Assembly (NCBI GenBank): GCA_017942005.1
Contig: JAGAVJ010000039.1
Span: 95,591-159,590, forward strand
Length of the DNA: 64,000 bases
Origin: Clostridia bacterium
GTDB lineage: Bacteria; Bacillota; Clostridia; Oscillospirales; CAG-272
Direction: 5' to 3'
In this document: positions 1 to 64,000 of the stretch, piece after piece
How positions within the stretch are numbered: position 1 is the stretch's first letter
Layout: every line of letters starts with the position of its first letter
The notes under the pieces: model-generated
What the model saw: the letters and a program-made list of their open reading frames with translations, nothing else
Told to the model about the DNA's origin: nothing
Database searches by the model: none
Program-made: the position numbers and the translations under genes

Positions 1-1296
1 CTTGGCATTACCGCAACCATTCTGCTGTTTTTCCTTTCCGGTCCGATTGGCAGACAGTGCCTGCATGACGAACAAAGTATTCCCGCCCTGCGGATTCTCT
101 CCGTGACATTGATCCCGGTTTCCCTTTCAGTAACATATAATGGATATTTCGTTGCGCGCCGACGCGCTGTTCTCGGTGCTGTCGTGAATGCCTTCGGTCA
201 GCTTGTCCGCATCTTCGTCACCGTGTTTCTATTGCGAATGCACAGCAGCATTGCAATTTCGCCGGAGCTTGCACTGGTATTCGGCTGCGTCATGTCGGAA
301 TTCGTCGGTCTTTCCGTTTCTGTTTCTCTGTATCTGTCCGACATGCAGAAGAGAAAAGCGCATTACCGGGACACAGCAGCCCACTTGACGTTATCCGGCA
401 CTGAAACACTCCCTCTCTCCCGTGAAACGTCGCGCGGTATATCCCGCAACGTCATCCGCATCGCCATTCCCATTGCCGTTACCGCCTGTATTCGTGCAGG
501 TCTGCAAACCCTATTGCATCTGCTCATCCCGGCGGGTCTTGGCAAGTCCGGAATCGGTGCAGACGCTGCACTTGCTGCTTACGGTACCATTCACGGCATG
601 GTACTGCCGGTACTGCTCTTCCCTTCCGCCATCTTACAGTCTGCTGCATCTCTGCTCATTCCGGAAATTGCAGAGTTCCGTGCAAAGGGCGATAAAAAAT
701 CTGCCATTCGCTGGGCAGTACACGGGTTACAGATCACATTGTGCTTTGCTGTATTCATATCCGGTATCATGCTGTACTGCTCTGATGCCATCGGATTGCT
801 TTTCTATGACAGTCCCGAAGCCGGACAGTATCTGCGGCTGCTTGGCGCAATCGTCCCCGTGATGTACCTTGACACCATTGTAGATGCATTTTTAAAAGGA
901 CTTGACGAGCAGGTCGCATCCATGCGATACAATATCTTTGATGCGGCATTCTGTGTTGTGCTGGCGTATGTACTTCTGCCTGTATTCGGCGTTTCCGGAT
1001 ATGTGATGTTGCTGTATGCGTCCGAAATTTTCAATCTGTCGCTTTCCTTAAACAAGCTTCTTTCTGTGACAGGGCTGCATTTTAACGTCATGCAGTGGGT
1101 CGCAGCACCTACCCTTGCCGTCATTGGCGCAAGCACGTTTGCCCTATGGCTGATGCGCGCAGTCAACGGCATTGGCATCACATTCCGGTTTGCGTGGGTG
1201 ACGCTGCTTGTGCATATTCTTATTTCCGGTATCTTTTATGGTGTAATTCTTCATCTGCTTTCTGTCTTTCCCAAAAAAACGCAGACCGATACATAG
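1..1296 (+). CDS. SpoVB/MurJ-like MOP-family flippase (polysaccharide biosynthesis protein), 5' end outside window
   Basis: The frame is open from base 1; track ORF 103..1296 only marks its first Met. The protein is polytopic and hydrophobic, in the style of stage V sporulation protein B / MurJ. Stop at 1294-1296. Confidence 0.6.
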   Translation, partial: LGITATILLFFLSGPIGRQCLHDEQSIPALRILSVTLIPVSLSVTYNGYFVARRRAVLGAVVNAFGQLVRIFVTVFLLRMHSSIAISPELALVFGCVMSEFVGLSVSVSLYLSDMQKRKAHYRDTAAHLTLSGTETLPLSRETSRGISRNVIRIAIPIAVTACIRAGLQTLLHLLIPAGLGKSGIGADAALAAYGTIHGMVLPVLLFPSAILQSAASLLIPEIAEFRAKGDKKSAIRWAVHGLQITLCFAVFISGIMLYCSDAIGLLFYDSPEAGQYLRLLGAIVPVMYLDTIVDAFLKGLDEQVASMRYNIFDAAFCVVLAYVLLPVFGVSGYVMLLYASEIFNLSLSLNKLLSVTGLHFNVMQWVAAPTLAVIGASTFALWLMRAVNGIGITFRFAWVTLLVHILISGIFYGVILHLLSVFPKKTQTDT

Positions 1297-1320
1297 ACTT
1301 CGGCCTGCGAAAAAAATTGA

Positions 1321-1341
1321 GGGCTGTCGCATGCGACAGCC
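1321..1341 (-). terminator. GC-rich palindrome GGGCTGTCGCATGCGACAGCC (short member of the GGGCTG..CAGCCC family), likely terminator for the minus-strand genes above
   Basis: Perfect 9-bp stem. An A7 run at 1308-1314 gives a U-run on the minus strand. Confidence 0.5.
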
Positions 1342-1398
1342 TGAGCTCCAATCTCGGATTAGAGATTTTCATTTTGGCGGGAACGTCCCATATAAAGT

Positions 1399-1782
1399 TC
1401 AGTCATCCACACTATAGGCAATGGTAGTCATCAATGCCATTTCAGCGGCAGAGGTGTCAAGACGGGAATACTGTACGACAATCGGCGTGTCGGATTCTAC
1501 CAGAATTGCATAAGGGGTATCCATTTCAATGCTGTTGCCCTCTGCATCCCGAATCTTGTCAAGACGGATATGATGGGTGCGCCGCGCACCGCAGAAGGAA
1601 GAAAACGCAGTGTTTGGTTCTTTGTCCTCGAAAAACAAGGTCAAAGAAATATGTGCATCGCTGTCGGAGGTATTGAGGACACAAATCGCCTCATGGCTTC
1701 TGTCTGTGATATCACCGGAGCGGGAAACAGAATGCAGGAATGTATCGGGAATCATCCAGGTGGTTTTTCCGTATGCGTTCAT
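1399..1782 (-). CDS. Sensory-rhodopsin-transducer (ASRT) family protein
   Basis: 127 aa. The motifs SHEAICVLN, DAH, ARRTHH, PIVVQYSRLD and TTIAY match my recollection of the ASRT/TM1070 family (PF07100). Confidence 0.65.
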   Translation of the reverse strand: MNAYGKTTWMIPDTFLHSVSRSGDITDRSHEAICVLNTSDSDAHISLTLFFEDKEPNTAFSSFCGARRTHHIRLDKIRDAEGNSIEMDTPYAILVESDTPIVVQYSRLDTSAAEMALMTTIAYSVDD

Positions 1783-1859
1783 TTACTAAATCCTTTCGTT
1801 TGGTCAGTGACGGATCGCGTCATTGATTGCAGTATTGATTGGCAGGCAACTCGCATTTA

Positions 1860-2201
1860 TTACTCTTCAATCAGTGTAATATTCGGATTCACCTTATGCA
1901 GCTCACGCAGCATATCAATCATGGCCGCGTACATCTGCACCATCCGTGTCGACTGCTTTTCCCGATTGATCATACGGAAAGAGACAGGATCGGTCTGGTT
2001 ATGTGTTGCAAGAATATCATGTAATGCATCAAGATTGCGTCCGTAATAATCGGGCAGGGAAAGCTCTGATTCGAGATAATCATGGAGCACTTTACGAGAG
2101 CGAATTTTTTCGCAGTTAATTAAAACTTCTTTCATTGGCTTTTGCTTTTTATACCTTTCTTTGTCAAGGGAAACATTGTCTTTTGTTTTATTGACCATCA
2201 C
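1860..2201 (-). CDS. Barstar-family ribonuclease inhibitor
   Basis: [37 protein letters not shown] aligns with barstar [37 protein letters not shown]. The start is ambiguous (GTG 2201, ATG 2198, ATG 2135). Confidence 0.75.
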
Positions 2202-2231
2202 TTCTACTCTCGTAAAAGTGATTTTCTTTCT
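2196..2231 (-). promoter_or_regulatory. Split SD-hairpin-ATGGTC start module upstream of barstar
   Basis: Minus strand reads AGAAAGAAAA-TCACTT(12 nt)AAGTGA-TGGTCAAT. It resembles the modules at 24492, 21363 and 40921. Confidence 0.35.
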
Positions 2232-2330
2232 AACTTAATAGGAATGTGTACATTCCATTACGCCTGCATGCAGCGGCGTATCGGTTTTTTAATCATTGGA
2301 ACGATGTAATGTATGTGTACGGGTTTGCTG

Positions 2331-3146
2331 TTAACGTCTCCTCTTCTTTGTTTTTGGCTTTGGCATCTCGTCAGACTTTGGAGTGTCACGATCAGGCTCT
2401 GCATCGTTTATATGTACGGTGTTTGCAGAACCGGCCTTTACGCTTTTCTTGAAGCTGAATTTATTTTCTTCTTTGTTGAGCAAACGGCGGATATTATCAC
2501 GATGCCGTGCGATCACCAAAACCATAATCAAAAAGGAAACAAGCGTGGGAATAAACGGAACGCCGGCAGAATGCCGGAACAGCATATACATGCGGTTTAA
2601 CACAAGCGGATACAGCATCACGCACATGATACTTCCCAGCGACAGAAATTTTGTTGCGGCAACAATACAGACGAAAATGAGGAGCAGTACCAAAAATACA
2701 AGCGGTTCTGTACATAAAACCAGCGCGGCTGTTGAAGCAACGCCTTTTCCGCCTTTAAAGCCGAAAAACACAGGGAACATGTGACCGATGACAGAAAACA
2801 GCCCGGCGACATACATTCCGGACTCCGCTAAAAGCAGTGCGCCGACAAATACGGACAACGCCGTTTTGCTCATATCGCCAACCAGCGTCAGCGCCGCCGC
2901 GGTTTTCCCGTAGGTCCGCATCATATTGGTGGTTCCCGGATTGCCGGAACCGTATTTGTGAATATCGTCGTGGTAAAAAAGACGGGATATAATGACAGCA
3001 GAATTGACACTGCCAAGCAGATAGCCCACCACCGCAGGCAAGATACATGCAAGCGCGACATACAGCGCTATGACAGAGGGGGAAGAAGCCTCAAGATTAT
3101 CCAAGAACAGCTTTCCGAGGATTCCTTTTACAAAAATATCAGACAA
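2331..3146 (-). CDS. plsY: Glycerol-3-phosphate acyltransferase PlsY with Lys/Arg-rich C-terminal tail
   Basis: Contains the motifs GSGNPGTTN and FKGGKGVAS and has multiple TM helices. It lies 21 nt downstream of der. About 60 extra C-terminal residues end in KPKTKKRRR. Confidence 0.85.
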   Translation of the reverse strand: MSDIFVKGILGKLFLDNLEASSPSVIALYVALACILPAVVGYLLGSVNSAVIISRLFYHDDIHKYGSGNPGTTNMMRTYGKTAAALTLVGDMSKTALSVFVGALLLAESGMYVAGLFSVIGHMFPVFFGFKGGKGVASTAALVLCTEPLVFLVLLLIFVCIVAATKFLSLGSIMCVMLYPLVLNRMYMLFRHSAGVPFIPTLVSFLIMVLVIARHRDNIRRLLNKEENKFSFKKSVKAGSANTVHINDAEPDRDTPKSDEMPKPKTKKRRR

Positions 3147-3167
3147 AATTCGTGCAATCCTTTCCTG

Positions 3168-4502
3168 TTATGTGCCTGCGTCATCGCCTTTTTGGCGAAT
3201 GATAAATTTAATCGGCGTTCCACGGAAGCCAAAAACCGCACGCAACTGATTTTCAAGATACCGCTGATACGAAAAGTGGAACAATTCCGCGTCATTACAG
3301 AAAATGACAAAGGTAGGCGGTTTGATCGCCTGCTGCGTCCAGTAGTAAATCTTCAGTCTCCGTCCCTTATCTGACGGCGGCTGGACACGTGCGGTCGCAT
3401 CGGCGAGCACGTCGTTTAACATACCGGTTGAAATTCTTGTAACCGACTGGTTGTATACATAGACAATCTGTTCAAATAGCTTTTCCGTGCGCAGACCTGT
3501 TTTTGCAGAGACAAAGCACAGCGGTGCATACTGCATATAGGCAAGCGCACTGCATATTTCCTTTGTGTAGGTATTGGTCGTATCGTTGTCCTTTTCAATG
3601 GCATCCCACTTATTGACAACGATGATGGACGCCTTGCCTGCTTCATGGGCAAGACCTGCAATCTTTTCGTCCTGCTCTGTAATGCCTTCTTCTGCATCAA
3701 TGAGGATCAAGCAGACGTCTGCTCTCTCCACTGCCATTTTTGCACGCAGTACAGAGAACTTTTCCAGACGGTCTTCCACCTTTGACTGACGGCGGATTCC
3801 GGCGGTATCGATCAATATGAATTTGCCAAAGCTGTTTTCAAATCGGGTGTCGATGGCATCGCGCGTCGTCCCCGCCATGTCGGCGACAATACAGCGTTCT
3901 TCTCCCGTCAGACGGTTGACCATTGAAGATTTTCCGACGTTCGGTTTGCCGATGACGGCAACCTTGATATAATCGTCGTCACTCTCTACTTCTTCATCGG
4001 ACGGAGAGAGCGCAAGCACGCGGTCAAGAAGATCTCCCGAGCCCGTGCCGTGCAGCGATGACAGAGGAATCAAGTCCTCTTCAAAGCCAAGCTCATAGAA
4101 TTCATAGAATTCCATCGGAAGCGCGCCGATGGAGTCAATTTTGTTGACAATGGGAATGATCGGCTTGCCGGACCGCTTGAGCATCATCGCAATATCGCGG
4201 TCTTCCGGTGCAAGTCCGCGCTTGCCGTCGACCATAAACAGAATCACATCTGCCATATCAATGGCAATCTGCGCCTGTGTCTTCATCTGGGAAAGCAGGA
4301 TATCATCGGATTTCGGTTCGATACCGCCGGTATCAATCAGTGTCACAGCTCGTCCGTTCCACTCGATTTCATATAGAATGCGGTCGCGCGTGACGCCGGG
4401 GACATCCTCGACGATAGAAACACGCGTCCCGGCAAGTTTATTGAACAAGGTGCTTTTGCCGACGTTTGGACGTCCGACAATGGCTGCCACTGGTTTTGAC
4501 AT
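3168..4502 (-). CDS. der: Ribosome-associated GTPase Der/EngA
   Basis: Two GTPase domains (GRPNVGKSTLFN, DTGG; GKPNVGKSS, DTAG, NKWD) plus a KH-like C-terminus. Confidence 0.95.
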   Translation of the reverse strand: MSKPVAAIVGRPNVGKSTLFNKLAGTRVSIVEDVPGVTRDRILYEIEWNGRAVTLIDTGGIEPKSDDILLSQMKTQAQIAIDMADVILFMVDGKRGLAPEDRDIAMMLKRSGKPIIPIVNKIDSIGALPMEFYEFYELGFEEDLIPLSSLHGTGSGDLLDRVLALSPSDEEVESDDDYIKVAVIGKPNVGKSSMVNRLTGEERCIVADMAGTTRDAIDTRFENSFGKFILIDTAGIRRQSKVEDRLEKFSVLRAKMAVERADVCLILIDAEEGITEQDEKIAGLAHEAGKASIIVVNKWDAIEKDNDTTNTYTKEICSALAYMQYAPLCFVSAKTGLRTEKLFEQIVYVYNQSVTRISTGMLNDVLADATARVQPPSDKGRRLKIYYWTQQAIKPPTFVIFCNDAELFHFSYQRYLENQLRAVFGFRGTPIKFIIRQKGDDAGT

Positions 4503-4848
4503 GGTGTTTGAATTTTCCTTTCACAGGATATTTCATTAACATATTATAACAAATTATTTTGTCTCACAATTGAATGAAATATGAATTTAATTTGACTATC
4601 AGAAAAGTTATTTTCACTTACTTCCGCTGCTTTTGTGAATGTTGACGAAACAATGACAGCAACCCGTTTCATTGCAGCAATTTTTTGTGATTTTTGATCA
4701 TAAATATAGTAAAAAGCAAATGCGGTATCGGCAATACCGCTTGCGGCAATCGGGTCATCGCATGAACATGGCACCATATGGCTCCCGCATGCAGCAGCCA
4801 GAGAAAAATTCTGTTATCAGGTATGCTGACACGGTTTTCAAATAAGCC

Positions 4849-6162
4849 TTAACAAAAACCGAGAAGCGCATCCACAAATGCATCCCCGCCATACGCGGTG
4901 TCCACAATCCGCAGAGGAACGCCAAGCGCGTTTTCTACTGCTTCCACTGTCACATCGTCGAGAAATTTATCTCTTTCATGCCGCAGCATCACAGAGGGAA
5001 TACACAAAGCGCCTCCAAGCGGCATCCCGCGAAGCTGCGCTATCAAATCGCCTCCCGTTACCAGACCCGCCACGGTAATGTTTTCGCCAAAGAAATCGTT
5101 GCGTATACGGTATATATGGACGCAAAGTCCCGGAATTTCTGCTTTTAGCTGTCGGCACAAGCGTTCCAAAAACGGGTATGCCGCATAGCCCGTAGCAACG
5201 GAAACTTCCGCCTGTACCGCCCGTTCTTCCTCCGTTAAGAATTCCATACGTGCGTTAAATTCATCGCGCATAGACGGAATCATCCCAACCCCATTTTCAA
5301 TCTGCGCATAGTCTCCGTAAAAATCTCCGCTCGGAAAAGGTCGCTCCGCCTTCAAATAAAATTCATCGGAGCAGTAAAAGACCGGACGTCCCACGTTTTC
5401 CATGCATTCCTTCTGCATAACAGCGGTTTGATCCAGCACCGCTGCACAGTCACTGCGGTCAAAAAGCTCCAAGGGGTACAATCCCTCTCTGTGGCATGTC
5501 AGTCCGCACGGTACGATTGAGCAGGTCGACAGCATCGGCAGATAGCTGCAAAGATCACGCATGGTACGCTCCAGATGTGCGCCGTCATTGACATTTTTGC
5601 ACAGTACAATCTGGCATTCCATCTGGATATTGGCATCCGCAAAACGCCTCAGATAGGATAGTACCTCGCCTGCATGCTTATTTTTCATCATTTGAACGCG
5701 AAGTTCGGGATCTGTTGTATGGACAGAAATATGCATCGGCGACATATGCATTTCGATAATACGGTCAACGTCGGCATCCGTCAAATTGGTCAGCGTGATA
5801 TAGTTTCCCATTAAAAATGACATCCGGGAGTCGTCATCCTTAAAATAAATCGAATCGCGCATCCCATGCGGATTCTGGTCAATAAAGCAAAAGATGCACT
5901 TGTTTTTGCAGGTATGCTGCTTGTCCATCAGAAAGGTCTCAAATTCCAGACCGATGTCCTCATATTCCTTTTTGCGCATTTTGACCGTAATAAGCTCCGC
6001 ACCGCGGTGCAGCTGCAGCGTCAGAGCAGATTCCGTCATATAAAACCGATAGTCAAGCACATCATGAATCGCATGATCGTTAATAGATAAGAGAATATCG
6101 CCTTCCCTGATTCCCTTTTTTGCGGCAGGCGTACCGCTTCTCACAGCTGCAACAGTGACCAT
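4849..6162 (-). CDS. DUF512 protein (PDZ + radical-SAM-like domain)
   Basis: PDZ-like N-terminus (GIREGDILLSIN), a CKNKCIFCF cysteine motif and a DUF512-type C-terminus. Lies upstream of der, as is common in Clostridia. Preferred start is ATGGTC at 6162, with GGGAGA 6 nt upstream; the track start is 6195. Confidence 0.7.
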   Translation of the reverse strand: MVTVAAVRSGTPAAKKGIREGDILLSINDHAIHDVLDYRFYMTESALTLQLHRGAELITVKMRKKEYEDIGLEFETFLMDKQHTCKNKCIFCFIDQNPHGMRDSIYFKDDDSRMSFLMGNYITLTNLTDADVDRIIEMHMSPMHISVHTTDPELRVQMMKNKHAGEVLSYLRRFADANIQMECQIVLCKNVNDGAHLERTMRDLCSYLPMLSTCSIVPCGLTCHREGLYPLELFDRSDCAAVLDQTAVMQKECMENVGRPVFYCSDEFYLKAERPFPSGDFYGDYAQIENGVGMIPSMRDEFNARMEFLTEEERAVQAEVSVATGYAAYPFLERLCRQLKAEIPGLCVHIYRIRNDFFGENITVAGLVTGGDLIAQLRGMPLGGALCIPSVMLRHERDKFLDDVTVEAVENALGVPLRIVDTAYGGDAFVDALLGFC

Positions 6163-6235
6163 AAAAATCTCCCATATCGCTTTGAAAGATTGCACACGCA
6201 GCGATTCCGTCTTCTCTTAAAAATACATCGTCCTA

Positions 6236-6287
6236 TGAAAAATCGGGACCGCAGCCACGTTTCACAAAAGAGCTGTGGCACAGTCCC
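6236..6287 (-). terminator. Intrinsic terminator after rpmF
   Basis: Minus strand reads GGGACTGTGCCACAG(13 nt)CGTGGCTGCGGTCCC followed by GATTTTTC. Confidence 0.7.
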
Positions 6288-6344
6288 GCGTTTTCTTCGT
6301 TCAAAAAGCAGATAATTGTTTTGGAATCGTCTTCCAAAAAACGC

Positions 6345-6527
6345 TTATGCGTTCTTTTCAACAACAACCTTGCCGTCATAGCATCCGCAGTTCTTGCAAA
6401 CGCGGTGTGCGAGGTTGTATTCGCCGCACTTGGGGCACTTCACCATGCCGGGAAGCTCCAGCTTCCAAACATTGGAACGTCTCTTATCTCTTCTTGCCTT
6501 CGATACTTTTTTCTTCGGTACTGCCAT
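6345..6527 (-). CDS. rpmF: 50S ribosomal protein L32
   Basis: [17 protein letters not shown]... with a CPKCG...CKNCG zinc ribbon; 60 aa. Confidence 0.95.
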
Positions 6528-6662
6528 GGTTGTAATCCTCCCTTTATATCCCCTTGGTATTTTTTAATGTAAAATCTGAAAATTTATTTTCAGATTGTGA
6601 AAAGACATAACTTTTATATTGAATCATAAAAGTTATGACCATACATATGCACAAGCATTCCG

Positions 6663-7427
6663 TTATGCGTTTCCACCGTCGGTATCGACGTTTTCGTCGG
6701 TTTCGACACTTTTGTCGGTTTCGACGTTTACGTCGGTTCCGACACTTCCGTCATCGTCCGGCATTGTCTCAAGAAGCGCCGCAAGCGCTGCAAAACGGGG
6801 ATCAATTTCCTTCTTCGTACAGCGGCAGTCCTCTTCATTGAGGTTTGCTCCGCAGCCGGCACACAGACCCTTGCAGTCCGCCCGGCAGAGAATACGCATC
6901 GGAAAGCTGAGGAGAATCTCGTCGCAGATCGGTGCGTCAAGGTCCAGCTTTCCATCGCGGATTTGTACGTAGTCATCATTTTCCCGATCTTCTATGTGAA
7001 ATAATCCCTTTTCATCGGCAACGGTCTTTTCCACACGGAATGTTCTGTGCTCCGTCACATCCGCTAAGCATCTTGCACAGCGGGTACGGTACGAAATGTC
7101 TGCTGTTTCTGTCAGCACCATATAACCTGCGCGATTGACAACCGTCCCCCGCACCACAACAGGCGCCGTAACGGTGACATCATCAAAAATCAGCGGCATA
7201 CAGTCGCCGATCATGTCAGGTTCTTTTAACAGCGAAGCACCCGATTCGATCAAAGCGGGAGAATCCTCACCCGAAGCGGGAGAATCCTCACCCGGAAGAG
7301 TCTCCTTCATTTCCTCAGAGTACGGTATGCGCTGTGCGGACATGGTATAGGAAAACGGCAGCATATCCACCGCGCCGCTTAAAATCTGCGACATATCGAG
7401 CAGCATGGTAAAACGCTCCTTTCCCAA
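6663..7427 (-). CDS. YceD/DUF177 family protein with acidic repeat tail
   Basis: Core sequence CDEILLSFPMRILCRADCKGLCAGCGANLNEEDCRC is typical of DUF177, and the gene sits upstream of rpmF. About 70 extra residues are split between an N-terminal insert and the C-terminal VETD repeats. Confidence 0.8.
   Translation of the reverse strand: MGKERFTMLLDMSQILSGAVDMLPFSYTMSAQRIPYSEEMKETLPGEDSPASGEDSPALIESGASLLKEPDMIGDCMPLIFDDVTVTAPVVVRGTVVNRAGYMVLTETADISYRTRCARCLADVTEHRTFRVEKTVADEKGLFHIEDRENDDYVQIRDGKLDLDAPICDEILLSFPMRILCRADCKGLCAGCGANLNEEDCRCTKKEIDPRFAALAALLETMPDDDGSVGTDVNVETDKSVETDENVDTDGGNA
6681..6752. repeat. 4 x 18-bp in-frame tandem repeat in the yceD-like 3' end
   Basis: GGTATCGACGTTTTCGTC / GGTTTCGACACTTTTGTC / GGTTTCGACGTTTACGTC / GGTTCCGACACTTCCGTC. 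It encodes (V/G)(E/G)TDxx repeats. Each unit contains 12-nt palindromes such as GACGTTTTCGTC. Confidence 0.9.
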
Positions 7428-7605
7428 GCATCATTCATTATAACATTATACCCGAAAATCTCTGTTTTGTCAATGGGATATGCAAATTTTCATAAAGAAA
7501 TTTCCAGGATTTTTACTGTTTTTTTCAAACACTTTGCTATATTATATGTGTTTAACGATACACAAAGGCAATCATTCCCGATACATACCGTATGCCGCGG
7601 ACCTT

Positions 7606-7837
7606 TTATGACCATGACTTCGCGCAAGCGAAGTTTTCCTATCTAATGTGGAATTGTGACGTAAGTCACAAAACACGGGGGTGTTGCAAGTTTTCAACTT
7701 GCAACAGCCCGGGATCACGAAGTGATCCGAATTCGGCGTTTTCACAGTGGATTTTGACAAAAATCCGCTGTGAAATTTCGCTTGGAAAAGCGAAAAGGCG
7801 AATTTTATAGGATGGCGCATGTTAATGCGACAGCCCG
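7606..7837 (-). repeat. Hairpin-array leader repeat, long copy (family B)
   Basis: The reverse complement aligns along its length with 29634-29840, and its 3' part aligns with 24458-24532 and 21315-21405. It starts right after the stop codon at 7838 and ends in ATGGTCATAA (7615-7606). Confidence 0.85.
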
Positions 7838-8716
7838 TTACTTTTCGTATTTTGCAATCTTTTCTTTCAGGAAGCTGACAGCCATACCGATATCTGCCGC
7901 CGGGTCTTCACCAACCTCACGCTCAATGGTCAGATATCCCTTATAGCCAATATCGTCCAAGGCAGCAAGATAACGGTCAAAGTCAACGTTTCCTTGTCCA
8001 AGCGGCACTTCCTGGAAATACTCCCAAATCGGCATATCGCGCAGATCACCGCCGTCGCCGCCGTCTGCAAAGAAGCCATAAATTTTGTGGCGGTCGCAGG
8101 GACGGTGGTTGACCCCATCCTTTGCATGCGTGTGTACGATGTAGTCGCGCAGGGTGTAAACGGCTTTGACCGGATCGTCCTGTGTGACCATGACAAGGTT
8201 TGCAGGGTCTAAATTGACCTTGACGCCGCGCGCAGACAGACCATCCAAAAACTCCTTGAGCATGTCTGCCTTTTCAGGACCGGTTTCCACCGCAAAGGAG
8301 GCACCGACCGAATCTGCGTATTCTGCCAGCTGATTGCATGCGCTCTGCATAATATGGTAGGTATCGTTCTTTTCATCCGGAACCACACCGATATGTGTGG
8401 TCACTACTTTTGTACCAAGCTCCAGCGCCAAATCCACAATCTGCTTGGATTTTTCCACCTTGATTTTATTGTCCTCTGCAATCTGGAAGCCATGGCCGCC
8501 AAGATCGCCGCACAGTGCGGAAACCTGCAAACCGTTTGCATCCAGAATGGACTTCTTCTCAGCAATCTGTTCCTTTGTCAGGTTCCAAGGCGCCATTTCA
8601 CCGTCAACGGCATAAATCTGTACACCCTGTGCACCGAGCACACGTGCTTTTTCGATATTTTCACGGAAGGTACCGAGCAGGGAATCTGCCATGATACCAA
8701 TAGAGAATCTGTTCAT
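7838..8716 (-). CDS. Sugar phosphate isomerase/epimerase (xylose-isomerase-like TIM barrel)
   Basis: Family-typical pattern (HIGVVPDE, ETGPE, VNLDPANL, HAKDG, LTIERE). Start chosen at MNRFSIG, which has AAAGGAAAGGA upstream. Confidence 0.7.
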   Translation of the reverse strand: MNRFSIGIMADSLLGTFRENIEKARVLGAQGVQIYAVDGEMAPWNLTKEQIAEKKSILDANGLQVSALCGDLGGHGFQIAEDNKIKVEKSKQIVDLALELGTKVVTTHIGVVPDEKNDTYHIMQSACNQLAEYADSVGASFAVETGPEKADMLKEFLDGLSARGVKVNLDPANLVMVTQDDPVKAVYTLRDYIVHTHAKDGVNHRPCDRHKIYGFFADGGDGGDLRDMPIWEYFQEVPLGQGNVDFDRYLAALDDIGYKGYLTIEREVGEDPAADIGMAVSFLKEKIAKYEK

Positions 8717-8844
8717 GTTAAAACGTTCCTTTCCTTTGTCAATCATAAATTGATCGTAAATTATAAGTGATATAATTATAACACGGACCAAAGGGTATTG
8801 TCAAGAAATGCATGAAATCTTTTGCACAAATTCCCCATCCCCTG

Positions 8845-10311
8845 TCAGGTGTCACCTGAAAGCAGCTTATCAATGGTCTTTTGAATTTGCTTTATATACC
8901 CTTTTTCATGCTTTGCCCAGGTAGACGCCACATTGTTTGAGCCGGTACGCAAAGGGGCGCTGCACGCCTGAATCACGCCCACGCCGCAATAGTAGGAAAG
9001 GTCATACGAGCGTGACGCAAGGATGATATCCAGCATCTCTGTCGACTGCGGATCTCGAACCACCTTATCCTTTAACGCAGTTTCATAGTAGGCAGGAATC
9101 ATGATTTCATAAGATGCAATCGCCATGGCATCAAGAATGGACGACAGGCGTTCATCATCCTCTATATTGGTTTTCGGAATGGTCAGAATGGGGGAAGCAC
9201 CGCCGACATGTGTGATATACTGCGCCTGTGCCGCATCCATTTTCGGGTACGGTATGACACCGAAGTTCAAATCCATATCGCGCAGCATTTCCAGATTGCG
9301 CAGTATGATCGCATAGCAGAAAATTTTATTTTCCTTAAAATAAGTAAGTCCCTCATACAAATCCAGGTCTGAGACGACATTGCTGCTCTTTAAAAATGGA
9401 GATAACATATCAAACATGTTTTGGGTGCGTTCTGCATCAAAATGAAACTGATACGTACCGTCATCGTCAATGGCGCCGTGCAGAAGATCACAGGCAAAGA
9501 ACCAGTTATAGGTCATGGAATTCGGGTCCTGGATATATCCAAACAAGTCATCCCCTGCCTGCATCTTACCGTCGCCGTTCAAATCTCCGGAAATTTCTGA
9601 GCAAATGGAAATGAATCGGTCAAGGGTCCATTGCCCATCCTCCACAAGACTGTAGATATCCTCAATGTCATGTGTTTCCGCTATGGTCTTATTGTAGATC
9701 ATCGCAAGTGTATCGTCGATTTCTGAAATTAAAATGCTGCCGCTCATCAGATACTGTCGATCCAATACGGAAAGTCCGCTGCGCGCCCCCTGTGACCACC
9801 ACGGCTGTGTATAGTCAATAGGAAGTGTATTCCAATCGCGCACCAGTCCCTCTGCTGCCATCGTTACAGACGATACCTTATAATCGCCTGCCATATCATA
9901 TGCGTTGTCGTTGGCAAGAACTGTGCTGCGCAGGGTTTTCTGCGGATCCTCCACTGCTTCCACCGCAATGCTGATATTCAGCTTATCCGCAAGCAGTCGA
10001 TTGCGCTGTACCACTGCGTCATTGATGACATCCCCTGTCTCCTCCGGAACCCACATCTCATCTGCAAAACGCGATGCAATGCCGAGTCCGTTTCCGTGGG
10101 CAAGATAGGTAAATGTATAGCCCTGATAATCCTTTTCCTTAATGCCATCGGTCATTTTAGGTTCTGCGGCTGTTTCTGTCGGTTCCGTGTTCTGTACCGC
10201 AGTATCGGTATCTTTTGCGGTCTTTGTATCCTTGATTGTTTGACAGGACGCAAACGTCCCCATCAAAGCAATCAGGCTAAGCGCCAAAAAAACTTTTTTA
10301 TCAGCTTTCAT
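8845..10311 (-). CDS. LplA-like extracellular solute-binding lipoprotein (paralog 1 of 5)
   Basis: Signal peptide and lipobox MKADKKVFLALSLIALMGTFASC. Shares the motif GVIPYPKMDAAQAQY with the four other paralogs. An in-frame TTG at 10335 is an alternative start. Confidence 0.7.
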   Translation of the reverse strand: MKADKKVFLALSLIALMGTFASCQTIKDTKTAKDTDTAVQNTEPTETAAEPKMTDGIKEKDYQGYTFTYLAHGNGLGIASRFADEMWVPEETGDVINDAVVQRNRLLADKLNISIAVEAVEDPQKTLRSTVLANDNAYDMAGDYKVSSVTMAAEGLVRDWNTLPIDYTQPWWSQGARSGLSVLDRQYLMSGSILISEIDDTLAMIYNKTIAETHDIEDIYSLVEDGQWTLDRFISICSEISGDLNGDGKMQAGDDLFGYIQDPNSMTYNWFFACDLLHGAIDDDGTYQFHFDAERTQNMFDMLSPFLKSSNVVSDLDLYEGLTYFKENKIFCYAIILRNLEMLRDMDLNFGVIPYPKMDAAQAQYITHVGGASPILTIPKTNIEDDERLSSILDAMAIASYEIMIPAYYETALKDKVVRDPQSTEMLDIILASRSYDLSYYCGVGVIQACSAPLRTGSNNVASTWAKHEKGYIKQIQKTIDKLLSGDT

Positions 10312-10332
10312 AATAATAAATATCACGATTAC

Positions 10333-10355
10333 CAAAGTAAAAGTGATCTCCTCTC
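10333..10355 (-). promoter_or_regulatory. Split SD-hairpin-TTGGTAATC start module
   Basis: Minus strand reads GAGAGGAGA-TCACTTTTACT-TTGGTAATCGTGAT..ATG. The ATCAC/GTGAT stem spans the alternative start. Confidence 0.3.
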
Positions 10356-10501
10356 TTTTTATAATGATACCATCGAACATGTCAAGGGAAGAAACGCTAC
10401 AGCAACAGTATACCACATGCAAAATGGCTTGTCAACTATTTTTTCCAACGTTTTTTTCATGGGAATTTTTCTTTTCGCTGCCGGAGAATCCATATCCGCT
10501 C

Positions 10502-10530
10502 TTGACAAATTCATATTTATTGTATATAAT
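10502..10530 (+). promoter_or_regulatory. Sigma-A type promoter for the 10625-13370 cluster
   Basis: TTGACA, a 17-nt spacer, then TATAAT; both hexamers match consensus exactly. Confidence 0.6.
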
Positions 10531-10624
10531 ATTCTTATCATTTCATAAAAAGTCGACATAGAAGCATTCGCTTCCCCTGTATGAATATCCGCAAAATTCA
10601 CCGATTGCGAAAGGAGTATGTTTT

Positions 10625-11740
10625 TTGCTGTATTTGCTGTTTCTTCTGGCTGAGCTGATCCTACTTCTGGCAATCTGCCTGCCGCTTGCATTTTTTGCAC
10701 CGCTTGGAGTCGCATTGGTTCTGATTGTAGTGCTCCTTGCAGCAGTGATTTTTCTTCATCCGGCAAAACGGCTGAGCCTGTATTACAAAGCGCGCCGCCG
10801 CCGTGTGGAACGCCGGTTTCGCCCGCGTCCCGTACCGGATGGCATCACACTGCGTCCCACATCTCCAAACGCAGCGGCAAATCTGACGCCGGCAGAGGTC
10901 TTTCGACTGATGGAGCTGACCGGCGCTGTCCCCAAAGACCGTCTTCCTGTCGCCGATTTCACAGCAACGCTGTTAGATTTAAACCGCCGCGGCATCCTTT
11001 CCATGCATATGTCGGAAGGAGAAGGCGCGGATTTTCTTCCCTCTGACGGTATCCGTATCGTCATCGGGCAGATCAACGGCAAAAAAGCCCTTGCGCCGCA
11101 TGAAATGCAGTTTCTGCACCTTCTGCGCCGTGCGGGAGGACCTGCATCCTCTGTACAGCTGTCTGCATTTGCAGAGTTCGTCAACCGTTCTCCTTCTGCC
11201 GCTCATAGAGAAACCGATGCCTTCCGTTTGGCAGTAGACAAGTCTCTCAGACAGAAAAAATGTCTCGGCTATATCAAGGAACATAAAAAGCGTACCAAAA
11301 ACGGCGTCGTCACCACCTCGATTCCGCGCAGAATCTGCATCATCACACGGTATGGAGAACAGCTCGCCGCCATGTGGCGTACCTATTATAAAAACATCTG
11401 CGCCCATCCGTTTATAGACTCCTATCAACCCAAACCCGGCGCAGCACAGAAACGGTTTGCAGACGAAGCAGAACAGCTTTTGGTCGATGCCGCGGCATGC
11501 GGCTGCTGTGCACGTGCAGCAGAAGCGCTGATGCGGGAATATCTCTTTGAACCGATGGAGCTTTGGCCGCAGACCAAATATTTTTCGTCTTTGACGGAAA
11601 CCCGTTATGCATTTGCAGATTCAGACAGCGGCGAAACCTATTTCTTTATGCCGCTTAGACGGTTTGAAACCGCCATTCAGACAGCGGTGCTGCATGGAAT
11701 CTCTGTCATCGGAGACCGCAGACTGTTCCAAGGACTATAA
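10625..11740 (+). CDS. Hypothetical membrane-anchored protein
   Basis: TTG start 8 nt after GAAAGGAG. Two N-terminal TM helices are followed by an Arg-rich linker and a soluble domain. I do not recognise the family; the resemblance to DUF2207 is weak. Confidence 0.5.
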   Translation: MLYLLFLLAELILLLAICLPLAFFAPLGVALVLIVVLLAAVIFLHPAKRLSLYYKARRRRVERRFRPRPVPDGITLRPTSPNAAANLTPAEVFRLMELTGAVPKDRLPVADFTATLLDLNRRGILSMHMSEGEGADFLPSDGIRIVIGQINGKKALAPHEMQFLHLLRRAGGPASSVQLSAFAEFVNRSPSAAHRETDAFRLAVDKSLRQKKCLGYIKEHKKRTKNGVVTTSIPRRICIITRYGEQLAAMWRTYYKNICAHPFIDSYQPKPGAAQKRFADEAEQLLVDAAACGCCARAAEALMREYLFEPMELWPQTKYFSSLTETRYAFADSDSGETYFFMPLRRFETAIQTAVLHGISVIGDRRLFQGL

Positions 11741-11775
11741 GTGTTGTTATAGCGGCTTGCCCCGCAATCTCAGAA

Positions 11776-11855
11776 AAGAAAGGAACGATCTTTTTTCGTT
11801 TTGTATACAGGTTTTTTCATTCCGGAATCGAAAAAAGTATCGTCAGAATCCTATG
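11776..11855 (+). promoter_or_regulatory. Split SD-hairpin(s)-ATGGTA start module
   Basis: AAGAAAGGAA, then hairpins AACGA/TCGTT and TTTTTTCATTCC/GGAATCGAAAAAA, then CCTATGGTAATC. There is no SD next to the ATG. Confidence 0.4.
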
Positions 11856-12629
11856 GTAATCAAAAATACGGAAGCCACCATTGCATACCGCTGTCCGCAC
11901 TGCGGCTCCGGAATTCTCTCTTTAATCGGTGTTTTCTCCCTCTCGGGAGATATGATCAAGCTGAAATGTGACTGCGGAAAGTCTGAGCTGATCATTCAAA
12001 AAACAAAAGACGGCAAGCTGCGCCTGACTGTCCCATGCATGTTTTGTCCCAAACCGCACCAGTATGTATTTCCGCGCAGTGCGTTTTTTGACGAATCCAT
12101 TTATACCATTCCCTGTGCGATGACTGGGATCGACATCTGCTTCATCGGTCGTAAGGACGATGTATTGAAAGGGTTGGAAGACTCCGAAAAGCAGATATTG
12201 GCATTATTGCGGCAGGCAGGATGTGACCCCAACGCATCACTGGAAACGCTGCTGTCCGACATGCCAGAGCAGGCCGACGACGAAGACGACAGCGATGATA
12301 TCTTGGATGATGTTAATTTTACAGACAATCACATCTACGATATGGTGCTGTTTGTTGTGCGCGAGCTGATTGCAGATAACCGCATTTACTGCCGCTGCAC
12401 GGAGCACGGAGAAACCGGCGAGTACGATGTGGTTTGTGACCGCGCCTCCATTTATGTTACCTGTAACCGATGCGGCGCGCGGCATGCCATCCGCTGCAAC
12501 GGTTCTATGGCGACACAAGCATTTTTAGAAACAGACAGTCTGACTTTAAGCGGTATGCGTGCGGACTTTTCCGACGATGAAGTATCTGACAAAAACGAAA
12601 ATTCTCTGGAAAACGAATCAAATTCATAA
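11853..12629 (+). CDS. Hypothetical double zinc-ribbon protein with acidic linker and tail
   Basis: CPHCG..CDCG..CMFCP in the N-terminal half and CRC..CNRCG..C in the C-terminal half. Start at ATGGTAATC; the longer track ORF overlaps the upstream gene. Confidence 0.55.
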   Translation: MVIKNTEATIAYRCPHCGSGILSLIGVFSLSGDMIKLKCDCGKSELIIQKTKDGKLRLTVPCMFCPKPHQYVFPRSAFFDESIYTIPCAMTGIDICFIGRKDDVLKGLEDSEKQILALLRQAGCDPNASLETLLSDMPEQADDEDDSDDILDDVNFTDNHIYDMVLFVVRELIADNRIYCRCTEHGETGEYDVVCDRASIYVTCNRCGARHAIRCNGSMATQAFLETDSLTLSGMRADFSDDEVSDKNENSLENESNS

Positions 12630-12644
12630 GGGAGCGTATCTGAA

Positions 12645-13370
12645 ATGCTTGAAAAAATATATACCATACCCGTCAATGAGGCATTTGAATCCTCCCGCGA
12701 TGATCCTGTCTGCGGCTGCCCGTTGTGTTCACTATACAATAAGCTTGAAGAAAATGAGCTTGACCGAATTCTCGGCGCGGCGTTAATGGAACCGGACGTC
12801 CGTATTGAAACAAACGCACAGGGCTTCTGCGATACCCACTTTAAAATGATGTTCGTGCGCAAAAACAGACTGGGACTCGGACTGATGCTGGAAAGCCATC
12901 TGTCTGAAGTGGCAAAGGGGCAGAAAAATAAACAATTTACCTTAAAGGGTGCGGGTGTGGAGCAGGAAGAAAAGCTCGAAAAATTGGAACACAGCTGTTA
13001 TATCTGCTCCCGTATCGAACAGTCCTATAAAAAGATGATTGCGACAGTGCTGTATCTTTGGGAAAACGACAAAGATTTCCGCACAAAATGTGAAGCGCAG
13101 CCGTTTTTCTGCCTGCCGCATTACCGCCGTCTGATTGCAGAAGCGCGGACTTCCATCAATAAAAAGACCTTCTCCGCCTTTTATGAACAGATTTCCGGCA
13201 TTGAAAACGCATATCTTGAAAAAATCGGCGGCGATGTTTCCTGGTTCTGCAAAAAATTTGACTACCGATACAGCGATGAACCGTGGTACGATTCCAAAGA
13301 TGCGGTAGAACGCGCGATACGGTTTTTATCCGGAGATCTCCACAAAGACCCCAAGCGCGTACAGAGCTGA
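12645..13370 (+). CDS. Conserved clostridial Cys-rich hypothetical protein (possibly DUF6062 family)
   Basis: The N-terminus IYTIPVNEAF..CGCPLCSL...LG..LMEPDVRIETN..GFCDTHF and a second motif CYICSR..C..FFCLPH suggest the family. The family name is from memory and unverified. Confidence 0.5.
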   Translation: MLEKIYTIPVNEAFESSRDDPVCGCPLCSLYNKLEENELDRILGAALMEPDVRIETNAQGFCDTHFKMMFVRKNRLGLGLMLESHLSEVAKGQKNKQFTLKGAGVEQEEKLEKLEHSCYICSRIEQSYKKMIATVLYLWENDKDFRTKCEAQPFFCLPHYRRLIAEARTSINKKTFSAFYEQISGIENAYLEKIGGDVSWFCKKFDYRYSDEPWYDSKDAVERAIRFLSGDLHKDPKRVQS

Positions 13371-13463
13371 GTGCAGTTTCTGCTGTTTGGCATTGCCCTA
13401 TCATTCTCTAAATATTCCTATACTATCATTTAATATCATTATTTTATCGGAGGTACCATACTT

Positions 13464-15680
13464 ATGGCACTGTTTGATCACGCACGCTGGCTCTGGGATC
13501 CAGCATACAGCAAAGCGGAAAACGTTTACATGGATTTTGATGAGCACTTTACCGTAAAATCCAAAGCAAAAGCCTATACGATGTATATCAGCGCAGATGC
13601 AAACTACGCAGTATATGTCAACGGCAATCTGATTTCATTCGGTCAGTATGCCGATTATGAAACCTACAAGGTGTATGATACCCTAAATTTGACGGATGCC
13701 ATCAAGGAAGGAGAAAATGACATCCGTGTGACGGTGCACGGCCGCGGACATAATTTCTCCACATACCGCATCGGTCAGCCGGGTGTGATTTATGAGCTTT
13801 ATGCCGATGACAATCTTTTTGTGCTTTCTTCGACTGAAACCAAAATGGCGCTCAATCCGTGCTACAAAAACGGCGCTGTGGAAATCGTGACAGGCCAGCT
13901 TGGCTTTTCTTATCACTATGACGCCACAAAGGAAGGCGCAAACGATGCCGCCTTTAAAAATGCACAGGTTGTGGAAAAGCCAAAGCCTGCATATCCGCGT
14001 CCCATCAAAAAGCTCGTCGTCGGAGAGAATCAGCCTGCGCTCCTCTTTGCGCAGGGACTCTTTACCGACTGCCGCACAGCAAACCTGAACATCGCGCAGA
14101 AATTGCAGTATGCATTCCTTTCCGCAAGAGAACAGTCTCTGCTTTGCGGTCACGGTGAAAATCTGAATTTCACAGGGGATACCGGTATCACCTTCCATTG
14201 CGACCACTGCGACAACAGTGCAGACGGTATGTATCTCACCCTTGATCTTGGCGTGGAATCTGCCGGCGTATTCTCGATTGACATTGACGTTCCAAAGGAA
14301 ACCGAAATTCTCATCGGCTGGGGGGAACATCTCGATGATCTGCGTCCCCGCGCATGGGTCGGCCGCTGCTTTGCACTGCGCTACAAGGCAAAGGCAGGAC
14401 GCAATACCTTTGTGGGACCGTTTCTGCGTCTCGGTCTGCGGTATATGCAGGTGCATATTTACGCAGAACGTGCCACTGTCTATTATGCCGGCATCAAACC
14501 GACCGATTATCCGCTTGACCATACACCATACTTCCAGTGCGCAGACCATCTGCACAATAAGATTTATGAAGTCTGTGTCAGAACCCTTGAAAAATGCATG
14601 CATGAGCATTATGAAGACTGCCCCTGGAGAGAACAGTCTCTGTATTCCATGGACAGCCGCAACCAGATGCTGTGCGGCTATTATACCTTCGGTGAAACGG
14701 AATTTGCAAAGGCGTCTCTCCGCTTAATGGCGCTTTCCCTGCGTGAGGACGGTATGCTGGAGCTTTGCTCCCCGGCTGTGGTTTCCATCACCATTCCATC
14801 GTTTACCGCGATTTTTGTCACACAATTGGAAGAATACCTGCGGTATTCCGGCGATCTTTCCTTTATCGAAGAAATGATGCCAACCGCACGTGCCATCGTA
14901 AAGGCATTCACTGCACAGCTGAACAATGAAGAAAAACTGTTAAAATGCCGTGCAGAGGGCATCTACTGGAACTTCTATGAGTGGCAGTCCGGTCTGGACG
15001 GCGCCATCGGCTCTTCAATGCCTGAGGAGGAACGCACCTACGATGCGCCGATGAACGCGTTCTTCTCCATGGCACTGCGCGCCATTGCAAAGCTGGAAGA
15101 AGCTGTAGGCCAGACAGACGCCGCAGCAGACTATCTTGCGCAGAAGAAAGCGCTTGACGAAAACATGGACCGTCTGTTCTGGGATCGTGAACATCAGGCC
15201 TATGCGACCTATGTCAAACGCGGTGAGCGTTACCACTATGCAGAGCTGACCAATTCGCTGATTGTCTATGCGGATGCATGCCCTGAAAACAAGCAGGACG
15301 CCGTTATGGAAGCGCTGGTTTCCAAAACACTGCTGCCGGTCACACTCAGCCACTCGATCTATAAATACGAAGTGCTGCTCCGCAATCCTGCCAAGTATGC
15401 GCATTGGGTCTTTGACGAGATTGCTGACGTCTGGGGCAAAATGCTGTACAATAATGCAACCACCTTCTATGAAACCGAGGAAGGTTCCCGTGCCTTTGGC
15501 AGTGCAGGTTCTCTCTGCCATGGCTGGTCTGCAATTCCTGCCTATCTGTATTTTGCATATGTGCTTGGTCTGAAGCCAACCGGAAACGGATATGCTTCCT
15601 ATGAAATCAAACCGCTGGATACCGGTATCTACGCAGCAGAAGGTCTTGCAGTCACACCTGCCGGCAACATCAATCTTTAA
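13464..15680 (+). CDS. GH78-like alpha-L-rhamnosidase family glycoside hydrolase
   Basis: 738 aa. Has a bacterial rhamnosidase-type N-terminal beta domain followed by a six-hairpin domain (YEDCPWREQ, WNFYEW, CHGWSAIPAYL). Confidence 0.6.
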   Translation: MALFDHARWLWDPAYSKAENVYMDFDEHFTVKSKAKAYTMYISADANYAVYVNGNLISFGQYADYETYKVYDTLNLTDAIKEGENDIRVTVHGRGHNFSTYRIGQPGVIYELYADDNLFVLSSTETKMALNPCYKNGAVEIVTGQLGFSYHYDATKEGANDAAFKNAQVVEKPKPAYPRPIKKLVVGENQPALLFAQGLFTDCRTANLNIAQKLQYAFLSAREQSLLCGHGENLNFTGDTGITFHCDHCDNSADGMYLTLDLGVESAGVFSIDIDVPKETEILIGWGEHLDDLRPRAWVGRCFALRYKAKAGRNTFVGPFLRLGLRYMQVHIYAERATVYYAGIKPTDYPLDHTPYFQCADHLHNKIYEVCVRTLEKCMHEHYEDCPWREQSLYSMDSRNQMLCGYYTFGETEFAKASLRLMALSLREDGMLELCSPAVVSITIPSFTAIFVTQLEEYLRYSGDLSFIEEMMPTARAIVKAFTAQLNNEEKLLKCRAEGIYWNFYEWQSGLDGAIGSSMPEEERTYDAPMNAFFSMALRAIAKLEEAVGQTDAAADYLAQKKALDENMDRLFWDREHQAYATYVKRGERYHYAELTNSLIVYADACPENKQDAVMEALVSKTLLPVTLSHSIYKYEVLLRNPAKYAHWVFDEIADVWGKMLYNNATTFYETEEGSRAFGSAGSLCHGWSAIPAYLYFAYVLGLKPTGNGYASYEIKPLDTGIYAAEGLAVTPAGNINL

Positions 15681-15691
15681 TTTGAATATTT

Positions 15692-15765
15692 GGGGATTCT
15701 CCCAAAACCCCAATTCAAGGAACTTTTCGAGAAAAGTTCCTTGAAAATCTTCAAAAGCTTTTTTT
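15692..15765 (+). repeat. Family A (hairpin + mirror tract) elements, two units
   Basis: GGGGA-TTC-TCCC-AAAA-CCCC, then AAGGAACTTTTCGAGAAAAGTTCCTT-GAAAA-TCTTC-AAAAGCTT. Lies directly after the GH78-like stop codon. Confidence 0.6.
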
Positions 15766-15787
15766 CGACAAAAGGAGTTCGATTCCT

Positions 15788-17518
15788 ATGCCGTCTACTT
15801 TTATCAACAGTGTCCGTGCCATTTTCGATGCAGAGCGGATTGAAATGGCAGCAGCGATCCCCTTTTCCGCCTGCCGTGTCACCAATCCCGAAAAGCTTGC
15901 ACAGCGCGGGGTAGCAGAATCTCAAAGCGTACTTGTGTTTCTGGTTCCCTATTATGCAGGCGCCGCTTCTATGAACGGTTCGGACAGTGCCCACCGCCCA
16001 AACATCTCCAATTACGCTGCGGCGCGGGATTATCATGTCTATTTCAAAGGATTTTTTGAGCGGGTCTGCGCAAAGCTGCATGAAACGTTTCCGGAATACC
16101 GCTTTTCGGGTTCTGCCGACAACGCACCGATTGATGAACGGCATGCGGCGGTAACCGCCGGACTTGGCATGTACGGCGACAGTGGACTTTTAATCAACGA
16201 AATCTACGGTACCTACGTCTTTATCGGCGAAATTTTTTCCGATATGCCGTGGGAGCAGTATTACGACCATTGCACCACTCCGTTTGAGCCGCAGCATGCC
16301 GTCTGTATGCACTGCGGCGCATGCAAAAAGCACTGCCCGATGTATGATAATCCCTTCGGCGTCAATCGCTGTCTTTCCGAGGTTACACAGACAAAGAACC
16401 TTGAAACACTGGCAGCAGGGTCGGCTGCTTTCTCCGCCCGGGACTGTATTGATCTCATCCGCTATTACGGCTCCGCCTGGGGCTGTGACCGCTGTCAGAC
16501 CTTCTGCCCCTACAACAAGGAAGCACGCATCACGCCCATTCCGTTCTTTTTGGAAGCGCTGACGCCGCATCTGACTGCCGAACAGGTACAAACCATGCCG
16601 GATGCAGTATTTGCGGAACGTGCTTATGCATGGCGCAAAAAATCGACCATTGTGCGCAACCTGGAAATTCTGGAAGCAGATGCTGCAGCCGGTCTTCCCT
16701 GTGCTGCCGCACTGGAGGATATCCTTTCCGCCATCCGGAATGCCGGTGCTTTCATGCGCACTGCTCATGATGTGGAACAGGAAACGGGTTCCATCACAGA
16801 AAAAACGGGAGACGCCAATTTTGTCACCGTCTACGACGTCCGTGTACAGGAAATGCTGATGAAAGCGCTGCAAAACATTCTTCCGCACGCACAGTTTTTT
16901 GCCGAGGAAAAAGAAAATGATCCTGCCATGCTGTCTACCGGGGATACCTTCATCATTGATCCCATCGACGGAACCACCAATTTTATCCATAATTATGGCA
17001 TTTCCGCAATTTCGGTAGGACTTTTGCATAACGGAATTCCGGTCTTCGGCGCCGTGTACAATCCCTATCGGGAAAAGATGTACGAAGCACGGCGCGGCAT
17101 CGGGGCATTCTGCAATGGAAAAAAGATGCATGTCAGCAGCCGTCCGCCCCATAAGGGTGTATTTGCCGTCGGAACCGCTCCCTATTATCGATCCATATTG
17201 GGGGATAACACATTTGCAGTGATGCGCCGATTGTTCGATCTCGGTGCGGACATTCGCCGGCTTGGCTCTGCAGCTCTGGACCTGTGTGCCGTTGCGTCTG
17301 GAGTTGCCGACGGTTATGTGGAGCTGCGCATTTCCCCGTGGGACTTTGCCGCCGGTGCACTGCTTGTCACAGAAGCAGGCGGCGTGATTACAGATACAGA
17401 CGGAAATCCCCTGGATTTCAAACACGCCTGTCCCGTTGGCGTCATTGCCGGAACACCGTCCACACATGTAGCGCTGTTAGAAGCGGTGCATGCGGCATAC
17501 AAAAAAGGAAATATTTAA
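15788..17518 (+). CDS. Fusion protein: QueG-like (DUF1730 / 4Fe-4S) domain + inositol monophosphatase family domain
   Basis: N-terminal half: ARDYH, GLGMYGDSGLLINEIYGTYVFIGEIF, CMHCGACKKHCP. C-terminal half: FFAEEKE, IIDPIDGTTNFIH, WDFAAGALLVTEAGG. It is a single uninterrupted ORF. Confidence 0.7.
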   Translation: MPSTFINSVRAIFDAERIEMAAAIPFSACRVTNPEKLAQRGVAESQSVLVFLVPYYAGAASMNGSDSAHRPNISNYAAARDYHVYFKGFFERVCAKLHETFPEYRFSGSADNAPIDERHAAVTAGLGMYGDSGLLINEIYGTYVFIGEIFSDMPWEQYYDHCTTPFEPQHAVCMHCGACKKHCPMYDNPFGVNRCLSEVTQTKNLETLAAGSAAFSARDCIDLIRYYGSAWGCDRCQTFCPYNKEARITPIPFFLEALTPHLTAEQVQTMPDAVFAERAYAWRKKSTIVRNLEILEADAAAGLPCAAALEDILSAIRNAGAFMRTAHDVEQETGSITEKTGDANFVTVYDVRVQEMLMKALQNILPHAQFFAEEKENDPAMLSTGDTFIIDPIDGTTNFIHNYGISAISVGLLHNGIPVFGAVYNPYREKMYEARRGIGAFCNGKKMHVSSRPPHKGVFAVGTAPYYRSILGDNTFAVMRRLFDLGADIRRLGSAALDLCAVASGVADGYVELRISPWDFAAGALLVTEAGGVITDTDGNPLDFKHACPVGVIAGTPSTHVALLEAVHAAYKKGNI

Positions 17519-17545
17519 ACCAACCACATAAAAGGAGTTATATCT

Positions 17546-18364
17546 ATGCTTGATTTTCTATCTTCTGTTTTAGTATCCTTGGGTGAGCTTGCGATGTCTG
17601 TCGGTATGAAGCTGGTTTATGCGGTCATCCTTCTCATCGTCGGTCTGAAGCTGACCAAATTTATCTGCAAAAAGTTCCAAACATGCAGACTGTATCAGCA
17701 CCTGGAGGCGAGTGTTGCAAAATTTTTAAGCAGCGCAATCCGCATTTCCCTGTATGTGATTGTCTTTATTTCCTTTGCTATGGTGCTCGGTGTTCCTGCC
17801 ACATCCTTCATCACCATTCTCGGTTCTGCCGGTTTGGCGGTCGGTCTTGCACTGCAGGGTTCTCTCTCCAATCTCGCCGGCAGCATTATGATTCTGCTTT
17901 TTAAGCCCTTCAAGGTCGGTGACTTTATTGAAACCGCAGGCTTTTCCGGTGTTGTGGAAGAAATCAACATTTTTTACACCATCCTGAACACCCCGGACAA
18001 CAAGCGCATCACACTGCCAAACGGTTCTGTTTCCAGCAACGTCATCGTAGACTATTCTACCAATGACAACCGTCGTGTCGATTTGACCTTCAGCGTCGCA
18101 TACGGTACGGATATTCAAAAGATGAAGGAACTTCTGCTCAAGGCAGCAGACGACCATACGCTTGTACTGAAAGACCCTGCTCCCGCTGCAATGTTCCAAA
18201 GTCATGGAGACAGCGCCTTAAACTTTGTGCTCCGCGTATGGTGCAGAAGCGGTGACTATTGGACAGTCAACTTTGAACTGCTTGAACAGATTCATGCAGC
18301 AATGCTTGCGGAAAGCATTGAGATTCCTTTCCCGCAGATGGATGTGCATGTCAAGAATACTTAA
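17546..18364 (+). CDS. Small-conductance mechanosensitive channel (MscS family)
   Basis: Three TM helices followed by the MscS beta-domain motif PFKVGDFIE..G..G.V.EI. Confidence 0.85.
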   Translation: MLDFLSSVLVSLGELAMSVGMKLVYAVILLIVGLKLTKFICKKFQTCRLYQHLEASVAKFLSSAIRISLYVIVFISFAMVLGVPATSFITILGSAGLAVGLALQGSLSNLAGSIMILLFKPFKVGDFIETAGFSGVVEEINIFYTILNTPDNKRITLPNGSVSSNVIVDYSTNDNRRVDLTFSVAYGTDIQKMKELLLKAADDHTLVLKDPAPAAMFQSHGDSALNFVLRVWCRSGDYWTVNFELLEQIHAAMLAESIEIPFPQMDVHVKNT

Positions 18365-18424
18365 AATTTCATTCGATATGCCGCGAACAAATAGAAACAA
18401 TTTGTAAACAAATTGTATATATAC

Positions 18425-18452
18425 TTGTATTTTCTGCAATTTGTGGTATAAT
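18425..18452 (+). promoter_or_regulatory. Putative extended -10 promoter
   Basis: TTGTAT, a 16-nt spacer, then TGgTATAAT. Confidence 0.35.
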
Positions 18453-18465
18453 GAATATAAATATA

Positions 18466-18515
18466 AGCGCATTTATGCACGTAATAAAAGAACACCGTGC
18501 GCTGATGCGCTTTTT
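18466..18515 (+). terminator. Terminator-like hairpin in the 5' leader of the decarboxylase beta-subunit gene
   Basis: GCGCAT..GCACG(14 nt)CGTGC..ATGCGC followed by TTTTT. It starts about 15 nt after the putative -10 box. Confidence 0.3.
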
Positions 18516-18602
18516 GCATGCGTTTTCATATTCAAGTGACTGTATCACGCAGACGTTTGAATATGGTGCTGCAATTCCACTCATGAAAGGACCCTTAAAA
18601 TC

Positions 18603-19718
18603 ATGGAAATCCTGTACGAAAACCTGCTCCAAATGGATTGGCGTTATCTCGTCATGTGGGCAATCGGCGGACTGCTGATTTACCTCGCCATCAAAAAGGA
18701 CATGGAACCAACATTACTGCTGCCCATCGGATTCGGAACCATTCTTGTCAATATTCCCAATTCCGGTGCCATCACACAGCCGCAGGCGACAGAACCCGGC
18801 GCACTGACAACCCTGTTTGACGCAGGGATTGCAAACGAGCTGTTCCCGCTGATTTTATTCATCGGCATCGGCGCAATGATAGACTTCGGCCCGCTGCTCT
18901 CCAATCCCAAGCTGATGATCTTCGGCGCAGCCGCACAATTCGGTATCTTTTTCACGCTGTGTCTTGCGTCCATGTTTTTTGATATCAACGATGCAGCTTC
19001 TATCGCCATCATCGGTGCAGCAGACGGTCCGACCTCCATTGTCGTCGCCAATATGCTCAACTCAAACTATTTAGGTCCGATCATGGTAGCGGCGTATTCC
19101 TATATGGCGCTGGTACCGATTATTCAGCCGCCGGTCATCAAGCTGCTCACCACCAAAAAAGAGCGCATGATCCGCATGGAATATGAGGGCAAAGAAGTCT
19201 CCAAAGCGACAAAAATTCTGTTCCCCATCATCATTACCATCGTGGCAGGCATCGTTGCCCCATCCTCTGTTTCTCTTATTGGCTTCCTTATGTTTGGTAA
19301 CCTCATTCGCGAATGCGGTGTGCTCAACTCCCTATCCGACACTGCACAGAAGGTACTTGCAAATCTCGTCACCATTTTTCTTGGCATCACCATTGCTTCC
19401 CAGATGACGGTGGACAAGTTCCTCAATACCGACACGCTTCTGATTCTCGGTCTTGGTCTGTTCGCATTCATCTTTGATACGGCAGGCGGCGTGCTGTTTG
19501 CAAAGTTCCTCAATCTGTTCTTAAAGAAAAAGGTCAATCCAATGATTGGCGCGGCAGGCATTTCCGCATTCCCGATGTCGGGCAGAATCGTACACAAAAT
19601 GGGACTGAAGGAAGATCCGCAAAACTTCCTGCTCATGCATTCCATCGGTGTCAACGTGTCCGGACAGATTGCATCTGTCATCGCGGGCGGTTTGATTTTG
19701 AACTTCTTTATGGCATAA
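18603..19718 (+). CDS. Na+-translocating decarboxylase beta subunit (OadB/GcdB/MmdB family)
   Basis: 371-aa polytopic protein with family-typical segments (IGAADGPT, MIGAAGISAFPMS). Confidence 0.85.
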   Translation: MEILYENLLQMDWRYLVMWAIGGLLIYLAIKKDMEPTLLLPIGFGTILVNIPNSGAITQPQATEPGALTTLFDAGIANELFPLILFIGIGAMIDFGPLLSNPKLMIFGAAAQFGIFFTLCLASMFFDINDAASIAIIGAADGPTSIVVANMLNSNYLGPIMVAAYSYMALVPIIQPPVIKLLTTKKERMIRMEYEGKEVSKATKILFPIIITIVAGIVAPSSVSLIGFLMFGNLIRECGVLNSLSDTAQKVLANLVTIFLGITIASQMTVDKFLNTDTLLILGLGLFAFIFDTAGGVLFAKFLNLFLKKKVNPMIGAAGISAFPMSGRIVHKMGLKEDPQNFLLMHSIGVNVSGQIASVIAGGLILNFFMA

Positions 19719-19736
19719 CGATAGGAGGAGATTCAT

Positions 19737-19892
19737 ATGTTCATGCGCATCAATCCGGGCGCGTTTGTCGATAATCTGTATTATATGGGTGTCGGAATGC
19801 TGTCCATTTTTATCGTCATCGGTGTCATCATCCTTGCAACCCTCATTCTCGACCGTGGAATGAAAGCGCTGGAAAAAAACAAAAAAATGTAA
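19737..19892 (+). CDS. OadG-like small membrane subunit (51 aa, below track cutoff)
   Basis: ATG lies 7 nt after AGGAGG. A single TM helix (YYMGVGMLSIFIVIGVIILATLIL) is followed by a basic tail. Position after the beta subunit is typical. Confidence 0.6.
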   Translation: MFMRINPGAFVDNLYYMGVGMLSIFIVIGVIILATLILDRGMKALEKNKKM

Positions 19893-19968
19893 GTTCGACA
19901 GATTTATGTATGGGGAAAACTTTTTTGAAAAAAAGTTTTCCCCAAACCTCTTTCAAAAAACTTTAAAC
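19890..19968 (+). repeat. Family A element (TIR-like GTAAGTTCGAC + hairpin + mirror tract)
   Basis: GGGGAAAACTTTTTTGAAAAAAAGTTTTCCCC-AAA-CCTCTTTC-AAAAAACTTTAAAC. It overlaps the stop codon of the oadG-like gene. Confidence 0.8.
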
Positions 19969-20030
19969 CGGGTAAACTGACAAAAAATTCGTGTGTTTTT
20001 GTTGGTGAAACGTTTTTGAGGAGGCGTTTC

Positions 20031-20064
20031 GGGCTGCTGCAAGTTTTCAACTTGCAGCAGCCCC
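20031..20064. terminator. Family C palindrome / bidirectional terminator
   Basis: GGGCTGCTGCAAGTTTTCAACTTGCAGCAGCCCC followed by TTTTG. Lies between convergent genes. Confidence 0.7.
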
Positions 20065-20076
20065 TTTTGAATCTTC

Positions 20077-20973
20077 TCATATTTTGGATTCATTCATATC
20101 TGAACCATCTGCGGATGAATCAGTTTCATTCACATTATCATCCATCGAGGTATCATCCGTCCCATTTTTCTCCGGCGTTGTCACAATCACTTCAATTCCC
20201 TGCTCTATGAAAGCGGATAAGTCTGCCTCTGCGATATTGTCGTCTGTAATCAGGACATGCAGACGGTTTGCCGGACAAATCTTTACAATGGAATCAAACC
20301 CGATCTTCTCCGTCGGATACAATCCGACCGCTTTTCGCGATGCGTTTAGTACCGCATTCCAGAACGGAATCGCGCCGCTTTTCTGAATCGACAAACCAAA
20401 ATCAGGAGAGATAGCGGCAGAGGTCAAAAAACAGGTGTCAAAGCGCAGTTTTCCGATCATTTCTACGGCAAAGGCGTCATAGCAGTTCCCTTTGCCGTCC
20501 ATTTCCCCGCCAATCAGGATCACCGACACATTCGGTTTGGAACGCAGTTCCTCCGCCATGACAATGGAATTGGTCACAACACGCAAATGCAGATGATCGG
20601 GAATTCGCTGCGCCATAAAATATCCGACGGTCGCAGCCGTGATAAAAATCACCTCGCCGTCGTGCAGCATCGACAGCGCCTGTTCTGCAACTGCAAGATA
20701 GTTTGGCTTGATCTCTCCAAAATCCCGGCACGTGACGCCCGCCGGCTTCCCGGCAGCAACATATCTCAGCGGAAGTGCACCGCCATGTGTGCGCTTCAAC
20801 TTTTTCTGCTCCTCCAGCATGCGAAGATCCCGTTTGGCAGTGTCATACCCAACTTTGAATTTTAATTGTATCAGTGATGTGCTGATACTCCCCCTCTCCT
20901 CTAATAATTGCAGAATTTTTTCGTGGCGTTCTTCAAGCAGCATTGATGGTATCATCCTTTCTTCACAGTACAT
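20077..20973 (-). CDS. DeoR/GlpR family transcriptional regulator with acidic C-terminal tail
   Basis: N-terminal HTH (RHEKILQLLEERGSISTSLIQLKFKVGYDTAKRDLRMLEE) plus a DeoR C-terminal sensor domain. About 35 extra acidic residues at the C-terminus. The start may be an internal Met. Confidence 0.8.
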   Translation of the reverse strand: MYCEERMIPSMLLEERHEKILQLLEERGSISTSLIQLKFKVGYDTAKRDLRMLEEQKKLKRTHGGALPLRYVAAGKPAGVTCRDFGEIKPNYLAVAEQALSMLHDGEVIFITAATVGYFMAQRIPDHLHLRVVTNSIVMAEELRSKPNVSVILIGGEMDGKGNCYDAFAVEMIGKLRFDTCFLTSAAISPDFGLSIQKSGAIPFWNAVLNASRKAVGLYPTEKIGFDSIVKICPANRLHVLITDDNIAEADLSAFIEQGIEVIVTTPEKNGTDDTSMDDNVNETDSSADGSDMNESKI

Positions 20974-21314
20974 ATGATGTACCGTATTTTCACGGTTATT
21001 CCCGTTTATGCCTATATAATAACATATTTATGTCTGTTTGTCAAGTGGATTCCGTGAAAAGAAAGAGGTTTTCGTGAATATTCAGGCATTGACGTTCCAT
21101 ACCGATATCGATAGAACCGTATATTTTGAAATCTAATAAACTTTTCAAAATTCATTCATCTTTTCTTTATATTTATCCTGTATAATAAGATATTATCTAA
21201 AATTCAGCGGTACCATTCCGCAGAAAGGACTCCATTTTTCTGCCGCCCAATTTGCAGGACAATAAGTCTGAAAAATAAATTTTTCAGGAGAAACCATTTT
21301 AATGATTTCTCGTA

Positions 21315-21405
21315 CCGTGATTTTGTGACTTAACCGCCTGCGGGCGGTCACAACTCCACAATGAAAGGAGATAACTTTCACTTTCGTGAAAGTTATGGTC
21401 ATAAC
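21315..21405 (+). repeat. Family B leader repeat, 3' part
   Basis: CCGTGATTTTGTGAC[TTAACCGCCTGCGGGCG]GTCACAACTCCACAATGAAAGGAG-ATAACTTTCAC/GTGAAAGTTAT-GGTCATAAC. Confidence 0.8.
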
Positions 21406-23017
21406 TATAAAAAATATGACAAACAAGAAAAAGAATGACGATCCGATCCACTCAAGGATGCGGAAATATGTCAACCGGCACATGAGCAATCTTTTCAAAC
21501 GCACAGTGTATATTCTCCTGTTTGCAACCATACAAATTGCTCTGCTCGTGGTAAGTTTTACCTATCTCGGAAACCTGACGCCGTATTTCTGGACATTCTG
21601 CATGCTCATTTCCTTGATTCAAGCCATGCATATTTTAAATAAAAACAACAACCCCGCCTATAAAATCGCATGGCTGATTCCCATTTTGGTCGCGCCAATC
21701 TTTGGGGGGCTATTGTATTTGATGTTCGGCTCCAAGCGTGTCAATAAACGTCTGACCACGATCACAAACGATATTCAGGAAAAATATGCGGAATTTTCTC
21801 CTTGCGTTGTCCCCTCCATTGAAAAAAAGATCGCAGAAGAAGCCCCGCGCAATGTTGCTTTGCAGTCCTCCTACATTTCAAAGGCATCCGGCTGTCTTCC
21901 CTACGGCAGCACGCAGACCAAATATTTTCCGTCCGGGGAAGAACTGTTTCCGGTCATGTATGAAGCGCTGAAACAGGCAAAACAGTATATTTTCATCGAA
22001 TATTTTATCATTGAAGAAGGACTTTTCTGGGAATCGATCCTCGATATCCTCACAGAAAAGGTAAAAGAAGGCGTGGAAGTGCGTGTCATGTACGACGACT
22101 TCGGGTCTATGCTGACGCTTCCCCTCAATTATGATAAAATGCTGCGGGAACGCGGCATCAAGTCCCATGTATTCAATCCGTTTAATACCGTACTGCATCC
22201 CCGCCCCAATAACCGTGACCACAGAAAAATTACAGTCATCGACGGAAAAACAGCTTTTGTCGGCGGTATCAATTTAGCGGACGAATACATCAATACCTTT
22301 GAAAAGTATGGATATTGGAAGGACACCGCCCTGCAAATGACCGGTGATGCTGCTTTTGGCTGTACCATACAGTTTTTGTGCGTATGGGATGCGGATACCC
22401 ATGAAAAAACGGATTTTACAAAGTATACGCCGCGCCCATCCGATAAAGAAGAACCCGCCCAGTCCACTCTTAGCATCGTACAGCCATATACCGATATTCC
22501 AATGGACAGTGAGCAGGTCGGGGAATCGGTGTATTTCCAGATGGTCACACGTGCGGAAAAGTATATTTACATCACGACCCCCTATTTGATCATCGACTAT
22601 GAAATGCAGACCGCGCTGCAAATCGCCGCAAAAAGCGGTGTGGATGTCCGCATTATCACCCCGCACATTCCCGATAAAAAAATGGTATTTTTCTTAACGC
22701 GTTCCTACTATAAACCGCTGATGGACGCAGGTGTGAAAATTTACGAATTCACCCCCGGATTTATCCATGCAAAGTCCATGGTGTCCGACGACCGCTTTGC
22801 CGTAGTCGGTTCTATCAACCTCGACTACCGTTCTCTGTATTTACACCTTGAGAATGCCGTATGGATGTACAATACGGAAGTCATTACCGACATCCGCAAC
22901 GATTTTCTTGCAACGCAGGAAAAAAGTCAGCTTGTCACAGAGGAGCTGCTCGGCCGCCTGACCCTGCCAAAACGGATGTGGCTGTCTATCCTCCGCACCT
23001 TCTCGCCGTTATTGTAG
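21395..23017 (+). CDS. cls: Cardiolipin synthase
   Basis: Two PLD HKD motifs (HRKITVIDGKTAFVGGINL and HAKSMVSDDRFAVVGSINLD) and N-terminal TM helices. Start is ambiguous (GTG 21386, ATG 21395, ATG 21416). Confidence 0.9.
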   Translation: MVITIKNMTNKKKNDDPIHSRMRKYVNRHMSNLFKRTVYILLFATIQIALLVVSFTYLGNLTPYFWTFCMLISLIQAMHILNKNNNPAYKIAWLIPILVAPIFGGLLYLMFGSKRVNKRLTTITNDIQEKYAEFSPCVVPSIEKKIAEEAPRNVALQSSYISKASGCLPYGSTQTKYFPSGEELFPVMYEALKQAKQYIFIEYFIIEEGLFWESILDILTEKVKEGVEVRVMYDDFGSMLTLPLNYDKMLRERGIKSHVFNPFNTVLHPRPNNRDHRKITVIDGKTAFVGGINLADEYINTFEKYGYWKDTALQMTGDAAFGCTIQFLCVWDADTHEKTDFTKYTPRPSDKEEPAQSTLSIVQPYTDIPMDSEQVGESVYFQMVTRAEKYIYITTPYLIIDYEMQTALQIAAKSGVDVRIITPHIPDKKMVFFLTRSYYKPLMDAGVKIYEFTPGFIHAKSMVSDDRFAVVGSINLDYRSLYLHLENAVWMYNTEVITDIRNDFLATQEKSQLVTEELLGRLTLPKRMWLSILRTFSPLL

Positions 23018-23080
23018 TTTTATGAGGAGATGCTTTTTGAAAAAAGCACCTCCTCAAACTCCTCCGCAAAAACTTTCATA
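23018..23080 (+). repeat. Family A element (GAGGAG-type arms)
   Basis: TTTATG-GAGGAGATGCTTTTTGAAAAAAGCACCTCCTC-AAA-CTCCTCC-GCAAAAACTTTCATA. Lies immediately after the cls stop codon. Confidence 0.8.
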
Positions 23081-23130
23081 TAAAGTTATTTGAATGGGGT
23101 TTCTGGCTGTACGGCGTATCCTTATTACAG

Positions 23131-23190
23131 TTACCGAAAAAAACAGGAAGGAACCGTTTTCATACGTGTTCTTCCTGTTTTTTTCGGTAA
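23131..23190. terminator. Bidirectional terminator, perfect 20-bp inverted repeat
   Basis: TTACCGAAAAAAACAGGAAG(20 nt)CTTCCTGTTTTTTTCGGTAA, between convergent cls and the AraC-family gene. Confidence 0.7.
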
Positions 23191-23256
23191 TGGGCAGCAC
23201 TGCTCCGTCATTCAACAGAAAGGACATGCCTTCCGTTACTGATAAAGGCGGTTATG

Positions 23257-24195
23257 TTACAAATAAATATCGCCTTTGCTGTCCGCTGCCGACTTAAAGT
23301 ATTCCGACGGCGAAACGCCGACCAACTTACGAAACGAACGCGAAAACCGGCTGTAATCCGAAAAACCGACGCGTTCTGCAATTTCAGACATATTGAGCGT
23401 TCCGTCAAAATACTGGATCGTTGAACGGCTGATACGGTAGCTTGTTAGATAGTTGGAAAAGCTCACGCCAAAGCAATGCTTGAACAGGGTACAGAAATAG
23501 CTCTTGTTATAGCCGAACTGCGCACTGATTTCGGCTGTGGACAGCGGACGCATATAGTTTTCATCCAAAAACCGCGCGACCTTGATCATGAAGGCATAAT
23601 CCCGCGACGGATATTGCTTCTCCGCATTGGTATCCAAAAAGCCAACACAGCACAAGAGCTCTGACATCAATACACACAAAAGCGACATCTGCTTGAATTC
23701 TGCGGCGGAATCAAGAGACTCCTTGTGCTGTTTATTTTCACAGATATCAGTCAAAATCTTACCAAGCGCCATCGCAGTGCTGCCGGATCGGATGAGCGTT
23801 GGAAAACGCAGACTGCCGCGCTGCAAATCTTCCATCTGTTTTATTGCCGTACTCGAAAGTCCTGTAAAGCTGGTAAAGTGAAATGCAGCAAAGCAGTAGT
23901 CGACAATGTCTGCGGGATCGAACTTCGCCGCGTGCAGTTCATACGGATGTATGATCAAAAGGTCTCCTGCATCCATCTGATACGCAGTACAGTTGATTTC
24001 CACATGCAGATGTCCCCTGTACAGATATAAAAATTCCGCATCCGAGTGATGATGCAGATGCGTGCATGTCATCATCCCGTTTTGAAGAATATACCGGAAC
24101 CAGGCAGGGGCTGTATGGTTTGCAATATCAAAATAATAGCGTTCCGCCCGTACAACTGACATCCGCGCACCGGATGTATCATACGTTTCAATCAT
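23257..24195 (-). CDS. AraC family transcriptional regulator (cupin + HTH)
   Basis: C-terminal AraC HTH (FGYNKSYFCTLFKHCFGVSFSNYL, VGFSDYSRFSRSFRKLVGVSPSEY). The start is ambiguous; an upstream in-frame GTG behind GGAGGGAG would translate the palindrome at 24210-24242. Confidence 0.8.
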   Translation of the reverse strand: MIETYDTSGARMSVVRAERYYFDIANHTAPAWFRYILQNGMMTCTHLHHHSDAEFLYLYRGHLHVEINCTAYQMDAGDLLIIHPYELHAAKFDPADIVDYCFAAFHFTSFTGLSSTAIKQMEDLQRGSLRFPTLIRSGSTAMALGKILTDICENKQHKESLDSAAEFKQMSLLCVLMSELLCCVGFLDTNAEKQYPSRDYAFMIKVARFLDENYMRPLSTAEISAQFGYNKSYFCTLFKHCFGVSFSNYLTSYRISRSTIQYFDGTLNMSEIAERVGFSDYSRFSRSFRKLVGVSPSEYFKSAADSKGDIYL

Positions 24196-24209
24196 AATTA
24201 TGCGTACCA

Positions 24210-24242
24210 GGACTGTTGCAAGTTGAAAACATGCAACAGCCC
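24210..24242. repeat. Family C palindrome located in the 5' region of the AraC gene
   Basis: GGACTGTTGCAAGTTGAAAACATGCAACAGCCC (one mismatch in the stem). Confidence 0.7.
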
Positions 24243-24434
24243 GTTTCACGGTCTCCCTCCAGCTTGATTGATTCAAATTATATCATACATCCTTGCCGCT
24301 GTCAAGCAATCTATGCAAAAAAACAAAAAACCACGCCATGTAAAAACAAATATATGCCATTGTAATTCACAGAAAAGTATGATATAATCTAAAATATATG
24401 AAACAACCATGGAATACGATAGAAAGGAATTCAA

Positions 24435-24532
24435 GTTTGAAAGATAAATCTTTCAAACCGTGTTTTGTGACTTACGTCACAATTCCACATTAGAAAGGAA
24501 AACTTCGCTTACGCGAAGTTATGGTGGTAAAG
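24435..24532 (+). repeat. Family B leader repeat, 3' part
   Basis: GTTTGAAAGATAAATCTTTCAAAC-CGTGTTTTGTGACTTACGTCACAATTCCACATTAGAAAGGAAA-ACTTCGCTTACGCGAAGT-TATGGTGGTAAAG. Nearly identical to the reverse complement of 7606-7683. Confidence 0.85.
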
Positions 24533-26002
24533 ATGAAACGTTTTTCCTGCATTTTACTGACAGTATTGCTGATGTGCGCTTCCTGCGGAGAAGCTGCAAA
24601 AAGCGATACAACGGACACCGCGCAAACCGGTACCAACACAGATACGGAGCCTGCCGCAACAGAAGCACCGATTCCGGATCATTTAGATGAATTGGGTGAA
24701 AAGGATTTTGAAGGCAGAGTGTTCACCATTCTTGATGCAAACGACCACCCCGATATGCATGTCAACATGCCGGGGACAGAAGAAAACGGCGACATCATCA
24801 ACGATGCGCTGTACCAGCGTGATGCTGCCATTGAAGAACGTTACAACATTGATCTGCAATATATCCAAATAGAAGGTGCAAGCACCGGTACAACCAAGCT
24901 GAAAAATGCAGCCCTGACCGATGACAGTACCTATTCCATCTGTATTTCCACTCTGCTTGGCGGAACGCTCGGCACCATTGCCCTGGAAGGCGTACTTGCC
25001 AATCTGCTTGAGGTACCGTACCTGTCACTTGATCAGAACTGGTGGAGCAGCCTGATGTATGAAAGCCTTCGCTTTGACAACAAAATGTATTACACCACAG
25101 GCGATATCTCTCCCACCATGTACCAGATGCCGTCTTGCCTTTACTTAAACAAATCCCTTGCAGAAAACTACGATATTCAGGCAGATTTCCCTCAGCTGGT
25201 GCGTGACGGAAAATGGACATGGGACGAAATGATTTCCGCCTGCAAAAATTTGACGGTCGATGTCAACGGAGACAACAAAATGGACACCTGGGACGACTTC
25301 TTCGGCTTTGTACACAACGAGATGAGCAGCCTTGTCACAAATGCATATGTTGTCAGCGCCGGAATTGATCTTTCCACCATTTCCGAGGACGGCAGTCAGA
25401 TCAAAGTTGATCTGCTCAACGAACACACAAGCAATGCCATTGATAAATTCAAGGAGCTGGTCACACCCAATATCAAAATTAGAGAATTCAATGATATCAT
25501 CACCAAAACCTTTGAAGAGGACCGCGCCCTGTTTTTGCACCACTATGTGGAAAGCGCTTCCAACTATCTGCGCGATATGAAGAGCGACTATCTGATTCTG
25601 CCGCTGCCAAAGTATGATGAAGCACAGGAAAGCTACCGTTCCTTCGCCAACGCATGGGCAGATGCATTTGTCGCAATTCCGATTACAAGCGATCCTGAAT
25701 TCACCGGGTTCATTACGGAAGCGCTCGGCTACTATTCCTATAAAAACGTCCGTCCGCAGACCTATGAAATCATGTATAAGCAGAAGACGACGCGCGATGA
25801 GGACAGTGCAGAAATGCTTGATGTCATCTTCAATACCGTGTATGTGGACTTCAACTGTATCTATGACTTTGGCGGAACCGCATCGGTGCTCTGCAACGTC
25901 ATCAACGGAAAAGGAGAGCTTGCATCGTCTCTCACCAAAATTGAATCGAAAATCGATACCGCTCTTGAAAAATTCATCACAGGCTGGAAGGCAGAAAAAT
26001 AA
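24521..26002 (+). CDS. LplA-like extracellular solute-binding lipoprotein (paralog 2 of 5)
   Basis: Lipobox in MKRFSCILLTVLLMCASC, reading from the ATG at 24533. Contains the motif LILPLPKYDEAQESY. ATGGTG at 24521 is in frame. Confidence 0.7.
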   Translation: MVVKMKRFSCILLTVLLMCASCGEAAKSDTTDTAQTGTNTDTEPAATEAPIPDHLDELGEKDFEGRVFTILDANDHPDMHVNMPGTEENGDIINDALYQRDAAIEERYNIDLQYIQIEGASTGTTKLKNAALTDDSTYSICISTLLGGTLGTIALEGVLANLLEVPYLSLDQNWWSSLMYESLRFDNKMYYTTGDISPTMYQMPSCLYLNKSLAENYDIQADFPQLVRDGKWTWDEMISACKNLTVDVNGDNKMDTWDDFFGFVHNEMSSLVTNAYVVSAGIDLSTISEDGSQIKVDLLNEHTSNAIDKFKELVTPNIKIREFNDIITKTFEEDRALFLHHYVESASNYLRDMKSDYLILPLPKYDEAQESYRSFANAWADAFVAIPITSDPEFTGFITEALGYYSYKNVRPQTYEIMYKQKTTRDEDSAEMLDVIFNTVYVDFNCIYDFGGTASVLCNVINGKGELASSLTKIESKIDTALEKFITGWKAEK

Positions 26003-26043
26003 ATTCTGCAAAAAAAGCAACGCGTCAGAATATCATGAAAACA

Positions 26044-26087
26044 GGGCTGCCGCAAGTTTTCAACTTGCAGCAGCCCCTCTTTTATTT
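26044..26087 (+). terminator. Family C palindrome / intrinsic terminator
   Basis: GGGCTGCCGCAAGTTTTCAACTTGCAGCAGCCCC followed by TCTTTTATTT. Confidence 0.75.
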
Positions 26088-26096
26088 GGATAGGAA

Positions 26097-27302
26097 TTAC
26101 AGTGCTTTCACAATCGCTTCGGTATCGCGTGCGATCATCAGCTCTTCATTGGTCGGAATCACATAAACCGCAACCTTGGAGCGCTCTGTAGACAGCTTGA
26201 CCATATTGTTCTGGTGGTGGGTCTTTGCGTTCAGCTCGTTGTCGATTTCAATGCCGAAATATTCCATGTCGGTGCAGACACGTTCCCGCATTTCCGGATT
26301 GTTTTCACCCATGCCGGCAGTAAAGACGATTGCATCCAGACCGTTCATCGCAGCTGCATATGCGCCGATGAATTTCTGAATCTGGTATGCAAGAACATTG
26401 GCTGCAAGCCAGGACTTCTCGTCGCCCTTCAGAATGGCAGCTTCAATGTCACGGCTGTCGGAGGAGATACCGGAAACACCGAGGAGACCGCATTCCTTGT
26501 TCATGTATGCGGAAATTTCATCGGGCGTGCAGTTCTTCTTCTTCATCAGATACGGGACAATTGCCGGGTCAATAGCGCCGCAGCGGGTGCCCATTTCCAC
26601 ACCGTCAAGAGGTGTAAAGCCCATAGAGGTGTCCATGCACTTGCCGCCCTTGACCGCAGTAATGGAAGAACCGTTGCCGATGTGGCAGGTGATGATCTTG
26701 GTTTCTTCCAGCGGTTTATCAAGCAGCTTTGCCATTTCTGCGGAAACAAAACGGTGTGACGTACCGTGTGCGCCGTAGCGGCGGATCTGATACTTTTCTG
26801 CATCTTCACCGTTAATTGCGTAGGTATATGCCTTCTTCGGCATGGTGGTGTGGAATGCGGTATCGAATACCAGTACCTGCGGTACGTTCGGCATAACGGC
26901 GGTACAGCCGTCAATTCCCATCAGATGCGCCGGGGTATGCAGCGGTGCAAAATCGACACACAGACGCAGCTTGTCCATGACATCCGGTGTCACAAGGCAG
27001 GATTCATAGAAGTAGGAGCCGCCGTGTACGACACGGTGGCCAACCGCTTCAATTTCGCTCATATCCTTGATGCAGCCATACTCTTCATTGATCAGCGTAT
27101 CTACCAGAATCTTTGTAGCAACTGCGTGATTGGGCATGTCAATTGTTTTTTCAATTTTTCTGCCGTCCGGCAGCTTGTGTGTAATTTTGCCGTCAATGCC
27201 AATTCTCTCACAGATACCCTTTGCAAGAATATCGCCTTTTTCCATATCGAACAGCTGATACTTCAGTGAGGAGCTGCCGGCATTCACAACCAGAATCTTC
27301 AT
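26097..27302 (-). CDS. ackA: Acetate kinase
   Basis: MKILVVNAGSSSLKYQLF, HRVVHGG and full-length similarity to AckA. Confidence 0.95.
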   Translation of the reverse strand: MKILVVNAGSSSLKYQLFDMEKGDILAKGICERIGIDGKITHKLPDGRKIEKTIDMPNHAVATKILVDTLINEEYGCIKDMSEIEAVGHRVVHGGSYFYESCLVTPDVMDKLRLCVDFAPLHTPAHLMGIDGCTAVMPNVPQVLVFDTAFHTTMPKKAYTYAINGEDAEKYQIRRYGAHGTSHRFVSAEMAKLLDKPLEETKIITCHIGNGSSITAVKGGKCMDTSMGFTPLDGVEMGTRCGAIDPAIVPYLMKKKNCTPDEISAYMNKECGLLGVSGISSDSRDIEAAILKGDEKSWLAANVLAYQIQKFIGAYAAAMNGLDAIVFTAGMGENNPEMRERVCTDMEYFGIEIDNELNAKTHHQNNMVKLSTERSKVAVYVIPTNEELMIARDTEAIVKAL

Positions 27303-27538
27303 TTGTAAAGTCCTCCGAAACTATAATGATGTCTATAACTTGGATGGAAGCAAACGTGATTTTTCTTCCAGCCTGAACATGTATTTTCAGGTTTCCACGA
27401 AATTCATAGACTGTAACATACTTTATTATTATACAGCATCTCCGTCTAAAATGCAAGAGATTCCGGCAAATTTCGCATAAAATTTTTCGCATGGAACGCC
27501 GCTGTGCCCTCGTTTTCGCTGCACGGCAGCTGAAAACG

Positions 27539-28546
27539 CTACTGTCCCATTTCCCCTCGCAGAAATGCAAAAATTTTTTTCTCCGTCCGGGAAACCTTCA
27601 CCTGCGACAGCCCCAGCAGAGCCGCGGTCTGCTGCTGCGAAAGCTGTTTTTCATAACGCAGCCGCAAAATCATCTGCTCCAGCTGCGGCAGCTTTGCCAC
27701 CGCGTCATAGAGAGAAAGCCGTTCTGTCAGGCGATCAATGTCGTTTTCCTCTTCGCACAATACATGTTCCAGTGTAAAGACTTCATCCTCTCCCCCATCC
27801 CCGCCGGCCATCGGCTCGGACAGCGATGCAACCGGCGCTGCCGCATCCAGCAAAAAGACCAGAGATTCCGGCGTTTCTCCCGATATCTCGGAAAGCTCCG
27901 CCACCGTTGGTTCCCGCCCTTTTTCTCGCAGAAACTTTTCCTTTTCCTGCAAAACATGATATCCGCGCCGTTTTGTGTCTCTTGAAACCTTTACCATTCC
28001 GTCATCTCTAAGACAGCGGCGGATTTCACCGACAATCAGCGGAACCGCATACGTCGAAAACGTCGTTTCAAACGAAAAATCAAAGCTGCGCACCGCACGA
28101 ATCATGCCAATGGTTCCAATCTGCACAAGGTCCTCATATTCGATACCGGCATGAGACGCAAGCCTGTCCCGATACCGTGCTGCAATGGCATGGACAAGAC
28201 CCGCGTTTTGCTCTGTTAAAGCCGACAGTGCCGCCGCGCGCCCTGCTTCGTCCGCCGCATCGTGATATCTGTGCAAAAGGCGCAGATTTTCTTCATTTCT
28301 GTGCGTATTGTCCGTATTCTGACGGGTTTCGTTTCCGGGCGCCGTTTCCGCAGACGGTTGCGTATGCGAAACTTGTTTCGCGTGCGAAGCTTGATTCGCA
28401 TACGAAACTTGTTTCACGTGCGGAATTGCTGTTGACGTCACTGCCTTTGACACTGCGGTCTTTGACACTGTTGTCTTTGACACTGCTGCCCTCTCCGGTA
28501 CAGAAGAAGTGTGTGGGCGGCGGGAACGTACCCCGATTTCGCTCAC
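27539..28546 (-). CDS. sigF: Sporulation sigma factor SigF with ~85-aa repeat-containing N-terminal extension
   Basis: Sigma-70 regions 2-4 are present (LVHAIAARY, YEDLVQIGTIGMIRAVRSFD, LSQQQTAALLGLSQVKVSRTEKK). ATGA overlap with spoIIAB. Third gene of the spoIIA operon. Confidence 0.85.
   Translation of the reverse strand: MSEIGVRSRRPHTSSVPERAAVSKTTVSKTAVSKAVTSTAIPHVKQVSYANQASHAKQVSHTQPSAETAPGNETRQNTDNTHRNEENLRLLHRYHDAADEAGRAAALSALTEQNAGLVHAIAARYRDRLASHAGIEYEDLVQIGTIGMIRAVRSFDFSFETTFSTYAVPLIVGEIRRCLRDDGMVKVSRDTKRRGYHVLQEKEKFLREKGREPTVAELSEISGETPESLVFLLDAAAPVASLSEPMAGGDGGEDEVFTLEHVLCEEENDIDRLTERLSLYDAVAKLPQLEQMILRLRYEKQLSQQQTAALLGLSQVKVSRTEKKIFAFLRGEMGQ
28364..28489. repeat. In-frame tandem repeats inside the sigF N-terminal extension
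   Basis: 3 x 18 bp at 28364-28417 (ATGCGAAACTTGTTTCGC-like, each a small palindrome) and 3 x 15 bp at 28445-28489 (CTTTGACACTGNNGN). They encode HxKQVS and VSKTx repeats. Confidence 0.85.
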
Positions 28547-29142
28547 GCAATACCCTCCTGTCCATGACCGGAGGGGTCGTTTTGCACATTCTGCTGCGCC
28601 CCCGGTACTTCTATCGTTCCTTCGTCCTCCGTTTTCTCTTCCGCCAAAGGGTGTACGGGAGGTGCAAACTTCTTGCGCATCTCTACGGTTGTCCCGCGGC
28701 CGGGCGCACTTTTGACACGTACCGCATCCATGAAATTCTGCATGATAGCAAATCCCATACCGCTTCTTTCACCGCTCATATCTGTGGTATACAACGGCTC
28801 CATTGCCTGCGGAATATCACCGATGCCGCAGCCGCGATCACGGATGATAATTTTGATGCTTCTGTCATCGTACAGCGTCGTCAGTATGTAAACGGTGCGC
28901 TGCCTGTCATCTTTCGCCTGGGTATCGCCCTTGTAGGCATGCACGACAACATTTGTCACCGCTTCCGATACCGCACAGCGCACATCGGCAAGATCATCGA
29001 CCGTGATATCAAGCTGTGCTGCCATAGCGCAGATCATAGCGCGGGACAGACGTTCATTTTCTGACACCGCATAAAATTCTGTTTTCATCTGATTGAGGAT
29101 ATGCTTTTTTTTACGTTTGCTTCCATTTTCCTTGATCGCCAT
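28543..29142 (-). CDS. spoIIAB: Anti-sigma F factor SpoIIAB (serine kinase) with N- and C-terminal extensions
   Basis: HATPase_c motifs (EAVTNVVVHAY, IIIRDRGCGI, ERSGMGFAIM). 199 aa, against roughly 146 aa for canonical SpoIIAB as I recall. Confidence 0.85.
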   Translation of the reverse strand: MAIKENGSKRKKKHILNQMKTEFYAVSENERLSRAMICAMAAQLDITVDDLADVRCAVSEAVTNVVVHAYKGDTQAKDDRQRTVYILTTLYDDRSIKIIIRDRGCGIGDIPQAMEPLYTTDMSGERSGMGFAIMQNFMDAVRVKSAPGRGTTVEMRKKFAPPVHPLAEEKTEDEGTIEVPGAQQNVQNDPSGHGQEGIA

Positions 29143-29145
29143 CCC

Positions 29146-29523
29146 TCAATTCCCCTCCTTTTTCGGTGCATGGTAAATTTTTTCTATCGACAGCTTCTTA
29201 TCCATACCGGAAAGCTCTAAAATCCGCATCACACGTGCTGGTGGATCTACAAGACGAAATGCAGCCCCCAGCGTTCTGCACAGCTGATACCGTCCCATAA
29301 AAAAGCCAAGTCCCGCTGAATCCATAAATTCCACACCGCAAAGAACGATCCGCACGGTTTTCGGATGATAAAAATAAATTTCACGGTCGACGCTTTGTCT
29401 CAGCGCTGCCGCACAGTGATGATCGATGTCCCCTGTCAAAGACAGCGTCAGAACTCCCCCTTCATATTCCGACGCAACACCGGGGGAGCGCAGCGTATCG
29501 TCACAATTCTGTACCTTGGGCAT
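29146..29523 (-). CDS. spoIIAA: Anti-sigma F factor antagonist SpoIIAA (STAS)
   Basis: STAS domain with the phosphorylatable Ser context FMDSAGLG. First gene of the spoIIA operon. Confidence 0.85.
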   Translation of the reverse strand: MPKVQNCDDTLRSPGVASEYEGGVLTLSLTGDIDHHCAAALRQSVDREIYFYHPKTVRIVLCGVEFMDSAGLGFFMGRYQLCRTLGAAFRLVDPPARVMRILELSGMDKKLSIEKIYHAPKKEGN

Positions 29524-29633
29524 GATGATATCTTCCTTTCCTGCAAGTTTTCTACACTAACAGTATACCACATCCCACCTGCAAAAAAAGGCGGAATATG
29601 GGAGTGCATAAAAGTCTGAAAAAATTTTTCAAA

Positions 29634-29840
29634 GGGCTGTCGCATTAACATGCTCCATCCTATAAAATTCGCCTTTTCGCTATGTATTTTTAACAAAATC
29701 CATAGCGAAAACGCCGAATTCGGATCACTTCGTGATCCCCGGGCTGTGATTTTGTGACTTTCGTTGCTTGAAAAGCAACGATGTCCGCCTGCGGTATAAC
29801 CGCGTGCGGGCGCGTCACAACTCCACAATGAGAGGAAATG
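29634..29840 (+). repeat. Hairpin-array leader repeat, long copy (family B)
   Basis: Aligns with the reverse complement of 7606-7837. The GTGAC..GTCAC hairpin (29754-29818) carries a 55-nt loop containing further hairpins. Ends in CCACAATGAGAGGAAATG. Confidence 0.85.
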
Positions 29841-29904
29841 AAAAATGCACAAGTCCGCAAACATGCAGACCTGTGCAAAAAATATGAGGTAAGTATTGTA
29901 AATT

Positions 29905-32900
29905 TTATTCTTTTCCTGCGCTTGCAGCTTCATAGGTACAGAGAATTTGCTCGATTCCCGAAAGCAGACTCATCCCGCGCGGAAGCCTTGCCTGTATACA
30001 CGGCTTTTGTCCTGCGGAAAGCGTCAGCCGGATCGGCAGCATCGCAGGACCTCCCACAGCAGATGATTTACCGTTTCCGATAGTGCCTTTGCCTCCTGCC
30101 GCCGCATTGGCAGCAGCATTCCCTGCCTTTGCCATTGCAGCAGCACGTGCCATGGGCGTTGCATACTTCTGCGGCTGGGCGGTTTGAGCTGCGGCAGTCG
30201 GTACCCGCCTATTTGGGGATTGTGCGGTATGCGTCGTTTGTGTACTGCGTGCGGTATTGCCTTGTACAGTCTCCTTTGGCAGCGCATCTGCTGTCAGCAT
30301 TTCCGCACAGGCTGCCCATGCGGCGCCGTCAAATACAACAGGAAACAATAAAATACTCTGCTGCCGTGCTTCAATACGGGCAATGTGCTGTGCCGATGCC
30401 ATTGCACGCAGATACGAAATTGCAACCAGATTCTGTGCCGCCTTTGGCGGTGTACCGAATCGGTCGGTCAGCTCGTCGAGAATATCCCGCTTGTCTTCTT
30501 CTGTCTCCACTGCCGCAATCTTTTTATAAAGATCAATGCGCTGTGCGGCAGATTTCACATACTTCTCGGGCAGATAGGCGTCAAGGGAGATATCAATGAC
30601 AGACTCTGTCTTCGGCGTGATATGTTCTCCGCGCTCCTCTAAAATCGCTTCATTCAACAGCTTGATATATAAATCATATCCGACGCTTTCCATATGCCCG
30701 TGCTGTTCCGACCCCAGTAAATTACCGGCGCCGCGAATCTCCAAATCACGCATGGCAATTTTAAAGCCGGAGCCGAATTCCGTATATTCTCGGATTGCCT
30801 GAAGCCGTTTTGACGCAATTTCCGTCAGTGTTTTTCCCTTTGGATAGGTAAAATACGCATAGGCACGGCGGGAAGAGCGTCCGATGCGTCCGCGAATCTG
30901 GTGCAGCTGAGAAAGTCCCATGCGGTCTGCATGTTCAATCACTAAGGTATTGGCATTCGGGATATCGATACCGGTTTCGATAATGGTTGTGCTGACTAAA
31001 ATATCAACGTCTCCGTTTAATAACTGCTGCCAGATCGCAGAGATTTCTTCCTTATCCATCTTCCCATGTGCAATGGCAACGCTGGCGTCCGGTGCAATAC
31101 CCGAGACCCGTGCGGCACAAGCGTCGATATCTTCCACCCGGTTGTGAAGCCAGAAAATCTGACCGCCGCGCCGCAGTTCCTTTTTCAACGCTTCTCCGAG
31201 AATCTGCTCATCGTACTCAAGGACATAGGACTGTACCGGCACACGGTCGCCCGGCGCTTCGTCCAATACACTCATATCGCGAATGCCGGACATCGCCATA
31301 TTCAGCGTGCGCGGAATTGGCGTTGCAGACAGCATCAGACAGTCGACATTTTCCGTCAGCGCCTTCAATTTTTCCTTTGCAGCAACGCCAAAGCGCTGTT
31401 CCTCGTCAATAATGACAAGACCGAGATCACGAAACGCCACATCCTTGGACACAAGGCGATGCGTTCCGACAATGATATCAATTTCTCCGCGCCGGAGCCG
31501 CCGGATGATCTCCTCCTGCTGCTTTGGCGTGCGGAAACGGGAAAGAATTTCCGCATGCACCGGAAGTCCGCGAAAACGGGACAGAATGGTCTGATAATGC
31601 TGCATGGCAAGAATGGTTGTCGGCACAAGAATGGCAACCTGCTTGCCGCACTCTATCGCCTTCATCGCCGCACGCAATGCAACCTCCGTTTTTCCGTAAC
31701 CGACATCGCCGCACAGCAGTCTGTCCATCGGCACTGCCCGCTGCATATCCGCTTTGATTTCCGCAATGGCATTTTCCTGACTGTCCGTCTCCTCATAGGG
31801 AAATAAGGATTCAAAGGTACGCTGCATGTCGTCGTCCGCAGCAAACGCATAACCGGGTTTTCTGAGACGCGCCGCATAGAGTGCAATCAGCTCCTTTGCC
31901 ATGTTCTTGGCGGCAGCCTTGACACGGGCTTTTGTCTTTGTCCATTCCGTACCGCCCATTTTCGACAGCTTGACAATGCCGTCCTCGCCGCGCGCACCAA
32001 TGTATTTGGAGATCATATCAAGCTGTTCACACGGCAGAAACAGTGCATCCTCACCCGCATACTGGATTTTCACATAATCGTGGCTGGTGCCGTCAATTCC
32101 TGTGATGGTCTGGATGCCGCGATACTGTCCAATTCCGTGGTTGACATGCACTACGTAGTCTCCGACCGTCAAATCCGCATAAGAAAGGATCCGTTCCGCT
32201 GCCGATTTTTTCTTTTTGTTCTTTTTTGCGCGTCCGGCAATCGCTTTTGCGTATGCTGTATGGGTCGGAAACGTGGACAGTACCGCGAAACGGCTTTCCG
32301 GCAGCTCATAGCCGACCGCATCCATTCCGCAGACAATGACCGGTACACCGGGGACCAGATCGGTAAGCGGAAAGTCATGTGCCTCCGACAGTGACGTCGT
32401 AATGCCGTCGTCAAACAGGCTGTCGCGCAAATTTTTAGCGGAAAACGGATTTTCGGACAGCAAAAGCAGACGGTATCCCCCGGCGATATAACCGCGGACA
32501 TCTTCGCACAGCGTCTCATAGCTTTCCGCATAGGAGATAAGCTGCTTTGAGCGGAACGTAAAAATTCCGGAAAGCTTTCCGACCGACGAGGATGCAAAGG
32601 AATCGCAGAGCAGCGTCGGCGCCTGCTTTATGGCATAGTCAAAGTCCGACTGCCACTTTGTATATTCCGCATACTTTGCTGCAATGGTGTTTGCTTCAAG
32701 GAGGGTGGTAATCGCTTGCCGGATATGCCACTCGGAGGAAGAAAGCCGCTCTGCAATTTTCGCGGTGTCCAATACCAGAACTGGAGAGGTGATGCGGTGC
32801 GTTTCGTCATCCATGAAATAATCCAGCAAACACTGTTTTTCCGGATAAAGATAGGTGATATATTTGTCAAGGAAACTCGGCTCGACGCCGCCGTCAAGGA

Positions 32901-33726
32901 CTTCCAGTTCTGCTTCGAGCGCCCTCACCCCATCCTCGGTCTTGCACACAGAACACTGCTTTGCAATCAACGTGCGGAGACTTTTTTTCTTTTCCGGCGA
33001 AAGAAGCACTTCCTTTGCAGGCGGCAAAAAGCAGACGTCGGTTTGCTCAATTTTCCGCTGGGTCAGCGCGTCAAAAATCCCCATTTGATCAATCTCATCA
33101 CCGAAAAATTCGATGCGCACCGGATTTTCATTCTGTGCCGGGAAAACATCTAATATTCCGCCGCGCACCGCAAATTCTCCGACGCCGTCCACAAGCTCGC
33201 ACCGGACATATCCGGCGGAGGTCAAAGCATCGAGCAGAGAATTCAGCGTATATTCCCCAGATGCAGAAATCGTCAATGTATGGTGCAAAAGCGTTTCTTT
33301 TGGAATGGTGTACTGGAGCGCCGCGTCGGGAACCGCCAGAACCGCGTCACAGGTATTGGAAAGAATCGCACAAAGCGCTGCAATGCGTTCATGCTCAAAT
33401 TCATGGGATGCCGTAATATTATGAAAAATGAAATCGCGCAACGGATAAACCACTGTAGAAAGTCCTGCTTCCTGCAAATCATTCTGTAATTTCAAAAGCT
33501 CTTTTTCATCAGACGGAATGCACAGCACTGGGCGGTCCGGCGATAGCTTTCGCAGCTCTGCTGTCATCGCCGCATAGAAAACATCTTTCGCGCCCTCAGA
33601 CAATCCTGTCACAAGCATCGGATGCGGATTGCGTTCCAGCCGCTGCATCCGATAGGTTTCAAGAATCGCCCCGAACTCTTTCTCCGTGCGCATCTGGTCA
33701 TATAGTATGGTAAATTGCTTTGACAT
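29905..33726 (-). CDS. mfd: Transcription-repair coupling factor Mfd with low-complexity insertion near the C-terminus
   Basis: UvrB-homology region, CarD-like domain (VGDYVVHVNHGIG), DEAD/DEAH helicase motifs (GDVGYGKTEVA, DEEQRFG, SATPIPRT, QLHQIRGRIGRS) and TRCF domain. Start at MSKQFTILY. Confidence 0.95.
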   Translation of the reverse strand: MSKQFTILYDQMRTEKEFGAILETYRMQRLERNPHPMLVTGLSEGAKDVFYAAMTAELRKLSPDRPVLCIPSDEKELLKLQNDLQEAGLSTVVYPLRDFIFHNITASHEFEHERIAALCAILSNTCDAVLAVPDAALQYTIPKETLLHHTLTISASGEYTLNSLLDALTSAGYVRCELVDGVGEFAVRGGILDVFPAQNENPVRIEFFGDEIDQMGIFDALTQRKIEQTDVCFLPPAKEVLLSPEKKKSLRTLIAKQCSVCKTEDGVRALEAELEVLDGGVEPSFLDKYITYLYPEKQCLLDYFMDDETHRITSPVLVLDTAKIAERLSSSEWHIRQAITTLLEANTIAAKYAEYTKWQSDFDYAIKQAPTLLCDSFASSSVGKLSGIFTFRSKQLISYAESYETLCEDVRGYIAGGYRLLLLSENPFSAKNLRDSLFDDGITTSLSEAHDFPLTDLVPGVPVIVCGMDAVGYELPESRFAVLSTFPTHTAYAKAIAGRAKKNKKKKSAAERILSYADLTVGDYVVHVNHGIGQYRGIQTITGIDGTSHDYVKIQYAGEDALFLPCEQLDMISKYIGARGEDGIVKLSKMGGTEWTKTKARVKAAAKNMAKELIALYAARLRKPGYAFAADDDMQRTFESLFPYEETDSQENAIAEIKADMQRAVPMDRLLCGDVGYGKTEVALRAAMKAIECGKQVAILVPTTILAMQHYQTILSRFRGLPVHAEILSRFRTPKQQEEIIRRLRRGEIDIIVGTHRLVSKDVAFRDLGLVIIDEEQRFGVAAKEKLKALTENVDCLMLSATPIPRTLNMAMSGIRDMSVLDEAPGDRVPVQSYVLEYDEQILGEALKKELRRGGQIFWLHNRVEDIDACAARVSGIAPDASVAIAHGKMDKEEISAIWQQLLNGDVDILVSTTIIETGIDIPNANTLVIEHADRMGLSQLHQIRGRIGRSSRRAYAYFTYPKGKTLTEIASKRLQAIREYTEFGSGFKIAMRDLEIRGAGNLLGSEQHGHMESVGYDLYIKLLNEAILEERGEHITPKTESVIDISLDAYLPEKYVKSAAQRIDLYKKIAAVETEEDKRDILDELTDRFGTPPKAAQNLVAISYLRAMASAQHIARIEARQQSILLFPVVFDGAAWAACAEMLTADALPKETVQGNTARSTQTTHTAQSPNRRVPTAAAQTAQPQKYATPMARAAAMAKAGNAAANAAAGGKGTIGNGKSSAVGGPAMLPIRLTLSAGQKPCIQARLPRGMSLLSGIEQILCTYEAASAGKE

Positions 33727-33748
33727 GCGTACTCCTTTTCTAATCTTT

Positions 33749-33812
33749 TGAGGCGTTGCCTCAAACTCTATCAAGGGAACTTTTCGAGAAAAGTTCCCTT
33801 GAAACCCTCAAA
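33749..33812 (+). repeat. Family A elements, two units
   Basis: TGAGGC-GTT-GCCTCA-AA-CTCT, then GGGAACTTTTCGAGAAAAGTTCCC-TTGAAA-CCCTC-AAAAGCTT. Confidence 0.6.
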
Positions 33813-33847
33813 AGCTTCTTATCGGTATATAGGTTTATATACATTTC

Positions 33848-33905
33848 CCCAATATAAAAGTTTTTGGGGGGCTTGGGGGACTTTTTTCAAAAAGTCCCCC
33901 AAATA
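33848..33905 (-). repeat. Family A element (GGGGGA-type arms)
   Basis: Minus strand reads GGGGGACTTTTTGAAAAAAGTCCCCC-AAG-CCCCCC-AAAAACTTTTATAT. Begins 11 nt after the pth stop codon. Confidence 0.75.
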
Positions 33906-33915
33906 AGCATCCTTT

Positions 33916-34554
33916 TCAGCTCCCGCTTCCATTGCACAGCCTTGCTGCAAGATCGTGATCTCCTGCAAGCAAGGCGCGTGTACCGTCGACAAGGTTTTCC
34001 ATCCGTGCCAAAACGGCGTCATACTCTTTGGGCGGCAGTTTTCCAAGAACCCATTCGGCAAGGTCGTATTCCGGTGTCGGCTTCTGCCCGACACCAATTT
34101 TGATACGCGGGAAGTTCTCAGAACCAAGACATTCAATGATGCTCTTTAATCCGTTGTGTCCGCCGGCTGAACCGTTCATGCGTATACGCAGACGGCCGGG
34201 GGCAAGGGAGATATCGTCCGAATACACAATCACATGCTCCGGTGCAATTTTATAAAAGCTTGCCGCTTCTGCCACCGCTTTTCCGGAGGCGTTCATATAC
34301 GTCTGCGGCTTCATCAATAGTACACGTGTCTCTCCCACATTCCCTTCTCCAATCAGTGCATGAAACTTTGCGCGGTCTATTGCAATATGACAAGCAGACG
34401 CAAGGGCATCCGCTGCCATAAATCCGACGTTGTGGCGGGTACGTACATACTCCGTACCCGGGTTGCCAAGCCCCGCAATCAGCCATGAGACATTCCCCAT
34501 GCCCGCCTTTGGTGTGTTCTCGATTTTTTTAAACAAGTCAAATATATCTGCCAT
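33916..34554 (-). CDS. pth: Peptidyl-tRNA hydrolase
   Basis: GLGNPGTEYVRTRHNVGF, GGHNGLKSI. Start at MADIFDL. Confidence 0.9.
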   Translation of the reverse strand: MADIFDLFKKIENTPKAGMGNVSWLIAGLGNPGTEYVRTRHNVGFMAADALASACHIAIDRAKFHALIGEGNVGETRVLLMKPQTYMNASGKAVAEAASFYKIAPEHVIVYSDDISLAPGRLRIRMNGSAGGHNGLKSIIECLGSENFPRIKIGVGQKPTPEYDLAEWVLGKLPPKEYDAVLARMENLVDGTRALLAGDHDLAARLCNGSGS

Positions 34555-34892
34555 ATCCGTAGATTCTCCATTCTGTAAAAACAACAGAACCGGCGGAAAT
34601 TTCCCTGTACCCCTCGTACATCAAACTGTCCTGACAGGGTACCGAAAAAACTTCCGCTGATTCTAAACCATATGTATTATAGTATCATTATACCGCATTC
34701 CAGGAAAAAAAGCAAGGGCAGAATACAGAATCTCCAAAAAATTTTTATCTGCCGCACGGCTGCACTTGCTTTGTTCATACGAATATGATAAAATAATGTG
34801 AGTTCAATGAGAAAGTTTTACCAGCCAAGGCATCCATCAAAATCTTAGAAAAATAAATTGACAAAAAATAGTATAAATACGATACATTTTTC

Positions 34893-34996
34893 AGTTTAAA
34901 GTTTTTTGAAAGGGGTTTGGGGAAAAGCTTTTTTTTAAAAAAGTTTTCCCCATAAACCGCCCTCGCGTTAAAATAGGATATCACGAAATCGAAGCT
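34893..34996 (-). repeat. Family A element
   Basis: Minus strand reads TTTATG-GGGGAAAACTTTTTTAAAAAAAAGCTTTTCCCC-AAA-CCCCTTTC-AAAAAACTTTAAAC. A degenerate AGCTTCGAT end lies at 34984-34996. Confidence 0.75.
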
Positions 34997-35028
34997 GCAG
35001 GTCATGCAGCATAAAGGAAAGAAACGAC

Positions 35029-36423
35029 ATGGAACAAGCTGCACATCAAACCGACATCTCCAAAACGCCGTACCGCATCGGCATTCTTTGTGAATACAAT
35101 CCGTTTCATAACGGACATGCTCATCAAATTTCCGTACTGCGAAAAAAATATCCCGGCTGCTGCATCATCTGTCTCATGTCCGGCAGCTTTACCCAACGCG
35201 GAACGCCTGCCCTCCTTTCTAAATATACCCGTGCAAAGGCAGCTGCGGTATGCGGTGCAGATGTGGTGTTAGAACTGCCTCCTGCGTATGCGTTGTCCTC
35301 AGCGGCGTCTTTTGCCCGCGGCGGCGTCTGCATTCTGTCTGCACTCGGCGCAGACGCACTGTGCTTTGGTGTGGAAACATCTGCGTGCCCAAACAATGAT
35401 ACCGCAAGTTCAGACGTTTTTGCAGACAGTACCGCCGTCACGGAAGCTTTAATCGTCATTGCCGAGAGACTGGACAGTCCCGCGTTCATACAGGTATTGG
35501 AACAGGAACAGAAAACGGCTGAAAACGCACCGCTTGGGTATCCTGCCCTTGTACAGAAAGTCTATACCACGCTCTACAAAGACGATACGGTATCTCATCT
35601 TCTGACGCCGAACAACATTCTCGCCATCGAATATCTCCGCGCCATCAGAGAATGTACAGCGTGCGGCATGCCCCCCATGACCCCGATTGCCATTCCGCGC
35701 ATTGGCGCCGCACATGACGCACCGATTCCCGATGGAGATCAGCGGTCGGAGGAATTTGCCTCCGCGTCCGCCGTCAGAGCACTTCTTACAGGAGATAACC
35801 CCGCGTCTGCATGGAAGTATCTTCCGGCAGAATGGAAACCGTTATTGCAGGCGGATGAACAAAACGGATATATTGTCAAAGCATATGAGCCGCTGCTCGG
35901 TACACTGCTTTTGGATTTTTACAGGAACACTGCGCCAAAGATATTTTCTAAGATGCAGGATGTGGAATCGCACATTTCAGAACCGCAGCTTGCGGTCATC
36001 CGCCGTTTATGTCGTGCGGCACGGGAATGTGTAACGCTTCACGATCTATATGCACACGTATCCGCAAAGCATCTCACCGACGCTGCCGTGCGCAGAACGG
36101 CGCTGCGCGGATTCTTCGGCATCACAGAAGAAATGGAGCATACGCCCCCTCACTATCTCAATCTGCTTGCCCGCGCCAATACAGAAGCAGCATCCATATT
36201 TTTGCGCAGTGCCGCAAAAAGGTCGCTCCCATCAGAATCAGGTTCCCCTGCCGCATTTCCCCATTGCCCCCCGATTCTCTGCCGTCCCGCAATGACAAAA
36301 AAATTATCCGCGGCGGCACAATGTCATGTGGAACGTTACACACACATGGATGAGGTTTGGGGGATGCTGACCGAAACACCGATTCCCGCATCTGAGTGGA
36401 TGCGCATGAATGTGTTTCGTTAA
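35029..36423 (+). CDS. tmcAL: tRNA(Met) cytidine acetate ligase TmcAL (YlbM/DUF795 nucleotidyltransferase)
   Basis: The N-terminal GILCEYNPFHNGHAHQI motif and overall length support the call. Confidence 0.75.
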   Translation: MEQAAHQTDISKTPYRIGILCEYNPFHNGHAHQISVLRKKYPGCCIICLMSGSFTQRGTPALLSKYTRAKAAAVCGADVVLELPPAYALSSAASFARGGVCILSALGADALCFGVETSACPNNDTASSDVFADSTAVTEALIVIAERLDSPAFIQVLEQEQKTAENAPLGYPALVQKVYTTLYKDDTVSHLLTPNNILAIEYLRAIRECTACGMPPMTPIAIPRIGAAHDAPIPDGDQRSEEFASASAVRALLTGDNPASAWKYLPAEWKPLLQADEQNGYIVKAYEPLLGTLLLDFYRNTAPKIFSKMQDVESHISEPQLAVIRRLCRAARECVTLHDLYAHVSAKHLTDAAVRRTALRGFFGITEEMEHTPPHYLNLLARANTEAASIFLRSAAKRSLPSESGSPAAFPHCPPILCRPAMTKKLSAAAQCHVERYTHMDEVWGMLTETPIPASEWMRMNVFR

Positions 36424-36432
36424 GGCAAAAAA

Positions 36433-36482
36433 ACAGGAATCACGTCCCATAAACGCGGGGAAACGTGATTCCTGTTTTTTTT
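36433..36482. terminator. Bidirectional intrinsic terminator
   Basis: A-run, ACAGGAATCACGT(17 nt)ACGTGATTCCTGT, T8. Lies between convergent tmcAL and the activase gene. Confidence 0.8.
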
Positions 36483-36546
36483 AGTAGAATTTTAGAGGAT
36501 CATGAAACGGTACTTCGACCTTGACGCAATCGTATCCGTTTCGCAT

Positions 36547-37470
36547 TCAATTGACCTTTACCGGCTTTTGACATCTGTTGTGAATTTCTGCGGCGCGTCG
36601 TTCGAGTGCCTTCTTGTCGGCAAATTCGCGGTTGTCGTACTCGATCTCTCGTCCAAGCTGTTCACATTTGGAAATTCCAAGCGGATGATACGGTTCTAAA
36701 TGGACCTCTTTGATCTGGGTGTACTGTTTGGCAAGTGCTGCAATTTGATCAAAATGCGTTTGTGTATCGTTACACGACGGGATGATCGGGCAGCGCAGAA
36801 TCACGGATGCACCGTATTCTTCAAGCAGTGCAAGCGATGTTAAAATCGGCGCCTGCGGTACACCGGTCAGCGCCTCATGCGTATCCGCTTCCGCCTTATA
36901 ATCAAACAAAAACAAATCGACATATGGGATAACGGACAAAAGAACTGCACGGGATGCAAAACCGCACGTCTCCATTGCGACATGCAGTCCCGCTTCCTTT
37001 GCAGCCTGACACAGCGCCAGCGCGGCTTCTGGCTGATACAGCGGCTCTCCGCCGGAAAGCGTGATTCCGCCGCCGCTGGTTTCATAAAAAATGCGGTCGG
37101 ACAGAACCACCTGCATGATTTCATCAATCGTTGTCATGCTGCCGCACAGCTCCAGCGCTTTGGTCGGGCATACCGATGCACAGGCGCCGCACGCGGTACA
37201 GTGTTCTCTGTGCAGCAGATGTTCTGGCGCGCCTTCCGCTCCCTGCGACAGCGTATGAACCGCGTTTGGACAAACCGCGGCACAGGCGCCGCAGGAAATG
37301 CATTTTTGTTTGACATATAAAAGCTCCGGTACAGCCCGGTTGGATTCCGGATTGTGGCACCATTTGCAGCGCAGAGGACAGCCTTTAAAAAACACGGTGG
37401 TACGGATTCCGGGACCGTCGTCTACGGAGAAACGTTGAATATTGAATATATTGACTTTCATTTGATACAA
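36547..37470 (-). CDS. Glycyl-radical enzyme activating protein (PflA family, with ferredoxin-like insert)
   Basis: Radical SAM CPLRCKWCHNPES plus two extra CxxCxxCxxxCP clusters, then GGGITLSGGEP. Confidence 0.85.
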   Translation of the reverse strand: MYQMKVNIFNIQRFSVDDGPGIRTTVFFKGCPLRCKWCHNPESNRAVPELLYVKQKCISCGACAAVCPNAVHTLSQGAEGAPEHLLHREHCTACGACASVCPTKALELCGSMTTIDEIMQVVLSDRIFYETSGGGITLSGGEPLYQPEAALALCQAAKEAGLHVAMETCGFASRAVLLSVIPYVDLFLFDYKAEADTHEALTGVPQAPILTSLALLEEYGASVILRCPIIPSCNDTQTHFDQIAALAKQYTQIKEVHLEPYHPLGISKCEQLGREIEYDNREFADKKALERRAAEIHNRCQKPVKVN

Positions 37471-37781
37471 TCATTCCTTTTATGTTGAAACCTTACTCCT
37501 GCCGCACCTTGAGTAGGCACAGAAGTCTGAGACAAAAATTTGAGAGGAATTCTCTTTCTGATAGGTGCTTGCGTCGTTTTACAAAATGAGAGGTATGGTC
37601 ATTTGACAATGTCGCCCTACATGTTTTTTTATTATAGCGGAAAAAGCGAAAATTGTCAATAGATTTAAAAATTTTCATACGATATCCGGGGAAACATATT
37701 GACTTTTTGTGTGATTTATGATATTATTTATTTTAATAAAACAGCAGAAATAGAAATTGAAAGAGAGATGATTTCGTTTAT

Positions 37782-39284
37782 ATGAAACATAAGAAGCTGC
37801 CGCTTTTCGCCATGCTGCTCTGCACGCTGATTGCTGCCAGTGCATGCGGCGGAACCGGAGACGGGGATACAAAACCAGAGGAAACCCAGTCCCAGAAAAC
37901 GGACAATACCTCCGCTTCCCAGACAGAAGAAGTTGACGCACTGACTGCCCGTATGAATGTCAGTGACAATCTGGAAGCAGCAGATTTTGGAGGACGCGTG
38001 TTCCGTATTCTCGGCGACGATGCATGTGAAGACTATTACACACAGAAAGAGGAAACCGGAGACGCGCTGGACGACGCCGTATATGCACGCAACAGCGCAA
38101 TATCGGATCGTTTCAATGTGCAGATCGAAGCCGCCGTATTCCCGGAAGATCAATTGACCAAAAAACTGAAAAATTCCGTCATGGCAAATGATGACGAATA
38201 TCAGCTGTTCGCAGGACATATTATTCATGCCGGAAACGCCGTCTGTGACAGTATCTACTACAACTGGTACGATATTCCGCACATTGATTTTTCCAAACCG
38301 TGGTGGCCGCAGTCCAATGTGGAGGATTTGACCTACGACGGAAAAGCGTTTATTGTCATGGGTGACTTTGCACTGTCCACCATCGACTCTACCTACTGCT
38401 TCTACTACAACAAGCAGATTGCACAGGACTACGACCTCCCTGATTTGTATGAAACGGTCAATTCCGGCAAATGGACCATCGATCGTCTGGCGGAAATTTC
38501 AAAATCCGTCTATCGTGATCTGGACGGTGACGGAAATGCGGACGCAGACGACCTGTACGGGTATGCCATCTGGGCACGTTCTCCAATCAACACCTATCTT
38601 TGGGCGTTTGGCGAAAAACTCGGCAAAAAACAAAAGGACGGCACAATTGCACTCGACTATTTCAACGATAAGGTTGTCGATATTTACCAGAAGTTAAATG
38701 ATTTCAGCTGGAACACACCGGGCGTTTATATGGATATTGCAAGCGTTACGGGTATCAACGAGGACAATGTCGCCATGACCATGTTCCGCAACAATCAGGT
38801 ACTGTTCATGCCCAACACCTTCAATTCCGCTGCAACTGCTCTGCGTGATTTTGAAACCGACTACGGCATTCTTCCCTATCCAAAGTGGGATGAAGCACAG
38901 GACGGCTATTATACCATGGTCGACGGCGGACATGAAGGGCTTGCTGTTCCGGTTTCCGTTAAAGATGTTGAATTTGTCGGCACCATTACAGAAGCGCTCA
39001 ATGCGGAAAGCTACAAGCGCACCGTCCCTGTATTCTATGACATCGTTCTGAAAACCAAAGGCTCACGCGATGAACAGTCGGTCGCGATGCTCGATATGAT
39101 TTTTGCAAACCGTATTTTTGACTTCGGTTATGTGTACGGTGAATTCGGCGCGGCATTCTGGGTACAGTATTTAATGGAAAAGAAGTCTGCCGATATCGCT
39201 TCCTATTACCAGAAAAATCACGCCTCCTATGACAAGAAAATTGCCAAAGCCATTGAATTCTTTGAAGAATACGAAAAACCATAA
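37782..39284 (+). CDS. LplA-like extracellular solute-binding lipoprotein (paralog 3 of 5)
   Basis: Lipobox LCTLIAASAC and motif GILPYPKWDEAQDGY. Confidence 0.7.
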   Translation: MKHKKLPLFAMLLCTLIAASACGGTGDGDTKPEETQSQKTDNTSASQTEEVDALTARMNVSDNLEAADFGGRVFRILGDDACEDYYTQKEETGDALDDAVYARNSAISDRFNVQIEAAVFPEDQLTKKLKNSVMANDDEYQLFAGHIIHAGNAVCDSIYYNWYDIPHIDFSKPWWPQSNVEDLTYDGKAFIVMGDFALSTIDSTYCFYYNKQIAQDYDLPDLYETVNSGKWTIDRLAEISKSVYRDLDGDGNADADDLYGYAIWARSPINTYLWAFGEKLGKKQKDGTIALDYFNDKVVDIYQKLNDFSWNTPGVYMDIASVTGINEDNVAMTMFRNNQVLFMPNTFNSAATALRDFETDYGILPYPKWDEAQDGYYTMVDGGHEGLAVPVSVKDVEFVGTITEALNAESYKRTVPVFYDIVLKTKGSRDEQSVAMLDMIFANRIFDFGYVYGEFGAAFWVQYLMEKKSADIASYYQKNHASYDKKIAKAIEFFEEYEKP

Positions 39285-39292
39285 GAAAAATC

Positions 39293-39330
39293 GGAGATAT
39301 TTTGTCTCCAAACCTATTTTTCTGTCTTTG
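39293..39330 (+). terminator. Short hairpin + mirror tract + T-rich run after paralog 3
   Basis: GGAGA-TATTTTG-TCTCC-AAA-CCTAT-TTTTCTGTCTTTG. Confidence 0.4.
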
Positions 39331-39389
39331 TTGTGTAGCTCTCGCTACAATTTCACATAGAAAGGAAATCACTTTTACATTTTGTCAAT

Positions 39390-40901
39390 GTGATGATCAT
39401 GATTATGAAACATACACAAAAACAAGGAATTTTGGCGCTGCTTGCGCTGTTATGCGCCGCATCCGTATTCTCATCCTGCGGTTCCCCCTCCGATAAAAAG
39501 GACGATAAAACACCGAACACAGAAAATCATCCGGCCACAGACGCCACGACAGAAGCGCCTGCACCAGAACGTATCAAGGCAAACCTTCCGGACAAAGACT
39601 TCGGCGGAGAAACCTTCACCTTCTACGGCCGCATTTATGAGGGAGAATGGACCGCAAACGATATCTTTTCCCATACGGAAGACGGCGAGCTGATCAACGA
39701 TGCGCTGTATAACCGTACCACGTACATTGAAGAAACTTACAACGTCAAGCTTGACGCCATTGAAAGCGGTGAGGTCACCGTTACCTCTAAATTAAAAACA
39801 CTTCTTACTGCAGGCGACACCTCATTCCAGGCAATCTGCTGCGACGTATATGACGCAGGCGCACTCTCCGTTGAGGGTATGCTGCTTGATTTGAACCACG
39901 TAGAAAATCTTGATCTTTCTGCGGATTGGTGGGCACAGCAGACCAATGCATCCCTTTCCATTGCAAATAAGCAGTTTTACGTGACCGGTGATATCAGCAT
40001 CGTTGACAACCGCTCTACACGTGTCCTGTTCTTTAACAAGGATATCATCCGTTCTCTTGATCTTGAAAACCCCTATGATCTGGTCGACAACAATCAATGG
40101 ACCATCGAAAAATTTATCGAACTGTCTGAGGCTGCACTGTACGATGTAAACGGCGACGGCACCTATGACCGTCAGACGGATCAGTTTGGCGTTATGGCAC
40201 AGAAGCAGTTTGGCTCTGTTTTGTATTTCGCCTCCGGAAATCTTTTGACCGGAAAGGATCAAAACGACATTCCCTATGCGCTTTGCAGCACAGAAAAAGC
40301 AATCAGCGTTATGACCGGCATTTCCGATAAAATCTCCGGCTTGAAATCCATATCGCTCAGCGACGATAATACGTTTAAGAACGATTATCCTGACAATATT
40401 GTTTACTTTATGGACGGTCGCGCCCTGTTCGCACCGGAAGTTTTGACACATATTGCAACCATGCGCAACTGCACCGTCGACATCGGCATTCTCCCTCCGC
40501 CGAAATATGAGGCTTCACAGGATGCATACTATTGCTTTGCAGACGGTTGGTGCGTCAATGTATACTCCATTCCTTCCACCAATGTCAATTCCGCCGATGC
40601 CGGCTTTATTCTCGAAGCAATGGCAGCGGACTCTAAAAACAATCTGACGCCTGCCTATTTCAATGTGGTTCTGACCGATAAATATGCACGTGACGAACAG
40701 TCTGTCCGTATGCTGGACCTGATTTTGAATTCTCAGGTTATGGACAACGCAAATATTTTCTCATGGGCATCTATTGAGTCCACCGTTGCAAACGCCATTT
40801 ACAACGGCGGCGCAATCGCTTCTACGATTGAAAAGAAAGTATCTACGCTCGAAAAAATGATCGATAAGACCGTTTCCAAAATTGAAGCAGTGGAAAATTG
40901 A
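39390..40901 (+). CDS. LplA-like extracellular solute-binding lipoprotein (paralog 4 of 5)
   Basis: Lipobox ASVFSSC and motif GILPPPKYEASQDAY. Start is ambiguous (GTG 39390, ATG 39393, ATG 39405). Confidence 0.7.
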   Translation: MMIMIMKHTQKQGILALLALLCAASVFSSCGSPSDKKDDKTPNTENHPATDATTEAPAPERIKANLPDKDFGGETFTFYGRIYEGEWTANDIFSHTEDGELINDALYNRTTYIEETYNVKLDAIESGEVTVTSKLKTLLTAGDTSFQAICCDVYDAGALSVEGMLLDLNHVENLDLSADWWAQQTNASLSIANKQFYVTGDISIVDNRSTRVLFFNKDIIRSLDLENPYDLVDNNQWTIEKFIELSEAALYDVNGDGTYDRQTDQFGVMAQKQFGSVLYFASGNLLTGKDQNDIPYALCSTEKAISVMTGISDKISGLKSISLSDDNTFKNDYPDNIVYFMDGRALFAPEVLTHIATMRNCTVDIGILPPPKYEASQDAYYCFADGWCVNVYSIPSTNVNSADAGFILEAMAADSKNNLTPAYFNVVLTDKYARDEQSVRMLDLILNSQVMDNANIFSWASIESTVANAIYNGGAIASTIEKKVSTLEKMIDKTVSKIEAVEN

Positions 40902-40920
40902 TTCAAGATAGAATGAAACA

Positions 40921-40952
40921 GAAAGGAAGCTTTCGCATTTGCGAACGCTATG
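40921..40952 (+). promoter_or_regulatory. Split SD-hairpin-ATGGTC start module
   Basis: GAAAGGAA-GCTTTCGCATTTGCGAACGC-TATGGTC. Confidence 0.45.
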
Positions 40953-42422
40953 GTCGAATATATGAAGTGTAAATCTCTCCTCCCATTGGCATTGCTTCTT
41001 CTGAGCGCGTCTATCGTAACCGCGTGCAGTGATACAAAATCCGATGACACCAAAAAGGACGCTCCCGAAACAGTCAACTCTACAGAAACAGAAGCAGTCA
41101 CGGAAGCATATCAGGGTCCCATCCTGCCTGAGGCGAATTTCAACGGTGAAACCTTCTCGTTTTACAACAGCTGTATTTGTGACTGGATGGCAATCAACCG
41201 TGTTACCGCCGATGAGGAAACCGGCGACACCTTAAACGACGCAGTGTATCGGCGCAATTTAAAGGTCGCTGAACAATACAACGTCACGTTTTCAGAATAT
41301 CAGAACGGTGACAATATTTTAAAGACCGCCATTAACTTTATTTCCTCCGGTGATACGACACATTCCATCTATCTTTTGCGTGAGGATCCCGCTTTCAACA
41401 TTGTTTTGCAAAACGGCGCTGTCGATTTTGCCAATATTCCATATCTGAATCTCAATAGAGAATGGTGGCTGCAATCCACGCTTGAAAATCTGTCGTTTGA
41501 TCACCGCGTATTCTTCGGTACATCCACCTTTGATACCACCCACTATGACGGTACCTCCGCACTGTATTTCAATAAATCGCTGATTGATTCCTTTGATTTG
41601 GAAAACCCCTATGAGCTGGTCAAAAGCGGTAAATGGACCGTTGCCAAAATGGACGAAATGGCACGCACGGTTGCATCCGATATCAACGGTGATGGAAAAT
41701 GGGATGAAAACGATCGTTTCGGTATGACCTCCCATGAAATTCTCATCACACGGTTTTTAATGGCAGGTATGAACGCACCGCTGTCCCTCTCCAAGGATGA
41801 TAACGATTTGTTATATTTCGATATGCTATCCGACTACTACATCGACCGCATGACGCTTGCTGCCAATGTCATTTCCCAGAAGGACGGCTTCTACCATACC
41901 AAGGCAAATTCCGGCAACCACGGCGGTTATGAATACTTTTTAGCCGGCAATGTTTTATTCTACAATGAAACGCTGGGCAATGCGCAGAAGCTGCGTCAGA
42001 TGACGCTGGACTTTGGCATTCTGCCTGCGCCAAAGTATGATGAAAGCCAGGAAGGCTACCATAACGACGTCATCGAATCTTACTTCATGCTGGTTCCCTC
42101 AACCAATCCGGACCTTGAGCGCACCGGTATTTTAATGGAAGCGCTTGCATATGCATCTCTTGATACCGTTGTTCCCTCCGCGTATGACGGCATGCTGCAG
42201 GGTATCGTTTCCCGTGATACCGACTCAGAAGAAATGCTCGATATCATCTTTGATACACTGACCTTCTGTCATCCAGTCGCGCAGTCGTACACCTTAACAA
42301 ACCTCTACATGCGTATCTTTACAGGTAAGACGGATTTTGCTTCCTTCTTAACCAAATCTGAATCGAAGGTGGAAGCTGCCATCGAGGCTGCTATTACCGC
42401 ATACCGCGAAAACAACGATTGA
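40950..42422 (+). CDS. LplA-like extracellular solute-binding lipoprotein (paralog 5 of 5)
   Basis: Lipobox SASIVTAC and motif GILPAPKYDESQEGY. ATGGTC at 40950 is in frame with ATG at 40962. Confidence 0.7.
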   Translation: MVEYMKCKSLLPLALLLLSASIVTACSDTKSDDTKKDAPETVNSTETEAVTEAYQGPILPEANFNGETFSFYNSCICDWMAINRVTADEETGDTLNDAVYRRNLKVAEQYNVTFSEYQNGDNILKTAINFISSGDTTHSIYLLREDPAFNIVLQNGAVDFANIPYLNLNREWWLQSTLENLSFDHRVFFGTSTFDTTHYDGTSALYFNKSLIDSFDLENPYELVKSGKWTVAKMDEMARTVASDINGDGKWDENDRFGMTSHEILITRFLMAGMNAPLSLSKDDNDLLYFDMLSDYYIDRMTLAANVISQKDGFYHTKANSGNHGGYEYFLAGNVLFYNETLGNAQKLRQMTLDFGILPAPKYDESQEGYHNDVIESYFMLVPSTNPDLERTGILMEALAYASLDTVVPSAYDGMLQGIVSRDTDSEEMLDIIFDTLTFCHPVAQSYTLTNLYMRIFTGKTDFASFLTKSESKVEAAIEAAITAYRENND

Positions 42423-42549
42423 TCGCCGCACGACGGGCTGCCGCATTCACATGACTCCATACGGCTGTCGTACACGAAAGCCTGTAAAATTCGATGGTTC
42501 TGGTATATAATACCAAAAACCCCTTCTGTATCCAGCATTTCCAGTATTC

Positions 42550-42590
42550 GGACAGCCGCAGAAAGATCATTGCGGCTGTCCCGTTTTTTA
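42550..42590 (+). terminator. Intrinsic terminator after the SBP triplet
   Basis: GGACAGCCGCA(10 nt)TGCGGCTGTCC followed by CGTTTTTTATT. Confidence 0.75.
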
Positions 42591-42720
42591 TTCTCAAAAA
42601 CGTTACATTTGCTTTGGTTTCTGTGCCTTGCATCCATGTGTGAAATATGATACAATAGGTATTGTGAGAGTTTCATCATTTTTGAAACGAGATTTTGCAG
42701 GAAATGCTGCAATTTTACAG

Positions 42721-42783
42721 GAAAGGAAGCGTTTCACAGGTATTTTGAACTATGTGTATATCAAAATATCGCGAAATGCCATG
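42721..42783 (+). promoter_or_regulatory. Split SD-nested hairpin-ATGGTT start module
   Basis: GAAAGGAA-GCGTTTC..[TATTTTGA(12 nt)TCAAAATA]..GCGAAATGC-CATGGTT. Both flanks are homologous to 40921-40952. Confidence 0.45.
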
Positions 42784-45700
42784 GTTTTACATATGCAAAT
42801 GAACATAAAACGGAAAAACGCCGTGCGATGGCACCGCATCACAGCGGCATGCCTTGCACTTATCACAACGATTCCGCTCTTTTCCGTCGGTATCTCTGCA
42901 TTTGCGATTGCAGATGAACATATTTCCTACCGCACAAAGGAAACGCTGACCGATGGGATGATTTTGGAGACGCTGCACGCAGAGAAAGACAATGCCGCCG
43001 AGGAAGGATATCTCTTTACCTTTACCCCCGGAAAAGCCGCTCTGCCCATTGTAACCGCAGGAAAGGGTGTCTGGGGACGCGAAACCGCAACAACCATGAC
43101 AAATGCACTGGTCAAGGACGGATACGCGGTTCTCGGCGGAGTCAATGCAGACTTCTTTTCGATGAAGACCGGGATTCCCATGGGCGTCATGATGATGGAC
43201 GGCGTCATCCTCTCCTCCGATGCCGGTGAAAATGCCATTGGTATGAAACAGGATGGCAGCATGATCATCGGCTGTCCCAAAATCAATATCACCCTGCACA
43301 AGACACAGAAAACCGATGATGCGGACAAGCCCCTATCCCCTGGCATCATAACAGGTGATCCCACCGAAAAAACGGTTGATATTCCAGTCAATCACATCAA
43401 TAAATATCCCTCCATATGGGGCGCATACCTCTGTACGCCAGACTTTGACAAAACCACCCATTCGACAGAAAAGGGAACGGAGATCGTATTCCGTCTGGAT
43501 GAGGGCAGTTTTGTCATTGACAAAAGCACACAGAATCCTGCTGCCAATGGCAATACAGGGTCATCGACCGGCTCCTCTGTATCCACGGAAACCAAACCGA
43601 TCAAGGCAACGGTAACAGAAATCCGGACCGATGCCATCAACGGCGCCATTCCGGACGACGGCTTTGTTATTGTGATACACAACAGCGCCGCCAATGCAAA
43701 CAAGTTCCGGGACTTCTCTGTCGGTGAAACGGTCACGTTCACCTGTACCGCTGCCAATGGATGGGAAGACGTTGTGTTTGCCGTCGGCGGCGGCGACATT
43801 CTGGTCGATAACGGCGCCGCAAAAACAGAGGGATTTTCAGCAGAGCACGCGGACAAGCGGCATCCGCGCACGGCCGTCGGCTATACCGCTGACGGAAACA
43901 TGCTGGTATTCGCTGTGGACGGGCGCACCGGTGCGTCTGAGGGAATGACGCTTGCAGAGCTTGCCCGGACCATGCGGGACTTTGGCTGTATCAGTGCATT
44001 AAATCTTGACGGCGGCGGCTCAACCACAGTGCTGGTACGGGAACGCGACGGCGCGTTCCTTGTCGCCAACAATCCGACCGACGGGTACGAACGCACCATC
44101 TCCAATGCACTGCTTTTTGTAAATACCGCAGAACCGGATGGAGTTCCATGCTTTGCAGAAATCACACCCGATGCACCGATTGTCTATCGGGATACTGCAA
44201 TTCCGCTTTCTATCGCGTTTTATGACAAAAGCTATGCACAGGTTTCCTGTCCGGAGGCAAACGTCACATGGGTCTCTGACGGCGGCATCATCAAAGACGG
44301 CGTATTGACCCCGTCTTCTCCGAATCCGGGTGTCATTACAGTTTCTGCGCAGGTACATATTCCAATGACTGAACAAAAAAACAATACCGCACCAAATGAA
44401 GCGGTAACTGAAAAAATCGTGACGGTTTCCACAAAGGTTTATCAGGTTGACAAGCTTGACAGCATCCAGACCGCAGTTTCTGCACTGGAGGTTCCCTTTG
44501 GCGGCATCTCCGATCCCATTTCGGTCACAGGCGTATGGAAGGGACGGAAGGAGAAGGTACATATTCATCCTTCCTATCTCACCGTCGCCTTTGCACCGGA
44601 TGACAGCACACAAAACAAGGCGGACTTGCATACCTGCGCATATGGCAGCATCGACAGCACACTTTCGGTTCACAATACTGCAAGCGCCGCAGACCCTGCC
44701 ATCAACACGCTTCTTGCAAAATCCGGTTTCCCGCAGTCAACGCTGACCTTCTCTCTCACAGATTCCAGTACAACGCATACCACATCGATCCCTGTGACCT
44801 TCGGCGCTGCGCCGCAGATTGTCATGGATATGGAGGAAAAGGACGTGCAGAACCGCTTCTCCGTGCCATCAGCCACGGATACTGTGTCACGGCTGGCGGT
44901 CGGCGGAAGGGGTGACTCGGCAGCGGTCGCCGTTGCGGCGCCGTCCGTTTCACTGACCAAAACACCCCCGTCACAAACCCCCGTGAAGCGTATGGATCTG
45001 TACGTCAAGGGGACCCTTCCAAACGTTCTGCAGGCAGTCATTTCCTACCATGGCACCGCCTATACACTGCCATGGACCGTCACAGACGACTTTACACGGC
45101 TGGACGGCTGGAAACGGATTTCCCTTGACCTTACCGCGATTGCTCCAAACGGCATCCGTGATTTTACAATCAATACCCTGTTGACCACACAGGCAGCAGA
45201 CTCCACATCCACGATCGAACCGGAAAAATTCTCGCTGACCATTGACAATCTGGTCTACGATTTCGGCGATGCGCTTCCTGTTTTCTGTGACATTGCAGAC
45301 TCCTGGGCAAAGGACAGCATCCTTTCTGTCGCACGGATGCAGGTGGTCGGCGGCATTCCCATGGCAGACGGTACCTATGCCTTCCGTCCCACAGGTCTTC
45401 TGACACGTGCGGAATTTGCCAAGATGATCTGTGTCTTTGCAGGATTGACCGTTCCCGAAGCGCCGACAGAAGAAGAACTGTTCCCGCCGACCGCTCCTGC
45501 TTCTCAAACACCTCCCGATCCAACTGCATCTGCAGCTGCAGATGCACGGGCAAATACGGATGCAGCAGACACCGCAGACACACAAAATACACAAGCGTCT
45601 GACACTGCTGGAACACAGGACGGAAAACCTGCTGTAACTGACCCTGGCAGTGTAACTTCTGACGGTAATACGGATTCTGAAAAAACGCCTGATACTGCTG

Positions 45701-46119
45701 CGACTCCCTATCTGCCGTTTACCGATCTTGCAGACATTCCCGCATGGGCGCTTCCCTATATCAAAGCGGTCACAGAGGCCGGTCTGATGCGCGGCAAGAG
45801 CACAGGAGCACAGGACGCACAGGGAAATGCCATTCTGCGGTTTGCTGCTTCGGACACGATGACGCGCGCAGAAGTGCTTCAGGTACTCGGTACGCTTTTG
45901 CCGGACGGTACGACGAACGAGAACACCACGGTATCTCCCATCACATTTGCGGACAGTGCATCCATCCCCGCATGGGCGAAAATAAATATTGATCGATGTG
46001 TCGGTGCTGGTATCGTAAGCGGCTTTGAGGACAACACCATCCGTCCCAACGCAACCATCACAAGAGCAGAAATTGCCGCGCTTCTGGTTCGCACAAACAA
46101 TTCCGGTCTTTTAAAATAA
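42781..46119 (+). CDS. Cell-surface phosphodiester glycosidase (NAGPA/DUF2233-like) protein with three C-terminal SLH domains
   Basis: Signal or anchor helix. NAGPA-type LNLDGGGSTT and HPRTAVGY motifs. Ig-like middle region. Pro/Thr/Asp-rich linker. Three SLH repeats (F.D....WA......V...G...G......P....TRAE). Start is 42781 or 42793. Confidence 0.7.
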   Translation: MVLHMQMNIKRKNAVRWHRITAACLALITTIPLFSVGISAFAIADEHISYRTKETLTDGMILETLHAEKDNAAEEGYLFTFTPGKAALPIVTAGKGVWGRETATTMTNALVKDGYAVLGGVNADFFSMKTGIPMGVMMMDGVILSSDAGENAIGMKQDGSMIIGCPKINITLHKTQKTDDADKPLSPGIITGDPTEKTVDIPVNHINKYPSIWGAYLCTPDFDKTTHSTEKGTEIVFRLDEGSFVIDKSTQNPAANGNTGSSTGSSVSTETKPIKATVTEIRTDAINGAIPDDGFVIVIHNSAANANKFRDFSVGETVTFTCTAANGWEDVVFAVGGGDILVDNGAAKTEGFSAEHADKRHPRTAVGYTADGNMLVFAVDGRTGASEGMTLAELARTMRDFGCISALNLDGGGSTTVLVRERDGAFLVANNPTDGYERTISNALLFVNTAEPDGVPCFAEITPDAPIVYRDTAIPLSIAFYDKSYAQVSCPEANVTWVSDGGIIKDGVLTPSSPNPGVITVSAQVHIPMTEQKNNTAPNEAVTEKIVTVSTKVYQVDKLDSIQTAVSALEVPFGGISDPISVTGVWKGRKEKVHIHPSYLTVAFAPDDSTQNKADLHTCAYGSIDSTLSVHNTASAADPAINTLLAKSGFPQSTLTFSLTDSSTTHTTSIPVTFGAAPQIVMDMEEKDVQNRFSVPSATDTVSRLAVGGRGDSAAVAVAAPSVSLTKTPPSQTPVKRMDLYVKGTLPNVLQAVISYHGTAYTLPWTVTDDFTRLDGWKRISLDLTAIAPNGIRDFTINTLLTTQAADSTSTIEPEKFSLTIDNLVYDFGDALPVFCDIADSWAKDSILSVARMQVVGGIPMADGTYAFRPTGLLTRAEFAKMICVFAGLTVPEAPTEEELFPPTAPASQTPPDPTASAAADARANTDAADTADTQNTQASDTAGTQDGKPAVTDPGSVTSDGNTDSEKTPDTAATPYLPFTDLADIPAWALPYIKAVTEAGLMRGKSTGAQDAQGNAILRFAASDTMTRAEVLQVLGTLLPDGTTNENTTVSPITFADSASIPAWAKINIDRCVGAGIVSGFEDNTIRPNATITRAEIAALLVRTNNSGLLK

Positions 46120-46198
46120 CATGAGTTCGATGAATTTATGAGGGAAACTTTTTAAAAAAAAGATTTTCCCCAAACACCTTTCAAAAAACTTTAAACGG
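46119..46198 (+). repeat. Family A element with TIR-like ACATGAGTTCGAT end
   Basis: TTTATG-AGGGAAACTTTTTAAAAAAAAGATTTTCCCC-AAACA-CCTTTC-AAAAAACTTTAAAC. Starts in the stop codon of the SLH protein gene. Confidence 0.75.
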
Positions 46199-46225
46199 AA
46201 CCAAATAAACAAGCTGTATCCATAC

Positions 46226-46269
46226 AAAAATCTCCGCACTGCCGGTTTCCCGGCATGCGGAGATTTTTT
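46226..46269. terminator. Bidirectional intrinsic terminator
   Basis: A5-TCTCCGCACTGCCGG-TTTC-CCGGCATGCGGAGA-T6. Confidence 0.8.
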
Positions 46270-46283
46270 ATGAATGAATTGAT

Positions 46284-47030
46284 TTATAAAAGGTGCGACT
46301 GTAACCGCCGTCCGAGGGGATTGTGTTCCTGATACGGTTCGTCCGATACATGCAGTGTATAAGAAACAGGAAGCACTTCGTCAAACAAAGCACTGTCACT
46401 TTGACCGATATACCCGCACAGACGCAGGATTCGCTCTCCACTGTCTTTTTCCAATTCAGAACAGATTTCCCTGAAATTCGGTGCCGCACGGTACAAGGTC
46501 TTTGCATCCTTAGGGGCACGGACGGAAATCACCGGTATTTCTCCGGACAGGGCAAACAACTTTTCATAAAGTGAATCATCGGCACCGATCACACATACGC
46601 CGCGCGCGATCTTTGCAATGTATGCGAGTGTTTCGTCCTCATCTGCGCCGCGTTCTTCCCCTGTCGGAATACAAAACAGCAAAATATGCACGTCCCGATA
46701 CTCCGTACTCGACCAAATGGCATGTTTTGCACCGAGATAACATGCGGACACCAGCTGAAAATCCACATCCTCGCAAAGCAGTGCAACTGCTGCCGGAAGC
46801 ATGTCCCGCGGGTTCTGTGCCGGTACCGGAGCAGCTGATGCAGCCGTACCGCCGCCGCGCCGTCTGACAAGCATCCGCGCCGATTCATCCGGAACGTAGT
46901 TCAGCGTCCGGATCGCGTTTTCAATTTTCTCTTTTGACGCCGGGCTCACGCCCTTGACACCGTTTAAATAGCGGGAGACCAGTGTCGTAGATACGCCTGC
47001 ATGACGAGCGACGTCGCCGATGGTTGCCAT
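46284..47030 (-). CDS. LacI-type HTH protein with short, atypical effector domain
   Basis: MATIGDVARHAGVSTTLVSRYLNG..VSPASKEKIENAIRTLNYVPDESAR is a LacI/PurR HTH. The rest (~190 aa) is shorter than a full periplasmic-binding-fold domain. Confidence 0.6.
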   Translation of the reverse strand: MATIGDVARHAGVSTTLVSRYLNGVKGVSPASKEKIENAIRTLNYVPDESARMLVRRRGGGTAASAAPVPAQNPRDMLPAAVALLCEDVDFQLVSACYLGAKHAIWSSTEYRDVHILLFCIPTGEERGADEDETLAYIAKIARGVCVIGADDSLYEKLFALSGEIPVISVRAPKDAKTLYRAAPNFREICSELEKDSGERILRLCGYIGQSDSALFDEVLPVSYTLHVSDEPYQEHNPLGRRLQSHLL

Positions 47031-47073
47031 TCCGTTGACCCAAACTCTCAAAACAATTGAGAGCTTCCTTTCC
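47031..47073 (-). promoter_or_regulatory. SD-hairpin module upstream of the LacI-type gene
   Basis: Minus strand reads GGAAAGGAAG-CTCTCAATTGTTTTGAGAG-TTTGGGTCAACGGA-ATGGCA. Confidence 0.3.
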
Positions 47074-47351
47074 GAATATCGTCCGCAAATTAGAAATCCA
47101 AGTATCACCCTTTTGCACAGGGATGTGGATAAAGCAGGTGCGGACTCTGTATGCAAATTGCATCTGTATATTATGATACCACAAATTCGTCATAATTTCA
47201 AGTGCTTTTTGCAAAAAACGTGTATCGTAACACAATTTTTTTCGATTTCATGTATTTCGTTTTACAAAATGCCTATGAAAAATCCTCTTTTTTCTTTTGC
47301 ATGTGTAACGATGGAAATACCGCCAAAGGAAAGGAACAGCGCACCTGTCTT

Positions 47352-48368
47352 TTACCTGAGAAGATGCACGGAATCCCCGCCCAAAACGACACTGTCATCC
47401 TGCATAATCACCTCACCGGAACGCAGAACCGCTTCTTCTCCATTATCATAGCGTACCAACAGTCCCATTTCCTCATCCAAACCAAGTGCTGTCGCCGGAA
47501 TTTCCGCACCGCCGAGGGAAGAAGACGGACGCACGAAAATCCGCTTTCCATCAAGCAGCGAACGGCTGCGATATTCCGCCTGATAGTCCGGATTTTTGGG
47601 GTCTGTAAATAGAGGATACAAAAGGTTTAAAATTGCAACGGCCAAATCATTTCCGTCACACAGAGCTTCCTCCTCTGCCGTGAATACAGACGTGGCAGTC
47701 TTTGCAATGTCCGGCGGAAATCCATCCGGCGGAGGAAGCAAATTGACGCCGATGCCAATAACTGCATACGATAACGCCGTGGTTCCCGGCCTCAATGCGG
47801 CTTCACAGAGAATTCCACAGACCTTTTTGGGAATTCCATCACTGTGCGAAAGATAAATATCATTGACCCACTTGATTTTTGCCGGAGAAGCCGATGTGTC
47901 GGACACCGCAGCTTCTCTGGCAGCATCATGTGCGTGGACAATTCGTACCGTGTCAATCGCTTTGGCAACTGCGGCAGCCGTACCGGTTGTCAAATACAGT
48001 GCATCCGATGCATGCAGGGAGGGGATTATCAACGGTTTGCTCTGTGGTTTGGTATGACAATCTGCTTCATCCAAAGGGTGCAGGGATGCTGTGTCATTCG
48101 GTCGAACAAGCACACTCATATACAAACCGGAGCCGCTCGGCGAATGAAAGGTTCTGCCCAGTCTGCCGCGTCCCCCGGTCTGTCTGCGTGCAATCAGTAC
48201 CGTACCATTAGGTGCACTTCCGTCAGATGCAGCATCCTCTGCCGCCATTTGCTTTAAAGTGGTGTTTGTTGAGGTCAACTCGTCCTCTACCGTCACATGA
48301 TAAAAGACCCGCGCGGCTTCTGTCAGCCGTGCTTCAATTTCTGACGCATCAATTTGTTGGTGATTCAT
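47352..48368 (-). CDS. Biotin--protein ligase (BPL, no N-terminal HTH)
   Basis: GRGRLGRTFHSPSGSGLYMSV, KWVNDI, and a C-terminal SH3-like domain. Start at MNHQQID. Confidence 0.75.
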   Translation of the reverse strand: MNHQQIDASEIEARLTEAARVFYHVTVEDELTSTNTTLKQMAAEDAASDGSAPNGTVLIARRQTGGRGRLGRTFHSPSGSGLYMSVLVRPNDTASLHPLDEADCHTKPQSKPLIIPSLHASDALYLTTGTAAAVAKAIDTVRIVHAHDAAREAAVSDTSASPAKIKWVNDIYLSHSDGIPKKVCGILCEAALRPGTTALSYAVIGIGVNLLPPPDGFPPDIAKTATSVFTAEEEALCDGNDLAVAILNLLYPLFTDPKNPDYQAEYRSRSLLDGKRIFVRPSSSLGGAEIPATALGLDEEMGLLVRYDNGEEAVLRSGEVIMQDDSVVLGGDSVHLLR

Positions 48369-48689
48369 TGCAGTATCTCCTCTATTGTTCCACGGATTCT
48401 TTGAATAGTATACTACAAAAAGCAAAAAATTGCAAGCATCTTTCAAAATACCGTTTCACCAAACCGTTTGATACAGGCAAGCATTCCAAAGGAACGAAAA
48501 AATATCGGAAAGTATCGAATCGGTCGTCCCAATACAAAAAATCTGCTTGAATATAGAATCCCATTTCTATTTTATTTATAAACTATTCCAATATTTCAAA
48601 AAAACAAGAAAATTTAAAAAAAGGATTTGCAAATTTGCAGAATATCTGATATAATAACATTATCAATGAAAATGGGAGGATCCTATCAA

Positions 48690-49526
48690 ATGAAAATCGG
48701 ATTTATCGATTATTACCTCGACGAATGGCATGCCAATAACTACCCAAAATTTTTTGCTGATGCATCCAACGGTGAAATTATCGTTGGCAGTGCCTACGGA
48801 CAAATTCCGTCTCCGATCACTGGCATGACAAGTGCGCAGTGGTGTGAAAAGAACGGCATTAAAATGGCAGAAACCATTGAAGAGGTCATCGCGGAAAATG
48901 ACTGTCTCGTCGTCTTGTCTCCAGACACCCCGGAACAGCATCCCGCACTCTGCGCACTTCCTCTGGCTTCCGGCAAACGTACCTATGTCGACAAAACCTT
49001 TGCAACGTCTAAAAAGGCAGCAGAAGAAATTTTTGCCGTTGCAGAAGCACATAATACCCCATGCTTCTCCTCCTCCGCATTGCGTTTCTCCAATGAAATC
49101 AAGACAGCAGACAAGCAAGGGATTGACTTTATCGGTGCACGCGGTCCTGGTGAATTTTCCAATTACGCCATTCATCAGGTAGAACCAATTGTTACCCTGA
49201 TGGGCAGCGACGTCCGCCGTGTCATGAGCATCGGAACACAAAAGGCACCCGGTCTGCTGATCGACTATACAGACGGACGCCGTGCCACCATGAACTGCTA
49301 TGGCGCCGGACCGTTCAACTTCCAGATAAAGTATGCAGACGGTCATATTGCCGGCATTCCCGATTGCTCGGATTATTTTGCAAACTTCATCGTCGATTTG
49401 GTAGATTTCTTTAGAACAGGCGACGTCAAGGTTTCGCATGCGGAAACCATTGCCATTATGGGCATTCTGGAAAAGGGACGTCTTGCCCTTGACGACCCTG
49501 AGCATTGGTATGACTTAAATGCTTAA
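48690..49526 (+). CDS. Gfo/Idh/MocA-like oxidoreductase family protein (atypical N-terminus)
   Basis: The MKIGFIDYYLDEWHANNYP-type N-terminus matches uncharacterised Gfo/Idh/MocA-like proteins of Clostridia as I recall them. GGGAGGA lies 7 nt upstream. Confidence 0.5.
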   Translation: MKIGFIDYYLDEWHANNYPKFFADASNGEIIVGSAYGQIPSPITGMTSAQWCEKNGIKMAETIEEVIAENDCLVVLSPDTPEQHPALCALPLASGKRTYVDKTFATSKKAAEEIFAVAEAHNTPCFSSSALRFSNEIKTADKQGIDFIGARGPGEFSNYAIHQVEPIVTLMGSDVRRVMSIGTQKAPGLLIDYTDGRRATMNCYGAGPFNFQIKYADGHIAGIPDCSDYFANFIVDLVDFFRTGDVKVSHAETIAIMGILEKGRLALDDPEHWYDLNA

Positions 49527-49574
49527 GGTCCGCAAAAGCTTGCCCCAAAAGGAACGTTTGCGTTTCTAATAAAA

Positions 49575-49654
49575 AAAGGAAATAACCTTTTATCAGTTCA
49601 GCAAATGCTGTACATTTCATCATTCGCTGAACGCGAAAAAGTTATAGTCATAAT
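49575..49654 (+). promoter_or_regulatory. SD-hairpin leader module interrupted by the MITE
   Basis: AAAGGAAATAACC.., GTTCAGC(25 nt)GCTGAAC, then GCGAAAAAGTTATAGTCATAAT. The last 11 nt are the left copy of the duplication. Confidence 0.4.
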
Positions 49655-49858
49655 CTAGGCAATTGTAAAACTCCGTTTTACAATTGGTTTCATCGGACTG
49701 ACGCAGTCCGATGGCTCCCTTTGGTCGCTTTGGAGGTGTCTTTTTTGGCGGGAATACCCGCACGACATAAGACGTTGAACGTCTTATGTCATAACGACGC
49801 ATTTATCGATATATTGCCTTGCAGGCAATATATAATGACGACTTTTACAATTGCCTAG
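49655..49858. mobile_element. 204-bp MITE-like element (family 2)
   Basis: Perfect 16-bp TIRs CTAGGCAATTGTAAAA (49655-49670) and TTTTACAATTGCCTAG (49843-49858). Flanking 11-bp direct repeats ATAGTCATAAT (49644-49654) and ATGGTCATAAT (49859-49869). No ORF; the interior is three perfect hairpins. Confidence 0.8.
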
Positions 49859-49891
49859 ATGGTCATAATCATGAAGGAGGAACACGGTTTT

Positions 49892-51184
49892 ATGCAGCCA
49901 TCTTATTTTCGGTATACAACAGGGCATCCCCACACGGTGATACCCGGTGCCGCTATGATTTTAGCACTCGCACTTCTGGCCGGCTGTTCCGGTCAGAACG
50001 ACAACCAGATCACTACATCTCCGACGACAACAGACACAGATACCGCTGTCATAACACAGACAGAGGAAACCTCCGCGACTGATATCGCCGCAAAAACAGA
50101 TACAGTAGAATCCGGTTTCAATTCAGATACCCTGTTTGAAGAGGAAAGTGCCGGCACACTTTCTGTCCCTTCCAAAACCAAAGTCACACCAATTCCGCTT
50201 CGCCGTCTCGACGACTGGGTTGACTGGGATGCCGATTACAACACGCCGAAAGTCTCTGCAAAACGGCTCAAGGAAGGTCTGGTTTCCCATGATGTATATG
50301 TGGGTAAGGACGACTGGATGTTTTATGTAGATTCGATTGGAGATTATCTGGCGAATAACTCCTATTCCAAAGCCAAGCTGAAGCGCATTGCCAACCAGGC
50401 ACAGCAGCGCGCGGACTGGTGTGAGGAACGCGGCATCCAATTTTACTTTATGATTGCGCCGAATAAAAACACCATCTATCCCGAAAAGATGATGAGCTCC
50501 ATGCAGGAAGGGGAAAACAAGCGCATTGATCAGGTATATGACTATCTGGCAGAACACACCACAGTCAAATGCATCGATGTGCGTGATTCTCTGTTTGCCG
50601 CAAAAAAAGCACATCCAGAGGAAGATTTATACTATAAGCTTGATACCCACTGGAATTCACGCGGCGGATTTTATGCCTATCAGGCAATCATGGATGTCAT
50701 CGAGAAGGATTTTCCAGACCTGACCCGTATGACCGCGGACGATTATCAGGTGGATATTTTCGATTCCCACTTCAAAGACTGCGCGTATTACCTCGGTTTT
50801 TATGATACCCTGGAAAGCACTGGTCCCGTATATACCAAGCTGGACGGCAAAACCGGTGTAATCACAGACCATGACTGGTCCGGTGAATTCGGTCAGTTTG
50901 CCCACGGTTATGTTGATCCTGAAACCGGCTTCACTGAGTCGTGCTTCTATGCGGAATCTGAAAATGTGTATGCAAAGGATCAGCCGTCCGTATATTTTAT
51001 CCGCGACTCCTTCTACATGCCGATGGCAAACTTCTTCCGCGATACATTCTCCCATGTCACTTCTCATTGGACAACAGCATTCCCGAACGATGACATTGAG
51101 GGACACATGCCGGATATCGTTATCTATGAATGTGTTGAAGCCAAAATGGACGACACATTCGGCAACAGAACATTCGCAAATTGA
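49892..51184 (+). CDS. DHHW / AlgX-AlgJ-like SGNH-fold lipoprotein
   Basis: Lipobox LALLAGC. Contains the YYKLDTHWNSRG (DxHW) motif. AAGGAGG lies 9 nt upstream of ATG 49892. Confidence 0.65.
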   Translation: MQPSYFRYTTGHPHTVIPGAAMILALALLAGCSGQNDNQITTSPTTTDTDTAVITQTEETSATDIAAKTDTVESGFNSDTLFEEESAGTLSVPSKTKVTPIPLRRLDDWVDWDADYNTPKVSAKRLKEGLVSHDVYVGKDDWMFYVDSIGDYLANNSYSKAKLKRIANQAQQRADWCEERGIQFYFMIAPNKNTIYPEKMMSSMQEGENKRIDQVYDYLAEHTTVKCIDVRDSLFAAKKAHPEEDLYYKLDTHWNSRGGFYAYQAIMDVIEKDFPDLTRMTADDYQVDIFDSHFKDCAYYLGFYDTLESTGPVYTKLDGKTGVITDHDWSGEFGQFAHGYVDPETGFTESCFYAESENVYAKDQPSVYFIRDSFYMPMANFFRDTFSHVTSHWTTAFPNDDIEGHMPDIVIYECVEAKMDDTFGNRTFAN

Positions 51185-51286
51185 GCAAATGCAGATATTG
51201 AAACAATTTTGAGATAAGGGTTTCTGCTTGCAGACAAAAAGAGCAGAGAGGAGATACGAAAAAGCATCTCCTCTCTGTTTTTTCTA

Positions 51287-51835
51287 TTATGTGGCATTTT
51301 GGCTGCGTTCTGCCGCAAGTGCCCTGCTTTCCTTGCCAGTCATATGATCTATATGGAACACAAGCAGGTTTAGCCGTGATATTCCGCCGGCAATTTCCTT
51401 GTCACGCAGTGCCTTTGGTACCAACTGCAAGGGTGCATATTTATCGGCAAGCAGCTGTAGTCCCGCTAAAATTTCTGCGGGGTCTTCCGCCTTTTTGATC
51501 GTGCCAAACACAATCACCGAACGATAGCGGGTAGAAAAAGCGTCCGGTACAACGTCGTCCGCATCAATGACACAAAAGGAAGCGTGTGCATCTGCATATA
51601 ACCGCTCCATTTTATCTCCGGTTTTGGCACAGTGAAACACGATTGTCTGCTCTCCGTCATATGCATACGACAGGGGCACTGCATACAGATACGGACATGC
51701 CAAAGTTCCCGAAAGCGCAAGCACACCGGAGGTGTTCCGATGTAAAATTTCTTTTGCCTCCTTTTGCGGCAGCTGCTGCAAGTTTCGCCGCATGGATGGA
51801 AATACAGGCAGGAATTCTTCATTTTCCTGCATCAT
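51287..51835 (-). CDS. Pyridoxamine 5'-phosphate oxidase family (NimA-like) flavoprotein
   Basis: The N-terminal MRR..Q.L...E..EIL...T.GVLAL pattern and the split-barrel length support the call. ATGA overlap with the upstream gene. Confidence 0.65.
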   Translation of the reverse strand: MMQENEEFLPVFPSMRRNLQQLPQKEAKEILHRNTSGVLALSGTLACPYLYAVPLSYAYDGEQTIVFHCAKTGDKMERLYADAHASFCVIDADDVVPDAFSTRYRSVIVFGTIKKAEDPAEILAGLQLLADKYAPLQLVPKALRDKEIAGGISRLNLLVFHIDHMTGKESRALAAERSQNAT

Positions 51836-52203
51836 GATACACCTCCAGTTTTGTTTTTATCAGTATTTTCCCATGCCTTCCAAATCTCGGGCTGGTAACC
51901 AACCGTCGCATTCCTGCCGTTTCTGACCACAGGCGTCTTGATATAGGAAGGGTCTTCTAAAATTTTTTCCACAACCGCGTCAGGCAGCAGATATTTAACG
52001 TCGCAGTACCGCTTGTTATCCTGGTCAAGCAAGCCTTCCAGTCCACCGACTGCCGCCAGCACCGCGCGAAGCTCTCCTGCGGAGAATCCTTTTTCCTTCA
52101 AATCGATCATCTGAAAGCGGATACCGCGCTCCTTAAAGTAACGCTGTGCCTTTTTGGTATCAAAGCACTTATTCGTTCCGAAAATCTGAATGTTCATTGC
52201 CAT
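51832..52203 (-). CDS. ArsC/Spx/YffB family protein
   Basis: IQIFGTNKCFDTKKAQRYFKERGIRFQMIDL, plus the thioredoxin-like length. Confidence 0.7.
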   Translation of the reverse strand: MAMNIQIFGTNKCFDTKKAQRYFKERGIRFQMIDLKEKGFSAGELRAVLAAVGGLEGLLDQDNKRYCDVKYLLPDAVVEKILEDPSYIKTPVVRNGRNATVGYQPEIWKAWENTDKNKTGGVS

Positions 52204-52324
52204 TTTGGTATGATAACGGTTTGCGCGTTCTCAAAATTCAGTACGCGCAAACCGATTTTTCCTTTCTTTGCTGCAAATCACGATACCGGGATATCCTCTG
52301 TTAACAACAGCGAATATCCGCATC

Positions 52325-53194
52325 TCATTCTCCAACCAGCGAATCAAGGCATGCCGTCACAGCCTTTAAGTATTCCGCTTTTGCGTCACGTACTGCAAGC
52401 GGCGCCATACGTTCACCGGGAATCTCGTAGTTGAATAAATCGTTATATCCAACCGCCGCAAGACCGCGCATGACAGAACGCCAATCCACATTGCCGCGTC
52501 CAAACGGCATCATGTGCTGGTCGGTTTTCCCTTCATTGTCTGCGATGTGCAGTGCATGGAGACGTCCTCCCGCCGTGTTAATAAACTGTTCCTGCGTCAT
52601 ACCGGAGTCGCTGATGTTCAGATGTCCGGTATCCAGACAAATGCCAAGCACCTCCTCTGGTGCGCCGACAAGACAGATTACAGACAGCAAATCTTCCGCC
52701 GTACAGAAGTATCCGCGCAGGTTTTCAAGACAAATGCGCACACCGCATTCCTTTGCATGAGGCATCAATGCTGCAAGCTTTTCGGCATTTGCATGAAAGA
52801 TTTCTTCTTTGGATGTCCCTTCTGCAAAGGAATGACCGTCACAGTGCAGAACCGCGTTCCGAATTCCAATGGCAGAAAACAGGGTGATCCACTGCTTTAA
52901 AATGGCAACGGCATCCACTTCTCCAGAGCACAGACGGACCTTCAGCCACAAATGCCCTTGTGGGAACGAAACACCGTGTGCATCTGCAAACGCTTTGAAC
53001 GCGCGTCCGATTTCCGCAGGGTCTGTACCGCGTGCAAGAAGCACCGCCGCATGCTCGTCAGACAGCTCGCAGACAGAAAGTCCGCGCCGCTCCATTGCAA
53101 GTACCATATCCTCCGGTGAAAGCTCGATATCGTAGCTTGACCAGATACTGAATTTTTCACAACATTTCATATTGATTCCCATAACTTCACACAA
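52325..53194 (-). CDS. Sugar phosphate isomerase/epimerase (TIM barrel)
   Basis: CLENL, LDTGHLN and HIADNEG motifs. Start may be the internal Met at 53170. Confidence 0.65.
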   Translation of the reverse strand: MCEVMGINMKCCEKFSIWSSYDIELSPEDMVLAMERRGLSVCELSDEHAAVLLARGTDPAEIGRAFKAFADAHGVSFPQGHLWLKVRLCSGEVDAVAILKQWITLFSAIGIRNAVLHCDGHSFAEGTSKEEIFHANAEKLAALMPHAKECGVRICLENLRGYFCTAEDLLSVICLVGAPEEVLGICLDTGHLNISDSGMTQEQFINTAGGRLHALHIADNEGKTDQHMMPFGRGNVDWRSVMRGLAAVGYNDLFNYEIPGERMAPLAVRDAKAEYLKAVTACLDSLVGE

Positions 53195-53252
53195 GCAAAG
53201 TTTCCTCCTGTCAATATCGTTCTAAGGTAAAACCGTATATTCCGCGTCCGGT

Positions 53253-55127
53253 TTATTGAATCAGCGGCATTGCTGTCATGCGCAGATCGGTGCATCCATA
53301 CGGAATCATCTCGATCAGCGTTTCTTCCCCCTTAGGTGTACGGTCCTTGGGCATACTTGCTGCTGCAAATGCAAAGCCGGGTTCTGTTCCCCATGGAATC
53401 GGTACAAAGGCTGCCTGAATCGCAACAGGCGGCTGCACTTCGTTGAATACGGAGCCGATGGCGGGCAGCGGGCCCAGTTCACGATAGGTAAATGCGGTAT
53501 CGGAAAATGCGTATTCCCACTCCGCATCCGGGAACAGCATCCAATCACAGTATGGCTCACACCGCTCGACGCCATCGCGGATATATTCTTTTTTCTGCCG
53601 TTTTGCTTTGATCGGAATGGAATAGAGCAGCGCGCCGCGATTGACGCAGCGCAGGTCTTCATAGCCAGCACCGTCCAGCTTGATGTCAAACGCAAACGAT
53701 ACGCGGATGACCGTTTCCCCTTCCCATACGCGGCGAATGGAAACCACCTTCCCCGGTTTTACCTCTTCCCCATTGACACAGGCGGATTTTGCAAATCCCG
53801 GAATGCGGATATCCAGTGCGAATTCGACCGGTTTTTCCACGGTGACACGGTACTGCACCGCATCACGGAACGGATAACCGCTCTCGCATGCCACTCTGAC
53901 GTTTATGCCGTGTAGAACCAGCAACGCAGTCGCCGGAACAGGAGATGCCGAGAAAACGGCGTCGTCGTTTTTCATAAATGCGGCAAGAGCAAATTTGGGC
54001 CAGCCCTGCGGCATATTGGCAGTACAGCAGCCATAGTTCGGTTCCAGACCAAAGAGATTGGCTTCCGGACCGTTTGTGCCAAAGATTGTTGCACCGTTGC
54101 CCTCCGGCGCACAGGCAATCTGGTTGATCTGCTGGTCATACTGGTGTGTCCACATGTCGGAGGAGGTTGTTGCCGGAAGCGCATTGAAGGTCAGCCGCTC
54201 CAACAAATCTCCAAAATAAACGTCCCCCGTCATGGCAAGCAGCCATTCATCAGAATACATGGCTTCCACCACACCGCACAGCTCTGTGCCTTGAATCGGA
54301 CTCCTGCCGGACAAGCATTCATCACCGGTAAAGTGTCCGGTCGCCATACCGTGATACTGCATCAGCGTTTCATACATCCTGCGTGATGCATCGGCTTTCA
54401 CAGTTCCCCCAGAGCGCTTCTGCCACAGGGTGTCGGATTTCAATGCCATTGCAAGATTGACGACATGGGTGTCCCACTGCCATTTGCGTTCCGGTATCTT
54501 GTAAGCATCAAATTCCTCATCAATCAGCTTGGTGTAGTCTTTGCCCTGTACATGCAAAAGATCACAGTATGCAAGAATCCAGTCTTCTCCGGTACGCTCA
54601 TACAGCCAATATGCCGCAATCAGCCCCTCAAACCAACGGTACTGTCCCCACCCGAACAGCGGATGTGCCGCAAGGTGTTCTGTTGCCTGCTTCATTGCCC
54701 TGGAGAGCGCGTTTTCCACAAGCGGTGCATCCTCCGGACAGCAGTCCGCATAGACACACAGCACTTTGGAAATCAGCAGAAGCGCCCACATGTCGTAGCC
54801 TGCCCGCTCATCCTCACTGCATGGGCAAATCCAACCGTCCGCGCACTGTCCTGCAAGAATCGCATGGATATACTTCTTTGCGCGTGCAATCATATCCTCG
54901 TCCCGGAGCAGATAGGCAAGCGGCACAAAGCCGTCCAGCCAGTACGGTACACGCTCCCAGCCTTCACAGCTGCCGCCGATCCAGCGGCTGTCCCGGACGT
55001 CAGGCCATATTTTATCCAGGTTTCCCGCAAGACCGTCCGCTTCTGTCTTCAGCTGATTGTACAGCCAGCCCGAAGGAAGTACCTGTGCAGGCGTTAAAAA
55101 TTCGTATTTGTTTTTCGTGATGCTCAT
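53253..55127 (-). CDS. GH127/DUF1680-like beta-L-arabinofuranosidase family protein
   Basis: WERVPYWLDG, DGWICP and a six-hairpin-like N-terminal half with a beta-sandwich C-terminus. The family call is from recognition only. Confidence 0.5.
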   Translation of the reverse strand: MSITKNKYEFLTPAQVLPSGWLYNQLKTEADGLAGNLDKIWPDVRDSRWIGGSCEGWERVPYWLDGFVPLAYLLRDEDMIARAKKYIHAILAGQCADGWICPCSEDERAGYDMWALLLISKVLCVYADCCPEDAPLVENALSRAMKQATEHLAAHPLFGWGQYRWFEGLIAAYWLYERTGEDWILAYCDLLHVQGKDYTKLIDEEFDAYKIPERKWQWDTHVVNLAMALKSDTLWQKRSGGTVKADASRRMYETLMQYHGMATGHFTGDECLSGRSPIQGTELCGVVEAMYSDEWLLAMTGDVYFGDLLERLTFNALPATTSSDMWTHQYDQQINQIACAPEGNGATIFGTNGPEANLFGLEPNYGCCTANMPQGWPKFALAAFMKNDDAVFSASPVPATALLVLHGINVRVACESGYPFRDAVQYRVTVEKPVEFALDIRIPGFAKSACVNGEEVKPGKVVSIRRVWEGETVIRVSFAFDIKLDGAGYEDLRCVNRGALLYSIPIKAKRQKKEYIRDGVERCEPYCDWMLFPDAEWEYAFSDTAFTYRELGPLPAIGSVFNEVQPPVAIQAAFVPIPWGTEPGFAFAAASMPKDRTPKGEETLIEMIPYGCTDLRMTAMPLIQ

Positions 55128-55214
55128 GTAAATTACCAAAACTTCTGTATAAGAAACCGTCAAATGAAAGACCGTTCCGTTTGCAAAAGCGATTTCCTTT
55201 CTGAAATTTTCAAA

Positions 55215-56450
55215 TTAAATATCAAACAGAATTCGGAGTGCATGCAGATAATACAGCATACAGGAGGAATACCACTGCGAGCATTCCGACGGAACACCGG
55301 TAATGGGGTGCAGCTCCTGTCCGAACTGGGTGGTGGTACTTTGCGACCATGCCGATACCCAACGGCGCATCATCTCTTGCATTTGATCGGTATAGCCGTA
55401 CCGGGGCATCCAGTGCATGGAACGCAGTCCGGTCAGCCCCTGGGAATAAAAGCCCCATGAGTTGCCCGGCAGATTTTGTACCCATTTCGGATCCGATGAG
55501 GATACAGCAGGCATAGGATACGGCGTCCAGAATTCATTTTCATTGAACAGATACCGCTTTGCCGTCTCCTCGACAAGTGCCGGCTCCATAACGCCTTCTG
55601 AGATGACATTGGTAAGGAAAATCGACCGAATCTTCCGTTTTTCGCCGTGTTTGTCGACGTCATAGAAGTATTGGTCTTCCGCATCCCAAAGGTATTCAAA
55701 CATCTTTTTCCGCACATCCAGAGCGCGGTCTTTCCATTCAGCGGCTTCCTCTGGTTTTCCAAGCAACTCTGCCATTTTGGAAAGTGACATCAGGTTGCCG
55801 AAAAAGCAGGCGTTCATATCAGGCGCCAGCATCGGCAGAACGTCACAGTCGTCCGGTGCAATTCCACCCGGCACACGTTTTCCGTTCTTTTGATTTTCCC
55901 CTTTATACTTTAGACCGTCCAAACGGGCGCTGTTGTCGTGACCGGTATCAAAACCGCAGAACATCTCAATCAGTCCTGTTCCGCGTGTCATATGCGTCTT
56001 GGAAAGCCAATTGACCCAGGCGGACACAGAGCGATAGCACTTTGGCAGAAATGCTTCATCCTCCGGATTTTGTTGGATCGCTTCCAGGCATACGCTGCCG
56101 ACCGATACGCATTCCTGCGTCCATCCATAACCGGTTTCGTTTTCCCAGATATAGCAAGGCAATTGACCTTCCTCGGTCTGCCGATCAAGGAAAATTTCGA
56201 TATGATTCTTGGAAACGACATGTTCCGTCGGCATATAATCCGCCCATGAAACACCGTCGTAAAGATGCTCCAACCAGACGCCCGGATAGGCATCGGAAAT
56301 AAAAAACACATTACCTGCCGAGCCTGCCCATTTTCGCAGGTGATGATCATAAATCCGTGCAAGAATGCGTTCCTTCTGTTCTTTTAATACTGCACGGGGA
56401 GGAATCGGATATTCCGTATTCATTGCACTGTCACCGCAGCTTTTGTTCAT
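55215..56450 (-). CDS. (alpha/alpha)6-barrel glycoside hydrolase-like protein (GH63/MGH1-like)
   Basis: 411 aa with Trp-rich six-hairpin-type segments (FDTGHDNS, WGFYSQG). GGAAGGGAG lies 8 nt upstream of the ATG. Confidence 0.45.
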   Translation of the reverse strand: MNKSCGDSAMNTEYPIPPRAVLKEQKERILARIYDHHLRKWAGSAGNVFFISDAYPGVWLEHLYDGVSWADYMPTEHVVSKNHIEIFLDRQTEEGQLPCYIWENETGYGWTQECVSVGSVCLEAIQQNPEDEAFLPKCYRSVSAWVNWLSKTHMTRGTGLIEMFCGFDTGHDNSARLDGLKYKGENQKNGKRVPGGIAPDDCDVLPMLAPDMNACFFGNLMSLSKMAELLGKPEEAAEWKDRALDVRKKMFEYLWDAEDQYFYDVDKHGEKRKIRSIFLTNVISEGVMEPALVEETAKRYLFNENEFWTPYPMPAVSSSDPKWVQNLPGNSWGFYSQGLTGLRSMHWMPRYGYTDQMQEMMRRWVSAWSQSTTTQFGQELHPITGVPSECSQWYSSCMLYYLHALRILFDI

Positions 56451-56594
56451 GCAAAAGCTCCCTTCCGAATATCATAGATTTTGTGATGCTGTTTTTCCAT
56501 GTACATCATAACACAGATTCTGGGAAATAGCAAGAGAAATTTAAAATTTTCCAAAAAAAATTCAGAAAAAAACGGTGTTTTCGCCGTTTGCTAC

Positions 56595-56623
56595 TTGACA
56601 AAACCGCTAACATCCGTTATAAT
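56595..56623 (+). promoter_or_regulatory. Sigma-A type promoter of the thiT leader
   Basis: TTGACA, a 17-nt spacer, then TATAAT; both hexamers are perfect. Confidence 0.7.
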
Positions 56624-56699
56624 TAAAAACAGCGTCATGATGTGAAAACAGTTTCACGGTGAAACTGGTGTTTCACGTAATAGCGCAATCAACCGCATA

Positions 56700-56900
56700 A
56701 ATGAACATCAGGGGTGCTAAAACAGGCTGAGACGGCAAAAAAGGAAACGAAATCACGTTTTATATATGTGATCATCATGACCATGCCGAACCCTTTACCT
56801 GATTCGGATAATGCCGACGGAGGGAGTATTTTCAAGCGTTCTATGCCAAAAGAGCAGAGGACCTCATTTCCGCACGGTTTCATAGGTGCGGAATTTTTAC
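56700..56900 (+). promoter_or_regulatory. TPP (THI-box) riboswitch with terminator expression platform
   Basis: GGGGTGC..CTGAGA..(long P3 insert)..AACCCTTTACCTGATTCGGATAATGCCGACGGAGGGA, then TTCCGCAC(10 nt)GTGCGGAA-TTTTTACTTTTT. Confidence 0.85.
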
Positions 56901-56919
56901 TTTTTAAGAGGTGCTTCTT

Positions 56920-57492
56920 ATGGCAAACCAAAAATCAAACAAACTGTACATCCTCATTGAGTGTGCACTGATGGTGGCGCTCGCCACAGTGCTGAGCTTT
57001 GTCCGGGTCTACAAGCTGCCGCTTGGCGGATCAGTGACACTGCTTTCCATGCTGCCTATCTGCATGCTGTCCATTCGCCACGGACTGAAATGGGGGCTTG
57101 CAGGCGGATTCGTCTATGCATTTCTCCAGCTGATGCTTGACATCGGTGAGGTTGTCTCATGGGGTCTGACGCCGCTGGCGCTGATTGGATGTATTCTTTT
57201 TGATTACCTGATTGCATTCACCGTCATCGGTCTTGCAGGTATCTTTCGCAAAAAAGGCCGCAGCGGCATGATTGTCGGCATTGCGCTTGCACTGTTTCTG
57301 CGTTTCTGTTCTCATATGGTATCCGGAACGCTGATTTTTGACATCTGGATGCCGGAAGGCTGGAGCAATCCGTTTGTATACTCGCTTGCCTACAACGGTT
57401 CTTATATGCTGCCGGAGCTGATTTTCACGGTGATCGCCGCGGTTCTTCTGACAAAAACGCCGGCGTTCAAACAGCTGCTTGGTCAAAAATAA
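56920..57492 (+). CDS. thiT: ECF-type thiamine transporter S component ThiT
   Basis: Six-TM protein behind a TPP riboswitch. The N-terminus MANQKSNKLYILIECALMVALATVLSF is typical of ThiT. Confidence 0.8.
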   Translation: MANQKSNKLYILIECALMVALATVLSFVRVYKLPLGGSVTLLSMLPICMLSIRHGLKWGLAGGFVYAFLQLMLDIGEVVSWGLTPLALIGCILFDYLIAFTVIGLAGIFRKKGRSGMIVGIALALFLRFCSHMVSGTLIFDIWMPEGWSNPFVYSLAYNGSYMLPELIFTVIAAVLLTKTPAFKQLLGQK

Positions 57493-57517
57493 TCATCTTA
57501 AATTGAAATGACAGGCA

Positions 57518-57559
57518 GGCTGTTGCAAGTGTTCAACTTGCAACAGCCCCTTTCTTTTG
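57518..57559 (+). terminator. Family C palindrome / intrinsic terminator
   Basis: GGCTGTTGCAAGTGTTCAACTTGCAACAGCC followed by CCTTTCTTTTG. Confidence 0.75.
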
Positions 57560-57602
57560 AGAGTGTGATGACACTTTTTAAATAGAATCTACCCGATTTC
57601 CT

Positions 57603-58289
57603 CTATTTTCCAGGCAATTGTACATAGTTCTGAAAAACAATATCTGCTGTCATGGAATCATCACAGGGATAATAATGGTATTTTCCTCTCTGAAACCAAG
57701 CCGTATGCAATCCGGCAAGCTTTCCGCCTTTGATATCCGCAGCAGGATTATCCCCCACCATAATTACAGTTTCCGGAGATTCACCAATGACGTTCAGCGC
57801 ATAATCAAACAATACTTTACTTGGCTTTGTATACCCCGCTTGTTCAGAAGAAATGATGTTCTGAAAATACCTCTCTACACCCAATATGTGTATTTTCTTT
57901 TGCTGAATGGTCAATAACTCATCTGTCAGAATATACAGGCGATACGTTTCATACAGCCGAGGCAAAATAAATTTTAAATCAAAAAACAGCTCGATACTAT
58001 CATAAAATACGTTCCAATAATATTCGCTCGCTTCCCTATCCGTAACCGTTTTCACATGAAGATTGTTTAAGGTCTCCCGATACCATGTGCATCTGTCATT
58101 TCTCTCCGGGGCAGAACCATAGGTCGATGTAATCCTTTTTTTCATACTTCTGAATGTATGGTATATATCATCTACGGCAATTCCTGTTTTTTGACTGATA
58201 TATGCAGCGGTCATCAATTCGGATTTTGCCTTCGCATTTGTCTCATCGTATATGGTTCCATCTGCGTCAAAAATAATTGCTTTTATCAT
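57603..58289 (-). CDS. HAD-superfamily hydrolase
   Basis: IIFDADGTIYD (motif I), LTDE and VGDNPAADIKGG (motif IV). Start at MIKAIIF. Confidence 0.75.
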   Translation of the reverse strand: MIKAIIFDADGTIYDETNAKAKSELMTAAYISQKTGIAVDDIYHTFRSMKKRITSTYGSAPERNDRCTWYRETLNNLHVKTVTDREASEYYWNVFYDSIELFFDLKFILPRLYETYRLYILTDELLTIQQKKIHILGVERYFQNIISSEQAGYTKPSKVLFDYALNVIGESPETVIMVGDNPAADIKGGKLAGLHTAWFQRGKYHYYPCDDSMTADIVFQNYVQLPGK

Positions 58290-58341
58290 ATTTATCCTCT
58301 CATTATGGAATTGTGATGAAGTCACAAAATCACGGTACAAT

Positions 58342-58363
58342 GGGCTGTCGCATGCAACAGCCC
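58342..58363. repeat. Short family C palindrome
   Basis: GGGCTGTCGCATGCAACAGCCC. Confidence 0.6.
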
Positions 58364-58466
58364 ATTCTGAAAAATTTAATTTCAGACTTAAGAATTTTTA
58401 TCTGTCCCCGGTATTGTGTATCGTTTTACATTGAATGTTTACGATTCTGTCTGAAGCACTGTGCAG

Positions 58467-59696
58467 TTACATATCGGCTTTGTTTCCTGCAAGGAAACAA
58501 CCCACCGCACCTCGAACCCGCCGCCGCAGAAGAACACCGGCTTGTTCTATGGATTCCGCCGCCGTCATCGGACGGTCGCAGAGCGCAAAAATCCCGGCTG
58601 CCCCCATGGAATAGAGCGCATAGGCTTCTTCTTCAATACACCCGCCAAAGACCATAACGGGAACCGCTGCATCCTTTGCCCGCCGCAGAATCCCGCAGAC
58701 CGTCTTGCCGCAGACGGTCTGCGCATCGAGCTTTCCTTCTCCTGTCAAAAGCAGATCGGTACAGGCAAGATGTGCTGTCAGATTTACTGCATCCAGCACG
58801 GCATCAATGCCGCGTGTGAGCGCTCCGGACAGAAATGCGATGACACCGCCGCCCATGCCGCCGGCAGCACCCGAACCCGGAATGTCTGAAATATCGACGC
58901 CGTATTTTGTGTTTAACAGCGCCGCAATATGTGCAAGCCCCCGGTCAAGAACGGCAATATCCTCCGGTTTGGCGCCTTTCTGCGGACCGTACACCTCCGC
59001 AGCGCCCCTCTCCCCGCAAAGAGGATTGTCTACATCACAGCAAGCGGTAAACGTACATTCTGCAAGCCTTGCATCCAGTGCAGACAGGTCGATATCGTGT
59101 ATCCGGAGCAAATCGCCTCCTGTGGGCGCCATGATCCGATTCCCGTCCGCGTCGTAAAACCGCGCACCGAGTGCCGACGCCATGCCGCAGCCAAGATCAT
59201 TGGTTGCAGACCCGCCAAGTCCCAAAAGGAAACGCCGGATACCGCGGTCCAGGGCATGCCGGATCATCTCGCCTGTTCCATATGTGGAGGTCTGCATCGG
59301 ATTTCGTTCTGCATCCGGTACCAGTCCAAGCCCGGATGCCGCCGACATTTCCATCACTGCCATTTTTTCGCATTTTATTGTGTCTCCTGCAAAACCATGC
59401 GGATGTAGTATGGTGTCCGTTTCAAATACCGCATAGACCGCTGCGATTTTTTCCTCTGTATCCGGTAACAGATGCGGTGGTGTAACGTTGCACAAAACAG
59501 TTTCCCCGTGCATCGCAGACAAAAACGCCTGAACCGTTCCTTCCCCGCCGTCCGCTGCCGGCAGTACCGTAATGATGGGTTCCATATCGATACCGCGGTC
59601 ATGAAAGGCATCCAGAACCCCTGCTCTTGCAGCCTCTGCGGCTTCCTCTGAGGTCATGGAATGCTTGAATTTATCAAATGCAAGCAGTATCTTCAT
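58467..59696 (-). CDS. Glycerate kinase
   Basis: MKILLAFDKFKHSMTSEEAA, the ADGGEGT pattern, and full-length glycerate kinase architecture. Confidence 0.85.
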   Translation of the reverse strand: MKILLAFDKFKHSMTSEEAAEAARAGVLDAFHDRGIDMEPIITVLPAADGGEGTVQAFLSAMHGETVLCNVTPPHLLPDTEEKIAAVYAVFETDTILHPHGFAGDTIKCEKMAVMEMSAASGLGLVPDAERNPMQTSTYGTGEMIRHALDRGIRRFLLGLGGSATNDLGCGMASALGARFYDADGNRIMAPTGGDLLRIHDIDLSALDARLAECTFTACCDVDNPLCGERGAAEVYGPQKGAKPEDIAVLDRGLAHIAALLNTKYGVDISDIPGSGAAGGMGGGVIAFLSGALTRGIDAVLDAVNLTAHLACTDLLLTGEGKLDAQTVCGKTVCGILRRAKDAAVPVMVFGGCIEEEAYALYSMGAAGIFALCDRPMTAAESIEQAGVLLRRRVRGAVGCFLAGNKADM

Positions 59697-59721
59697 TGTT
59701 TTTCTTTCGGTTTGTGTATCG

Positions 59722-61044
59722 TTATACATTTTCATTTGCACGTCCGCATTCTCTGCGGACATCTCCCGCCATATACAGTGAACCAAAACACAAAATCGGT
59801 ATGTTTCGGTCGGATGAAGTACACAGCGCCTTTTGTTTTTCCTTCAATGCTTCCAGCGCCGCACCAATACTCGGAAATGCTTCTGCTCTTATGCCATGAG
59901 AAGTAAATATTTCCGCAAGCTGCGCCCCTGCCATCGCGCGTGGTGTCGGCGGCGTAATGCAGGCGGCGAACTGGACAGTGTTTACAGCCAATACTGCCGA
60001 CAGCGCTTCTTCCGGATTCTTGTCCCGCAGCATACCACACAGATACAATAGCGGCTGTTCCTGAAAATAATACGCAATATTGTCCGCCATGGCCTGCATG
60101 CCAGACGTATTGTGCGCGCCATCCAGAATGATCATCGGATCGCGTGACAGCACCTCGAACCGTGCAGGAAACGTTGTGGAAGACAATCCGTCTTTCACCG
60201 CCTGTTCCGTCATCGGATAACCAAGCGACGGCAGAAGACGCAAGGCTTCGATTGCCGTCACCGCGTTCTGCACCTGATACAATCCGGAAAGTGCAAGGGT
60301 ATATGCTTGTCCCGCGTAGGTAAACGACAGTCGCCCCGGCTCCGCCTTTCCCTGCACAATGTCCGCACGTTTCGGTATGACAAGCTGCGATCCGGTCTCC
60401 CGACACCGTGCGGCAATCACTTCCTGTACTTCCGCCGGATTATCGGCATAGCATACACACGGTGCGCCAGCTTTGATGATGCCGCTTTTCTGCGCTGCAA
60501 TTTCTGCAAGCGTATTGCCAAGCAGCTCCGTATGATCATAGTCCACACGCACAATGACAGAGAGAAGCGGTGTGATGACATTTGTCGCATCAAAGGTGCC
60601 GCCGATGCCGACTTCCATCACAACAAGGTCGCAGGCGTGCGCTGAAAACCACAAAAGCCCCATCAGCGTCACAAGCTCAAACTCCAGCGGTGTCTCTCCT
60701 GTCTCTTGTGTGTAACGTTCCACACAAGACTTGATCTGTTCTCCAATCTCCGCTGTTTCCGCTTCGGAAATCACTTCGCCGTCAATCTCCATACGTTCTC
60801 TAAATTCCATGATAAACGGCGAAATGAAGCGTCCGACATGATACCCCTGCCGCCGCAGCGCAGAGGTCAGAAACGCACAAACCGACCCCTTGCCGTTGGT
60901 TCCGGTCACATGCAGAAACCGACCGGCAAGCTTTTTTTCGGGATTGCCAAGCATTGCAAGCAGCCGCTCCATACGGGCAAGCGTCGGCGCAGTATGAACG
61001 CGCGGCATTGAATGAAGAAAGGAAAGTGTTTCATGATATGTCAT
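59722..61044 (-). CDS. folC: Bifunctional folylpolyglutamate synthase / dihydrofolate synthase
   Basis: HVTGTNGKGS P-loop and Mur-ligase middle and C-terminal domains. Start at MTYHETLSFL. Confidence 0.9.
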   Translation of the reverse strand: MTYHETLSFLHSMPRVHTAPTLARMERLLAMLGNPEKKLAGRFLHVTGTNGKGSVCAFLTSALRRQGYHVGRFISPFIMEFRERMEIDGEVISEAETAEIGEQIKSCVERYTQETGETPLEFELVTLMGLLWFSAHACDLVVMEVGIGGTFDATNVITPLLSVIVRVDYDHTELLGNTLAEIAAQKSGIIKAGAPCVCYADNPAEVQEVIAARCRETGSQLVIPKRADIVQGKAEPGRLSFTYAGQAYTLALSGLYQVQNAVTAIEALRLLPSLGYPMTEQAVKDGLSSTTFPARFEVLSRDPMIILDGAHNTSGMQAMADNIAYYFQEQPLLYLCGMLRDKNPEEALSAVLAVNTVQFAACITPPTPRAMAGAQLAEIFTSHGIRAEAFPSIGAALEALKEKQKALCTSSDRNIPILCFGSLYMAGDVRRECGRANENV

Positions 61045-61163
61045 AGTAATGAGTCTCCTGCAAGGTCTTTTTACGACCGAAATCAATGATGTTTTCATAC
61101 AACATTATAGGGGAAAAAATACGGTTTGTCAATGGGATGAAGAAAAATTCCCACAAAAAAGAG

Positions 61164-61192
61164 GGGCTGTCGCACGATAATGCAAACAGCCC
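61164..61192. repeat. Degenerate family C palindrome
   Basis: GGGCTGTCGCACGATAATGCAAACAGCCC. Confidence 0.5.
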
Positions 61193-61222
61193 GCAAGAAA
61201 AGCCGATAAAATGATTTGTTTA

Positions 61223-61409
61223 ACGTAAGTTCGATAGAATTCTTGAGGAAAACTTTTTTTCAAAAAACTTTATATGTATAAATCAAATCAAAACGGTACG
61301 TTTTTTGCTTGATTTATCCATATTTTATTGGTTTCTCTGTTTAAAAGTTTATGCGGTGGAGTTTGAGGAGGTGCTTTTTTCAAAAAGCATCTCCTCATCG
61401 AACTCACGT
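61223..61409. mobile_element. 187-bp MITE-like element (family 1) built from inverted family A modules
   Basis: 13-bp TIRs ACGTAAGTTCGAT (61223-61235) and ATCGAACTCACGT (61397-61409), matching at 12/13. Perfect 8-bp direct repeats TTTGTTTA at 61215-61222 and 61410-61417. No ORF. Confidence 0.85.
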
Positions 61410-61414
61410 TTTGT

Positions 61415-62260
61415 TTAATGTTTTTTGGAAAGAACGATCCCGGCTGCCGCAGCCATAACAGCCGCTGCTGCAACGATACCTGCGTCTGCGGTGACAGGGG
61501 TTGTCACCGGAGCAGCAGCTTCCGGTTCAACGACCGGCGTATCTGTAACAGTAACATCTACATCTTGTGCCGGAGTCTCTGCCGGGATCTCCGGACCTGC
61601 GACAAACGCAATCCGCGGGAGCGCCCTTGTTTGTTCCCAGTATGCTTCTGAGACGTCCGTTACCTGCCAATACGAATACATATCACGTGTACCATCGCAG
61701 TCGGCATCGTCGTTAAAAGAGACATTAAAGCCGATTTCCGTTCCAATGGCAGGAGCAAAGCCCGCTGTCTGCCACGGAACAAAGATTTCAACGACATAGT
61801 AACCGTCGTACACGGCAACAGCAGTCGTCGCTTCCTCGTAAACCGTCTCATTTCCGGTATAATAGACTTCTTCACCAGTGGATGCCTTACAGTAATGCCA
61901 GTCGCCGTCTTCTGCATATTCCACATCCTCCGAATAGGTTTCCGATACCCAGAAATCAATGGAATTTCGTGCGTCAGCATCTGCTTTGGGAATGGTGGTA
62001 TCATACATGACACCGAGGAGATACAGACCTTCCTCGTCCCACATAAGGGATGCATAAGAAGCAACAATTTTATCGTTTAAAAGATCTCCACCGTATACTT
62101 CACCGTACATACGGTCTGCATTGGACCAAACCTCGTCGATTACACCGTCAATCTTGGGTTTTACGTTTGCCTTTGGCGCGGTTGCACTTGCTTCTGCTGC
62201 GACAGAAACGGTCATAGATGCTGCCGCACAGAGCGCTAAAACAAGCAGTCTTTTTTTCAT
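61415..62260 (-). CDS. Membrane-anchored surface protein with CBM9-like carbohydrate-binding domain
   Basis: Signal peptide MKKRLLVLALCAAASMTVSVAA. IDGVIDEVWSNAD and FNVSFNDD are CBM9/DOMON-like. Pro/Thr/Val linker and a C-terminal TM helix. Confidence 0.6.
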   Translation of the reverse strand: MKKRLLVLALCAAASMTVSVAAEASATAPKANVKPKIDGVIDEVWSNADRMYGEVYGGDLLNDKIVASYASLMWDEEGLYLLGVMYDTTIPKADADARNSIDFWVSETYSEDVEYAEDGDWHYCKASTGEEVYYTGNETVYEEATTAVAVYDGYYVVEIFVPWQTAGFAPAIGTEIGFNVSFNDDADCDGTRDMYSYWQVTDVSEAYWEQTRALPRIAFVAGPEIPAETPAQDVDVTVTDTPVVEPEAAAPVTTPVTADAGIVAAAAVMAAAAGIVLSKKH

Positions 62261-62421
62261 TGTTTTTTATCCTCCTAAATCAATCATAAAATTTTTGATT
62301 GTTTCTGCTATTTGCTGATATCATTATACCAATAAATATCATAAAAAACAATGAATAATTTTATCATACGACTGAACAATTCTATTATTTTGTTCTGTTA
62401 TGACGGCAGAATTCGGAATTT

Positions 62422-63333
62422 TTAAAAAGGCTGCGTTTCTATATCGACAGAGGTAAGCGGCGGAAAATGGCTTTGCGCGTTGCGGTATTCCATACAGGTC
62501 ATGCCTGTGTACTGCTTGAAAATGCGCATAAAATAGGTTGCATTGTTATAGCAGAGGCATTCGCTGATTTCGTTTACAGTCATTTGGGTGGTGCGCAACA
62601 GCTGCTTTGCGGTTTCCATGCGCTGGGTATTCAAATATTGCGTGAAGGTCGTTCCGAGATTTTGTGCAATTACACGAGATAAATGGGATGCGGAAACATT
62701 CAATGCCGACGCGGTTTTGGAAATATACAGCTCCTCATACAGGTTTTCATGAATATAATCCTTGAAATTGTCAATCAAAGATTTTTCTCCTACCCGAATC
62801 CAATGATTGTCATAAATGCTTTGGGCGCAGATTTCCAAAAAATATACCAACGCTTCAAACCTTGTGGCGTCCATAATCGGCATGAATTTCCACGAAGGAA
62901 TCAACGCTTCGATCACCTCATGAGAAATCCCGCCGGATTCCAAATAGGCCGACACCTGCGCATAAGACAGCGTATTGCCTGACCGTACCTGTCCAATCAT
63001 CAAAGCGCAGATAATCTTCCCATCCGCCTTAATCGGAATCAAGGCTTCCATAAATCCCATATGGCAATGATAAATATACGATTTTTTGGTTGAATGAATC
63101 ATGCGTGACGCTGCAAGGTCACAGGCGGCGCAGCGTTCTGTAAACCATGGACTGTAATACCGCACGCGGTCACAGAAGCGCATCTCCTCATACAGCTTTG
63201 ACAGCTTCGGATATTCTGTTAATATGGTCATATCCGGCGCATGAATGCCGACACGGACACCGCAGATATTATAAAAATTTATCAGCATTCTGTGAATTTC
63301 CGGATTAAACAGGTACTGACACAAATAATTCAC
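62422..63333 (-). CDS. AraC family regulator with PocR sensor domain
   Basis: PocR-like N-terminal half (YHCHMGFMEALIPI) and an AraC HTH C-terminal half (TASALNVSASHLSRV, CLCYNNATYFMRIFKQYTGMTCMEY). Confidence 0.8.
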   Translation of the reverse strand: MNYLCQYLFNPEIHRMLINFYNICGVRVGIHAPDMTILTEYPKLSKLYEEMRFCDRVRYYSPWFTERCAACDLAASRMIHSTKKSYIYHCHMGFMEALIPIKADGKIICALMIGQVRSGNTLSYAQVSAYLESGGISHEVIEALIPSWKFMPIMDATRFEALVYFLEICAQSIYDNHWIRVGEKSLIDNFKDYIHENLYEELYISKTASALNVSASHLSRVIAQNLGTTFTQYLNTQRMETAKQLLRTTQMTVNEISECLCYNNATYFMRIFKQYTGMTCMEYRNAQSHFPPLTSVDIETQPF

Positions 63334-63497
63334 CCCCCAATTTTAAACGTACCCCAAAAGCCAGACAAAGCTTTTGGGGTACATCACATTTCATGTTGCC
63401 ATACAGTATGAGAAATACACCGAAGCGCTGCCCTGCCTTCTCCGCTGCAAGAAAATCAGAAATGATAAGAAAACCGATACCTTGGTTTTCACCGCGT

Positions 63498-64000
63498 TTA
63501 TCCTCTCAAAAGCCGGTCAATTTCCGCGCCGATCACACTTGCCATGCGGACAAAGCCTGCGTCGTTGGGATGACAGGTGTCCACCGTACAGGCATCGTGA
63601 TATTCCGCGCCGAACAGCGTATGACCATCGATAAAGCCTGCTGTTTTCGGGTTTTCGTCGTATGCCTTTCTATAAGTCGCAAACACAATATCGCGGCGGC
63701 GGACATCGTCTGGACGATACAGAGCGTCCGGCTTTGTCACAAAGAGAATCGGCAGATCTGGGTGTGCCGCACGGACGGTACGGTACAATTTTTCGTGCGT
63801 TGCTTCCAGATGCTCCGGGGTGGGCGCATTGTGATCATAATCACACACAAATACCGACATCTCCAAAGATGCGATATAGTCCGCAATGGCGTCTTCTCCG
63901 CGTGCTGAACCGGAGAAGCCCAGATTGATATGGTCGATGTTGCGCTTGGCAGATATGATGTTCTGATACGCATTGCCTGGTCGGGATGCGCAGCCGCCCT
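63498..64000 (-). CDS. SGNH/GDSL hydrolase family protein, 5' end outside window
   Basis: The frame stays open to base 64000 (manual translation gives ..NLGFSGSARGE..). The C-terminal DTCHPNDAGF is SGNH block V. Confidence 0.65.
   Translation of the reverse strand, partial: GGCASRPGNAYQNIISAKRNIDHINLGFSGSARGEDAIADYIASLEMSVFVCDYDHNAPTPEHLEATHEKLYRTVRAAHPDLPILFVTKPDALYRPDDVRRRDIVFATYRKAYDENPKTAGFIDGHTLFGAEYHDACTVDTCHPNDAGFVRMASVIGAEIDRLLRG

Follow-up and report, generated by a model that had tools for sequence, protein, structure and literature searches.

A probable 187-bp MITE carrying paired hairpin/mirror-tail modules at the 3' end of a CBM9-domain gene in a Clostridia genome

Positions 61223-61409 of the window (the whole 64,000-nt stretch of Clostridia DNA analysed here) are probably a non-autonomous DNA transposon (MITE) of 187 bp. 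The element is short and non-coding (only spurious open reading frames overlap it), it ends in 13-bp terminal inverted repeats (TIRs) and it is abutted by target-site duplications (TSDs), an arrangement found in two copies in the window and again in the sister strain L145. As a transposon it is ordinary, and the MITE label is routine annotation. The hairpin modules inside it are its cargo and not the transposon itself; many copies of them lie outside any TIR. We infer mobility from this anatomy, and likewise the transposition event, its staggered-cut DDE type and present-day activity. The parts of the element and its flanks are as follows:

61215-61222, unstranded: left TSD copy TTTGTTTA, identical to 61410-61417 and directly abutting the left TIR
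61223-61235, plus strand: left TIR ACGTAAGTTCGAT, a 12/13 inverted match to 61397-61409
61243-61275, plus strand: left type-i hairpin/mirror-tail module, internally deleted so that 5' arm TTGAGGAAAAC is fused to tail CAAAAAACTTT
61272-61323, unstranded: central AT-rich hairpin between the two modules, an inverted repeat with 22-nt arms (82% complementary) that appears in the predicted fold
61341-61400, minus strand: complete type-ii module (covariance model 58.2 bits, E = 8e-11)
61364-61397, minus strand: hairpin of the type-ii module, GAGGAGATGC / TTTTTGAAAAAA / GCACCTCCTC, then AAAC and the mirror tail CTCCACCGC + ATAAACTTT
61397-61409, minus strand: right TIR, ATCGAACTCACGT on the plus strand and ACGTGAGTTCGAT on the minus strand
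61410-61417, unstranded: right TSD copy TTTGTTTA, overlapping the CBM9 stop codon (61415-61417)

This anatomy had been proposed by a sequence-only reading of the same DNA, and it was borne out in the position and match of the inverted ends, in the identical octamers directly abutting both of them, in the right octamer covering the TAA stop codon (minus strand) of the CBM9_1 gene, and in a truncated family A module facing a complete one, which we recover as an internal deletion on the left and a minus-strand covariance-model match on the right. The end motif AYGTRAGTTCRAY occurs four times in the window against 0.02 expected, a number reached by none of 100 shuffles, and the TIR consensus over the element ends is AYGTRAGTTCRAT. 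An exact copy of the octamer appeared anywhere in the next 200 nt in 3.7% of shuffles, and for the single position abutting the second end we infer a chance of roughly 2e-4. Together with the TSDs the element spans 203 nt and forms a long imperfect palindrome (fold z = -9.9 as RNA, -6.4 as DNA). Its type-ii module is 88.6% identical to the module at 23016-23085, with a hairpin fold z of -5.75. The left module is ca. 80% identical, over the parts retained, to those at 19887 and 46119 and gives only weak covariance-model matches (17.5 and 12.3 bits); strain L126 has GGGGA in it where the window has GAGGA. The central hairpin is found at the same place in composites of other genomes.

The MITE reading is further supported by a second copy with the same TIRs and its own abutting TSD. 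This copy and two single-ended units are located as follows:

34789-34975, plus strand: second element copy, with the TSD TAAAATA at 34789-34795 and 34969-34975 (7/7, abutting)
34796-34808: left TIR ATGTGAGTTCAAT of the second copy, followed by a decayed type-ii-like module and the centre
34895-34955, minus strand: type-i module of the second copy, followed by a decayed TIR ACCGCCCTCGCGT at 34956-34968
19887-19979, plus strand: solo unit, TIR ATGTAAGTTCGAC, containing the real stop codon 19890-19892, and type-i module 19908-19967
46119-46195, plus strand: solo unit, TIR-like ACATGAGTTCGAT with one mismatch in the end motif, and type-i module 46135-46195

Both two-ended copies are built as module, central hairpin and inverted module, and both have the A-rich TSD strand on the 5' side of the type-ii module. 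Their centres align poorly. In L145 both TIRs of the second copy are intact (4632-4644 and 4817-4829; ACGTGAGTTCGAT and ATGTGAGTTCGAT), with TATTTTA on each side, and the decayed right end at 34956-34968 reads ATCGAACTCACGT; it is this end, and not the degenerate version formerly placed at 34984-34996, that is the true partner. Since the centres differ and the ends have decayed, the two copies look old. The second copy is flanked by pth and HIGH_NTase, two genes transcribed divergently, so that the suggested landing at gene ends does not hold as a general rule.

The end motif does precede the solo modules at 19887 and 46119, as had been noticed, with one mismatch at 46119, where the TIR-like end comes directly after the stop codon of a 1163-aa SLH protein. 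The unit at 19887 is flanked by ACAAAAAA (19879-19886 and 19980-19987, 8/8), a weak duplication with p = 0.03 for a match anywhere in 200 nt, and a shuffle test found no significant flanking duplication at the other solo units. These single-ended units (19887 and 46119) are hard to square with classical two-ended transposition. The modules at 15710, 23020, 33767 and 33854 have no terminal repeat and are therefore cargo or independent units. The count stands at two two-ended and two or three single-ended units in ca. 72 kb, the adjoining 8 kb (L001) having no copies beyond those of the 64-kb window. A composite in a goat-caecum MAG (L125) is better read as two solo units: it has no duplication, its A-rich flanks are inverted and not direct, and its two modules stand behind the stop codons of two convergent genes, one behind each. 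The proposal that family A is a mobile element can be kept for the TIR-bounded copies, and has to be given up for family A as the transposon itself, as many modules have no TIR.

The features surrounding the element at 61223-61409 are:

61415-62260, minus strand: CBM9_1-domain gene, 281 aa (Pfam PF06452), the 3' end of which is the proposed site of insertion
61155-61192, minus strand: putative intrinsic terminator of the CBM9 gene, GGGCTGT...ACAGCCC then CTCTTTTTTG, immediately outside the left TSD
61104-61132, minus strand: predicted folC promoter, TTGACA-17-TATAAT (12/12), outside the element

Along the minus strand, on which the neighbouring genes also lie, the proposed transposon runs from a 13-bp TIR through the complete module, the AT-rich hairpin and the damaged inverted module to the second TIR. 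It would have been inserted by cut-and-paste into an A-rich octamer, TAAACAAA, that starts with the CBM9 stop codon, and so would have come to separate this codon from the terminator of the gene. The staggered cuts, 7-8 bp apart, would be the work of a transposase encoded at another locus, and their repair would have duplicated the octamer; the predicted empty allele is AAAAAACATTAAACAAATCATTTTATCGGCTTTTCTTGCGGGCTG (minus strand). When 61223-61417 is deleted in silico, the stop codon is followed by ca. 22 nt and the intrinsic terminator; in the nearest CBM9 orthologue (68% identity, DNA not alignable) it is followed by ca. 45 nt and a terminator, and the module is absent. The conserved C-terminus reads LSKKH* here and LSKRH* in this 68%-identity orthologue, and the stop codon is therefore ancestral. 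The putative terminator folds with -17.8 (centroid) to -20.6 kcal/mol (minimum free energy) and is followed by a U run. A 42-aa ORF at 61086-61214, ending just before the left octamer, runs antisense to the folC promoter and was for this reason judged spurious. The MITE accounts for the 370-bp intergenic region, for repeated assembly breaks and for the separation of the CBM9 gene from its terminator. There is no transposase family among the ca. 45 genes of the window, in agreement with the sequence-only reading, nor does the window contain an autonomous element with these ends.

All same-species contigs carry the element, and strain L126 (folC 98% identical) has its left end in the same flank. 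No precise empty site was found among exact-protein contigs or among folC, Pth and CBM9 homologues; a module pair present in L145 is mostly absent at window positions 37470-37720, which is a messy indel and not a clean site. A chance inverted repeat had been named as the better explanation should there be neither an empty site nor another copy with the TIR/TSD structure. The first of these is true of the data reached and the second is false: the MITE reading is not refuted, because the second copy shares this structure. Contigs assembled from several samples break off within the element, the signature of a multi-copy repeat. There are ca. 9 modules in the 64 kb of this genome, as against none in ca. 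65 kb (not all independent loci) of relatives at 68-77% identity (L127, L129, L148, and L202-L206), and modules are missing from orthologous gene ends in relatives. With respect to these, the modules are restricted to this lineage.

A module opens with a 5' arm rich in purines, which leads over a T5-G-A6 apex into a 3' arm of pyrimidines; AAA then separates this arm from a tail, also of pyrimidines, in which its sequence is mirrored. Over the 63 unique modules among the matches listed, the distance of the tail to its own stem was 0.35, compared with 0.557 +/- 0.017 when permuted (z = -11.9), and models of the tail as a direct or an inverted repeat fitted much worse than the mirror. From arm to tail, G maps to C in 96% and A to T in 81% of cases. 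Stems differ among copies but remain paired in 97% of cells. Watson-Crick pairing of the tail was also tried and rejected: TTTCAAAAAACTTT pairs with AAACTTTTTTGAAA at 13/14, in the A/T part only. Neither the C-run nor the loop-variant sub-type (TTTTCGAGAAAA) can pair in this way, while the mirror rule covers every case. Among the matches listed, modules come from MAGs of Clostridia, Verrucomicrobia, Thermodesulfobacteriota, Nitrospirota, Planctomycetota, and Proteobacteria, with loop and tail constants conserved across those phyla. Within sub-types they are multi-copy and of high identity, and they are found within TIR-bounded elements in at least two unrelated lineages.

The alternative that survives best, although we consider it unlikely, is that two independent family A units face each other by chance, the TIRs being a shared leader and the octamers a chance match in A/T-rich DNA. 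The leader is indeed also present on the solo modules at 19887 and 46119, the two halves are of different sub-types, and the nearest relative of the right half (23016, 88.6%) is leaderless. Of the nine ends with a leader, six are A-rich in their 5' flank, and the tail-to-tail pair of L125, which lacks a TSD, is explained by convergent genes, each with its own unit. However, at 61223-61409 no plus-strand gene precedes the left unit, and the T-rich sequence flanking this unit is exactly the right flank reverse-complemented, as a TSD predicts (by our estimate, a chance of ca. 2e-4). Independent units would also have to account for the same arrangement recurring, now with TAAAATA as the repeat, at 34789-34975 and in L145, and for an excess of tail-to-tail over head-to-head pairs (22 to 2 among the matches listed), the former also occurring between co-directional genes.

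We find it much harder to believe in a structured 3' element native to the locus (a bidirectional terminator, an mRNA stabiliser or a protein-binding palindrome), selected and immobile, in which the repeats would be incidental. It is true that modules usually lie 0-50 nt after stop codons, that among the matches listed 50 of 77 have a same-strand ORF end at most 120 nt upstream (against 24% of random positions), and that those with a single neighbouring gene end show an orientation bias of 33 to 10; the paired stems and the co-variation of the tails argue for structural selection. Nevertheless, modules have AAAC and not a U-tract after the stem, and ordinary terminators adjoin them at 20031-20063, 23128-23180, 46228-46268, and 61155-61192. 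Against a native element stand also the relatives' orthologous gene ends without modules, the multiple, highly identical copies within sub-types, and the TIRs and TSDs, which would not be expected. Besides, this explanation concerns the function of the cargo and is compatible with a MITE origin. Least credible of all is a REPIN-like doublet, with inverted REP-type hairpins that a tyrosine (Y1) transposase of the RAYT/IS200 type would mobilise in single-stranded form: the element does resemble REPINs and BIMEs (RAYT-mobilised REP doublets) as an extragenic, multi-copy pair of inverted hairpins with a variable, less conserved spacer and a structure better conserved than its sequence, but it carries TIRs, its two copies here have TSDs (to our knowledge, Y1 transposases leave no target-site duplications), the paired hairpins are non-identical (type i and type ii), there is no GTAG-type conserved REP head and no RAYT gene or Y1 transposase in the window, and loop and tail constants cross phyla, unlike the species-specific REPs.

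As a MITE, the element is reminiscent of Correia/NEMIS (Neisseria), RUP (Streptococcus pneumoniae), and ERIC, which are likewise 100-250 bp long, non-coding and AT-rich, with TIRs and a short TSD, and which share with it a palindromic fold, a position in transcribed intergenic DNA near gene ends and the lack of an adjacent transposase. Correia and RUP duplicate TA, while the element described here has AYGTRAGTTCRAT ends and a 7-8-bp A/T-rich duplication, and its interior of two hairpin/mirror-tail modules and a central hairpin sets it apart from all three. An independent precedent for this architecture, and a clear MITE, is a 222-bp element of the Verrucomicrobia UBA1183, with at least seven copies, 25-27-bp TIRs and TA at both ends (L013, L041, L064, L076), of which we found no description in the literature searched. 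It has the same succession of TIR, plus-strand module, central hairpin(s), minus-strand module and TIR, is also tail-to-tail and multi-copy, and uses the same loop (TTTTTGAAAAAA) and tail (AAAAACTTT) constants. It differs in its unrelated, longer TIRs (TAGGGTGTGTCTACGGGAGATAAAA), in having TA flanks instead of a 7-8-bp TSD, and in belonging to another phylum.

The modules themselves are closest to the potential intrastrand triplex (PIT) elements, known in enterobacteria as BoxC or TMECO (Holder et al., 2015, PMC4666352; Hoyne et al., 2000, as cited there). A TMECO repeat consists of G and C alone, in the order CCCTCNCCC-loop-GGGNGAGGG-N3-GGGNGAGGG, and its loops are 3-6 nt long (PMC4666352). 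Like PIT elements, the modules have three consecutive blocks per strand, a hairpin and a block that mirrors one of its arms (the third block mirrors the second over the 63 unique modules among the matches listed), and in PIT nomenclature (PMC4666352) one of their strands would be of class III and the opposite strand of class I. They are also intergenic and multi-copy, with copy numbers that differ sharply between close relatives. In contrast to TMECO, their stems mix G, A, and C runs, the T5-G-A6 apex self-pairs and the tail runs on as A5-C-T3; the "purine" arm includes C and a T-run, and the apex is 12 nt long. The module is PIT-like in its workings, yet outside the published PIT search definition, which asks for homopurine/homopyrimidine stems and loops of 1-6 nt. 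Unlike PIT elements, the modules come in tail-to-tail pairs, and inside TIR-bounded elements in two genomes; the literature searched held no description of PIT elements as MITE cargo and no paper linking MITE and triplex.

No known family was recovered by other searches. Rfam gave no matches for the whole window at gathering thresholds and only generic hairpins for two modules at permissive ones, BLAST of the element against plasmid and phage collections gave no match, and a literature search by sequence string returned nothing relevant. In viral contigs, one of 52 pattern matches was a true module, and the family is therefore not phage-borne. The end motif resembles the 5' half of a tRNA T-arm (GTTCGAT); a tRNA scan of the window found none, and most matches to end plus loop in a metagenome scan were real tRNA genes, with two clear family members (L133 and L139) and one ambiguous case (L137). 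Two further identities were discarded, an integron attC for want of complementary core sites at the outer ends, and a Rho-independent terminator because the module has no U-tract and ordinary terminators stand alongside; a scan finds no terminator within the element.

Given the geometry of the module, its tail could serve as third strand in an intramolecular triplex, parallel to the purine arm. We put forward only tentatively, and with more doubt than conviction, the idea that the module is a selected, cross-phylum triple-helix element of this kind, acting at gene 3' ends with MITEs as its vehicles, the latter with unrelated ends in different phyla. C+.G-C and T.A-T triples would form in the sense transcript or in a single DNA strand. 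Because the purine arm has C and a T-run and the apex 12 nt, the triplex would have to switch strands, and with a self-pairing apex and a tail extended as A5-C-T3 an alternate-strand triplex would be needed. Over the A-run the switch would be to A.A-T triples, which are impossible in RNA, so that the A-run argues for a triplex of single-stranded DNA. Its role could be, for example, to block an exonuclease or a polymerase.

The wider interest of these findings is in the cargo modules and not in the MITE. If the triplex reading is true, the co-variation of 5' arm, 3' arm and tail over 63 variants would be comparative evidence for a natural bacterial triplex, and if the mirror relation does represent base triples, these modules would provide many natural variants with which to test whether intramolecular triplexes form and act in bacteria, a question that goes back to the BoxC/PIT work.

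The 187-bp element (61223-61409) lies in a 370-bp spacer that separates two minus-strand genes, and its ends and flanks are as follows.

61215-61222, left target-site duplication (TSD), octamer TTTGTTTA, directly abutting the left terminal inverted repeat (TIR)
61223-61235, left TIR, ACGTAAGTTCGAT
61397-61409, inverted partner, alike at 12/13 positions
61410-61417, right TSD, identical octamer, directly abutting the right TIR
61415-62260, minus strand, CBM9_1-domain gene, stop codon covered by the right octamer
59722-61044, minus strand, folC

The sequence-only reading had described these 12/13 ends, the abutting octamers and the right octamer over the CBM9 stop codon, and we confirmed all of this in the sequence. 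An exact copy of the octamer of 61215 occurs anywhere within the next 200 nt in 3.7% of shuffles, and we infer that a chance match at the one abutting position has a probability of ca. 2e-4. Coincidence is very unlikely, since a second copy also has an abutting repeat (TAAAATA). Its parts are:

34789-34795, left TSD, TAAAATA, plus-strand layout
34796-34808, TIR, ATGTGAGTTCAAT, plus-strand layout
after this TIR, a type-ii-like module, decayed
between the two modules, the centre
34895-34955, type-i module, inverted
34956-34968, TIR, ACCGCCCTCGCGT, decayed
34969-34975, right TSD, TAAAATA

The presence of this second copy in the same window is the strongest new evidence for a MITE. It separates pth from a divergently oriented HIGH_NTase gene, so that landing at gene ends, as had been proposed, is not universal. 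In L145, a locus of a sister strain (Pth protein 95% identical), the end that is decayed in the window reads ATCGAACTCACGT, and therefore both 13-bp ends of the L145 copy are intact (4632-4644 and 4817-4829, with TATTTTA flanking both; whole stretch 4625-4836). A degenerate partner had been placed at 34984-34996, but the decayed TIR is the one at 34956-34968. Both copies align end to end in their architecture, i.e., A-rich TSD, TIR, type-ii module, centre, inverted type-i module, TIR and TSD. With a second TIR/TSD-bounded copy in the window and intact ends in L145, we believe that the element is probably a MITE.

Just outside the left octamer there is a putative intrinsic terminator (61192-61155, minus strand; -17.8 to -20.6 kcal/mol, then a U run), followed by a perfect folC promoter (61132-61104, minus strand). 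When 61223-61417 is deleted in silico, the stop codon, ca. 22 nt and the terminator remain. The nearest sampled CBM9 orthologue (68% identical, AraC neighbour in common, C-terminus LSKRH*) has a stop codon, ca. 45 nt and an ordinary terminator, the module being absent. A comparable case is the OAD gamma-like gene: its 3' end falls here within the 19887 end motif, and in the relative L148 (Pth 77% identical) an ordinary terminator comes after it. No modules were found in the ca. 65 kb, partly non-independent, fetched from relatives at 68-77% identity (L127, L129, L148, L202-L206); their density in the present genome is ca. 1 per 7 kb. Among same-species contigs there was no clean empty site, as all bear the element, including strain L126 (folC 98% identical), and no transposase families were found among the ca. 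45 window genes. A module pair of L145 (1859-2021) is largely absent at window 37470-37720, where ca. 55 nt stand instead with fragments of the pair kept, a messy indel that is a within-species polymorphism of the module family. Independent metagenome assemblies break inside modules (L003, L004, L005, L007, L009, L010, L126, L144), for example 32 or 57 nt past the CBM9 stop codon or 42 nt past that of pth, the pattern that a multi-copy repeat leaves.

With BLAST and a covariance model of 55 diverse members, we located these family-A modules (a hairpin plus a tail that mirrors its 3' arm) in the window:

15710, plus strand
19908, plus strand
20006, minus strand, weak
23020, plus strand
33767, plus strand
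33854, minus strand
34895, minus strand
46135, plus strand
61341, minus strand

The internally deleted copy at 61243-61275 gave only weak covariance-model matches. Each module runs from a purine-rich 5' arm through a T5-G-A6 apex, the complementary 3' arm, AAA(C) and a pyrimidine tail to AAAAACTTT; stem sequences vary by copy (GGGGAAAAC, GAGGAGATGC, GGGGGAC) with pairing kept. AYGTRAGTTCRAY occurs four times in the window, versus 0.02 expected. Modules do not replace terminators, because ordinary hairpin and T-run terminators adjoin them (20031-20063, 23128-23180, 46228-46268, 61155-61192). Behind the hairpin at 20031-20063, when read on the minus strand, comes a tail like that of the family (GAAAC GCCTCCTC AAAAAC GTTT). 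Family A had been taken, at least in part, for a mobile element; mobility is supported for the 187-bp element as a probable MITE, of which the modules themselves are the cargo and not the transposon.

The 13-nt end motif is restricted to some modules (19887, 34796, 46119, 61223, 61409), and the units at 19887 and 46119 are single-ended. In L125, a goat-caecum MAG, a composite (1203-1409) shares these ends, but its A-rich flanks are inverted and one module follows the stop codon of each of two convergent genes; two single-ended units are the best reading of it. With R in GTRAG, the end motif keeps either TAA or TGA (window 19887-19899, 46117-46131, 61410-61417), and the TAA at 19890-19892 is the real stop codon of the 51-aa OAD gamma-like gene. 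The motif is also similar to the 5' half of a tRNA T-arm plus loop (GTGAG TTCGAT), and most matches in a metagenome scan for the end-plus-loop pattern proved to be tRNA genes (L130, L131, L134, L136, L140). GGAGTTCGATTCC at 15776-15790, just downstream of module 15710, resembles the motif as well and acts as the ribosome-binding region of the gene starting at 15788.

Pair orientation was counted from strong model matches in 85 loci (neighbours ≤300 nt): among the matches listed, 22 pairs were tail-to-tail, 2 head-to-head and 3 tandem. Examples of tail-to-tail pairs are 19908/20006, 33767/33854 and 61243/61341 in the window and 5626/5714 in L001. Pairs occur between convergent and also co-directional genes, everywhere on a common plan of plus-strand module, variable central hairpin and minus-strand module, the whole unit starting 0-50 nt past a stop codon; the 187-bp element conforms to this plan. 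Many modules across phyla begin 0-12 nt past a stop codon. An element of Verrucomicrobia UBA1183 (222 bp, at least 7 copies; L013 1290-1502, L041 1557-1790, L064 4949-5381, L076 1-223) has the same plan and encloses two inverted modules, although its 25-27-bp TIRs (TAGGGTGTGTCTACGGGAGATAAAA), with TA at both ends, are unrelated; it is clearly a MITE and bears the same cargo.

A module-pattern scan of the genome collection gave at least 115 loci, and 77 of 130 pattern matches (ca. 60%) were true members among the matches listed, the hosts there being Clostridia gut MAGs, Verrucomicrobia, Thermodesulfobacteriota, Nitrospirota, Planctomycetota, Proteobacteria and Desulfovibrionaceae. Across MAGs from six or more phyla (L011-L125) the TTTTTGAAAAAA apex, AAAC and AAAAACTTT are constant, while stems and tail vary together. 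Among the matches listed, the tail mirrors its own 3' arm (the parallel complement of the 5' arm) in 63 unique variants, with a normalised tail-stem distance of 0.35 versus 0.557 ± 0.017 when pairings were permuted (z = -11.9); a much poorer fit came from direct-repeat and inverted-repeat models. From arm to tail, G maps to C in 96%, A to T in 81%, T to A in 87% and C to C in 89%. Double-sided changes number 160, and the hairpin is paired in 97% of cells, a figure that is partly circular because the sequences were selected for a stem; the tail relation was no part of the selection. By sequence, the module has the predicted geometry of an intramolecular triplex, that of the class III intrastrand triplex motif (class I on the other strand) of Holder et al. 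(2015; PMC4666352), and is set apart from their TMECO/BoxC by its sequence, its mixed stems and its long apex. In Thermodesulfobacteriota SMAG_U8218 (L014, L084, L098) stems differ in every copy and each tail fits its own stem, with conserved linkers (TAGCTAT ... ATAGCYA) around a G+C-rich central hairpin; such variety under a preserved structure does not fit easily with a simple, recent transposition. As a transposon, the 187-bp element is one more of a known kind; of greater interest is the family of mirror-tail modules.
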